A DNA stretch of 64,000 nucleotides from Eledone cirrhosa (taxonomy: Eukaryota): assembly GCA_964016885.1 (NCBI GenBank), contig OZ024742.1:133672001-133736000 (forward strand). The letters are read 5' to 3'. The translations under genes and the position numbers were made by a program. A model generated the notes under the pieces. It searched no databases. It saw only the letters and a list, made by a program, of their open reading frames with translations, and had not been told where the DNA came from. Every line of letters starts with the position of its first letter. The stretch's first letter is position 1. Shown here piece after piece: positions 1 to 64,000 of the stretch.

Positions 1-186
1 ATTAATCATTTTTTAAGCTTATTTATATATTCATCTGTTTATTTATTGCATTGTTCTCGTAGGCCCTGCTTAATACTTTTACATCTATACATTTCCTCAG
101 CGAGCAAACAAATAATCTTAGTGTAGTTATAGCTATATATGCGCATATACTTATATAAGTAATTATACACCACTACGTAAATACAG

Positions 187-200
187 ACATACACACATGT

Positions 201-279
<79 letters not shown>
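187..279. repeat. (CA)n(TA)n compound microsatellite, representative of dozens of such tracts in the window
   Basis: Direct dinucleotide runs; similar tracts at about 8670-8896, 11343-11625, 15085-15258, 21000-21940, 22638-23265, 42895-43213, 53530-53698, 55944-56328, 58390-59250. Confidence 0.98.
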
Positions 280-280
<1 letters not shown>

Positions 281-1250
281 GCATGTCTGTATGTGTTGGT
301 TTATGTGCCTGGGCGTGATTATGTGATTTTGTACTACATGTATGCATATACACTTACATTTAATTGGCCTGAGAACAGTTTTGAAAGAGAATCATATGAT
401 AAATGATTTAAAATAAGAGTAGGGGGCATGAATAGAATTTAAACATAATATATTTCATTGAATATATACGTATATATATAGTATTTCTATGTGTGTCTAT
501 GTGTATGTCTATACACATTGGACAGGCGATTTTGATAGATAGGTTAGAACTTTTAGCTACCAATTTTGCTACGTGAATGCACATATCTACGAACGTGACT
601 TGACAACGATTACAATTTTAGCAGAGTTAATACTACTTCCTAGCACAAACATTCCCCGTCATTGCAAACCTACTTATAAATATTGCGTATTGAAATATAC
701 AATACATCTATCTAACAACAACAAGTCAGTTGATATTAAAATGTTTGTATATATATATATATATATATATATAATACGGAAAACTTTAAGTAATATTGTT
801 TAATGACGTCAAAGTTTACAAATTCTGAGCAGGAAACATTCAATTGATATTTAAGATATTTTTGTGTAGATAACCAAATAATGAGGGAAGAGATATTCAC
901 TCAACATTTTAGCAGCATACGTTTTTTTCAATAACATTCGCATGTATATGACGTTTATTAGAGTGGCGTAATGTACCTATCATTTCCTTTCTGAATGTAG
1001 AGATTCTGGTTCATTTCATTCACGAATTGCCATATATTTCAGAGTATATGACGGAGTATCTCAGCCAAAATTCTATCTCAACATCTGTTTGTATATAAAT
1101 ATAATAATTTCTCATAATATGTTACAGCATGGTGACCGTCTAATGACTGTTGGGTATGTGTTTATGACAGCAATTAATTGACCATCAAAATCTATTAAAG
1201 GAGCCAGACTTGAGAGTCATATGAGAACTAATGTACACGTCCGTATATTG

Positions 1251-1340
<90 letters not shown>

Positions 1341-1384
1341 ACACGCACGCACACATACACACACATATATATATAATAAACTCG

Positions 1385-1610
1385 GATGTAGCTGTGAAAT
1401 CAACCAGCTATTATAAAGCATAGTAAAAAACGGGTTAAAATATAACCGCATAAGATCGGAAGAACGGCCAGAGAAGAAAGGAGATAAGGAGACCATGGAG
1501 GAAAGATAGTCTAAATCATATGATGCGAAACGAGATGTGGAGAGAGAGAAAACATATGGGAATGAGAACGATGAAGCAAATTTTATTTCTTTTAGAATTA
1601 CGAAGGAAAA
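1385..1610. repeat. Unclassified interspersed repeat; diverged copy at about 14170-14390
   Basis: Shared colinear blocks aaaatataacc, agtctaaa, gggaatgagaac..tgaagcaaat, agaattacgaagg in both loci. Confidence 0.6.
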
Positions 1611-2597
1611 CCATATCCGTCTCTCTCACTCTCTCTCTCTCTCTCTCTGTATATACATGCACACACACCCACATATATACACACACATACACACCCACAC
1701 ATGCACACACACACATATACACACACACATATATATATATATTTCTTTTCACAAGGCCAGCCTATACTAAACCATAACAAAAATACAATTAAACTCCCAG
1801 AAATCACAATTTGACACTCAAAAATAATGTCCACTGTAGCAAAATCATACGCACCATATTTCATGTCTAATAAACATCAGCTGACACTCATCCCGAAAAC
1901 ATAAATATGAAACAAATTTCAACACTTCAAATAAAGAGGATAAAATTATAAAACGGAGTCACTATAGAGGTAATAAGAGGTGAAACTGCGCCAAGCCCCA
2001 GTCTATATCAGCATCTGGTTTTTAATAAATATGTTTTGTGCAATAATAATTAACTCAATATACTCTGCAAAGCACTTCATCATAATAACTTATAAACAAT
2101 AATCACACACCGATCATATACGTCGACTGCCGTTCAAGCATCCTCAAACCTACTACCCATCAATAAATTATAGTTAAACTAATAATTATTACAATCTTGA
2201 AATAATAGCTCTATAAACATTAAATTAAATATATTTCAGTAAACAATAATTAAATACAGAATTAGAAAAAATATGTGTGCAACCCAATAAATGCCAGAAT
2301 GAAGAATATACTGTTCAATAGATATATTTTGAAAATCACAAAACCAAACCAAGAATTTAAAAATACACTTTAAGAATTAGAAAAAAATAAACGACGTTTT
2401 AAACGACATTGTACATGCCTTTCACTCTCAAAATTTAAAGTATACCAAAGTTGCAGGATGGAAACAGCCAAAACCAGTTGTAGAAATTCATAACTTCCTC
2501 AATATATCTTACCGTAAAAACCGACTGCCATTTCTTCCTTCATATTCTCGAACATACATTAAACTGATATTAAACAAATAACACATGAAAAAGAATA

Positions 2598-2790
2598 AAT
2601 AATTGTCTCTACTTTTGGCAAAAGGCCATCAATTCCCCCAGTACGTTGCTGGTACTTTATTTTATCGACCCCGTAAGGATGAAAGACAAAGTTAACCTCG
2701 GCGGGACTTGAACTAAGGCCGCAAAGGGACGTAACTCTGTGCTGTAAAGCATGACGTTTGATCCTCTAACGATACTGCCAGTCCACCGCC
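2598..2790 (-). mobile_element. tRNA-derived SINE with Deu/Nin-like central domain (copy 1 of a three-copy cluster)
   Basis: Minus strand reads ggcggtggactggcagt...agttcaagtcccgccgaggttaactttgtctttcatccttacggggtcgataaaataaagtacc; B-box-like GTTCAAGTCC; matches the other copies in the window. Confidence 0.9.
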
Positions 2791-2817
2791 AAAAACTGTA
2801 AAATATTACATGTACTT

Positions 2818-2890
2818 CTTGCTCAGGATTGAACCCATGGCCAGCATCTCCACCGTCCCTAGTACCTACCGCTGGGCCACTGAGGCAACT
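2818..2890 (-). mobile_element. tRNA-like head (Pol III A/B boxes) of a different SINE or tRNA pseudogene
   Basis: Minus strand: gcctcagTGGCCCAGCGGTAgg...GGGTTCAATCCtgagc; no complete cloverleaf recognised. Confidence 0.55.
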
Positions 2891-2905
2891 GAGACAAAAA
2901 TAATA

Positions 2906-3292
2906 AATAATTGTTTCTACTTTAGGCATAAGGCCAGAAATTACCCAGTACACAACTGGTACTTTATTTTATCGACCCCGTAAGGATGAAAGGCAAAGTT
3001 AGCCTCGGTGGGATTTGAACTCACACTGTACGTAACTATGCTAGAAAGCATGGCGTCCAACCCTCTACCGATACTGCCAATTCACCGCCCCAAATTAATA
3101 AATAATTGTTTCTACTTTTTGGCACAAGGCCAGCAATTATCCCAGTACATTACTGGTGCTTTATTTTATCGACCCCGTAAGGATGAAAGGCAAAGTTAAC
3201 CTCGGCGGGAATTGAACTCAGATCGTAAAGGGACGTAACTATGCTGGAAAGCATAATCCAACCCTCTACCGATACTGCCAATTCACCGCCCA
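2906..3292 (-). mobile_element. Two head-to-tail copies of the Deu/Nin-domain SINE (about 2906-3090 and 3100-3292)
   Basis: Repeated ttttatcgaccccgtaaggatgaaaggcaaagtt..cctcgg..gg..ttgaactca and ccctctaccgatactgccaattcaccgcc. Confidence 0.92.
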
Positions 3293-4899
3293 AAATAATA
3301 AATAATGAACCATAGATATCTACTATAATTTGTCTAACAACAAGTAATTATCTCCCAATTCTAATAATTCAAACATTATAACCAATCAGGAGGAATCCAT
3401 AATATAGAGAAAATACAAATTCATTGCACCTTCCAAATTAAATCATAATAGCCATATCTTGTATAATTCAAGACAAAAAAAAAACATTTTATCCCCATCA
3501 CTAAAGTCTTGGCTGTATTGATACTGAATCAACAAAATCTGTTTTGCATTAGGAATGATTAAACATAGATCATAGTCGACACGATATCCAAAGTATGATA
3601 CTACATTATATATGAAATTAATTCTCTTATAACCTCTAGCAACATCGGAATAAAAGTAAACGAATACAATAAAATTAAACCAAATTAGATGCGCCACACA
3701 ACATACAATTACTTAACTACACAATTAATTACCCTTCTAAAACTAACCAATTAATGAAATATTGTACCCGCATTAAAAGTCAAATACCACCAAAATACCA
3801 ATGCAGATAAAATATCTTTCCTTCCAAAATGAAACATAATACAAGTATAAAAATTACTCTAAAAAGGTAAACTATTAAAACCCTCCACGATTACAAACTT
3901 ATGTATATTAACACTATACTTCTTTGAGTCTGTCTGTTGCATTAGTATTTTCAGAGGATAGTTTACCTATTTTTTTATGAATTCTGTAAGTCAAAATAAA
4001 TTTCTTAAGTGTCGTATGAAGGCTATAGATAAATGATTAATGACGCATTATGTTATGGGCCATGTGGAATTGCCATCATGTCAGCTCTCGTTCAAAACTA
4101 TAAACCATTAACTGTTATTAATTTTATCGCATTCATGAATAATGTGGCCCAAACATGTCTCGCTCTGCACAACACGTTATTTTATGGGTTACTATTCTTG
4201 GGTAACATAGAGACTAAACGCTACTACGCATATATGCACTATAACAAACGATCACACTTGCTGACACCCATACACGCATACACAAACTCTCTCTTTCTTT
4301 CTCTCCTTATCTCACAAACTCGCACACATACACAAATACACACACTACAATTATATATATATGTACACACTGTAGCTGGCGTGCGAGATTGATTTCGCTT
4401 TTTTGTTATTTTATATGTATATACATCATTTACATATCTACCTACATATATACACACACGTATACACACACACACACACACACACACACATTAATATATA
4501 TAAGTGTGCGTGTGTGTGTATGATAATAGTTATTTCCTTAATGAAGAGTATCATCTCCTCAACGTTGTGTTAAACGGCGATGACCTTGAATAACTTAGCA
4601 AACCTGCCTCCTTCAAGCACACTGTCATACAGATGTGACGCACATGAAGGACCTGGATAGTCCTGAACGTAACTTGCTCCCAATACCCCTCATTTCCCGC
4701 TTAAGACTAGCAACAGACTTACAAGCCTTGTTGTAAAACTGACACGAATAAATTGCAGGCCTTTCAGGGAGGACACCACCATAATCGCCTCCAGACTGTT
4801 AATTACTGTGAGCTGTTAAAGGATTAGGAAGCCCAGTATGAGAAAGAACTACGTTTCCATGTTGGTAGTCGTACAGAAATATATAATATATTAAGAAAC

Positions 4900-7800
4900 A
4901 TATGACATGTTTGCATGCATGAAAAAGGTATTCCTAGTATTATTATCTAAAGATATATTTTTTTTGTTCATGGTTAATACAAGTGTTACTGTGCACCAAC
5001 ATAGTAGACGCCAATACAGTTGCCATCCAAAGAGGCTGGCATTATCCTGAAATGTCGCCTATTCTCGGGGAGGCATGGGGAATTGACAAGATCGGATGGT
5101 AGGTCTAACAGAACAAGCTCGTTGATTTTCAATTAGCGTATCCGTGATAGGCTGTTTGAATGCCAGAGGAGACAAAAGCTGGTTTCGACACACCATCAGG
5201 ACATTATCAGGGAACATATAGGGGACTACTGCTAAAGATTCTGTTTAAAATTGTTTATTGACTCTAAGAAATCACAGATGCCTAACGTTACGGCAGGTAT
5301 AGTGTGTAGGGATTTAATAGAAGTGATACAGCCCCGATCATCCATATCATGGTTGATGAAAACAGCACTATTTTATCTATAGTATCTCACACATAGTTTT
5401 AGCATTGACTTGGGGAGTGCCATTTTCAACAACCAGAGGACCAGCAATGCAGACAGCGAACTTTTATTTTTCACAAATGAAGAGCACAATTTGGGATTGA
5501 GTTTGATTTTCTCAATGGCCAATTCTTCCTCAAGCTGTTCTATGGCTATTGGTGGTGGTCCTCATACATTGATGGAGATTGTATTTTTTTTTATTCGAGC
5601 AGTGCGATAGCAGTCGAATGGATGTGTTGCTGTTGGCACTATTTTTTCTTTTTATTTTTGCTTCCTCTTTTAGGCAGCAGTTGCTGACTGGAGGTGGGTT
5701 TGCACTGTTGGATAAGGTTATAGTTTCCACTTTTGGTTGTGTTATTTTACCTTCGTGAAAAGTCTGGACGAATATTACTGCAGATGGAGGTTATTTTACA
5801 ATGGGTTAGATTTTTGCTTGGAGCCCCACTTCTCAGCACTTCAAGTCACTGGTAGATTAGTGAAGGGATTGCCACTCTATAGACAGAGTCTCTCGCGTTA
5901 GAGTTAATGCAAATTTTAGGATTCTGTGTTTCGTGTGTTTTAGTGTTTGATTTAGTATTTGGTGGTGTTGATATCATTAGGGTATGTTGGGTTTGACTTT
6001 GGCTGATAGTATTCATTTGCATTGTGAGTCTCTTTCTAGCTAGATTCGTGAAGATACACTCACTGCGTGTGCAGAGCTTCTAGCATAGTTAATATCGGCA
6101 AAGTTTGGGGTTTCGTATTCGTGCTCTGAGGGATGGTTGTGTATGCTGCTTCATAGATTTGGACATATGTTTCTTAGTACTGTAAGATTGTTGTGGAGAT
6201 ATGTAGGAACAAAGCAGTGTTTTATTGTTAGTTAAGGTAATAGAAAAGAAAAAAGTACTAGCAGTAGACCATTGTGCTGAAATTTAGGAGAGGCGCTTTC
6301 TGTCTTTTTTACTTTCTGTTGTTGCTGTTGCTGTGGATGATGTTGTTGTGGTTATTGTTGATTTTGCATCGGTTGGTTGTCGATGATGATTCGTTTATCA
6401 ATATATTGGAGAATATATAGGGCGAAGTTTTTCGAAGTGACACTAGATTAATTTACAAGTTTCATTTGCTTTGATAATAATGCAAATCATAGCTGATAGT
6501 GTCTATTTTATTCTGATCAGTTCAATGCTTTCAAGCATCTTACATGTTGGCGGGAGGTATATACTTTTTGATAGGTGTAGCAATATATAGTAGATGGGCG
6601 GTCTATACGCAGAGAAAATATGCAAACAATCAATCGTTACCCAATATACATTGGAACTATATCACCTGGTTAACTTTGTCTGTACTTAGAACTCTCCCAC
6701 ATTGTGATGTCATGGGTTTCGGATCTACTAAAGTTGTTACATATAAGGTTATCCGCGTGGACCTTCCTATATCGAGAAGGATATACACATATATATAAAC
6801 AATACATACATATATGTACACAGACTCACAAATGCACTAAACGCTCAAGCACATACCTATATTAACACATTCATTCACTTATACATAAGGGTACAAACAC
6901 ATATTCTAGAAGAACTCATATAAATGTATCTCTGTAAGGGATATATACTTGCCTATATAGTGCAACAAAGAAAATATGTAACAAATGCTAAAATCAGAAA
7001 ACGAAAGAATAAGATAAGGAGGACCATATGGACCACTCAGTAGAATCGTATACCTTATTGAAGAAAAATTAATAGAGGCGATGGTGACATTCATTACTAA
7101 ATCGTTTGAAGTATTCATAGGATTTGGGATCGAGAGTGTGATAAAATATGGCCTATGTGATATATAATTGGAAAACGCCTTATTGCCTTTATAGGAGCAG
7201 AACTATCTAGAATATCCCAATGGGGTTTCTAGATAATTTTGGACACAATCAGATTAGATATATACCGTATTGAGCAAGTAGTGTACTTCAGCTTATTATT
7301 TTTAAAGGAGAGTAGGAATTATAGCGGGCCTTAAATGGACTAGCCTGTGGTGTCGAAATATGAACTAGTAGAGTCTTTTCACAGTTCATTTATATATGTT
7401 GTTAGTTAGGCATAATCCACTAAGGGTACAATTAGTCGTATCCCTATATTTACAGCTTATGTATTAGGTTTATTGGAAGGTGTGAGGTGTTCAGCCTGCT
7501 GCCCATATGTCGGTTTAGTGTACTTCCATTTGAAGCATTACCTATGTTAGTGGAGTTGGTATTAGGTGGATTATGTTGTAATAGATCATCTGTGTTAGTA
7601 CAATATATTTCGAAGGACTCTGATGTTCCTGAATGCTATATAATTGGGGGGGGGGGTTAGATATTGATAACTAAACCTTATTTTTATTGATTAATTTATT
7701 GCATTAGTGGTCGGGTGAGAAATTGATATCTAGAATATCAACGAATATAATAGGCATATTAGAGGATACATTGAGGCTGGTGGGTGTATTAAGCCACGAA

Positions 7801-8670
7801 CTATTTCGTCTGCAAGTGGTAGTCGAACTAGAGGATATATTACTGTTCTTAATCTGGGGAATTCGTTTTCTGCAGTTTTTACCTAACGTATTATGGTTGC
7901 TCCTTTCTAGATTACAATTAGGTGGTTTGACTTTATATTTTGGATTGTTATTTATATGTATGCGAAATGTTGTGTTAGGTCTGGGGAGCAAACCTACATA
8001 TTTATTTCTATTATTTAGAGGCGGTATAGTAGAAATCAAGAAAAAATAGTAGAAATCATTATTTAGAGGAGTGGATTGGCAGTATCGGTAGAGAGCCGGA
8101 CGCCATGCTTTGACGTATAGAGTTACAGCCCTTGTCAGTCTGAGTTCAAATCCCGCCGAGGTTAACTTTGCCTTTCATCCTTACGGTGTCGATAAAATAA
8201 AGTACCAGTAATGTACTGAGTATTTGTTGGCCTTGTACCAAAAGTAGAAACAAATATTTAGAGGCTTTATATTAGAGAATTTACTTAACTTTTAGCTACA
8301 TGGGCGTTTAGTGAGATTATTATACCTGGGACGTCATTAGTTTTCAAATTTTTACCTGAACTTTTACTGCACTTCTTAGATCCACTATTGTCAAATTTAT
8401 TAGTATGTGTAACAATATTAGTATTATTAAATAAATGTGTAGTATCACTATCTGGGATGTAAGTAAACTTACTGCTATACCTGAATCTAGAGAATACATC
8501 ATTATAATATATCCCCATTAGCCGATTGTCTAGAGATTCTATGGGATATACTCCTAAATATTGAGCTACTAATAAACCTAGCATGGTGGGCTTGTAAATT
8601 CACTAATGTTAGCGTTTTACATGGCTTATTTTAGGGGCGGTTTAGGCTAATGTCGAGGTCAGGCGTGGCA
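4900..8670 (-). mobile_element. Heavily decayed, 5'-truncated Naiad-like Penelope retroelement (3' boundary uncertain)
   Basis: Minus translation near 8670-8500 ([45 protein letters not shown]) aligns by eye with the RT-thumb segment of the 49.5-kb element (VTLDLVTNSYKPFHKPNEILSYVNPNSNHP...SDRIS). Region 7460-7170 gives SCKYRDTTNCTLSGLCLTNN-IY..PFKARYNS..HWDIL, a decayed Cys cluster plus GIY-YIG. Starts at a (CA)/(TA) tract. Confidence 0.65.
8070..8256 (+). mobile_element. Deu/Nin-domain SINE inserted in the decayed PLE
   Basis: gtggattggcagtatcggtag...gagttcaaatcccgccgaggttaactttgcctttcatcc; flanked by tatttagagg on both sides (probable TSD). Confidence 0.92.
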
Positions 8671-8738
8671 TACACACACACGCACACATATATATATATA
8701 CACACACACACATATATATATATATGTATATATATATG

Positions 8739-8862
<124 letters not shown>

Positions 8863-8925
8863 CATATATACATATATATATACATATATATATATAATTG
8901 CAAACTTGACTGTCACCACACATTA

Positions 8926-8964
8926 TGAACCTGAAGATTGCGAAAGCATGAAAGTACTTGTTCA
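8926..8964 (+). ncRNA. Minimal type I hammerhead ribozyme, intact core
   Basis: tgaac-CTGAAGA-t-tgc(gaaa)gca-t-GAAA-gtac-TT-gttca: 5-bp stem I, GNRA-capped stem II, palindromic stem III AGTACT; cassette lies between (TA)n tracts. Confidence 0.85.
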
Positions 8965-9295
8965 ATTAACACTTAGCATTTAATATTCTACCATACTATT
9001 TCATTATAATACCATTATAAATTTTAAAGGATTGTAAATAAAACGAGTAAATCAGACAAAGTTGGAATTCCTCTTATTAATATAATCTTCTATACACAAT
9101 CATACACACCCGTGTATATGTATCTATCTCTCTATATATATGAATATATATATATATATATACATTCATTAGTTAAGCAAAACAAGACCACGAATTTCAC
9201 AAGGAAGGCATTATTAAAAGATTGTCAACATATTTTAGTTTGATGTAAGGAATGTAGAGAATAATAATAATAATTATTAATAATATTAATAATAA

Positions 9296-9477
9296 TAATT
9301 GTTTCTACTTTTGGCACAAGGCCAGCAATTATTCCAGTGCATTGCTGGTACTTTATTTTATCGACCCCGTAAGGATGAAAGGCAAAGTTAACGTCGGCGG
9401 GATTTGAACTCAGATCATAAAGGGAGGTAACTCTATGCTTCAAAGCATGGCGTCCGACCCTTACCGATACTGCCAAT
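9296..9477 (-). mobile_element. Deu/Nin-domain SINE
   Basis: Same family sequence; ends in an (AAT)n tract. Confidence 0.9.
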
Positions 9478-10257
9478 GTCCGTTTACAACGTCCGTGGTC
9501 CTGTGTTGCTTAACTAATGAATATTTCCAGCTCTGCGCACCTAACTTCTGCATGAACCCAGCCACCTAGCTGCTTTCTACTGCATATTGCACATTGAGCA
9601 CATGCCTTCACGCTTTGGCTTCTAACTAATTCACCAATCTCTCCTCTCACAACTCCTCTCCTATCTCCATCTCTCTCTTTAAGATTGGTTACTCTTGAAC
9701 TGTGTATATATATATATATATGTATATATGTTTTCTCTTTGTTTATTTAATTAAGATTATTATTACTAATCACGTTCGTGATTTCTCCTCTCCCCACAAT
9801 AAACTTAACGAGTTACATTTCACACGGTATCTTATTTCTTCTAGCCTTTTTTCTTCCCTTTCTCTCTCTCTTTCTTTCGTTCTGTCTGCTATAAAAAGCA
9901 CAATAAATTCTCACCTCACCTCACATAAAATTCCAAGAGTACATATTATTCCCTAATTGCTATCAGTTACTGCTTTGTCTTGTCTCTTACTCCATAGACA
10001 ACGCTTTGATTTGTGTCAGATACTGTGACCCTGCGTTGACCAGCAGTACCGTTGGTAGTGATAGAAACTGACATTCACCATCTCATAGGCTGAAGATTCT
10101 GGAATTCTATGTCGTTCGTTTTATTTACAAAAAAACATTTAAAAAGATTTCCCATTCCCATTGAAAAAATATGCGTGCACGTTTTTGTTTATCTCTTTCT
10201 CTCCTCCTTGGATTGAAATAGAAGTCCATTTGTTGCAGTGGTGGTAGTGGAAGTAGT

Positions 10258-10350
10258 AGAGGAGGAGGAGGAGGAGGAGGAGAAGAAGAAGAAGAAGAAG
10301 AAGAAGAAGAAGAAGAAGAAGAAGAAGAAGAAGAAGAAGAAGGAGGAGGG
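10258..10350. repeat. (GGA)n/(GAA)n trinucleotide microsatellite
   Basis: Direct observation. Confidence 0.95.
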
Positions 10351-10946
10351 AGATATGTGACAACAACAATAGGGCCAAGGCAAAGAAGCAACGGAAAGCC
10401 GAAGGGGGGTATAGGCGAAGCAGGAGGAGACGGCGGGATAGTGTGGAAGTAACAGTAGTAAAGTGAGCTGTCCATGGGACTGACTTAAATGGTAGAGTGA
10501 CCTTAAAGTTGACTGAGGGAGTAATCGTTTCTAAATATCTTTCTTAATATTTCTGTAGGTAATACTGCCATTCTTAATGTGTTAAACATTGAGCTGCAGT
10601 GTGATTGTTTCTACAAATATCTATCTTTCTTAGTATTTCTGTAGGGAATACTGTCTATGTTCATTTGTCCATAGACAGTATTCACCAATGTTCATTTGTC
10701 CATTGGTGGTAATGTTGGGTGCTAGTTGCTGTTTCGTCTCTGGTAGATGCATATAAACAGAGGTTCGTATTTAGTGATGAAGTATGATTCTTTGCTAATG
10801 CGCTGAATGTGGGAAGCTTTGTCTCTAAATTTGTAAAGGGGAAACATTCTGAAATTAGGTTGCTCATTATAGGCGCTGGTGGCAATGTGTTAGCTCAGTG
10901 CTATTTTTCTGTATTCCCGAATTGATTTGGTATCTATGAACGGTCA

Positions 10947-10993
<47 letters not shown>

Positions 10994-11370
10994 ATATGTA
11001 TTTATTTTCATACTCGGAACTAAAGCTCTATGTAATGTTTGAAGAGCTAATATTGACTACATCTCCAGATTGTAAGAGGGACCAAATCTGTGACCTAGTC
11101 TTTAGGCGCTTACACGAGTAAATAGCTCTTTTGTTTTGTGTATGAACATAAATAAATAATATATTATATCACGTTTCTTCCCGAATTCAACGCTGTATAA
11201 GTTATCGTTTTTCACACCTACGGGTATTTACTACACCCAAACATACACACATACACAAATACACACACACACAGATGGTGTACATTCTGACTGGGCATCG
11301 AGTACTCATATTGGTAACACTAATTCACAGAATAATCTAGATTATATATATATATATTTATATATATATT

Positions 11371-11581
<211 letters not shown>

Positions 11582-12118
11582 CGAGGTAGAGAGATATACA
11601 GATAGATAGATAGATAGATAGATATAGGAGAGAATACACGAAAGGAGCGTGTTTTCATTACAGTGAAAATATTACGACTAGAGTGGAAAACATAAAAACT
11701 GCGAAAGGTACAGGAAATGCATTCTAATTAAACAGATTGGTTAAAATGGAAAGGTTACCTTCATAACTATGACACCTCTACAGTCTCGTGGAGGGTTTGT
11801 TTCAGTAAAAACTTCAAGAATCAGATTCTACATAGATCATCGGCTGGTGTTTCAGAAAATGTGTCTTGCACGTCTAATTATGGTACTAGTTATTAGTATG
11901 CTGGGAGAGAAAAGGAAAAATAAGTGCTTCAGACTGTATCTAGTGGCCGGAATGGGAAAATAAAACTGCAAAAATTTGCAGCCTATGGCCATTCAAATTA
12001 TACTGTGGTCGACAAACAGAGACATTTGTAAGGAGGTAAATTATCAAATGATTACTTGAGCTCATTAAACCACAAGAATTGACGCGAGTTCTTTACTCCC
12101 TTGTTTCATGTATATATA

Positions 12119-14065
12119 CTAGCTGACGTACCCAGCTTCGTCCGAGTAAACAGATAAAAGAGAAATTGACTGTATTGGATGTTTGTCTGGTTACAATATG
12201 AGGCGAGTCCGTGGTATCTGTGTGATACAAAAAACAGTTTTAAAAATCTTCCAGATATACCAGATTCTTCGTTGTACCGTTTTTGCATAGTATATGAACA
12301 ATTCTAGGTGCTCCCACATAGAATAGGAGATGGTTCGTTTTCTGCCTGACTGTAAATCGTGTATCATTGCATAGACGTGGTTGTTCCACGTTTCACAAAA
12401 GGATGATGGGAGTTCCAATCTTTTATATTCTATGTAGATATAGATATAAATAATTAATATAAAAGACGATGCTCAGCTAGTTCGTCTTCAACCAACGTAG
12501 CACGCCGTCGCTGCTTCGCTCCAGTGTTTCGTTGGCCACCTCCTCTTCATTCATGGCGGCACGACTTCGTCTCTGAAGTTCGGCGTTCCCATGGCGCTGT
12601 TCGGCCCGTTTCTCTTCATTCCTGGCTGCACGATGTCGCCGCTGTAGTTCACTGTTTGATAGTCGAATTGCTTTTATTATCAGTATTCATTTCGAGCAAT
12701 TGTCAAAAAGTGACAAAATAATAAATATAAAAGATATCCGTCAATTTAAAAAAAAGGTTCCTATTTACTCCCTTCACAACTCTGTGTATGTTAGACTGAA
12801 AGACAGGCACACAGACAGATAAACTGCGTGGCGATTATGGAACGCCGCACGTACACACACACATACATGCACGGAAACGCGCACACGCACGCAAACTTAC
12901 ACATGCACCCGTGCATTTACACACGCACACACTCACACATGTTGATAGGTTTTACTTTCTGTGGAACGCTGCACGCACGCACGCATAAACATACGCGCAC
13001 GTACATACACACGCGCACATTTTAATAGTTAATGCTTTCCTTCCCCTCTTATTTCCACACACATCACAAACACACATGTCTCTACACTGACACTTATACA
13101 TAGTGTATCCAACACAACGTTCACTTTATCTCCCTGTTTCTTACTCTCCCCTCTCACTCCCTCTATTAGCATTATGCATATTCATTTAAGTTTGGCGTCG
13201 TTGAGGTGGGCGGAGTCGTTTGAAACCCATGAACCAATGATAATCGAGAATTATGACACACGGAATACTGACATTGTTGAAATTAATATATACTAGCTGA
13301 CGTACCCAGCTTCGACCGGGTAAACAGATGATAAGAGAAAACAGGTAAACGAGAAAATGACTGTATTGGATGTTTGTCTGGTTACAGTATGAGGCGAGTC
13401 CGTGGTGTCTGTGTGATAAAAAAACAAAAAGAAAATCTTCCATATATACCACATTCTTCGTTGTACCGTTTGTGCATAGTATATGAATAATTCTAGGTGC
13501 ACCCACCTAGAATAGTGACCTCTAGAAGATGGTTCACCTTCTGCCTGACTGTAAAACGTGTATCATTGCATAGACTTGGTTGTTCCACGCTTCTCAAAAG
13601 GACGATGGAAGTTCCAATCTGTGATATTATATGTAGATATAGATATAGATAATTAATATAAAAAATGATGCTCAGCCAGCTCCTCTTCATTCATGGCGGC
13701 ACGTTTTCGCCTCTGAGTTCGGCGTTCTAATGGCGCTGTTCTGCCCGTTTTTCTTCATTCCTGGTTGCACGCCGTCGCCGCTGTAGTTCACTGTTTGATA
13801 AAATCTAATTGCTTTTACTTTCTGTGGAACGCTGGACGCACGCACACACACATAAACATACGGGCACGTACATACACATGCACACATGGTAATAGTTACA
13901 GCGTTCACTTTGCCTCTCTGTTTCTTACTCTCCTCTCTGACTCCTTCATTGGCATTATGCATATTAATTTAAGTTTGGCGTCGTTGAGGTGGGCGGAATC
14001 GTTTGAAACCTATGAACCAATGATAATCGAGAATTATGAGACACGGAATAATGACATTGTTGAAA

Positions 14066-14070
<5 letters not shown>
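12119..14070 (-). mobile_element. Two head-to-tail copies of a non-autonomous Helitron-like element (12119-13292 and 13293-about 14070)
   Basis: Both units begin on + with CTAGctgacgtacccagcttcg(t/a)ccg(a/g)gtaaa, i.e. a minus-strand GC hairpin then CTAG then T. Both end with the same ...gacattgttgaaattaatata block and are colinear throughout, with indels. No clear 5' TC. Confidence 0.75.
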
Positions 14071-14137
<67 letters not shown>

Positions 14138-15113
14138 GGGGGGTGTATTCATAAAATGGTAGGAATCTGAAACACGTAATTACCTGTAAAACAGCCCGCT
14201 ACTACTATGCATAGCAAAAATCTTGTCAAAATATAACCCATTTTGAGCGGAGAAAATGTCAGAGTGGAACGGCATCAAAGAAATCGAGTCTAAAGTCAAT
14301 GAGGTGAAATGAGAGAAGGAAGTATGTAGAGAGAATAGCGGGAATGAGAACTTTGAAGCAAATAATTTTTGGAGAATTACGAAGGCTAAACAGTGCAGAA
14401 ATGATGAAGAATAAAAATTAAAAAAGGAAATGAAGTATAGCTTCTTAGGCGTCACATCAGTTTCCTTCTAGCCAACGTTATTTCGTACAATAATAGAATA
14501 TATCAAGTTTTTAAGGCTTCCACGCGCAACAGAATCATAATTTCCGTTGGTGTGACGCTGGTGTAAGGAGAAACAAAACAAGACAAGAGAGCAGTGGAAA
14601 CGCGTCTGAATCCGGCTGCGGCTGACCGAAAAAGAGGGTCTCTTTCATTCTCACGCATACAGTTGAAATAGTACACGAGAAGACAGTGAAAGTAGGGGCA
14701 GTTGTAATGGTAACAGTATGGTAGAAGGTTTGGAGAGAGAGATAGAAATAGATAGTTAAAACAAAGCAAGGGAGCGTAGAAACATGCCTAAATCAGGCTG
14801 CGGCTGACCGACTAAGAGGCAGTTTCCTAAAGAGTCGGAAACAGCAGCAGCTGGCTATAGGACAGCAGTAGCAGCAGTGGTGATAATAAAGTGGGTGGGG
14901 GTGAGAGAGAGAGAGAGACGAAAACAGAGAAAGATTGAAAGAGTTACCTGATCCTGGCACCGTTATCCGCTCATGTTGGAAATCCAAATTGGCTCAATAT
15001 ATGTATATATGTTTATATATGTATATATATATGTTTGTGTGTGTATTCATACATACATATTCATCTATACATATCTACATAAAGACACACACACACACAG
15101 ACACACACACACA

Positions 15114-15260
<147 letters not shown>

Positions 15261-15346
15261 TGCTTAAACTGTAATCTGTTATTTTAATAAATAAATATAT
15301 ATATGAAAGAAATAGGATTTCGCTTCAAGCATATCTTTATACAATA

Positions 15347-15550
15347 TGTATAAATATTTTGTATGTCCAAAGAAATAGAGTTTTAGGAAGCCGTAGCTAT
15401 GCAAACACCTGAGGAAGGCCAGTTAAGCCTGAAATGCATAGACGGTTGTTCCCCTTGCTTCTGCTGGACATCACCAGAAGGCGTTAGCCCCCCGGTGTTT
15501 GCATAGCTACGGCTTCCTAAAACTGTATTTCTTTGGAGATTCAAAATATT

Positions 15551-15556
<6 letters not shown>
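15347..15556. repeat. Fold-back element: about 63-bp inverted arms (15347-15409 / 15494-15556) enclosing a hammerhead core
   Basis: agttttaggaagccgtagctatgcaaacacc versus ggtgtttgcatagctacggcttcctaaaact is perfect, and the arms extend outward with about 3 mismatches. Confidence 0.9.
15408..15441 (+). ncRNA. Hammerhead core (stem I disrupted by the inversion junction)
   Basis: CTGAGGA-aggc(cagttaa)gcct-GAAA-tgca-TA; palindromic stem III ATGCAT. Confidence 0.7.
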
Positions 15557-15619
<63 letters not shown>

Positions 15620-16129
15620 GGCGTGATTTTAAGGCTCACCTATCTCCAGTAACATGTCACACAGCCTAACTGAATCCTAACTCTCTGGAAGATATATTTT
15701 GTAACCACGAATTTACTCGCAAACATAGAAGTACGTATTTTATCTGAAAACTTTCAATTTTTACACTAAATATCATCATTATATAGATTTGTTCTCTAAT
15801 ACCCTCAAATAGTCAAATATCAAAACACTTTTGCACATTTGAAGAAAAAATATATTATTTAATCAACACGCTTGCAACAAACGAAATTGGTATGAGAATG
15901 GAATCAACCACCTCATAAATGTTTTTTTTTCTCCCAAACTGAAAATGCAGACGTTTCATGTATGAATGAATAATATTGAAAAAAAACCCACTAATTCCAG
16001 AATTCATACAAACAGAAACACTATTATCAGAAAAATAAAAAGAAGAACAAGCAAAAATCAATACGAATTCTGCCAACAACAACACATACATTCGACTACT
16101 ATTGCACCGCTAAAATCCCAAATATATAA

Positions 16130-17650
16130 TGTCCAATAATGCATGAAGACCATCCTCAAAAACTAAAGAACAGCTGAGGAAGAATGGGCCATTGAAGAAA
16201 TCTAACGCAATCCCCAACTGGTCTTTTTATTTGCCAAAAAAAAACAAAAAAGAAAAAAACAAGGTCACTCTCACCACAGTCGGTCTTCCTATTGATGAAA
16301 ATGGGACTCTCAACGACAATGCTAAAAAGTAGCAATAATGATTAGTTTTCAACAATCTTATGGCTGATCGGTGCTGTAACAGTGATCTTAATTCCCAACA
16401 ACATATATCTTACATAATGTTTGGCGCCTTTGATTTCTCATCTGCAATATACACAACTCAGCAGTCGGTAACAAATGGTTCCCTGCTTGTTTCCTGAAGG
16501 TGTTTCAACACCAAATTGCATCTGCTAATCTCTTGAGGAACTCACTTAATGCAGGCTATATGCCTGTAAATGTTCTGTCCCAGTTTTTGGGGAAAAAAAA
16601 GAAGAAAAAGTCAGTGAATTTCCGATCTCACTCACTTGAGAATCATTAAGGTATTTGTGAGGGTAGTGAGAACACGAATTACTTACTTCCTTGAAAGTAA
16701 CATTTAGCTGAACTCCAACCAACATGGATTCCGTAATCTCGGGGACTACACAATGCAGCTCCTGCATACTTTTAATGAAAAATTAAGTGTTTTGTGAGAG
16801 GGCTCCAGCCTCTGATGCCATATACCTTGATCTCAGCAAATCCTTTGAGAGTGGTGTTCAGAACATCGTCTTGAACAACAGTCCAACATTGGTAACTCTG
16901 GAAAGTTAACACAGTGGATCAAGTATTTCTTGATAAACAGGGCCCAACATATTGTGGTCGAAGGAATACAATCAAGCTCAACCAATGTCAGCTGTGCCGT
17001 CTTACAACGCACTGTGTAGGGTCCAAATATCTTCATTATTTATATCAATGAACGGCAGTGGATTGGCAGTATTGGTAGAGAGACGGACACCATGGTTTTA
17101 GCATAGAGTTACGGCCCTTTATGATCTGAGTTCAAATCCCGCCGAGGTTAACTTTGCCTTTCATCCTTACGGGGTCGATAAAATAAAGTACCAGTAATAC
17201 ACTGGGATAATTGCTGGCCTTGTGCCAAAAGTAGAAAGAATTATTTATATCAATGACATTATTAACAAACACAGCAACGTAAGGAACTTTGCAGATGTTT
17301 CCAAGCGCCGGAATCTCATCAGTGGTTTGGGAGACGGGGAAATACTTCAATCACACCAAATCGCTGTTATCCAATGAGCAAAAAGAACAAAACAAAACAA
17401 TATGCTACTGAACGCGGATCAATTTGAAATAATCCACTTTGGAAAATGAGGTTGTCCTGAACTATCATATTCTGTTTCCTCAGCTGAAACCCTCGTGGCA
17501 TCCGACAAACCGCTGAACTTAGTGTAATCGTTGATAACAACATAAGCTGAACTAGGAGAGCAAGACGTGTTCTTGAATTCTATGAACTTTCCGAACATTC
17601 CAGTAAACTGATATCCCTACAATTATCATCATTACTTCTGCTCGCTGTTC
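16130..17650 (+). mobile_element. Decayed CR1/Jockey-group LINE ORF2 (RT) remnant
   Basis: 16890-17050 translates GKLTQWIKYFLINRAQHIVVEGIQSSSTNVSCAVLQRTV*GPNIFIIYIND (compare GVPQGSVLGPxLFxIYIND). After the SINE come NFADVSK (FADD), NMLLNADQFEIIHFGK and VIVDNNIS. Confidence 0.75.
17052..17239 (+). mobile_element. Deu/Nin-domain SINE with 17-bp TSD inside the LINE RT
   Basis: attatttatatcaatga at 17035-17051 and 17240-17256 flanks a full SINE copy. Confidence 0.93.
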
Positions 17651-17799
17651 ATCCTAAATTTGACAGTTCCTTTTTATCAAATGAAAAAGGTGAATTCCTC
17701 ATACAAAAATAGATTTATTGGAAGAAGAAAAAGTGACTTGAAAATTAAAACAATCAGAAAAGAAAATACACTCCAAGAAGCCACCCTCAGAATCCATCA

Positions 17800-18830
17800 C
17801 GGCTCGATCTGCTTCCGCAATCTGGCACATGTAGCCATCACGGTGTCCCGAGGGTGACCCTCAGACGCCTCCCTAATCCTGTCGACTAGCTAGGAGTTCA
17901 TGTTACAGGCCATGTGGATGGTGTATTTCTCAACCACGTCCCGCATATAATAATACAGAGGATTGCAATCAGGTGAGATAGGTGGCTAAACGTTGGGGCT
18001 GTCGAAGTTGTAAGCTTCTCTGACAACCACTTCTGATTCTTCCGAGAGGTGTGGCAGAGAGATGAAACCTGCTTCCAAACAGATGGTCTTTCAGAAGCCA
18101 CTATCTACAACCAAGACAATCAGCAATTCCACATAGCCAAACTAATAGAGTTTTGACACTCTGTTCAAAGATGTGAGGTGGCATGGTATCACCCTTATTG
18201 TATATGAAAACCGTTACAGATTATGGAAACTTTATCTTCATGTCACGACGAACGTCATATGGATTGTTAGCAAGCTATATGTTCTGGGTGTTGAGCATCT
18301 GGTCCTAACAAACATTCTCTTCATCAGAGAAGAAGCAGATTATCCCTAGTTCAACAGGATGTTTCATTTGGTTCAGCAATTTCTTTGCTCTTATTAGATG
18401 TTTTTTGTTAGCATTTACCGTAAGAAGTTGGCCTTTATGCCTCTTGTATCAGTGGTAGTGGGGGTCGTTATTCAAGGCCAGATTCGTGGTGGAAGCTGTA
18501 ACACAAATCTCGCATTCTCTTGCCTGGGCGCTCCATTACTTACTCCAGCAGTTGCTGGATAAATTCTGGTTCCCGGAGGCATTCAGAACTTCTGCTGTGT
18601 TCTCCCCAACACACCAAGGCCTCGTAATCACCATTGGAGCTCTTCATTTGACGTCTTATTGCTTTCACATTATTTAAAGAGCATTGAACAGCTGTCCTAA
18701 TTGATGCCCAGAACGAAGTATCATGATGCATGTGTTACCCTTTTCCAATATTCAGTTTCAGGTTTCCACTTGTCCATTTCAGGTAACTTTGAAATCTTCA
18801 AACTATAGTCATTATGTTTCACAATGCCTT
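17800..18830 (-). mobile_element. Possible very decayed non-LTR (RTE-like) remnant
   Basis: Weak minus-strand similarities only (ILCIIICGTWL resembling LLYGCETW; a QG-x-T-like segment near 18200). Confidence 0.3.
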
Positions 18831-19015
18831 TCCCCTTTCACAGATTGGCGTCCGGCCCTCTACCGATACTGCCAATCCACCGATAATGTGTTCCAATTGT
18901 TCATGCATTACACTTTACATTGAGTATTATTGAAATGCAGAGTTTTTCTCCACAAATTATATCACTGATATAAAATCAATCATCACTTTCTTACAAAAAA
19001 AAAAAAAGAGTGAAA

Positions 19016-19043
19016 CGCAGCAAGGTGCGGGTAATTCGGCTAG
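19016..19043 (+). mobile_element. Helitron 3' terminus (hairpin + CTAG|T)
   Basis: cgca-gcaagg-tgcg hairpin, 10 nt, then CTAG followed by (TA)n; 5' end not located. Confidence 0.55.
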
Positions 19044-19629
19044 TATATATATATATATCGATACATAAATATATGGAATTATCTTCAATTATTTTATTCT
19101 AATATCCTTTACAGTCGATTAAATCATATCCTGAAACGGAATAATTTCCCGAACAGCCCTGTTTTTCGACATTTGTCCCCAACGTTTGCTAACCTCCTGC
19201 TGACTATCTACCACGTTATATTTTGAAATTGCCACTGGTACAGATAATTCGAAGTATGTTTATATACTCACCTACAAAAATTATGATTGCAAACGCGGCA
19301 ACTACTATACTTCTCGTGCACCCTTTCATTAAGTATGTTTGGTCTGGGGATATCTGACAGACTTCAATGAAAATAATCAGCCTGTCCAAGATTGCTTATG
19401 TGTCTTCGATATGCATTACCTTCTATGCATTAGAAACCACTTGGTCTGATTAATTATTGGATTTTATTAATTAATCAATTTTGCTTTGTTCATGCAGCGT
19501 TGTCACCCCACTAATTTTAATGAATCCACTCAAGAATCTATTTCTCGTCAGATTGAATGAATGTTTAGCAACATTAATTTGCTCGATTTCTGCTGCCGGC
19601 TAGTTAATCAAAATCGATTAATTTCGATG

Positions 19630-19682
<53 letters not shown>

Positions 19683-19726
19683 ATGTGTGTGTGTGCGTGT
19701 GTGTGTGTGTGTGTGTTTTAGTGTGT

Positions 19727-19795
<69 letters not shown>

Positions 19796-20998
19796 GACAT
19801 ATATACGAGTGTGAGTATTTATATATATTTTATATACATATGCTTATATATATATGCAGAGAAAGAGAGGGGGGCATGTGTGTATTTGTAGAGAGTGAGA
19901 GCGAGATAGAAGGATATGGTTTACTAAAGTGAGAGATAGATAGGGTTGCCAGTTAAGAGAGTCGATTTGGAATAGTGCAGAGGTCACGGCAAAATACGAA
20001 GAATTCATTTCTAACAATATTTTGCCGTAGTTATTTCTTAGCTGAATAAATGTATCGGTCAAATAGCCATCATTTTTATTAGAACCCATTGCTCCATTAT
20101 TTTCCTGTTTGCTAAAAAAATTCTCATTAAAATCATTATAGTTTATTTTTCATTCAATCCATTAGCTTTCTGAATTAATTAATACATTAATCAGGTGTTT
20201 CGATGATATATGGGTATCTCGTAAAGAGTTAAATGTATGAGTTTTACGTTGGTGCATAATTCTAGATGTAGGAAAACTTATGGTCATTTCTTTCAGTGAA
20301 ATCATGTAGAACAGACCTAATATAAAAGGCGAATCACAAATATCCATATTTGAATAATGACGCCAAGTTTTTGTTATGTAATAATCATCGTTGCACTTTT
20401 TCTAGAAGGCGTAGTAAAGCTATATATTTATTTGTCATTTACTGACAGCAAAATGACCTTACACAGGCACACACATTGTAAAATATTAAGGAGTTGGACC
20501 TAATTTCAAATACAATGAAGCTACACAAATTTGGTGGATGTACATATTTGGTGTTTCTCTATAGCTATACAATATGAATATCTTTACCACCGCCACAAGT
20601 TTTACCTGTTTTACAATTATACTACATACAATCACGATTAATCTTCCTACTACTACAATTGAAATACAAAATAATACTATTGAACCGGGCAATAAAATAA
20701 TGAATAATATCAGCATCAACACTATAAACCCCTTCAAACTATTCATCACTAAATTCGTTATAAATAACTATTGAAAAACATGTCACGCAATAATCCTGTT
20801 CATTTAACGCACGATTATATTATAACAAAGAATTCCACAGAGAATCTGAAGTCTCTAATATGCTTCTATTCCAAATTCAACCTACGTGTAACGTATTACT
20901 CTCTTCAGCTGCATATACGTAAATACAATTATGCAACTCTACAATACAAATTATGCACTCTATCTCTCATTCTATCTATCTTGCTCACATCTATTTCA

Positions 20999-21058
<60 letters not shown>

Positions 21059-21068
21059 ACACACACAA

Positions 21069-22356
<1,288 letters not shown>

Positions 22357-22642
22357 ACTGTCAATTGAACTGGTGCCAAATCAGATTGAAGACATTTAAG
22401 GAACATTGCCAATTCTGAAAGTATAATGAACGGTTCCATTCAACACTAAAGTTACTAGATGGTCACATTTTAACATTTAGATTTACATCAGTATAACTAA
22501 ATACTTTCGTGTGAGGACATATACACGATATATATTCGCAAAAACACATAAAACATGCCCGTATGCACACAATCGCAAAAACTTATACACAGCCACAACC
22601 ATATGTGTGACTGTCTATATGTGTGCTTGTAGTAACATACAC

Positions 22643-22726
<84 letters not shown>

Positions 22727-22863
22727 ATATATATATATATATCATTTTGTTTATAAATAACCATATATGTGTATTTTATATCTCCCATATACAATACACA
22801 ATAGTACACATCATTTTTTTGCACTCTCTCAACATCTCCCCCTTCCCTTTCTTTGTATCTATC

Positions 22864-22985
<122 letters not shown>

Positions 22986-23187
22986 TATATATAAAGATAA
23001 TGATAACAATAATAATATTACTTCAAGGGTAAAGAATTGTCTATATACATAAACACGCACGCACACACATACACACGCACGCACATACATACACACACAC
23101 AACCCCCCCCCCCATATATATATGTATATAGACAATTTCTTACCCTTGAAATAATAATGTATATATATATACATTATATATATATAC

Positions 23188-23269
<82 letters not shown>

Positions 23270-25428
23270 TATTTCTTGCCAATATATATTTATATTGAAT
23301 TGAAGCTCTATACAAAACTTAAAATTCTTCATATGATTTACGTTTTGAAGCAAGAGGCATAACTAAGAGTTAACACAAAATAATGATACACTGAAAAATA
23401 TAACTCTGCTCAGCTTAAAACAATAATTTTCCCTTTCTAAGTGAAGCATGTTCTTCAAACACCATAGTGTAGCAGCGACGAGAATGACACACTAATTATG
23501 TGTATACAATAATTACAATAGTATTCATAGAAATATGTAATATTTTAAAGAAGATACATTAAGGTATACATTTTTAAACCGCCTCAACCAACATGAAAAC
23601 CAGTGGTTAACTTAGTGAAAAATTGGTAAAAGCTCTTATGTTAAACAAACCGAATGAATATAAAGTTGTTTTGAGAAAACATAATTTCTCATCATTCAAT
23701 GTTATTTCGTTTCTTTCACGAAGTATGCTATACAAAACTGAACGTTACCATATATCCTCGGCAATGTATAAGCTGTAGAGTTCGCCTGTGTTCTCATGAT
23801 TAAAGCATTAATCATATGTAAAAAATAGCTTTGAAGACATAGACAATTAGCAACCTGTAAAAATAAGCAAGGGGAAAACCTAATTTCGACATAATAGAAC
23901 ATATTCAAATTAAATTTCGGAAAATCATTAGTGTTTTCTGTTGTTGTTTAGTGCTTACGATGTTTTTGCTTCATAATGATCCAAAACATACAAATGTTAT
24001 CATCTGTTATTCCATACATATATATTAATGAAATAATAATAATGAAATGATTGTGTACAGTGCTCAGGTGAATCAAATGTACGTTTATAGTACATAGAAT
24101 AATATACAAACGTCAGGGTCGTGAATAGTGTATGAGTCTTGATATACATGTGTGCGTGTGTATGGAGGGCGAATATTAGGTGTAGTGTTGACGAATCTCA
24201 GGAAGCATGGAGTTTTTAAAGGATGCGGTGTCTCGACAGCTAATAACTGATGCAGGTAGTTTGTTCCATATATGTGTGTGTATATGTGTGTGTGTGAAAA
24301 AAATTGGGTTTGCACGGTTTTAAAATATGTAATATTATCACACTTTATATCATTTAACCAAGCTATTCCTCATAGTTAATTTTTTTTGCTATAAGGAAAT
24401 AATACTAGGACTAAATAATTTCATTTATTTCTTTTGGAATCCTCGTGGATAGCGGACAAAATTATATGAGTGAAACATGTAAAATTAACTTTTCAATTTC
24501 ACTTACATTGAAAATACTTATGAAGACATATTTTTTTCATAATTAAGTTTGTCTACTGAAACGAGTATATAAATCAATTCCGTTTCGTCCTATACTCGGT
24601 ATATAATATGAACTACCTCTGGAAATATGGTTTAAGTTTTCCTTTGGTGACGAACGCAGTAGGTGGAAAATACTTTTAATTCTTAATTACTGATTACATT
24701 CAAGTATATCTTAACGTAGAGACTTGAGCATTTTTCATTTGTATACATTTTATTGTATTAGGATTGCTAAAATGTTGGAATATATGAATCGATAGGACTA
24801 CTTGAGATTTATGAAATATAACCTGTCATTACCACTGTCTAATGCTTCCAGCACGAATACACTTGAAGCTAAATGGTAGATTTGACATAACTGAACATTA
24901 TTACCCGCAGGTAGTAATTGTCAATTGGTGTAAACAGACACGTCACTATACATTTGAAAATTGATGCGTCAAATTTCACAACTTAGTTGATATCCTCCTC
25001 CTTGTCGCATTCAAGAACACAATGAGGAATTATAAATATTCCCCATGTGTATTGATCTTTTGAATCTTTACAGAAGAGTCGAGTGTTGTTTCAGCTATAC
25101 AGCTGATTTATAGAACTAACCACCACTAGACCTACGACCGTCCTCACTTAATGTTGATTATTCAAACGGCGAATTACTATTATCAGTGATGTATATAATT
25201 CAAATTCGAGCGAACAGTTTCTCGTATAGTACTGCGTTGATACTATACTGTGAGGAATGTATAATATAACATATAAATATATATACATATGTATGTATAT
25301 ATATATATATATATATTGGTAAAAGGAAAAGAAAATGCTGACAAATTGTTCCCAGTGAAAAATAGTTTAATTAGGAATAAGTAAAAATTAGTAATAAGTA
25401 TTGGTTAGTATTCAGTTTTAGTTGTAAG

Positions 25429-25465
25429 TTTTTACCGGTTGCGCATTTCTAATGATTTTCAAAAA
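25429..25465 (-). ncRNA. Variant hammerhead in the inverted pLTR (U3:A8, C13)
   Basis: ttt-TTGAAAA-tcatt(aga)aatgc-GCAA-ccgg-TA-aaa. Confidence 0.55.
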
Positions 25466-25993
25466 TAATTTTTAAATAGAGCACCCATGATGTTTGCTCT
25501 AATCTGATTAGTTTTGGAAATTCTACCTCTTTAATGTGAAAAAAGTGGCTCCAGAGGTATTAAACTAAGTTTCGCGCCAATTCGTGTTGCAAAAATTCTT
25601 GTGGTCAAAACAATTTTGATTGGTTGGTAGAGGTCACTTGAATGTTAAAAATTTATTTTGCGCCAAAGTAGGTTTGTCGAAGAGTGTCCTTTTTCGCCTG
25701 ATTGAGAAGTCACTGAAAAATAAGTCTTTTAAGACAAATATGTGTGTGTGTGTGTGTGTGTAGTAAAGAGGTTCATTGTTGTGATAATGGTCAGTAGGGA
25801 TGTGTGTGTGACTTGCAGTCATGTTGAAAGGTCAACAGTTCAGGTGCCTATTAAGACAAATGTGAGTGTGTGTGTGTGTGTGTAGCAGAGTAATTCGTGG
25901 TAGAGGGATCGGTCAGTAGGAATGTGTCTGTACGTGTGTGGGGGATATTTTAACATGTTGAAAGATATATTTCAGCTCTTGTCTTATACGGAG

Positions 25994-26033
<40 letters not shown>

Positions 26034-26643
26034 ATATATGTCTATTTGTATGTTAGTGTACGCGTGTGTATGCGTGTGTGTATATATATGTGTGTGTGTG
26101 TGTATATGTGTGTATGTGTGTGTGGACGAGTATTTTTGTGATACTGGTAAAAATGGTGTACATTATTCGATATTTTCAGCAAAAACGATTCTCTCAAGAG
26201 AACATCAAAAACATTAATATTAAAAGGTGTGAAATGATATATAGTATTGTCATAACATCAAGGTGTGTGTGAGTGTCCAGATTGTACATACTGCAAGGGG
26301 AATCCATTAGGCCCCGCCGTATTGGAACACTTGTGTACAAATATGTATGTGCCCATCAGTGTGCAATGCATGTGTGCGTATATGTATGTGTGTCGGCACG
26401 TTTATATCTATAGACATCAAAAGGTATGCAAATTTGTGTATATTTGTGTAAAATCAATTTTTAACATTCACGTGACCTCTACCGACCAATCAAAATTGTT
26501 TTGACCACAAGAATTTTTGCAACACGAATTGGCGCGAAACTTATTTTAATACCTCTAGAGCCACTTTTTTCACATAAAACAGGTAGAAGTTCCAAAACCA
26601 ATCAGATTAGAGCAAACATCACGGGCGCTCTATCTCAACATTA

Positions 26644-26679
26644 TTTTTGAAAAGTATTAGTAATGCGCAACTGGTAAAA
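26644..26679 (+). ncRNA. Variant hammerhead in the 5' direct pLTR (U3:A8, C13)
   Basis: ttt-TTGAAAA-gtatt(agt)aatgc-GCAA-ctgg-TA-aaa. Confidence 0.55.
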
Positions 26680-26860
26680 ACTTACAACTAAAACTGAATA
26701 CTAACCAATACTTATTACTAATTTTTACTTATTCCTAATTAAACTATTTTTCACTGAGAACAATTTGTCAGCATTTTCTTTTCCTTTTACCAATATATCA
26801 CAACTCGTGTGTTACACCTCTATTCTTTTAAATATCATATCCTCACACGAGATACAGAAA

Positions 26861-29800
26861 ATGCCAACAAAAACAGATGTAACTCTTATCAACACAAATA
26901 AAGAGATTCTACAGGAACTCAAGAAAATTAACACTAACCTATCTGTGCTGGTCGATAAACTTGACTCCATAAATGAGGAAACCGTCACCGGATACAAACC
27001 ACCCGAAATCGGCGATAAACTTCAAAACCTTTGCGATACTATCCAAACTATGTTCACTACTACCAACCCCGGAAAAACCAACGTAGAACCATATGAGATT
27101 GATTCATACAAAATGAAAATTCGAACAATTCCAAAATGGAACAAATCCCTCAGAGACAGAAAGTTCTCATTCTGGTAGATGATACAAAATCACAACAAAG
27201 CGGAGATATACGAAAAATGGCTTAACTCAACCCCTCTAACTCTCCCCCGTAAAATACAAATACAGTCCATTCCAAATGAACCAGAACCTCAAAGACACCT
27301 TAGGGAAAGAATGGCACTGGAAAAAAATGAAGACAGAAATTGCACTTCTTAAATTGAGGGCCCAGAGAAATGAAGAAAAAATTCAAACCATTGATGAAGA
27401 GATCCTCCTGGAAATCAACAATAAGACTGAAGGCCCCAAGGTGGAGAAAATCTCTAAATTATGGAAAGGGGACTGCAACAGAGAAGAATTGAAATCCCTT
27501 CAACGCTGGGAAAAAAGTGCCGCTTGGTTCCTAAACTATGAATCGACTTTTCAAATGGATTACACCTCCAATAACCTGTTCATAAAAATAGGAAAACCCA
27601 TAACGTACACCGCACAACAACTTCGCAAACCCCCCAACCACTAACAAAAGAAGAAGAAAGCACCACACCGAAGATGAACTACCCAACCTCGCTTCCATAA
27701 GAAGGAACAAAAACCCTAGAAATCATCACTCCCAGTATGACATTTACAATTTTCTCCCTTCAAGGAGACACCATACCAAATCTCTCAACTACTACGCAGA
27801 TGCCTCATCGTCAAACATAGGGAAAATATACCACTACCATGAAAGATGTAACAACTTCCCCGCTTCAAGGGGACAGCAAGGTAATTTCCATTTTCTCAAC
27901 TCTCGCTTCCACAATACACAACAAACCCACACCACACGATACAACCAACAACGTAGGCCACCTATAGCAACACAATCCAACATGGCACATAGAAACACAC
28001 ATCTATACTCGCAATACAGAAACACCCCATTCAATCTACAACCACGAATCCGAACCACATTTTACAACAACAAGGAATATAACAAACACAGGAGACAACC
28101 CCTCTACCCCAACGATTTTTTAGACACAGCACACAGATACAGGCAAACAAAATAACACAAGACAGGGAGGAGAAACCGAGAGTAATAAAAATTATCAATC
28201 TAACTAGTGCAGAACCAACACCCAACCTATCAACTTACTCTCCAAAGGTCTTACATTCACACCGACCCCACTACGTACTAACTACTATGAAATGAAAGAA
28301 GACATCACAGACTTCTGTAGAAAGTTATGACTAAGTGAACAACTATTCGACCAGTACAATGAGGATGAATCATTAGCCAGAAATAGAAGCAACTACACCC
28401 GATCAAAAGGTAGGAATAAAATCCTGGACGAATTCTGTGAACACATCACAAACTTATCTTACCAACACTTGCACAGACAAAAACACAAGCCAAACCTCAA
28501 CAAGAAAGAATGGGAAGAATTAAATAGATTAAAAACCGACAGAAACATTACAATTAAAGAGGCCGAAAAAGGGAGTACAGTAGTCCTAATGGAGACAGAA
28601 TTCTATATCAACTTAGCGCTCTCCACTTTGGAAAAGGAAACATACTACGAAAAGGTTGAACACTACAATCAACAGAAAATTATGAGAAACCTAAAAACTC
28701 TGATTAACCAATACAAAGAAGGACGCTCTAACAAAGAATTCAGCTTCATCACAGACTTCACAAGTAAAACCAGCATTTTCTACGGTATCCCTAAAGTACA
28801 TAACAGCGAATTAATAAGTAAGGCATGCAAGGAAGCCACAGACATATTCATCAATGTCCCCTCACCCAATGATCTCAAATTAAGACCTATAATAGCCGGC
28901 CCCGATTGCTAAATCCACCGCCTTAGCAACTTCATTGATACCCTTCGCAAGCCTTTTCTCAAACACATCAAAAGCTATATAAGATATGCTCAATCACCTC
29001 CTTAATATGCCCATTTCTGAACAAACCCTACTAGTGCCGTTCGATCTAGTCAACCTATACTCCAACATCCCCCACAACCTAGGAATAGAAGCTATCCAAT
29101 TCTAGCTGGATAAGTACCACAATGAAATCCCACAACGCATCAAAAAAGAATTCGTGATAGAGGGACACAAATTTATCTTGGAGAACAATTACTTCGTTTT
29201 CAATAACAAATCCTACAGGCAGAAATCTGGGACCGCTATGGGAACGAAAACAGCCCCCACTTATGCCAATCTAGTCATGGGATACCTGGAAATCACCCTC
29301 TACACTAAAGTACTAAACAAATTTGGAAACACTCTCCACTTACACATAGAAAATAACTGGAAGCAATATCTAGATGACTGCTTCATCCTTTGGCACGAAA
29401 ACTTCGAGCAAACTTAAAGAATTTCACACCCTTATAAATGGGCTCAACACGAATATTAACTTTACGATGGAATACAGCCATCAACATCTCACCTTCCTCG
29501 ACATCCTCATTAAGATTCATAACAAAAAAATAAAATAGACATATACTAGAAGCCTACAGACTCCAAGCAATATCTTCCTTTCAACTCTTGCCACCCTAGA
29601 CACGTTAAAATTAATATTCCCTACAACTTAGCCAAGAGAATCTGTACTATAGTATCCAATAAAAACACCTGTTACTTACGGCTACAAGAATCAAAGGACA
29701 CACTCATAGGCAGGGACTACCCTGCATCACTAATTGACAATGGAATCCAACGTGCCCTAAACTCAGTACCCAGGACCTTAGACACCCTAAAGTAAATCAA

Positions 29801-30427
29801 CCGAAACTAAAAGCTCTTCCATACATCTCCACACACAACCCCCTCAACAATGATGCATTTGTCACCATCCTCCAGAACATCCCTGTGTTAAAAAAGGACC
29901 ATAGAATGAACCACATCCTTCGAACACACGATATCATAAACAGCAAAAGACAATCTAAGTCAATGAAAAACATCCTAACACATGCCAAAGTACTGCCAAC
30001 CATAACAATGAAACACACAGTAAAAAAATACGATAGACCCAACTGTGTCATATACATCAACCTAATAGAGGGTTCGGAATTCTATTTCAAACAAGGACAA
30101 CGTTTTATAGTAAAACACAATTTCACATGCGCATCAGAAAATCTAATATATGTATTAACTTGCTCAGGTTGTCGAGAACAATACATAGGCCAGACCAAAA
30201 ACAGCCTCCGCCAACGCATGACAGTCCATAGATCTCAAATTAAAATACGGGAATACAGGAAAATACCACTGAGTGGACACATTGATACCTTTGCCACCCC
30301 AAAACATCCCAAATTTAGAATCTTTCCCCTCTACAAATTTAAAGATAATGCCACCCACACCCAGCGCATCAGCGAGGAATCTCACTTTATTAACAAATAC
30401 GAACCCAGTCTAAACACTTCTCCCTAA
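26861..30427 (+). pseudogene. PLE polyprotein pseudogene: reverse transcriptase + C-terminal GIY-YIG endonuclease, multiple stops and frameshifts
   Basis: Motifs FYGIPKVH, LRPIIAG, FDLVNLYSNIP, YRQKSGTAMGTKTAPTYANLVM, YLDDCF, LPFLDILI, KPTDSKQYLPFNSCHP, NLIYVLTCSGCREQYIGQTKNSLRQRMTVH, ESHFINKYEPSLN. CxxC inside the EN and a decayed Cys linker (RPNC) suggest the Neptune clade. Confidence 0.93.
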
Positions 30428-31094
30428 GACGAACCCACAACATGCACACGTCAATATACATACCTACATCAGCATACATTTTACATACATCTCTATCTAC
30501 ATATAAACATAATGACATACGTAAACACACATGTTCTATGGTGCAACACAAATATACACAAATGTGCATACCTTTTGATGTCTATAGATATAAACGTGCC
30601 GACACACATACATATACGCACACATGCATTGCACACTGATGGGCACATACATATTTGTACACAAGTATTCCAATAAGGCAGGGCCTAAAGGATTCCCCTT
30701 GCAGTATGTACAATCTGGACACTCACACACACCTTGATGTTATGACAATACTATATATCATTTCACACCTTTTAATATTAATGTTTTTGATGTTCTCTTG
30801 AGAGAATCGTTTTTGCTGAAAATATCGAATAATGTACACCATTTTTACAAGTATCACAAAAATACTGCCCCCCCCCCCACATACATATACACACACACTC
30901 TCATATATATACACACATACATACACACGCGTACACTAACATACAAATAGACATATATATACACACAGACACACATTCACACACTTCTCCGTATAAGACA
31001 AGAGCTGAAATATATCTTTCAACATGTTAAAATATCCCCCACACACGTACAGACACATTCCTACTGATCGATCCCTCTACCACGAATTACTCTG

Positions 31095-31132
<38 letters not shown>

Positions 31133-31518
31133 TTGTCTTAATAGGCACCTGAACTGTTGACCTTTCAACATGAATGCAATTAACACACACATCCCTACTG
31201 ACCATTATCACAACAATGAACCTCTTTACTACACACACACACATATTTGTCTTAAAATACTTATTTTTCAGGGATTTCTCAATCAGGCGAAAAAGGACAC
31301 TCTTCGACAAACCTACTTTGGCGCAAAATAAATTTTTAACATTCAAGTGACCTCTACCAACCAATCAAAATTGTTTTGACCACAAGAATTTTTGCAACAC
31401 GAATTGGCACAAAACTTATTTTAATCCCTCTGGAACCACTTTTTTCACATAAAACAGGTAGAATTTACAAAACTAATAAGATTAGTGCAAACATCACGGG
31501 CGCACTATCTCAAAATTA

Positions 31519-31554
31519 TTTTTGAAAAGCATTAGAAATGCACAACCGGTAAAA
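31519..31554 (+). ncRNA. Variant hammerhead in the 3' pLTR (U3:A8; G12 mutated)
   Basis: ttt-TTGAAAA-gcatt(aga)aatgc-ACAA-ccgg-TA-aaa. Confidence 0.5.
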
Positions 31555-31675
31555 ACTTACAACTAAAACTGAATACTAATTTTTACTTATTCCTAATTAA
31601 ACTATTTTTCAGTGGGAACAATATGTCAGCATTTACTTTTCCTTTTACCAATATATCACAATTCGTGTGTTACAC

Positions 31676-31753
<78 letters not shown>

Positions 31754-33201
31754 GATATTAAACAAATGGAAACTACATTTATAAAACCATATTTATTTCG
31801 TTATATATATTTCTGGGATATCATATCAAAAATATGGTATGCCTTCCTCAGACAAAATACAATACATAAGCTGTTTTATAAATAATTAGTGACATACCTT
31901 GTAATAATGCAACTTCCTTTTAAAAAGTTGATTTGGTAGTGAAACTGTTATGATAGTTATATAGAAAGAAAACGAAGATGAGAAGAATAAGATGAAGAGA
32001 TGTATGTAAATAAAAAAAAAAGAAGATGAAGAGATGTATGTAAAGAAAAAAGAGATGTATGTAAAGAAAAACAACGGAGCGAGATAGAGAGACAAGGAGA
32101 GAGAGAAATACATTGATGGTGAAAAACATAGTAGGCTGCTTTTTGACAGATGATCATCGTATATGTGAGAGGTTAAGGGAAGGGATACAGTTAAATTAGT
32201 GTATAGGAGAAAAAGAAAGAAAGATGATATATTTAAAATATATTAAAAATATATTATGTCTCATCCATTTGAATTATCAATTTTTATGAATTAGGTATTA
32301 TAATGTAAATATCAGTATTCATGAATGAGACACATATCTATAATGTGTGACAAAATGACCACATGCTCAGTTTAAAAATTCTTAGGTCTATAAGCAAAAT
32401 CTGAGATAAAACTTCAAACATAAGTATATATGCATTCTCGTGAAAAAAGAGAAAAGAAAAAAGAGAAGGTTATCTCAAATTCAAGTTGATAAATATAGAC
32501 GCACATGTGAACCTACGTGATACGCTGCACTGATTCTTATATTTCATGAAAAACTTCAATGCGTTAGAAAAGAAAAACTTCAATGCGTTAGAAAAGATTC
32601 CACCCTACATACATTTACATACATATATACATATATATAGACACAAAACATATAAGATATACATTAACATCTAAAATAACATTTCAGCCTCACTTGCATG
32701 ATCATTGATCAAGCATAGAGTAGACAACATATATCAATATTAAAATTAAAAACGCCAAGAATATCTTCGTCACTCCACAGAGTATCTAGGGACGCAAGAG
32801 AACATAGTATGCCACGCATATCGGTCATAGACTCAGAGTTAAAAGCAAACAAAACCAAAATTGTTCACCAAGCCTTATTTAGCAGAAATCATTCAAAACT
32901 TATTCTACAAATGCTCTTATATTTATTATAGAAGTTTATCCAGCTTAAAAATGTATTCAAAAGATTGGGAACAACGCCAATTTTAGGGTAGTTTATTTAA
33001 TCTCATTAATTATATATTCATGTAGAAAGGTTTTAAAAAAGGTTTTTAAAAAAATTGAAGGAATCGAAAGATTTATCGCCAAGTATCATAAATAGTCAAA
33101 TACCTTAAGTAAATATACTACATGTTATACTACATTTTAAATGTATATTTATATTTAAATGTTGAGTTCAATCTATGTCTGCAACAGCTATATATATATA
33201 T

Positions 33202-33234
<33 letters not shown>

Positions 33235-33699
33235 AATATATAAATATATGTACATATATATATTATGTATGTATGTACGTATATATATATATATATATAA
33301 AACGTGATAAGTCAGACATACACTATGAAATGATTTTATTAGTATTCAACATATCTACCAAACTCTGGGCTTTTTTTTATAGTGAAACAATAAGTCAACA
33401 ATGTGCTGTGATTGGCCGATTTTACTGGCGCCTCAAATAATGTTACATCTCGTTTTTGTAAATGTAACATATATTGAAAATGTAAAGTATATCGACAACT
33501 GTAATAACTAATACAATACAATAAATGATGTATAAAAAGAAAATACAAACTTATGTTACCAAACCACGCAATAGATTTTAGTAAACATCAGTGTTAAATA
33601 TTCTAAAATACTCCCAAAATAAATTAGACGGTTCTTTTCTGTTTAGTTTGTACTTGACCCTTTCTTTGTCTCAACTAAATATGAACAATCTTTTCTAGC

Positions 33700-35330
33700 A
33701 ATAATTTTTCAGGTGACCATAAACGCCCTTGTTGTCTTTTTCGCTATAAGACATAGCAGTCTGCCCTTCTCTCAGCCTGGTCTGCACCTGTCTGCCTGTT
33801 ATATTAACTGGCATATTTTGTGGATGTTTGGACATATTTGAGCGTTTGACTAAATAGTAGTTCTCCTGGACACTAACTACTGTGCAATTATGTTCCAACT
33901 CCTCATGTCTGGTTGGGGAGATAGTAAGTGAAACATTGGGAATGCTAATATCCATCCTCTTGATGGTTTGACCATCATCTATGGCATACGTACTTAAACG
34001 TACTTAAATGCATCAGAGAGACGCATTTGAAATTGGTGATTTGAGAAAGTTAGGGTGTGGTAGATACCAACGGCTTCAGCAAAAACAAAAAAAAGAAACC
34101 AGCGTCTTATGATCAAGTCAATACTGTTGCCCTTTTAGCAAATATAAATGGCTTAAAATGTCGGAAAGCAAACACAACAGCCAGTATTTCAATATTTGCG
34201 AATAGTATTGAGTCACAATGGGGGACGGATATTTGAAGCAATGGCTGTAGACATCAGATTATGAGGTACTTCACTGATAGGTCTTAAGTTGGATTCTAAC
34301 AATGATACTCTGCTCCAATGACATTCGGATTGGCATCACATTCTATGTAGACTGGCTTTTTGCTGTTGTACAGCATCTGAAATTGCTTGGTTGAGCTGGC
34401 TAGATATTTCATTTTGGCACTACAAAAATTAAAAACACTGCCCTGATTATTTCGATCCTGCAGGAGCTTTCTTACTAAGGACATATTGGGTTTGAAGTTG
34501 CATAAATAATACATAGTAACTATGTAAGTTTGCAGCTCTGTCTTGTTCATTGAATAAGGCGAGTCCTTTAAAACCTACACATGATCTGGTGACGGTTTTA
34601 GTCATTCAGCGGTGAACTGCACACCGAAAAATGGCACTGATTGTGCATTGACTGGTAGTATTTAGTTCTTCAAGTAGTGGGCAATTTCTGAACAAAATAC
34701 AAAAAGTCCATGAGTACCTGTATATTGCCAAAAATGCAAATGTCTCAATAAATAGATTTATTTCTTCGTGGACAGATAACAAGTGATGCAAAACATTCTT
34801 GAAAATATCAGTGGAACATAAAATCCTTTGGCTAGAAACTCGTAAACATAAGTTCCGAATGAGTGAACATTAATGTAAATGGTTGACACTCCTTTTCTAC
34901 ATCTACGACAGTAATAATTCATCCTGTAAATCATTAAAAGTTGGCATCTCGTATATATAGGTCGAATGATTGCCTTATTTAGTGACACAGGGTCTATATA
35001 GATGGGCAAGTCGCCATTTGGCTTGGTAATATTAACAGCATAGAGGTACGCCCCTTTATGATCTGAGTTCAAATCCCGCAGAGGTTAACTTTGCCTTTCA
35101 TCCTTGCGGGGTCGATAAAATAAAGTACCAGTAGAAACAATATTAACAGAATAATTCACCCATTCTATTGCTTCATCAGGACCTAATTTCCTCAGTATAC
35201 CGTTTTTTTAAAATGTTTTCAAGTTCACTTTTCATTGTCTCTATCATTGCGGAGGTGACCAACATAGGCTTGCTCTGTAGGATTTAACACTCTTATCTCC
35301 GATGATTCTCACTGGTTTTATAACAAATTT
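33700..35330 (-). mobile_element. Decayed Ty3/gypsy pol remnant (RT-RNase H)
   Basis: GPDEAIEWVN..NITKPNGDLPIYIDPVSLNKAIIRP (RT start), ELQTYIVTMYYLCNFKPNMS, KKPVYIECDANPNVIGA (RNase H CDAS motif); no LTRs seen. Confidence 0.75.
35039..35138 (+). mobile_element. 5'-truncated Deu/Nin SINE with 11-bp TSD inside the gypsy RT
   Basis: aatattaacag at 35028-35038 and 35139-35149. Confidence 0.85.
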
Positions 35331-35354
35331 GCCTACACCAAGGAAATAGTGGTT

Positions 35355-35552
35355 TCTGATTTAGGCAAAACTTCAACAATTTTGGGGAAGGGGAATTGAT
35401 TAAATCGAACCCACTATCTTAATCGTATTTTATTTTATCGACCCCGTAACGAGGAAATTCCAAGCTAGGCTCGGTGGGATTTAACCTCACAACGTAACTA
35501 TATGCCACAAAGCATGTCATACAACGTGCATCTGATGCTATCATGCCACCAC
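35355..35552 (-). mobile_element. Older, diverged Deu/Nin SINE copy
   Basis: tttattttatcgaccccgtaacgagg..aag..aggctcggtgggattt. Confidence 0.65.
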
Positions 35553-35700
35553 CTTGATAATAATGATAATAATAAAATATATTGAGAGAGTGTAATTGAG
35601 ATATATATATACACACACACGCACTCACTCACACACACACATCCATACACATACATATATATACACACATACATATATATATATATACACACACATACAG

Positions 35701-35737
<37 letters not shown>

Positions 35738-35914
35738 CTAGCAGCTGAGCCCGGTTGCACCCGGGGCTACTCGGGGCCACTTTTTATTAAGTTAATAAGT
35801 TGAGGGGCGACGTGAAGAGACTGGTTTGACAGAGTGACGTTGGGTGGAGTAGATGTTACTCAAAGATGTTATTGCAGGTTCAAAGATGTTATTGCAGGTT
35901 CAAAGATATTATTG

Positions 35915-38900
35915 CAGGGCTTCTTTGTAGACAACGTTCCAGGTGTTGCCCGGGTTACCACAAATGAAGAGATTGCAATGACTGCGGACGCGGGACCATC
36001 CTACCTATAGTTGACCATGGACAAATACCTGCTAAGTTAGATTTAGGCCAACCACTTGCAGCGATTTTCCTTGTGCTTTGTTAATGGTCATTGCAAAGCC
36101 GAGTCTTACGGGGAACTGCCATCGCGTAAATTCATAGAGGACGCCAGAGGGACTAAGGCTCATACGGATAATTAACCTGATCACGCCAGCAGCGGGTCCG
36201 CTCAAAATCGTTGTCTCCACAATTTGGGTCCTTATTATTTCGATGATTAAACGCGTTCCGTTGCATAGTTATGGTGCATCCAGGTTTCTCAGCAGCATAA
36301 CAGGCACACCAACATTCATTTTCAGATCATGAGGAGGAAGTCTTGGAGGTAGTTGACTGTTGAAGAATTCAATTGGGTAGATAACGGCGTCGTCCGCGTT
36401 TTTATTGGTGTCAATTGACTTGAAGAAGACTTCATTTCCGGGAATCTGATCGAGTAGTTTTTTGTTCATCACGTCAACAGTGGCATTGTATGGTGCCAAA
36501 ATAGCTCTCCCTGTCAGCCAGGTGTGATCATGGAATCGTGATTCAAGGTCTGGAAATACAGATGACATTAATTCGTCAATGTTTGACACAAAGTTCCCAA
36601 AAGGCAAGTGGATATGCTCTTCATCCACTCCAGATGTAGTTCCATTACCAACTTCCAGTAGATGTTTTGAGAAATCAATGGAATCTGCGTCACCATGCAC
36701 ATGTACTCTCATGTTGGTAGTCAGATGTAGTTTGTGGATATACTGCCATACGTAGGACGACTTGATGCATGCTTTCACTTCGTCAGCTCTAGTGCCTCCA
36801 GTGATAACAGGAAGAGCCTGTCGGAAATCGCCAGCCAGCAGTACTGTCGCTCCACCCATGACGCGTGAGTTCCGACTCAAGTCCTTGAGAGTTCGATCTA
36901 GATCTAGAGCCTCAAAGATTGCCTTGTGACTCATGGTAGCCTCGTCGCATATGATCAGGCATCACTCAGCAAGAAGATGTGCTTTAGGGTCGCCACGATC
37001 TATTCTACAGGTAGGATTCTCCTTCTTGGCAATGTCCAAAGGCAATTTGAATGCGGAGTGTGCCGTACGACCGCCATGTAACAGTGTTGCCGCCATACCA
37101 CTGGAGGCGACCGCTAAAGCATTCCGCTTGTCTTTTCGTAGCTTCGCAAGCAAAAGGTTGATGAGAAAAGTTTTTCCTGTTCCGCCAGGAGCATCCAGGA
37201 AAAATAGCCGTCCCTCATTTGAATTGACACTGGAGAGAATTCTGTCATATGCCCATCTATGGTCATGCAAAAGTCTGGGTTCGTCCTCAGCTACCTGATG
37301 TGTCATATCGTCGATGTTGTAATTTAACTTACGTATGAACTCCACATCTAAAGCACTGTGAGTGTTTCGAGGTTGTGGCAAACCGAAATCAGATACACCG
37401 AGCTTTAAGATGGTTGTCCATGTCGATGAGGGCCTCATTGTACACCACGTCTTTGAAAGCAAAGCCAGCCGCTGGATCTTCTGCTCGTAGTCTACGGAGG
37501 ATGTCCTCTGACATGTTGTCCTTATGCGTTTCCCAAAGCTTAAAGGGCTCATCTATGCCACAGAACAATAGCATTATGCAAAACAGACGTCTCATTTCTC
37601 GAGGTATCTTACATTCAGCAGCCTCTATCAACGCCACGTTCAGGTGGCCATCATCCTCGAGTAGCCCGCGCTTCACGCACGTGTCCCTGTAACTGGAACA
37701 AATATGGTCACCGAAATGTCTTAGGTCTGCGAATGACTTGGATCCTTTGATTTGATGCAGCAACATTTGTAGCAAAAAGCATTCTTGTTGCTTCGGATGA
37801 ACATTGTACACGCGTCCGATGGCATTACTTCTGAACACACCTACTCAATCCTCAACTTTTTTCCCCTTGTCGCTGCCGATGCCATCTTTTGTTCGACCAA
37901 GTGAATTAGGTAGGTACATCGACGTAAAAAAGGGTAACTGGAAACGTATCGACAGAACATAGCTTAAAAAGTGCGGTAACCGTCGTCTCAGGTGGCTGTT
38001 CGGCAGCAGCCGATGCGGTTTCCTCATTGAAATAAACGCGTTGACCATTCTCTAAGTGAACATCCAAGTTAACAACTGCTGGAGAGCACCGGTGAATTTC
38101 AAGCCCCAAAATGAGCCAAGCTGCCATATTGGACGAAATGTATCTTCCCATCATGAACTGAGTAATTTCGTCTTTCTATTCTACGATATCACTGAGGCCA
38201 ACCACCGCCATGTCGCCGCCTTTGCAGATGTATTTAATGCTTTTAACAGATGTGCAGGACTCCACATTGATGTGAGCATTAAACATTTTAGCAAGCAAAG
38301 GGCTGCAAGGCACCACCCAGCTGTTGTCAATGTCGTATTCTTTCCCTTTCTTCTTAATCCTAGCTGAAAGGCCGCCACAATCGGGAGCACTCCGCCGATA
38401 GATGGGGTAGCATTAACCCCAGTGCAAGTTTCTCTAGTGAAGGCTCTGGGGTAGTGTTTGGTGCACTTATTCCCCTCCATCCATGGATTTTGGCTGTTAA
38501 GGGCACCACAGGGTCCATGTATCATATTAGCCAGCACAATGTTGTAAAGCTGCAAATCAATTTGGGGATCGGGCAACTCTGCACATATAACGCGATCATT
38601 GTCCGTAGGTCTGATTCGTTCTTTACACCAAATAAGAATATGTGCGTGTGGAAGACCCCGCTTCTGCCATTCCACAGTATTCATCCAACCATTGAGTTGT
38701 CCGTAGGTGGCCTTATATTTCAGCAAACATATTAGTTTCTTCAACTTTCCGTGGAAGACTCTGCCTCACCGTCACTCTGCAAAGCATCCTTAAGATGAGC
38801 GTATTGAACCCCTCTTCGTTCTTTTTGATGGGTACGTATGTACAGAAGACGTTCCGCTTCAATCTTTGCGTACATATCAACCAAGAACTGGTTTGTCACC

Positions 38901-40300
38901 TCTTTGAACCTAACTAGTTGGTTGAATTGACCGTCTCTGATCATGAGTCGGTATGCATAAAAATCCATGCAGGAAACTTTCTTTAGTGAAGCAGCAATAC
39001 TTTTCGGATCAATTGTGGGAATCTCAAAGTTGTAGCCGCCCTTACCGTAGGGAACAAGAAGAGGGTACTGCAAGCAATCGTACGACCGATGGGTTTCTAC
39101 AACGAACGTCAGTCTGTTATTGCGATTCTGAATGATGATGTCACGTGCACCATGATTTTCGTCAACCATGATTGCTGCTACCTCGTTGGTAGTTGGAGCG
39201 TTGAAACATCCAGGATGCCCACTCGCAGGTCGTCTGTGATCTCTGATGACCAATTTCATCTCATGTCTAGAGTCCAAAAGCTCCAAAGCACTCTTCAAGT
39301 GACGGACGTACGGATGGGTTGCATGGAGCATAGTTTGAAGTTCCGCAACAATGTTCCCGTCAACAGATGAATTGATCTTGCATCTTTGGGAAACTTCCTC
39401 ATCATTTCCGCCCATGAAGAATACCTGGATGAATTCAAGATCCTCGCCTAGCTGTGGGCGAAGGCTTCCCATTAGGTGGGAACACTGACCTTCAATTTTG
39501 TAGGTGTAAAATTTGTCTTTCTTTCTTCATTGTTGTCACAATTGCTGGTGACACTGGGGTTTGTTGCTGTTATTGTTTTTTCTGCCATCCTTTACACCAC
39601 ATAATGTCATAGCGCAGCATGAATTGTATCTCCAAATGCTTTTGCGAAACTTCACTCCGTGGTCAGAGTTACCAATGAGAAGATTTTGTAGCAAATCAGG
39701 AGGATCAGCCAGCGCCTGAAGTCGAACGTGGCCCCCGGAACAGCAAAGAACTGGAACCTCACCGACCCACTTCTTAGCCCCACAGGACTGACATAGCTTA
39801 TCCATTTTTCCAAGAGCCAAATCCGGGTGATTGGTGTAATCATCATAAGGATTGTAGTTAAAGCCAGATTTTAAGCAAAAAGTGTTCCTTGTAGTAGCAG
39901 CATTTTCTTGATGTTTACGCCGTTTACCTGCTAGCTTTTCTTCCCTTGCCTCCGGAGTCTCGTTGAGACGTTAGCGTTGACGTCGAGTGCGCTGGTCAAA
40001 AAGAAGGTCCTCCCTTGTGTCCGGAATCTCGTCGAGAAGTGAGAGTTGGTTTCGAGCGCGCTGATAAGAAATACGGTCCTCTCTTGCCTCCGGAGTCTCA
40101 TCGAGACGTGAGCTTTGGCGCTGATCGCGCTGTGCAGAAAGATGGGCCTCTCTTGCCTCCGGAGTCTCCTCGAGGAGTGAGAGTTGACATTGATTGCGGT
40201 CGGCAGCAACACGGGCCACCCTTGCCTCCGGAGTCTCCTCGAGACGGGAGCGTTGGTCGCGAGTGCGCTGGGCAGTAAGACGGGCCTCCCTTGCCTCCGA
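35915..40300 (-). pseudogene. Helitron RepHel (HUH Rep + PIF1-like SF1 helicase) pseudogene
   Basis: CQSCGAKKW..LCCSGG Zn finger; YDCLQYPLL; NQFLVDMYAKIEAERL; VEWQKRGLPHAHILIW (HUH); MIHGPCG; SIKYICK; GRYISS; DAPGGTGKT; GGRTAHSAF; ICDEATM; LAGDFRQALPV; TTNMR; QFPVRLGFAMTINKAQGKSL; many frameshifts and stops. Confidence 0.95.
39940..40300 (-). repeat. 69-bp (23-aa) tandem repeat, about 5 units, at the RepHel N-terminus
   Basis: cttgcctccggagtct recurs at 39945, 40014, 40083, 40152, 40221, 40290; encodes ETPEAREA-type charged helical repeats. Confidence 0.9.
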
Positions 40301-40923
40301 TGTCTTCTGGATTTAAAAAAAAATGAATGCTTTAACTCGGTTACTACTGTTTTACAACTTCTCAAAATAGAAATAATATTTTTATTGAGATAAAAGAAGC
40401 AAAATAACAAAGGATATCGATAAAAAACGTACCTCCGCACGCGCCTCCATTATTCGCAATTTAAGGGCTTTATTTCGTTTAGGAGAAAATACTGGTCGTT
40501 TTCGGTTAGGCATATCGTATAACGATACTATAGAAGCAGTGTAAAATTATTTTAGGTTAAATACTGAACCACCGAGAGCACGTAGTCGTTTCAATAAAAA
40601 GTTGCATTAAAAAAGGGAGGAATTGAAGGTAAAATGCTAAGCTAAAAGTGAAAAATTAATGTCATTGTTTACGTATAATGAATTGGACATGCTTCACTAA
40701 GAGATGGATATAAAAGTATTTTAGGTTAAATAGTATAGGGAGGTGTGTAGATACATACATACATACATACATACATACGCACGACGCTCAGCTTTATATA
40801 AGTTTCGTGTGTATGTGTTTGTGCTATGCGAGCGACAACAGATCAATGATATATAATACGTTACTGAAAGTTAACTAAAGTTTGCTGGTCCTCTCTGTCT
40901 GTCTGTCTGTCTGTCTCTCTCTC

Positions 40924-41008
<85 letters not shown>

Positions 41009-41489
41009 ATCTAACACTTTAATTGTATCTCTCTCTGTCTAACGGCGTATATCTCTCTGCTATTCTAACGGCTATTCTATCTGCAATGTTATCATATAGG
41101 CAAGAGCGACAGAGAGAGTAAAGCAGTTAAATTATTTTTAGGGGGAATTATATATTATAGCGAGAGGGAAGAGCGATGGAGAGAGTAAAGCTAAGAAACT
41201 TTAGGGAGCTAATTTCGATAGAAAAATACCGTTTTTTGGCCTTAGAGACCAGACTTTTCAATTTAGAGTACCCCACGTAGAACTGTCGCTTCTTCGTCAC
41301 CTTTTACATTAATGTGAAAATATTCATGACAATGAGAGCATTGGTACTACCCTTTTGCCTGAATCCAGACACGACTCAGACAATGCTGGCCCATTTCACA
41401 TTTATATAATAGATGTGTGTGTGTGTGTGTTTGCGCGTGTGTGTGTGCGCGTGTGTGTATACTTATATATATGTGTGTGTATGTATACT

Positions 41490-41520
<31 letters not shown>

Positions 41521-42624
41521 ATACTTATATTTATGTGTGTGCGTCTGTGTCTGTATACATATGTATTCATATATACATCTCCCCGCGTTTTTTTTTTATA
41601 GATTTATATTTATACGTGTTCTGAGTTGTGCATAGTTACTTGGAGCCAATAAATGCCAATAATTATTAATATGCCTAACAATAGTAATTATTATATATAA
41701 TGCTTCTATAATTTGGATCATTTTAGATTATCCACCTATATTTAGTTTTCAAATATATGCATATTCTCGATAGATATAAAACGTTTCATATATTTAATTC
41801 ATAATAAATTGCCTTAACCTTTAATATAGACATTTTCGAAGTTCTTTTGTTTAGTATATTGACTCCAAATTGATTAATATGCCAAATACGTGAGAGGCCG
41901 AGTTTCCCGATTAATTGTTCGGAAGAAAATTGAATGTCGTTATTAAATTCAACTAATAAATATCATTCACGTGTAAAGTATAATAACGCATTTTAAATGC
42001 ACAGCAGGAAATATGATATTTCAGACTTGTAAACTTATGATAGGTTCCATACATTTCCTATACGACAAACTGTATTACCAATGATATTAACACAAATTGA
42101 ATACGCACATACTACACACATGCAGCTATACATGTGAAAGTGTGACACCCATCCCATATATATATGTATATATATATATGTGTGTGTGTATATGTGTGCG
42201 CGTGTGCGTCTGTGTGTGTGTGCATGCCTTTGCATATATATAACAGTATATACACAAAAACTCAGACAAACATATGCGGATATAAGCATGTTGCACATGC
42301 TTTTGTGTAATTTTGTAAGATTCTCTGTCAGTGGCAGAGAATATTGTTCCGTGTATGTAACATATCTAAACATTTGTGAACATATGGTAGTTATATAACA
42401 AAATATTTATCTCTAGCTATAAATAAAACACAAGAAAATTTGAAACAGATTGTTATTACGAAAATACTTGCAAAAACATGATAAGTAAAATGTGCTAAAT
42501 AACATTGATTGTCTATTGTTCGCTGTTTAAATCAACCATATAATTCTAAATATTTGTTTGCCTGTGTCTCTCGTCTACGCCAACATTTCTTAAGAAATAT
42601 CAACGGATTTTTCATGATGCTAAT

Positions 42625-42808
42625 AAATATCCTACTTTTGGCACAAGGCCAGCAATTATCCCAGTGTATTACTGGTACTTTATGTTATCGATCCTGTAAG
42701 GATGAGAGGCAAAGTTAACCTCGGCGGGATTTTATCTGAGACGATAACGGGCCATAACTCTTTGCAGCAAAGCATGGCGTTCGACCCTCTACCGATACTG
42801 CCAATCCA
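42625..42808 (-). mobile_element. Deu/Nin-domain SINE
   Basis: Same family sequence (ctacttttggcacaaggccagc...ccctctaccgatactgccaatcc). Confidence 0.9.
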
Positions 42809-42905
42809 GCTGATAATGCGTGAATCCCAACACTGAGTATTTTGTTTTCATTCATTAAATGGGTGCAGGATTTTGCTGCGAATGATTTAAATTTATATAT
42901 ATATG

Positions 42906-42983
<78 letters not shown>

Positions 42984-43058
42984 CGTGTGTGTATAATATA
43001 CATACATATATATACATATGTATATATATGTATGTATATATATATGTATATATATATG

Positions 43059-43125
<67 letters not shown>

Positions 43126-43163
43126 ATAATATACATACATATATATACATATGTATATATATG

Positions 43164-43210
<47 letters not shown>

Positions 43211-44495
43211 ATATCAGGTCACCAGTTGGTGCTACTGGTAACATATATCCCAGTACAACCTGTCTCATAATCGCGTCGTTTGCGACTAAACTGGCAACCC
43301 CACCAAGGTTTCTTGGTGAGGAGGGTGACTGTGGACATCCTGCTGGACTAAAAACAAAACCTGTCAAAGGGCAAAGGAGCTCTTAAGAGTCAATGGCCAT
43401 CCAAAATCACCGGGAGAGATGACCCCTTAGTCTTTGTCAAGGAAGAATTCTAGTAGAAGGAAAACTCTGATATAACACCTGCATGTTGACTTGTTCTTCT
43501 TTTTGGTAAATATCATCTTGGTTAAGAGAGTGGGACTGACTTTGTGCAGTGCCTCCGCTCACTATAAAAGCTTCACGACACAGGCATTGCTTTATATCTG
43601 GAGATCTCTTTGCACTTGTCATTACATGGTACCATGGGCCGAACACCATGTGTCAGTAATTGTGACAAGTATAGTGTTTGTACCAGAGTTTTTAAGTTGC
43701 TGGCTGGTCTAAAAAGTCACACTCGTACAGCGCATCGGTAGGGGTTCTCCTACATGGATATATATATATATATATATATATATTCGTTGTGACCATTCTT
43801 CTCTCTCCTTCAATCTCCCTATTTCGTTATCTTCTACTCTCACCCCTCTTTCTTCCACTCCTTTTCTCCCTATCTACTCTTACCCCCACTTTCTTCCTTC
43901 CCCTTTCTCCCTCTCACTTTCACCCCCTCGCCTGACCCTTTAGCAGTTCTCTTCTAACTTACAACTGCGGCGATCAGACGTGTGTCTTTTTTTTTCTCGA
44001 CCACACAGTCTTGAACTTAAGTTCTCTTATCGAGTGGTCTTCGATTTCCCTATCTTAAATTGCTTGCACATTGCTGTTTTGTTTTACTGTTTTCTCCTTT
44101 CTTCCCTTTTGCTTTCCTTCCTTCCCTCCTCCGTTTTCCCAATAACTTATCCAGTTATTGACGCCCTAGAGTGAGATATCTTGTCTTTAAAGCGTATAAA
44201 TATCCGAGACTCCCAGTAGATAACTGATGTGGAACCCCCCCCCCCCCCCATTCTTGCGTTCTTCTTATTCCCACTGCATTTTAAGTCATATATATATATA
44301 TATATAAATTCAGCGAGAATCGTATTTCGGCGGGGAGAAATAAGCGAAACGCAATTTCCGATTTGTGTTGGCAAGCGCTCCATGGACCAAAAGAGACCAG
44401 AAAAATAAACATATGTTATGAAGGCCATATGTTTGTCCTTGGTTCAATCGGGATTAACCACAGTAAGTAAGGTACTCAATACAAAGCAGAGTATA

Positions 44496-44718
44496 AATAT
44501 TTAATATAGAAAAGGTTTCTATAGGACTAGAACTGTTTCATTCGGGAGCAATAATCAGGAAGCCGACTGTTCAAGTAATAAGGTGGTATCTATATATTTT
44601 CTGGACCGTCTTCTACCCCAAGAAAATATATAAATCTACCACACTTCTTGGACTGTTGACTTCCTGAAAATTTGTCCCGAATAAAACAGTTCTAGTCCTG
44701 TAGAAGCCTTTTCTATAT

Positions 44719-44723
<5 letters not shown>
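44496..44723. repeat. Fold-back element with decayed outward-facing hammerhead-like motifs; related fragment at about 48605-48740 (-)
   Basis: atttaatatagaaaagg..tcta.aggactagaactgttt / aaacagttctagtcct.tagaa.ccttttctatattaaat arms closing on a loop of about 18 nt. Cores read CTGATTA, CTGAAAA or aTGATGA ... gaat-GAAA-cagttcta-GTC; stem I not evident. Confidence 0.75.
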
Positions 44724-44803
<80 letters not shown>

Positions 44804-45214
44804 ATACTTTGGGAGGGTCATGTTGCCAATAAGAAACACACGCACCAGTTGCTTTCACTTCAATTTATTATATATTTATAAATTTATAAATTTCTGGTTG
44901 GTTGGTTCCACAACCAGATATGTACATATATATATTTTAAACATTCTTTGTAACGTATTCAACATTTTTACAAGTTTGCTTTAATCTAATTTAGAGGTTA
45001 TATATGTATAAATATAAAAATATACTAAATATAGAACTGAATTGCCAAGAGAAATATCCCAGCAAATCCATTTAAAATGAGGATTATTACCCTTAGAGTA
45101 GAATATTCATTAAGCGATATAAACCTAGAGAGCTAAACAAATCTGCCCCTTATTTTACGTACGTAATGTGCAGAAACCAAATAATATACATCATTCTTAA
45201 TGTAATAATTAGAA

Positions 45215-45274
45215 CCTCTCTGAAGATCGACTAGTTCAGGCAATTCTCTTTTTTGGTCGCGAAACTGGAATGAG
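45215..45274 (+). ncRNA. Hammerhead, partly decayed (first of a tandem pair)
   Basis: cctct-CTGAAGA-t-cgacta...tggtcg-c-GAAA-ctgg-aa-tgag; cleavage triplet mutated. Confidence 0.55.
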
Positions 45275-45679
45275 CGTTACATTTGTTGAGCCTTGCTGCT
45301 TTAACTGGCTTAATATATAATCTACGTCTATGATGCGATATTTGTAAAATTTTTATTTTTATTTTAAAGTGCTGTGCTGAGATCTTTCCTTTCATTATCC
45401 TGTGCTATACTTATGAAATTTCAATATTTATATTTACTCTGAATTAGATTAAAACAATCTCATCAAGATGTAAAGGATATTACTGACAAATATTTAAATG
45501 TATATGGTATTTCTTATAAACATGTATATGGTATTTCTTATAAACATTTAAGCCTCATCTCTAAGCTGTAAGGTAAAAGGCTTTACCATTTTGTGAGGCC
45601 TACGCATGGTGGATCATTGGAGGTACGTAATATTCAGCAGCAGGTAATTACACATTTCTCTTATAATAATAATCAGAAA

Positions 45680-45772
45680 CCTTTCTGAAGATCGACAAGT
45701 TCTGACAAAACTATCTTAATTAATTTGAAATAGTCAGTACTGTTCTTTTGTTTGCGAAACCGCAGTAAGAGG
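45680..45772 (+). ncRNA. Type I hammerhead with extended stem II (second of the tandem pair)
   Basis: ccttt-CTGAAGA-t-cgacaag..ctgac..ctat...atag.tcag..tttgtttg-c-GAAA-c(cgca)g-TA-agagg; 5-bp stem I, GUA site. Confidence 0.75.
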
Positions 45773-46668
45773 AAGCTTTTTTGAGATTCTAGCCTTAGGC
45801 CACTTAAAAAATAATTTCTTCATCGGTGAGATGGTTGTCGAATTTCTTTTTTTTTTTTAGAGTCTGTTGCTGAGTTGTTCCCTGTCGTTATTCTGTGCTT
45901 TATATAAGGTCCCTCTCTTTCTCCCCTTCTCTCTCTCTCTCTCTGTCTATCTCTATATATATGTATACACACACACACGCTCATATATATATATAATTAA
46001 CACATATCATCCCTCGCTCCCAAATCGACTGTATTATATACCCCCCCCCCGTCTGCCTACCATATAACACACCGTAACCTCTGATCATGTAATCATCTTG
46101 CCGAACATATCACCCAAGCACCACCATCATCACCATGTCCACAACACACATCGCCGTACGTCCATAAACGCTTTTCTCCCGCGTTCCCTATGTCACCTTT
46201 TAACCGGTATTCGATCCGGTATATATATTTTTGTCCCTCACAACTCCACCACTACCACCACAAAACACAACTCCATACTTCATCAACACGGACAACACAT
46301 ACCTCCACTCCCCAACCAACAATAGTGTGTGTGTCTGTGTGTAAGTATTTTACTCATACGGGCGTTTTAAGTGTGCGTGGGTGTACGCAAATTTATCTCT
46401 ATGTGTGTGTATGTGAACACATGTGTATGCATATGTCTATGTGTGTGTATATATATATATATATGTATATATATATCTGTATATATATATGTATGTGTAT
46501 GCGTATGCATATGTGTATGTGTGTGTATATATGTATGTGTATGTATGTGTGTGTATGTGTACGTCTGCATATATGTATATGGGTAAATCGGACTGTATGT
46601 GTAGGTGAGCTCATATATGAGCATGTATGTGTATATGTGCGTGTATGTGTGTGTTGTCGGTACATGTG

Positions 46669-46703
<35 letters not shown>

Positions 46704-47566
46704 GTGTGAGTATACGTGTGTGCGAGTGTGTATGTGTATATCTTGCATACATGAGTGTGAGTCCATGTGCCCATACCCATGTGTATGTATGTGTATGTAT
46801 ATATGTAAAACACCTTCTACATCGCCTCTCACCTTCCTCCCATCTCTGTCGTTTGCCACCCCCACCGATACTCCCCCACTCTCCATAGTCGTGTCCGCAT
46901 GCGCGCATGCACATACATGTGTGTACATATACATATGGCTGTGTGAGCGTATGCCGATATGTGTGGGCAAGGATGTGCGTATGTGTTTTATGTTGTGTGT
47001 GTTTATACAACAATATATGTGCACATATATACATATATGTGTGTACGTATACATATATACAAGGTATCTGTCAGACGAAGAGCGTATAACTATGTATCTA
47101 TGTAAGGACCTGACGCCACCAATACATCCACCACACCACCACAAACTCCGCTACCATAGACAAAGGCACCACTACCACACCCCCACTACACGCCAACCCG
47201 TCTACTGACAATCTACTAACCTCATACCACAGCCCATCCCACTAAATAACCTTAACCACCACCATATCATCACATCCACCCCCACATACTCTACACGCCA
47301 AGGCCAACCCACCACCACCACACCCCAGCCCACCTCATCCACAGACCGTCACCACATCTCATCTCACCATCACCATCACCCCCATATACACTACAGGCCA
47401 GTACATCGCCTTGATCCTTCTCACCAATCAAAACATCTCATTTTATCAAACTATTGAAACTCTGACTTTAACACATAGCATGTATTTCATTTTCTTATAG
47501 CATTTTAAGAGGGTCCGTCGAGCTGCCGATTATTGAGTCGGGTAGGATCGATATAGATCGAACCTT

Positions 47567-47600
47567 GAGCTGATGAGTGGCGAAACGCGCGTCACCTATC
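47567..47600 (+). ncRNA. Minimal hammerhead-like motif at the end of a probable PLE 3' region
   Basis: CTGATGA-gtggc-GAAA-cgcgcg-TC followed by AATAAA; palindromic stem III, but stem I does not pair adjacent to the core. Confidence 0.5.
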
Positions 47601-47750
47601 AATAAATGCAATGAAGGAATAATCAATCGTCCTTTTTATCCTTTCTATATATATATAATTATATATATATATATATGTATGTATGTCTGTATGTCTGTAT
47701 GTCTGTATGTATGTATGTATGTATGTATGTATGTATATATATATATATAT

Positions 47751-48555
47751 GTATGATACATTTTATTACTAATTATATCTAAATGTTTCTTCTCTCTTCA
47801 TAATGTATTTTTAACTCTGATACTGGTTCAGTCTAGTTCAAACTGAATTGGTCTGTCCCAGTCATTCATTGAGCAACATCGGTGAAGTTGGCACCCTTAA
47901 CTCACAGTTGGGTGCGGATGCATTCATGTATATATGTGTGTGTCCGCATGTATCTGTGTGTTTCTAAATATATTAATAACTCCCTCTGGTCGAGCAATCT
48001 TTGAAGTGTGGGGACAACTGGAAAGCTTCCATTACTCATACTTCTCGCCTTCTTCACTACCTCTTCTGCGGCCTCGATATGAATACCCCCTCCGCCTCCG
48101 TGGTATTTTCTTCGTGGTTATAAGAGGCTTAGCTCTGTTTCTCGACCGTTATATCGCGTGACTATCTCCCCCTCCGCCTTTTGGGATTCTTTCTCACGTC
48201 GTGTAGACGCGTTCTTGAGACTAGTAAAATGAGGTATCCTCTTGATAAGTCGGCAGACCTCGCAAGGACTCTATATCTTTGATATATTGTTTTTGTTTAT
48301 GCCACGAAACTACGTAGTCGAGGAATTTAGGAACAGTTTAGGTATGATACATTTTATTACTAATTATATCTAAATGTTTCTTCTCTCTTCATAATGTATT
48401 TTTAACTCTGATACTGGTTCAGTCTAGTTCAAACTGAATTGGTCTGTCCCAGTCATTCATTGAGCAACATCGGTGAAGTTGGCACCCTTAACTCACAGTT
48501 GGGTGCGGATGCATTCATGTATATATGTGTGTGTCCGCATGTATCTGTGTGTTTC

Positions 48556-48564
<9 letters not shown>
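47751..48564 (+). mobile_element. Non-coding, terminally redundant HHR element (591-bp period; retrozyme or solo-pLTR-like)
   Basis: 47751-47973 is repeated apparently identically at 48342-48564; flanked by (TA)n both sides; HHR at 48237-48324. Confidence 0.8.
48237..48324 (+). ncRNA. Type I hammerhead, U3:A8 core variant, extended stem II
   Basis: tcctc-TTGATAA-gt(c)ggca...tgccac-GAAA-ctacgtag-TC-gagga: perfect 5-bp stem I, palindromic stem III ACTACGTAGT, GUC site after 48319. Confidence 0.85.
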
Positions 48565-48600
<36 letters not shown>

Positions 48601-48736
48601 GTTATTCCGGGTTGAATCGGAGGTAACCACAGTAAGTAAGGTACTCAATACATTGCAGAGTATAAAAGTTTTAATATATATGAGATTCTACAGGACTAGA
48701 ACTGTTTCATTCTTTAGAAATCATCATGAATCTCAG

Positions 48737-48796
<60 letters not shown>

Positions 48797-48797
<1 letters not shown>

Positions 48798-49447
48798 ATG
48801 GACACGGCTTCGGTAGTTTACTTGCTCACTCAATAATCTAATTAAGTTCGTATTATTAAAATTCGAACCTATCCATAGACATACCTACATACACAAACAC
48901 ATTTTGAGTGGCCCCTGTTTAAAGAAGGCTCCCATAATTATCTGTAGACATCAAATACCCGAATAAACGATCGTCCACGACGTTCGCGAGACAAGTATGG
49001 TCCCTCAAGGACACAGGCGTGGAAAACTCCATCCAAAGGAATGATATTACTAAGTCAAAGCCATACGGAAATGGGAATCGTTCTTGTCAGCTGTAAGACA
49101 TAATCAATATCCCGAGAGGAATACGTAATAGCGCTTGTGTAAATTCAAGGAATGAAATTTTTTGGGGGTTTCCATACGTCTGGAAACACCTATTACGTAA
49201 TTACAAAGCTGCAGATTGACTAGCATGAACAATCTATAATATTCTGGACTGAATAACATGACAGTTGTCTCCCTGATCGATCTATCGTGGATTTATTTCC
49301 CCTTTAAGAAGTGACTGTTTCTGCCCATGCGTCTACGTACGATTGTTTTTCATTTTCCCTACAACCTCATTTAAACCGAGCTGATGATGGGAATAAGGGG
49401 AAACAATTGTTATCAGTAACAGTGAACTAACTGTTGTGGAACTACTT

Positions 49448-49450
<3 letters not shown>
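48797..49450 (+). mobile_element. Short Naiad-like PLE 3' fragment (GIY-YIG C-terminus + decayed HHR at 49377-49415)
   Basis: Translates NKRSSTTFARQVWSLKDTGVENSIQ..SKPYGNGNRSCQL..NSRNEIF; cgag-CTGATGA...GAAA-caattg-TT. Confidence 0.7.
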
Positions 49451-49506
<56 letters not shown>

Positions 49507-49510
<4 letters not shown>

Positions 49511-51080
49511 AAAAAATAGGAAGAAACTTTATGAATTTTTAATAAGTTTAAACCTTTCGATCACGATTGATAGAAATGATAGAGCGGTCAACTTTTTAGA
49601 TGTGACTTTGGACTTGGTCACTAATAGTTATAAACCCTTCCATAAGCCAAATGAAATACTCTCTTATGTTAATCCCAATTCTAACCACCCCAAATCTATG
49701 ATTAGCTCTATAATTAACGGTGTATCTGATAGAATTTCCACACTCTCTAGGGATATAGGAATATTTAATTCACATGCAGAGTACTATAATAATGCCCTAG
49801 CTAACTCTGGTTACTCTGGTAAAATACGTTATAATGACAACAACCTTAGAAAGTCTCCGTTTACCCATAATAATAATAACGTAATTTCCCATAATATGGC
49901 CATGAATGGGAGTAAAAAGCATAAGAATCGTAGAAATCCCATAGGGGTTACCGAACCCATCCATAGGTTAAGCTACCGTAATCGTAATAGTGAGTCTAAT
50001 GGTACACTTTTCGGGATTAGTTCTAGGGAACAAGTTAGGCACTCTGATCGCTCACCCAGTGGTAATGTTTTTACTAATTCTAATAGTGTTGTTTCAACTG
50101 ATCCTGGTAGTAACCCTAATCCTATTGATATGATTCCAGATAACAGTAGATATACTAAAGGTAGAAACAGGAGACTCAATAGGGTTTTGGCTGCTTCTAG
50201 TAATGTTGTTTCAACTAGTCCTCGTAGTAGCCCTGATCCTATTAGTGGGATACTGGATAACGGTAGAGTTCGTAAGGATAGAAATAGGAGGAGACTCAAT
50301 ACTTATTTTAACCCGCCTTATGATCATGAAGTATTAACTAACTTCCCTAGGTTTTTCTTTTCTATCTTAGAGAAAAATTTCCCTCCTACTAATAAATACC
50401 ATGGTATTTTTAATAAAAATGTAATTAAACTATCATTCTCTACCACCCCTAATATTAGTTCTCATTTAACTAGCACTAACAATAAGAAAATTAGGGACAG
50501 CTACTCCTCTTTGTGTACTACTAGTCTTGATAGATCCATTAATGCCTTACCACCTGAGCAGACCCTATCTTATAATAACCCTAGAAGTGATGCATCACTT
50601 ATTCAGCCGGTAAATAGCACCAGAAAGTGTAACTGTAGAGTAAGTATTAACTGCCCTTTAAATGGTCACTGCCTCTCTAGGAACATTGTTTATGCTTGTG
50701 AAGTTAAGACTGATTCTTCTAATAGCACGTATATAGGCTCCACATCAAATACTTTTAAAACTAGGTTTAATTCTCATATCTCTAATTTTAAGCATGTTAA
50801 GTTTAAGAACTCTACTTCTTTAGCACGCCATATCTGGGATCTTAAAGGGGCAGGCATGCCATATAACCTTAATTGGCGTATAGTAGCACGCTCTAATAAC
50901 CTATCAACACACACTAAATTCTGTAATCTCTGTATCCTAGAGACCCACTCTATAATTTTCTCTAGGGAAGTTTTGCTTAATATAAAGTCTGAGATATTTT
51001 CTTCCTCCCCCCATGCCATTTCTAATTCTTTCTTCTATTATAGACCTAAAAGTTCTGGTAGTTTAAATCGTATCCATTAG
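49507..51080 (+). CDS. Truncated but uninterrupted PLE ORF: RT motif E/thumb, low-complexity insert, Cys cluster, GIY-YIG endonuclease
   Basis: VNFLDVTLD, YKPFHKPN..YVNPNSNHP, RISTLS, YYNNALANSGY, YFNPPY, IFNKNVIKLSFSTTPN, KCNCRVSINCPLNGHCLSRNIVY..YIGSTSNTFKTRFNSH, STSLARHIWDLK, CNLCILE. The track's start at 49434 runs through a microsatellite and is not real. Confidence 0.9.
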
Positions 51081-52167
51081 CTGCTATGTTTCCTTATCTT
51101 TTTTGTTTAGGTTCATTTTGATTACCATCATCTTTATTATTATTACTTTTTTTACAACTTTTCGATTTTAGTTTCCATAGTCTTTTGGCTACCATACCCT
51201 ATCTATCGTCTTAAGCATTATTATAGTTTCACTACTAACACCTTATGGGTTTATATCTTATTAAATACTTTGGTTGGAGTCTCATTCAACTAATGTACCT
51301 CCTCCTCTACACACTTAATATCTGCCCCTTCTATTATACTATATATAAATTTCACCTTTATGCTCCTTTATGATATTTTATAATATATGAATTTACTTTT
51401 ATACTCCTTCCTATCCTCCATAACCTCTCTTCTTTCTGTTCCCATTGGTCTACCATAGTTCTATTTAGAGTCCTTTTATTTGATAACGTTATTCGACTGA
51501 ACGGAGCATATTTTACTCTATTCTTGATAATTTTATTGAAATATCTTAAACTTATACGTTTTGATGACTTAAAATATAGCCAATTTTGAAGTGACTAAAT
51601 ATGTATTTTAAATACTTTTAATATTAATTAATTTGAAAAGATTTTCTAGTCAATTCGCCGCTTACATTTCTATCTCTTCTTTTACTTAACCGCTTGTGAC
51701 ACCTAAGTAAATATACTTGCTTTTGTTTTTCGATCTTCGGTTTATTTAATTTATTTGTTTACTACCACACGCTGTTCATTAATATATGTCTGTGTATCTC
51801 AAACACGTAAATATTTATTAAGCATTTCCATAGACTCTGTTTGATATTTGATATTTTATATTAATGTTGTTATATCATATCATTTTTATGTAATCGCATT
51901 ATAGATTTTAATATATGTTATTTGAAGTATTATATTATATTTTGTAATATCTTGTGATATTTTGATAATATTTATGCCAATATAAAACGACTTGCCCTCC
52001 GTGTATGTGTTGCAATGGTATGGATATTTTTTTCAACACAATTTTTTCAACACTATTTAGTTCTATATGATTTTTTCCTTACCCTGTGTAAAACTTTATA
52101 CTATTTGTTAACCTTGAATTATATATATGATGTAATTCTGTATATCTTTTTATGCCAATATATTATA

Positions 52168-52268
52168 ATATTTGTTTCTACTTTAGGCACAAGGCCAGCA
52201 ATAACCCAGTTCATTACTGGTACTTTATTTTATCGACCCCGTAAGGATGAAAGGCAAAGTCAACCTCG
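52168..52268 (-). mobile_element. 5'-truncated Deu/Nin SINE in the Naiad 3' UTR
   Basis: gtttctactttaggcacaaggccagc...ttttatcgaccccgtaaggatgaaaggcaaagtcaacctcg. Confidence 0.88.
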
Positions 52269-52810
52269 ATTGTTATTATAATTTTATTATAATGTTTTTA
52301 TATTGTTTATACACACTAACAGGGAATTATATATTATATTTTATTTTTATTTTTATCTTTATTATTATTTTTATCTTTATTATTATATTATACTGTAAAC
52401 AATATATATATATATATATATATTTACATACTTAATAAGTGTTAGTTAGTGTTTGTACTAATGTATATATGTATAGATATATATATATATATATGCATAT
52501 ATTAAGCTTTTTATTATCACCATCTATTATATTATATTATATATTATATTATATTCTATATCGTACTGTGATTCTCGCATTATATTACCATTTGCGTTTC
52601 AAGTTTTTGCATTATATACTATTTACAATGTGGGTTCAACATGTTAATCACTTCCATGCTATTTGGTCTATATCTATGTTTGTAACTGCTCGCTCTTAAT
52701 CTTAGCCTAGTTTTCCTTGATATCCTTCCTAGGCTTTAATAGATGTATACTCCATATTCTTCTGAGTTTTGGGCTTGTATTGGCCGACAGTGCTTCTTGT
52801 AGCTTTACTT

Positions 52811-52848
52811 GCCCTGATGAGTCCTTAATAGGACGAAATATTGTTGGC
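52811..52848 (+). ncRNA. Minimal type I hammerhead in the Naiad 3' end
   Basis: gcc-CTGATGA-gtcc(ttaata)ggac-GAAA-tattg-TT-ggc, then AATAAA. Confidence 0.82.
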
Positions 52849-52997
52849 TAATAAAGACTTTTGATGTATTGAAGGCTTCTTTGGTTTATTTTTTATAATT
52901 CTTCGACTCTGTTTAATTACATTGAGCTATATCTTATACTGTCATTTCTATAATATGAAGAGGGTGTTTAACTCCAACACACTCTAGTATTTTAATT

Positions 52998-53039
<42 letters not shown>

Positions 53040-53442
53040 TATATATACAAATATGAAAAAATCGCGACCCCGACGGCTGTGAGCCTGCCTTTTCAAAAGT
53101 TCGGATCTAGCTGTTGAAACGGAAGGAGCTCAGCTGTCGTGGTACCGAGTTTTTTTATATTACCTACTCTTCTACCCCAAATATCGAGTAATCTGTTGAG
53201 TAATGGTCTAACTGGATTTAACCGCCTCCATTCTGATATATATAACCTCTTCAGACAATTTTTTCCTGCGATTCCTCAAGAACACATTTCATTGGTTCAT
53301 TCCATTGGTTCTTATCTTTCGCTTCACCTCTCTCTCTCTATCTCACTGTATATATGTTTATATATATATATATATATATAGTAGAATAATCGAGTATCGA
53401 GAAATCGGCACACGAGTTCACGATAAACAAATTCGACATAAG

Positions 53443-53474
<32 letters not shown>

Positions 53475-53542
53475 CGAGAAGAGGGGGTGAAAAAGAGAGG
53501 GATCTAATATAAAGCATATGAACCAAATGTATATATACATAT

Positions 53543-53699
<157 letters not shown>

Positions 53700-53707
53700 A
53701 AGAGAGA

Positions 53708-54047
53708 AAGAATGGGCAATGCTTCGGTAGTTTCCTCACTCACTGAATAACCTAATTAAGTTTATATTATTAAAATTCCAACCTAGCCATATATACATAC
53801 ATACACACACGCATATGGCTGGGGCCCGGTTTAAAAAACGCTTCCCGAATCATTTGACGACATTAAGATACCGTGACAAACGATCGCCCACAAAGCTCGC
53901 GAGCCACGTATGGTCCCTCCCTCAAGGACACATTTGCTTTTCCTTTTCCGTACAATGTTATTTAAACCGCGCTGATGATCCGACTATGGTGAAATAATTA
54001 TTCTCGAAAATGGTGAATTAACTGTTGTGGAACTGCTGCGAACTACT

Positions 54048-54050
<3 letters not shown>
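53708..54050 (+). mobile_element. Second, internally deleted copy of the 48797 Naiad-like fragment, with HHR at 53968-54006
   Basis: MAGARFKKRFPNHLTTLRYRDKRSPTKLASHVWSL; cgcg-CTGATGA-t-cc(gactat)gg-t-GAAA-taatta-TT-ctcg; same 5' and 3' blocks as 48797-49450. Confidence 0.72.
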
Positions 54051-54131
<81 letters not shown>

Positions 54132-54136
<5 letters not shown>

Positions 54137-54527
54137 TACATGAATCAAAGTTCAGTTTAAATCATTTAAATCATTTATTTGCTTACAATTGTTTCCTCCA
54201 AACCGAGGTTTGGATTCTTCGGAGCAGCTATTTAGTGATTTTTACATACTTGACCACCTTTTCAACACAAGAGACATATACAAACATATATATATATAGA
54301 TCCACAGTGGGTGTACATCCATCATAATAATATAATAATATGGCAATTTACATACATTCATATGTGGGTCAATATATACATATGTTTTTATATGTCTCTT
54401 GTGTTGAAAAGGATGTCAAGTATGTAAAAACCACTAAATAGTTGCTCCGAAGAATCCAAACCTCGGTTTGGAGGAAACAATTGTAAGCAAATAAATGATT
54501 TAAACTGAACTTTGATTCATGTAATTT
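54132..54527. repeat. Fold-back element with about 170-bp arms (54132-54306 / 54363-54527), each carrying a hammerhead
   Basis: aaattacatgaatcaaagttcagtttaaatc... / ...gatttaaactgaactttgattcatgtaattt; few mismatches. Confidence 0.92.
54442..54490 (+). ncRNA. Type I hammerhead, U4C core variant (mirror copy at 54179-54226 on -)
   Basis: ttgct-CCGAAGA-a-tccaaac(ctcg)gtttgga-g-GAAA-caattg-TA-agcaa, then AATAAA. Confidence 0.78.
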
Positions 54528-54716
54528 CTATATAACTGCTCTGTAAAACAACTGATGTTATTACATTGAGCTATTTATCTTACTGGTAATAAGATAGTAT
54601 TCAATTACTGTCTTTCACTATTTAGGGTTTAAAATATCTATATCTATATAAGGTTTTATTATATACATAACCATAAATAGTATCCGTAATACTATATATA
54701 TATATATATATTCATT

Positions 54717-54766
<50 letters not shown>

Positions 54767-54918
54767 AATTAGTATATCTACCAACATATGTATACAGATG
54801 CATACCTATGCTAGCAAATATATATGTTTTGTCTTAGTAACTTTGTGGTTCTATGCAAGGGGATGCAGAACAATTATATGAAAGACGTAAAATAAGAAAA
54901 TTATATACATATTATATA

Positions 54919-55564
54919 CTAGCATTAAAGCCCGGCGTTGCTCGGGGTCAGTAAGTTACCAAAGTTAGGTTGCACCACCCATTTTATGGCAACACTTTTT
55001 TGTCTGCCAGGCACTGGGTGAATGAATTGCAGACCTGGACTGCCGAAGCAGGAGCTGCGCCAGCAGTTACAATTGTAGTTTCGCCTATGGATATTATCTC
55101 TGTGCAAAGAAGTGTTGAAATTTATTGTTTCACAGTACTTGCGCAACATGTGCGTAGACGATGCCAGCCGAACAATAGAACTGCGATGGAGTTGTTCTGC
55201 ATGGTTGTCTAATGTGTGTTTTCTAAATTTAAAACAGTAGGGAGGGGTGAGATATGGGGGAGAGTTAACTGCTGTTTCTAGCAGGTTTAGTGAACCCATA
55301 GAGTATATTATTGTGTATAGTAAATACATTGATACTTCTTTCTTCTACGTTCGTTGAGCGATGTTTTAAAAAAGATTTAATAAATTGAAACTTCTTTCTT
55401 CCACGTTCGTTGAGAGATGTTTTAAAAAATATGTATCGCTGTTTTTTTATTGTTGAATAAATTTATCTGTTGCTTTTGAATAATTGTTGTTTAGTATGAA
55501 ATGTAATAATCGTTGTTGTCATTGAAGTAAATAAATGTTTGACCGTTCCACACTAAAAAACAAA

Positions 55565-55629
<65 letters not shown>

Positions 55630-55943
55630 GCATTCCTAAAGGAAGTTTGTAATTTTAAGCGTATATAAGAGAAAGTTGCAGCATGTATGTAGTTTTATCG
55701 AATTTTAAGGGGAGTAGAGAGAGGTAAGCAGATTATATTAGAAGGGTAAAGCGTCATCTATTTAGTTTTATCGATTATTTCCGTAATTGTGGGTGAGTTT
55801 GAAATAAATAAATAGTCGTTGACCTAAGTTAGACCATTTACAACATTCTTACAGACATTCAGTCGAATCGGTTTGAAATTGTGCAAATGTATAAAATTGA
55901 AACATACATACAGACACAAACATCTACCTTTTATAGATAATGA
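54919..55943 (-). mobile_element. Non-autonomous Helitron with both termini (A|TC...CTAG|T)
   Basis: 5' TCattatctataaaaggtagatgtttgtgtctgtatg at 55943; 3' cccgagcaacgccggg hairpin + CTAG at 54919-54922; internal (CT)n. Confidence 0.75.
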
Positions 55944-56012
55944 TATATATATATGTGTGTGTGAGTGTGTGTGTGTGTATATATTTATATATACATATAT
56001 ATATATTTATAA

Positions 56013-56079
<67 letters not shown>

Positions 56080-56114
56080 TACATACACAAACACACACAT
56101 ATATATATATGTAT

Positions 56115-56294
<180 letters not shown>

Positions 56295-56552
56295 GTGGGT
56301 GTGTCTGAGATACATATATATATATATAAAATATTAAAAAAATAATGAATAAAACAATGAAAGAGTTCCTTATGTTAAACAAAAAATGTTCATTATTTAA
56401 CGATCGTTTCTAGGACATATATGTGTTAGAATTGGCATGCATATTCAAAAGATCTATGTACAAAATTATACAAAATTATACAAACTATCAAATAGAATAT
56501 ACATACCAACACATACATATGCCGTCTTCAGAAATAATGAAGTATATTTATT

Positions 56553-56608
56553 TGCCCCAGCATGGCCTCAGCCGGATGGCTGAAACAGGTAAAAGAGTAA
56601 AAGAGTAT
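56553..56608 (+). mobile_element. SINE/LINE 3' tail fragment (stem-loop + short tandem tail)
   Basis: tgccccagcatggcc-tcagcc(ggat)ggctga-aacagg-(taaaagag)x2. Confidence 0.55.
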
Positions 56609-56999
56609 ATATATATATGAAGTATATATATATATATAATGAGATATATATATATATAGAGAGAGAGAGATAGATAGATATATAGAGATAGAGAGAGGGA
56701 GAGAGGGTGTGTATGTGTGTGTGTGTGGGTGTGTGTGTATGTGTGTGCAGGTTGATATATTGTTTTACTTAATTAGACAATAGAAAATGTCAGCTTAAAA
56801 CAAATAAACGTTCTCTTTTATATTTACGATGTTTATGGCTGATCGAAATTGCATTGATAAATATGAACCATCCGGGAAATATGTATAAATGGATAATAAA
56901 CAGATGGATGAAAATAAATAATTGAACCAAACAAAAAGATGCATTTTATTAAATAAAATAAAAAATATAACATCAGATCAAAACAATCCATGAAGGACA

Positions 57000-57185
57000 T
57001 TGGTGATAATTATGATGGTGATGATGATGATAATAATGATGATGCTGCTGATGCTGATGCTGATGCTGATGATAAGGAAGATGATGATGATGATGGTGTT
57101 GCTTCTGCTGTTGCTGATGATGATGATGACGACAATGATGAAGATGAGCATGATGGTGATGCTAATGATAATAATAATAATAATA
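57000..57185. repeat. Degenerate (GAT)n/(GCT)n/(AAT)n trinucleotide tract
   Basis: Direct observation. Confidence 0.9.
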
Positions 57186-57610
57186 GTATTGATTCGTATA
57201 ATTCAAAATGATTTTTAAAAGTAATTACTTTACACTATGCCAAACATTTCATTAGTTTAAAAAAAAATTTAATTACAATAATGAGGAAAAGTAACAAAAT
57301 ACGTCCATGAAATATAATACTAAAATAAAAAATAATAATCGATATCTGAATTATTTATAACCTATTGTTTTTTTTTTTGTTTTTGATTTTCACAAGACTC
57401 TAATATGTTTCTTTCAAAAAGTTTGTCACCATCACTTTATTGTTCTCGTTGCTTAAGTGTACTAAGAAGAGGGGACACCTATACATGTCATATTTTATTT
57501 CTCATATAGCACTAGTCTCCAAAATTATAATGCACTTATCGTACTCAATGAAGCATTACATTTTTTTAATTTTATGTGTTGGTTGCTTGATTCTTTCCGT
57601 TTACGTTCTG

Positions 57611-57641
<31 letters not shown>

Positions 57642-57684
57642 GAAAAAAAGAAGAAATTTCGTTTACATATATGAGAGAAAATGA

Positions 57685-57859
57685 TTGGGTATCGACCTAT
57701 TATATAAACTCGGCCTATATGTACCCTTGCATTCGGTACTCCCATGATAAATAGTCTTCCCGCTCTCAACAACGCACCCACGCTCTCTCTCTCTCTCTCA
57801 CTCTCTCTCTCTATATATATATACGGAAAGAGAAAGAGAGGGGGAGAGAGAAAGAGAGG

Positions 57860-57936
<77 letters not shown>

Positions 57937-58034
57937 TAGGTGGCTGCTTTGCTGAGACCGGGAAGACTATTTCTCATGGGATTACTCAATGCAAGGGGCC
58001 ATGCAAAGTGAGTATAGAACAAAGGTAAAATACC
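57685..58034. repeat. Degenerate inverted repeat enclosing complementary (CT)n and (GA)n tracts
   Basis: cccttgcattcggtactcccatgataaatagtcttcccg versus cgggaagactatttctcatgggattactcaatgcaaggg. Confidence 0.75.
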
Positions 58035-58107
58035 ACCTTTATTTACACTCTACATCGGTATCGAATACTGTTTTCTCGAAACCATGAAACACACACACAC
58101 ACACACC

Positions 58108-58138
<31 letters not shown>

Positions 58139-58395
58139 ACACACACACACACATATATATTCTAGAGCGGGTAAAGTTCCCGAGATCCATGGACGAGTTC
58201 TCTCCAGCGGTCTCTGTCCCTCATTATCGCTGCCATGTCCCGCGTCTCCAACAGACCAGTGTCTGTCCTTAGGGCATCAACATACGTTAATCTTGGTCTT
58301 CCTCTTCCAGTGTGTCCATGTATATATATATTACCAGTTTGTGAAGATTGATTTCTAAAAATGGTAATCGCAGCTGCAACTTCGATTTTACAAAC

Positions 58396-58445
<50 letters not shown>

Positions 58446-58502
58446 GGTAACAAGTTATCGTTACAGGTAATGCAGTTAGAAGTTATAAGTACTCTGCCGC
58501 GT

Positions 58503-58610
58503 GGTATTCTGAGGATTTGATCAGAGGTAAATAATGGAGATCGAGTGACGCAACTTCAAGCGATTAACGGACTCTATACTCACCTGATCAATGAAACAAT
58601 TGTTAATACC
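58503..58610 (+). ncRNA. Type I hammerhead with long structured stem II, intact core
   Basis: ggtatt-CTGAGGA-t-ttgatcag[59 nt]ctgatcaa-t-GAAA-caattg-TT-aatacc, then AATAAA. Perfect 6-bp stem I and 8-bp stem II base; cassette 58444-58666 lies between (TA)n tracts. Confidence 0.88.
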
Positions 58611-58663
58611 TGAAATAAAGCCCCTTGTTGTACAGCCAACCATGTTACTCTTCATTCTTTCAC

Positions 58664-58712
<49 letters not shown>

Positions 58713-58750
58713 ATACTTTGGGAGGGTCATGTTGCCAATATTCAGAAACG

Positions 58751-58801
<51 letters not shown>

Positions 58802-58900
58802 TAGATAGATATATATATATATATAAAGAAAAAAAAGATGAAATCTAAAATGCAACTGGAGTCTTATTTTTTTTTTTAAATATATATATTTATTTGGTTC

Positions 58901-58936
58901 GATTACCGGTTTCGCAGTTCTTCTGCTTTTCAAAAG
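58901..58936 (-). ncRNA. Hammerhead, U3:A8 core variant, weak stem I
   Basis: tt-TTGAAAA-gcag(aagaa)ctgc-GAAA-ccgg-TA-atc, then AATAAA. Confidence 0.65.
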
Positions 58937-58968
58937 TAGAGTTGAGATGGAGGGTGTGTGGTTTTTCT

Positions 58969-59048
<80 letters not shown>

Positions 59049-59139
59049 ACTTTCTTCATAACGCATTGTTTGGGTTTTCAAAAAATAAAAATGTCTGTTT
59101 CCTTTTCAACAATGCTTCAAGTAAGCTACGCAACTGTTT

Positions 59140-59228
<89 letters not shown>

Positions 59229-60109
59229 GTGTGTGTGTGTGTGTGTGTGAGTGTGTACTGAGTGAGAAATATGGTTGACGTATGCATATGATATTGCGCA
59301 TCCCCCGGTCTCCCAGTTATGTCATCATGCCCACACTCAAAGTACGCACACGTGTGTGCGAGTATTCATCAGTAGATGATGCCTGTAGTGCAATGGGGAA
59401 TACAGGTATTACAATTTTAATTTTCAATGTTTTCTGTTTATATATTTTTTTTTATTTGTGATGCGTTTGTATTAAGTGTGTAACTGTAGAGGTTGTTTTT
59501 TTAAACATTCCACTCCTGTGTAGCCTGGTAGCGTTTCTTGTTCGTGTTAGTATAGGGGCATGCTATTTCCGAAACCAGTAGCTGACTTAAATTTAACTAT
59601 GTCTTGTTACCGATTTGTCTCTACATATTTTAACATTCTATGATTTTCTTTTAAATTCTGAACAGGAAAATGGGTGAAACGATCTCTTTAGTATCTTCCG
59701 TATAGATGTTGCATGGATACCTATGCGGTGTATTTGGAGCAGCATTCAGTAGACACTTCCAATAAACTGTTAATACATCCAGTTTTTATAATCCAAAACG
59801 TTGGGAAATAATGCAATGATCATTTGTTCCTGCTGACAAGTATAGGAATACTGGCAGTTGAAACTAGCCGTCATGTTCTGTCGGTTTAACGGATATTGCA
59901 TTGCGAAAATCTTCTAGCTACGGGACAAGAATCCCTATATACATTCGTGCGCAATCACGTAAAACATTCAATACATTATTCCCCAAAATACGCAGAATTT
60001 TCAAATCTGAGAAATACTGAACAACAATAATGAGAGAAATTTAAAAATGTAAAACAATAACTATAAACTGTCAAATGATTTTCTACATTAATATTATGTA
60101 TGTATTCTT

Positions 60110-60880
60110 GTTTTGTAAATTTTGAAAAGGCCTCTGTCCGCATTCCAAGAGGCCTGTTGTGGAAGCTTGTCCAGTTGCATGGGATCGATGGGCAGCTTCT
60201 TTTTTCCCTGTTGTCTCTATATGAAGGTGCTTAATTGAAACCATTTAATGCGTGAATCACAAAGCAACAAGTTTGCCCACAGTCACCACTCATGTTCATT
60301 ATTTTCATGAACAGGATTGACATGCTCAGCCTGGTTGGAAGTGGTATCACGAGATAACTGCTTAAAACATGTCCTATGACATGCAATTGCTAGGTTGGAT
60401 GCCGAGTTCTGAGCTGCTGGAATGAAAATCAGTGCTGCAAAGTCTGAGACACACACACGCTGAAGGACATGTGAATGGAGAGCCACTGAATCAGGTGGAA
60501 GATTTCAAATATCTCGGGGCTGTCTGCAGGAGTGAGAGTAGGCTGAAGGCTAAAATAATTCGCTATTTGTGCCAACACATGAATCTTGGATAATAGCTGA
60601 CAAAATGCGACCTCGAATACAACTGGCCGAAACGGTGCTCCTGAGTAGGGTTTTTAGAGTAATGTTACACTATAGAATGCGTAGATCGGAGATCAGAAAT
60701 TGGCTCGACTAAATCCGACACCTCTCCGATATTACGGAAATGTGCTCAGTATTTCTCAAGAAAAATGGCTGTGCAGAATTTTACAGACATAAATTATTAG
60801 TATGAAATCCAGTTGTAAACTCTGAGCAAGAGGTTTGTATAATATCCATGAGTTCGGCTTGTCTCTTTTAGGGCCCCAGC
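60110..60880 (+). mobile_element. Decayed RTE-clade LINE RT remnant
   Basis: FEKASVRIPRGLLWKLVQLHGIDGQLLFSLLSLYE; LNQVEDFKYLGAV; ESWIIADKMRPRIQLAETVLLSRVFRVMLHYRMRRSEIRNWL. Confidence 0.8.
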
Positions 60881-62200
60881 TGGATCAATGTTTATAAAGA
60901 CACACACTAGCTAAGATATTTCAGCGGATATACGAATATTGGTTATCATTCATTATATGTACATTTCACGCTTACACTTTGATGTTATTAACAAAGATAA
61001 ATATGTGCCTACTCTTTAAATTAATTTTCATCAGCTTTACTAAGGCGTATCCATAAGGAGTGACTCCTGTAATATCATCTTGTCATCTATTCCTTTCGAT
61101 AGCGTGCCAAAGATAATTTTAATAAAATTTAACATGTTGAATAATTCAGAATTTTATCCTTATTAGTATTTAAGTAACTACACTATTTCTAAATGAATTA
61201 TTCATCCCAAATAGTCTGAGAATTCTTTTCGAACTATTCCAGAATTGTCAAATATAAATATATCAAAAACCTGCAAAGCTGATATATTTAATCTGAAATT
61301 GAAATGTAAAGTCAACTGCAACATTACCATCATTAATATTTCACATGAAGCAATGACAGCGGCCTATACACAAAGGTATTAATGCAGCACCAAGCAACAA
61401 GATATATCTGCGGCTAAAGCTAGGTAATAAACTTAGCATCAAATATTCTGTGACAATAAATAGTCGTACTAATTTGTAAATAGATGTATCTGTTATACCT
61501 TGATGAATTCTATTTTAATCCGATCGTACGTTATAGCAGATATGAGGTAACATACTGACAAGTCTACTCTACCATGGACTTGATATGCCGATATGTACAT
61601 TGCTATGGAAGATATAATGTAATCGTAAATTTGCTTACCTGAACTTACGAACCGGACAACATTGTTAAGTCGTTTGGCCGACAAAGTTCCTGTCATGAAT
61701 GAGTAAACTGTCAATATATTTTCCTAACCTTGCATCATTCAAACACAAAAGACTTATAAACATTGTGTTTTCTACATCAAAAGCAACAAAATGCAACGCA
61801 GTAAATGCACTGTAGAAATACGTATTGTTTTAACGTATTCACATTGAGTGAGTATTGTCTCGACCTCGAAATACAATATATGAATAGCAGGTGTTATATT
61901 GTCCAGTGTATATGAAATCCAGCCTTTTTACTGTACAAAGAAAGAAACAAACAACATGTATATTATTTATAGTGAATGCATATGAATATGCATGTCATTC
62001 GTCTGAAATAACTTCACTGACAATACATTTGACAATAAGTTTAACGTTTGGTATAAAGACAGATATTTGCACAGGGTTGAGTAGGCTTGAAATATTATGC
62101 ACCTACAAAATCAAACTTACAAAAAGTATTCAGAATTTAACTAAACCTGCAGTATATTTATTTACAAATATACAATATATCCATTCAAATATACATATAC

Positions 62201-62299
<99 letters not shown>

Positions 62300-62460
62300 G
62301 ATAACAAAATATCGGTATAGGTAATCCAGTTAGAAGTTGTGAATACTTCGTATTGTGGATAGTTTTAGCGTACGGCGTTGTTTGACTCAACAAGATGTTT
62401 CGTAAGTGGCGAATTTATGAGTTCTGTTGCATTCCTATGTAACTTTATCTTGGAGTACTA

Positions 62461-62692
62461 ATATTGAAAGAGTGAAGAATAACGTGGTCAACAGTACAAA
62501 AAAAAAAGGTTTTATTTACAGTCTAACAATTGTTTCACTGATTAAGTTGTCTAAAGATTGCTGAACACTTGAAGCTGTGCCACTCAATGTTACATACGTT
62601 GTTAGATTAACCAGATCATCAGAGACATTGTTAGACTGTAAATAGAATCCTATTTTTACTGTTGGCCATGTTATTCTTCGCTCTTTCAATAT
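62461..62692. repeat. Fold-back: about 66-bp inverted arms (62461-62530 / 62627-62692) around a hammerhead
   Basis: atattgaaagagtgaagaataacgtggtcaacagta...tatttacagtctaacaat versus attgttagactgtaaata...tactgttggccatgttattcttcgctctttcaatat. Confidence 0.88.
62521..62626 (-). ncRNA. Type I hammerhead with long structured stem II, intact core
   Basis: gtct-CTGATGA-t-ctggttaa[about 60 nt]ttaatcag-t-GAAA-caattg-TT-agac. Confidence 0.85.
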
Positions 62693-63204
62693 ATATATGC
62701 TATTTCAGAACACTAATACACATTTCTAATTAATGCACAGCCCACAATTGCTCTATAGGAAAATGAGTTGAAAAGCTCATAAACATAATTGGAATTCTGC
62801 TTCGATAGCTTTCAGCAAAGGCGGAGGTAAATTTATTCTTGATAACCATTTATAAGTGAGAAACGGTGGCCGTCGATTACTTCCCTTTATTTTTGCTGAA
62901 ACTAGATATGTGACGTTAGTTCCTACCTTTCAAGCCATAGCGAATGGCCTTCAAAATATTTTAAAATAAACATACAGTATATTGTTGAATATACAATATG
63001 TACATATCCAGAAATATTTCAAACATATTAATGACTCCAAATGTCAGTGTATTACATACGTGGTCATCATTCGAATAATTATTGAGGAAATCAAACATTT
63101 GATTCAATCGTGTGTAAAATATTATAGCGTATATAAAACTGACGCAAGGCAAACGTGTTTTAGGAAGAATCTGCAGAGTCAATGATATCAACGTCAGTAA
63201 TTCA

Positions 63205-63450
63205 TGTAGTGGAGGCGTATGTGCTAGTGGTATGGTTATTGGATTTGTGACCACAATGTCATGGATTCTATAATTTGACTGGGTTGTAAGTGGCGGCTTT
63301 GAGTAAAACACATCATTTCACATTCCTAAAATAAAATGTGTACCAACTATAGTCGGAGGCTTAACGGTGTGATGGTCTGGTGTCCTCTCCCGGGGGTAAT
63401 CTCGGACTCGCAGTCGCATTGCGCCAACATAACCGGGATAAGCACCGGCC
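63205..63450 (+). mobile_element. Old tRNA-derived SINE with CORE-like and V-domain-like segments
   Basis: ggaggcgtatgtgctagtggt (A-box-like); ctttgagtaaaacacatcatttcac (CORE-like); tgtgatggtctggtgtcctctcccgggg and aaccgggataagcaccggcctgatg (V-SINE-like 3' part). Confidence 0.5.
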
Positions 63451-64000
63451 TGATGAACCTCCCATTTCGAGACTGTAATTTAGACTGTAATTAATGTGAA
63501 CACCGGCGATATTGAGCGAAGAACATAAGAAATACGACACGGTATAGTAGAAGGATTTTAAAACCATACTTTCTGTATTGATAATAATTCATCTAATGAC
63601 GCTTATACTGACACAGTACAACGATTTCTCATGTAAACGAGCCAACTGATGAAATGTTATTTAATATTTCAGTACCCTAGTTATTGCATGAAACGTGTGT
63701 CCAATGCATTCAAAATCAAATGGACGAACATGAACAAAAGTTGTTGGCGTTGGTAATATTCTCGTAGAGACAAACAATTAATCTTCACAATGAACATCTT
63801 AATGATACTTACTATATACAGCGAAACATACGTCTATTTCTGAAGTATATATCTGAATAGCAAATTACAATGAATCATTGTCAGAATTGATTGCTATAAG
63901 AACCTAAAGCAATGTGAGTAAAAGGATAACTACCCAAGAGTTTTTTTCTAGTATTAATACAATAACGTATATTTATAATATGGAATACGTGGCTATTTCA

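What the first reader, a model, noticed from the sequence alone, without database searches (positions are those of the whole stretch)
47751..48564. Terminally redundant 591-bp ribozyme element: possible cDNA of a circular or tandem RNA (retrozyme-like)
Seen: about 1.4 units of a 591-bp sequence with an apparently identical 223-bp terminal redundancy. It has no meaningful ORF, one complete HHR 23 nt upstream of the second repeat, and (TA)n on both sides. Established: retrozymes are non-autonomous HHR retroelements that pass through circular RNA; PLEs also make partial tandem pLTRs. Inference: reverse transcription ran more than once around a 591-nt circle, or through a tandem transcript. The identical repeats imply recent insertion.
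Basis: partly seen in the sequence, partly recalled or inferred. Interest (0 to 1): 0.75.

Follow-up and report, generated by a model that had tools for sequence, protein, structure and literature searches.

The report
Young retrozyme copied from RNA circles
This is one copy of a young, protein-free jumping repeat found thousands of times in this animal genome, each unit carrying a predicted self-cutting RNA motif; the way its copies are built suggests that a borrowed Penelope-type enzyme likely copied single, sometimes edited, RNA circles round and round into DNA.

Summary
In detail: an exact 223-bp redundancy 591 bp apart, one type I hammerhead (U3-A8 core variant, predicted cut 48319/48320), no long ORF, TA-rich flanks. 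It is a one-armed, 1.38-turn copy of a young non-LTR retrozyme family (5,244 exact hammerhead matches, arrays to at least 14 units). Copies are not freely permuted: 3' ends fall at two sites 165 nt apart that run into (TA)n, and 99 of 107 head-to-head pairs join one long and one short end. That is Penelope-like-element (PLE) grammar. Support for a monomeric RNA circle as template: units and both arms of an insertion share one haplotype (5 of 611 arm comparisons differ, 30% between insertions); cDNAs pass the cut site about 390 times with no indel or clear pile-up; array-wide variants are enriched for sense-strand A>G (16 of 42 sites against 4 of 108), and one such haplotype occurs at a single locus. 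No circular RNA was observed and no partner PLE identified. The scan reported the same architecture and editing before, on other retrozyme families here and in another genome.

The parts
47751..48564 (+). One-armed, 5'-truncated insertion (814 bp, 1.38 units) of a 591-bp non-LTR retrozyme family; long-type 3' end
47751..47973 (+). First copy of the 223-bp redundancy (unit positions 1-223); where the cDNA stopped after 1.38 turns (inferred)
   Evidence: exact identity to 48342-48564
48342..48564 (+). Second copy of the 223-bp redundancy
48237..48324 (+). Type I hammerhead ribozyme (predicted): U3-A8 core, about 57-nt stem II with a bulge, 10-nt palindromic stem III
   Evidence: 7 changes at the core positions checked among 367 sampled copies; 5,920 genome matches to the core plus stem II pattern
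48319..48320 (+). Predicted self-cleavage and re-ligation site (GUC|G), unit 569/570
   Evidence: hammerhead consensus; 0 of 384 genomic crossings carry an indel
48395..48399 (+). Short 3' end of the family (unit 58; also 47808): inferred reverse-transcription start site 1, not used by this copy
   Evidence: 2,468 exact junctions into TA
48400..48564 (+). 165-nt 'tail' between the two family 3' ends; contains long predicted hairpins
48557..48564 (+). Long 3' end of the family (unit 223): inferred reverse-transcription start site 2, used by this copy, with TA microhomology to the target
   Evidence: 1,045 exact junctions into TA
48334..48347 (+). Splice-donor-like motif (AG|GTATGA at 48341/48342)
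   Evidence: a contig of run X6 joins 48341 to an exon-like sequence that follows an AG in G000, 3.6 kb downstream of another family copy
47646..47750 (.). Left target flank, (TA)n/(TATG)n microsatellite
48565..48599 (.). Right target flank, (TA)n microsatellite

Best explanation
This is a 5'-truncated daughter copy of a young, multicopy, non-coding hammerhead repeat (an animal non-LTR retrozyme) that was likely written into a (TA)n tract by a borrowed Penelope-like reverse transcriptase/endonuclease, which likely ran 1.38 times round a 591-nt RNA circle. SHOWN in DNA: thousands of near-identical copies, head-to-tail arrays, two fixed 3' ends 165 nt apart, variable 5' ends, (TA)n targets, head-to-head pairs of one long plus one short arm, one haplotype per insertion, and a sense-strand A>G excess among array-wide variants. 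INFERRED steps: (1) arrays with two or more hammerheads are transcribed and self-cleave, probably as dimers through the palindromic stem III; (2) monomers are ligated to circles, which fold tightly and are sometimes edited A-to-I by ADAR; (3) a PLE protein, probably a dimer, nicks both strands of a TA tract and primes reverse transcription inside the RNA at unit 223 and/or unit 58; (4) each RT goes round the same circle until it falls off (mean about 700 nt); (5) if both strands yield cDNA, the two meet 5'-to-5' as a palindrome; if one does, a one-armed copy like this one results.
For: Copy number 5,244-5,920. Exact TA junction counts 1,045 (long) and 2,468 (short), reversed-pattern controls 0. 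283 of 293 arm ends lie at the two sites, though most loci were picked by one end; the partner arms were not picked, and give 99 long+short pairs, 0 long+long, 0 short+short, 8 with another end. 276 of 283 3' flanks are TA. This matches two-site internal initiation, both-strand extension and AT-rich targets shown in vitro for an anole PLE (PMC11167929). A young coding PLE family in this genome shows the same two-end, TA pattern, ends about 90 nt apart. One template per insertion: full units differ by 1.2 changes within and 9.1 between insertions; arms disagree at 5 of 611 comparisons against 29.8% between insertions; L234 holds at least 14 near-identical 595-nt units in two arms. No run-off at the cut site: 6 5' ends against 3.3 expected in about 390 passes, p 0.12; 0 of 384 junction indels. 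RNA-level change: A>G makes up 33 of 99 array-wide sites against 19 of 214 others, and 16 of 42 against 4 of 108 in the strictest polarised set (p 3e-7); A>G exceeds T>C (16 against 7, p 0.004) and C>T does not rise with it. In the youngest subfamily 5' G is depleted and 3' G enriched, as recalled for ADAR (p 0.01, 0.005). The 85G+91G+92G haplotype occurs only at locus L101, in 7 copies over both arms. Circular fold -174.0 against -132.6 +/- 8.0 for 40 shuffles, minus strand -126.8.
Against: No circular RNA, cleavage or editing was observed directly. No PLE sharing sequence with the unit was found (two families examined out of at least seven seen). In the anole PLE, hammerhead cleavage was dispensable in vitro and uncut linear RNA was the main substrate. 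A few arrays are not uniform: L092 has the same second-unit variants in both arms and L095 has staggered variants, which needs conversion, local duplication or a multimeric template. The ADAR neighbour bias is not significant in the strictest sets (p 0.09-0.35), and several apparent A>G sites (156, 267, 534, 583) turned out to be ancestral G. There is no clear long-term A>G ratchet between old and young subfamilies (16 A>G, 14 T>C). Selection for A-U to G-U wobble pairs could add to the A>G excess. Covariation support for the whole fold is weak (3 of 171 pairs; score not above shuffles). A source array absent from this assembly could also give a locus-private haplotype.
Confidence: 0.75

Rival explanations
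1. Same PLE enzyme and two start sites, but the template is a long, uncut linear transcript of an existing tandem array (the model proposed for the anole PLE); no circle is needed.
For: Hammerhead cleavage is dispensable in vitro and unprocessed RNA is the main substrate (PMC11167929). It also predicts no 5' pile-up at the cut site and shared haplotypes between arms. L092 has matching second-unit variants in both arms. Only 1 of 9 Xenopus retrozyme dimers cleaved in vitro (bioRxiv 10.64898/2026.07.22.740005).
Against: Edits or errors on a linear multimer would be scattered among units, yet A>G is enriched in array-wide and not in unit-private variants. New haplotypes uniform over 7-14 units (L101, L234) need a monomer bottleneck followed by re-multimerisation. 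5' truncation alone would shrink arrays each generation. The hammerhead core is nearly invariant.
Confidence: 0.12
2. The template is a ribozyme-cut linear monomer and the RT jumps repeatedly from its 5' end to its own 3' end, which mimics a circle.
For: It explains the monomer bottleneck and array-wide edits equally well. There is a slight, non-significant excess of 5' ends at 567-570 (5 against 2.2, p 0.07).
Against: 0 of 384 crossings carry an indel, and over 98% of passes continue through the site. End-to-end jumps usually add or lose bases and switch molecules (recalled from R2 RT), which would mix haplotypes within arrays.
Confidence: 0.08
3. A DNA-level repeat: tandem units made by slippage, unequal crossing-over or rolling-circle copying of extrachromosomal DNA, homogenised by gene conversion, with the hammerhead a relic of a PLE pseudo-LTR.
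For: Staggered variants in L095 show that some local duplication or conversion happens. Li et al. propose local tandem amplification after PLE insertion.
Against: It does not explain two fixed 3' ends, strict long+short pairing, thousands of dispersed insertions, strand-specific A>G or folding stability on one strand only.
Confidence: 0.05

Closest known systems
Animal non-LTR retrozymes (Cervera and de la Pena 2020, PMC7229834; Li, Clavereau and Pollet 2026, bioRxiv 10.64898/2026.07.22.740005)
   Same: Non-coding tandem units, one type I hammerhead each, GC under 50%, no LTR/PBS/PPT seen, thousands of copies, highly self-paired predicted circle, coexistence with PLEs. Those authors proposed that a PLE RT copies the circle into tandem cDNA.
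   Different: The unit of 591-595 nt is longer than the 150-450 bp given for invertebrates, though inside Li's 51-972 bp. The core is U3-A8 with a very long stem II. Two fixed 3' ends, long+short head-to-head arms, (TA)n targeting and array-wide A>G changes were not described in the parts read. Circular RNA is shown for coral, mussel and axolotl but not here.
Penelope-like elements: pseudo-LTR, tail, tandem and inverted insertions (Frangieh et al. 2024, PMC11167929; Craig et al. 2021, PMC8557442; Cervera and de la Pena 2014, PMC4209133)
   Same: Two alternative 3' ends downstream of the hammerhead, tail at one end only, inverted 5'-truncated partner, AT/(TA)n targets; a U3-A8 hammerhead is known from Schistosoma Cercyon PLEs; non-autonomous head-to-tail PLE derivatives are known in Chlamydomonas (MRC1).
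   Different: No RT or GIY-YIG ORF. The tail is 165 nt rather than 30-40 nt. Arms hold up to seven or more whole units. No sequence link to a coding PLE was found.
Plant LTR retrozymes (as described in the introductions of the two retrozyme papers read)
   Same: Non-autonomous, hammerhead-bearing, terminal direct repeats, circular RNA intermediate of similar size.
   Different: Those have type III hammerheads in both LTRs, PBS/PPT and 4-bp TSDs and use Gypsy machinery. Here the 223-bp redundancy holds no hammerhead and its length varies from copy to copy, so it is not an LTR.

Membership tests
Animal non-LTR retrozyme | Head-to-tail repeats, each with a type I hammerhead | tested here: met
   Family arrays of 2 to at least 14 units; hammerhead in each unit
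Animal non-LTR retrozyme | No protein coding, no LTR/PBS/PPT organisation | tested here: met
   Longest Met-initiated frame 75 aa, stops in all six frames; redundancy length varies among copies. PBS/PPT not searched with a tool
Animal non-LTR retrozyme | At least two hammerheads in the locus (Li et al. criterion for an active copy) | tested here: not met
   Not met by the window copy (one hammerhead); met by many other family loci
Animal non-LTR retrozyme | Highly self-paired predicted monomer circle | tested here: met
   z -5.2 against 40 shuffles, sense strand only; covariation weak
Animal non-LTR retrozyme | Self-cleavage of the transcript | not testable with these tools
   Motif and conservation only; U3-A8 is a known natural covariation (PMC4209133), but its activity here is untested
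Animal non-LTR retrozyme | Expressed as linear and circular unit-length RNA | tested here: inconclusive
   Only assembled contigs were available; closed 621- and 620-nt contigs in X1 and X5 cannot separate a circle from a tandem array
PLE-type insertion | Two alternative 3' ends (tail), with the tail at one end only of inverted insertions | tested here: met
   Ends at unit 58 and 223; 99 long+short, 0 like-with-like, 8 other
PLE-type insertion | 5' truncation, partial tandems, inverted partner, AT/(TA)n target | tested here: met
Autonomous PLE | RT plus GIY-YIG ORF between pseudo-LTRs | tested here: not met
   No ORF in the unit; no sampled copy runs into PLE coding sequence
Non-autonomous PLE derivative | Sequence similarity to the pseudo-LTR or 3' end of a coding PLE | tested here: inconclusive
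   None to the two families examined and no related short-stem U3-A8 hammerhead; at least five further PLE families seen were not followed up
Plant LTR retrozyme | Type III hammerhead in each of two fixed-length LTRs, 4-bp TSD | tested here: not met
   Type I hammerhead outside the redundancy; variable redundancy; TSD unreadable in TA tracts

The most novel reading that the evidence does not exclude
Each insertion is a DNA record of one RNA circle: a PLE dimer starts two rolling-circle reverse transcriptions on the same circular monomer, at two sites 165 nt apart, from the two strands of a cut TA tract, and A-to-I edits on that single molecule are fixed in every unit and passed on to later generations of the element. 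The family would be genome-scale evidence for the proposed circular template of retrozymes and PLEs, and a route by which RNA editing becomes heritable sequence.
Probability: 0.55. Interest if true: 0.8.

Novelty: new variant of a known kind. Interest (0 to 1): 0.6.

Why it matters
Whether PLEs and animal retrozymes are copied from circular RNA or from linear tandem transcripts is open: the circle was proposed in 2014 and 2020, while the only in vitro PLE study used linear RNA and found the ribozyme dispensable. A very young family with thousands of copies, two mapped start sites and molecule-specific A>G marks makes the question testable by long-read RNA sequencing and by an in vitro reaction on circular versus linear template. 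It would also show RNA edits being written back into germline DNA, and its splice-donor-like motif appears able to join host exons.

Tried and rejected
Rfam at gathering threshold: 0 hits in the window; at E up to 5 the element's hammerhead is still missed and microRNA-family hits are microsatellite noise. Expression: no RNA holder listed. Contigs of X1 and X5 close on themselves at 591 and 590 nt, depth about 8, with other repeats of this region scarce; this cannot tell a circle from an array and the run types are not on record, so it was not used. Partner PLE: the family next door (window 49431-51080; L111-L120, L201-L208) has another hammerhead and only 25-nt low-complexity or microsatellite matches to the unit (the output of 41 was cut and rechecked in 48); a second young family with 713-aa frames shares no sequence; a pattern for U3-A8 hammerheads with a shorter stem II gave 0; flanks of one-armed copies show no common PLE sequence. 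Pfam gave only a sub-threshold GIY-YIG hit on the neighbouring ORF and nothing on a 911-aa frame. An endless ORF round the circle (591 = 3 x 197) is rejected: 7-15 stops per turn, and subfamilies are 593 and 595 nt. Random circular permutation is rejected. A special role for the window copy starting exactly at the splice-donor G was considered; 5' ends do not cluster there and the TATG flank supplies microhomology. A long-term editing ratchet is not supported. The first A>G count was unpolarised and was redone. An LTR reading of the 223-bp repeat is rejected.

Full report
Observation. 47751-47973 equals 48342-48564 exactly (223 bp, offset 591), so the element is 814 bp or 1.38 units. A descriptor scan of both strands of the window found one type I hammerhead in it: stem I 48237-48241 with 48320-48324, core TTGATAA with U3-A8 in place of C3-G8, a long bulged stem II, a 10-nt palindromic stem III and a predicted cut after C48319. 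The active fold is 1.1 kcal/mol above the local minimum, and the palindrome pairs with itself at -12.9 kcal/mol. Rfam misses it. U3-A8 is a natural covariation in Schistosoma PLE hammerheads, and palindromic helix III is described as allowing cleavage in multimers but not in monomeric circles (PMC4209133, passages; PMC3088659, passages). There is no meaningful ORF. Flanks are TA and TATG microsatellites.

The family. The window lies in a 3.0-Gb, microsatellite-rich genome (G000; earlier scan notes call it a cephalopod, not checked here). A search with the unit scored 40 of 825 candidates and returned 99-100% copies on many contigs, 13 other units identical to the window unit on 9 other contigs, in head-to-tail arrays. 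Exact patterns give 5,244 and 5,920 hammerhead copies, 1,045 junctions of unit position 223 into TA and 2,468 of position 58 into TA; reversed controls are 0. Older subfamilies at 82-95% identity keep the hammerhead and the same ends.

Sample. I analysed 177 merged regions: 30 loci from the unit search, 20 chosen multi-unit arrays, 90 of the first 100 listed long-end sites and 62 of the first 100 listed short-end sites; the end-selected sites are all on contig C1. End frequencies are therefore biased by selection; partner arms, 5' ends and haplotypes are not selected.

Ends. 283 of 293 arms end at unit 52-64 or 223-231, and 276 of these 283 run into TA. Of 107 head-to-head pairs, 99 are long+short, none long+long or short+short, and 8 have one other end. 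5' ends are spread round the unit; mean arm length is about 700 nt, with no cliff at unit length and a maximum of 4,100 nt in that sample. This is PLE grammar: 5' truncation, partial tandems, an inverted partner, a tail at one end and (TA)n targets (PMC8557442, passages). The anole PLE protein cuts and extends both strands at AT-rich DNA and starts reverse transcription inside the RNA at two sites that bound the tail (PMC11167929, main text). Here the tail is 165 nt rather than 30-40. A young coding PLE family in the same genome, with several 713-aa frames, shows two ends about 90 nt apart running into TA-rich sequence in 10 of the 11 loci printed (6 short, 4 long). It shares no sequence with the unit, so it is a control for the grammar and not an identified partner.

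One template per insertion. Among 172 full units, pairs within an insertion differ by 1.2 substitutions on average (150 pairs) and pairs between insertions by 9.1 (14,556 pairs); opposite arms differ by 1.2 (47 pairs). At 16 polymorphic sites the two arms of 78 insertions disagree in 5 of 611 comparisons, against 29.8% for arms of different insertions. L234 holds at least 14 near-identical 595-nt units in two arms.

Circle or linear. cDNAs cross the predicted cut about 390 times with no significant excess of 5' ends (6 against 3.3 at 566-571, p 0.12) and no indel in 384 crossings. Cut linear RNA is therefore not the usual template. To separate a circle from an uncut multimer I split variants into those present in every unit of an insertion and those present in only some. 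A>G on the ribozyme strand makes up 33 of 99 array-wide sites and 19 of 214 others (p 3e-7). Some of these proved to be ancestral G, so the count was redone against 12 older monomers. The excess stays in all five filters, for example 16 of 42 against 4 of 108 in the strictest (p 3e-7), with A>G above T>C (16 against 7, p 0.004) and no parallel rise of C>T, which simple selection for wobble pairs would predict. The neighbour bias recalled for ADAR (5' G avoided, 3' G favoured) is significant in the unfiltered set and two of the five filters, and not in the three with 15-17 sites. The A>G triple 85/91/92 exists in the whole assembly only at L101, in 7 copies across both arms. Changes made on RNA yet repeated in every unit require a monomer that is copied many times. 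The sense-strand circle folds far better than shuffles (-174.0 against -132.6 +/- 8.0; 0 of 40 as low) and than the antisense strand (-126.8); 98.4% of alignment cells keep the fold, but true covariation is scarce.

Against. No circular RNA, cleavage or editing was observed, and the partner PLE is not identified. The anole study found the ribozyme dispensable in vitro. L092 and L095 are not uniform. Old and young subfamilies show no clear net A>G drift. A source array missing from this assembly could mimic a private haplotype.

This copy. It is one-armed and long-ended, with one hammerhead, so by the two-ribozyme criterion of Li et al. it is a daughter that cannot release a unit monomer. Its haplotype is identical to copies on other contigs and its redundancy has no differences, so it is recent.

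Comparison. It meets the sequence features of animal non-LTR retrozymes (PMC7229834, results and discussion read; bioRxiv 10.64898/2026.07.22.740005, parts 1-3 of 5 read). Those papers propose PLE mobilisation and tandem cDNA from circles but, in the parts read, give no insertion-end or editing evidence. Seven literature searches, judged from listings and abstract openings, showed no paper on two-armed retrozyme insertions, editing marks in retrozyme arrays or cephalopod retrozymes. No supplements were read, and supplementary figures of these papers may bear on this. The scan's own notes describe the same architecture in 422-474-nt families of this genome and editing marks in three other cases; none matched this unit by sequence. 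My reading, editing included, was recorded before I saw them, and they are not counted as support.

Verdict. A real, recent copy of a new retrozyme family with PLE-type ends; rolling-circle copying of a monomeric RNA circle is the best explanation (0.75). New variant of a known kind; interest 0.6.

Noticed in passing
window 48341/48342; L222:5859-6364; L221:1501 onward (G000 C22): A contig of run X6 leaves the unit exactly at AG|GTATGA and continues in a sequence found once in G000, right after a pyrimidine-rich AG and ahead of a 379-aa frame that looks like a glycosyltransferase (recalled resemblance, not searched). A sense family copy lies 3.6 kb upstream. This suggests a retrozyme copy donating a 5' splice site to a host gene, and that X6 is an RNA run (one contig only).
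   Followed up: partly
unit 153-158 (window 47903-47908): 5' ends pile up here (14 against 2.9 expected, best of all 6-nt windows), mostly in long-type arms only 60-80 nt long; it lies in a predicted hairpin and may be an RT stall site.
   Followed up: partly
window 48395-48405 and 48306-48318: In the predicted circular fold the short start site pairs with the GAAA/stem III strand of the hammerhead across the ligation junction, which could keep the ribozyme off in the circle.
   Followed up: no
L092, L095: Non-uniform arrays: L092 has the same two private variants in the second unit of both arms; L095 has staggered variants that look like a one-unit duplication. Unexplained.
   Followed up: partly
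L007, L026, L144: The 5' junction of some one-armed copies is preceded by a short perfect inverted repeat of host flank centred on a TA run.
   Followed up: no
window 47564-47603: A second, minimal hammerhead (Rfam Hammerhead_1, 21.6 bits, E 0.045) in an abundant different repeat just left of the element, same strand.
   Followed up: no
window 49431-51080: 5'-truncated PLE frame (RT C-terminus plus GIY-YIG) starting in a TA tract; its family has about 900-aa frames elsewhere, and the search found 67,208 candidates.
   Followed up: partly
window 48600-48738 and 44441-44561: Another very abundant short repeat between TA tracts, two related copies in the window, one inside a 93-nt-arm inverted repeat.
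   Followed up: no
L266-L277: Young coding PLE family (95-97% protein identity, many 713-aa frames) with two 3' ends about 90 nt apart.
   Followed up: partly
L109: Two near-identical two-armed insertions 2,554 bp apart, probably a local segmental duplication.
   Followed up: no
window 21729-21681 (minus strand): Another hammerhead-like motif with an 8-bp stem I.
   Followed up: no
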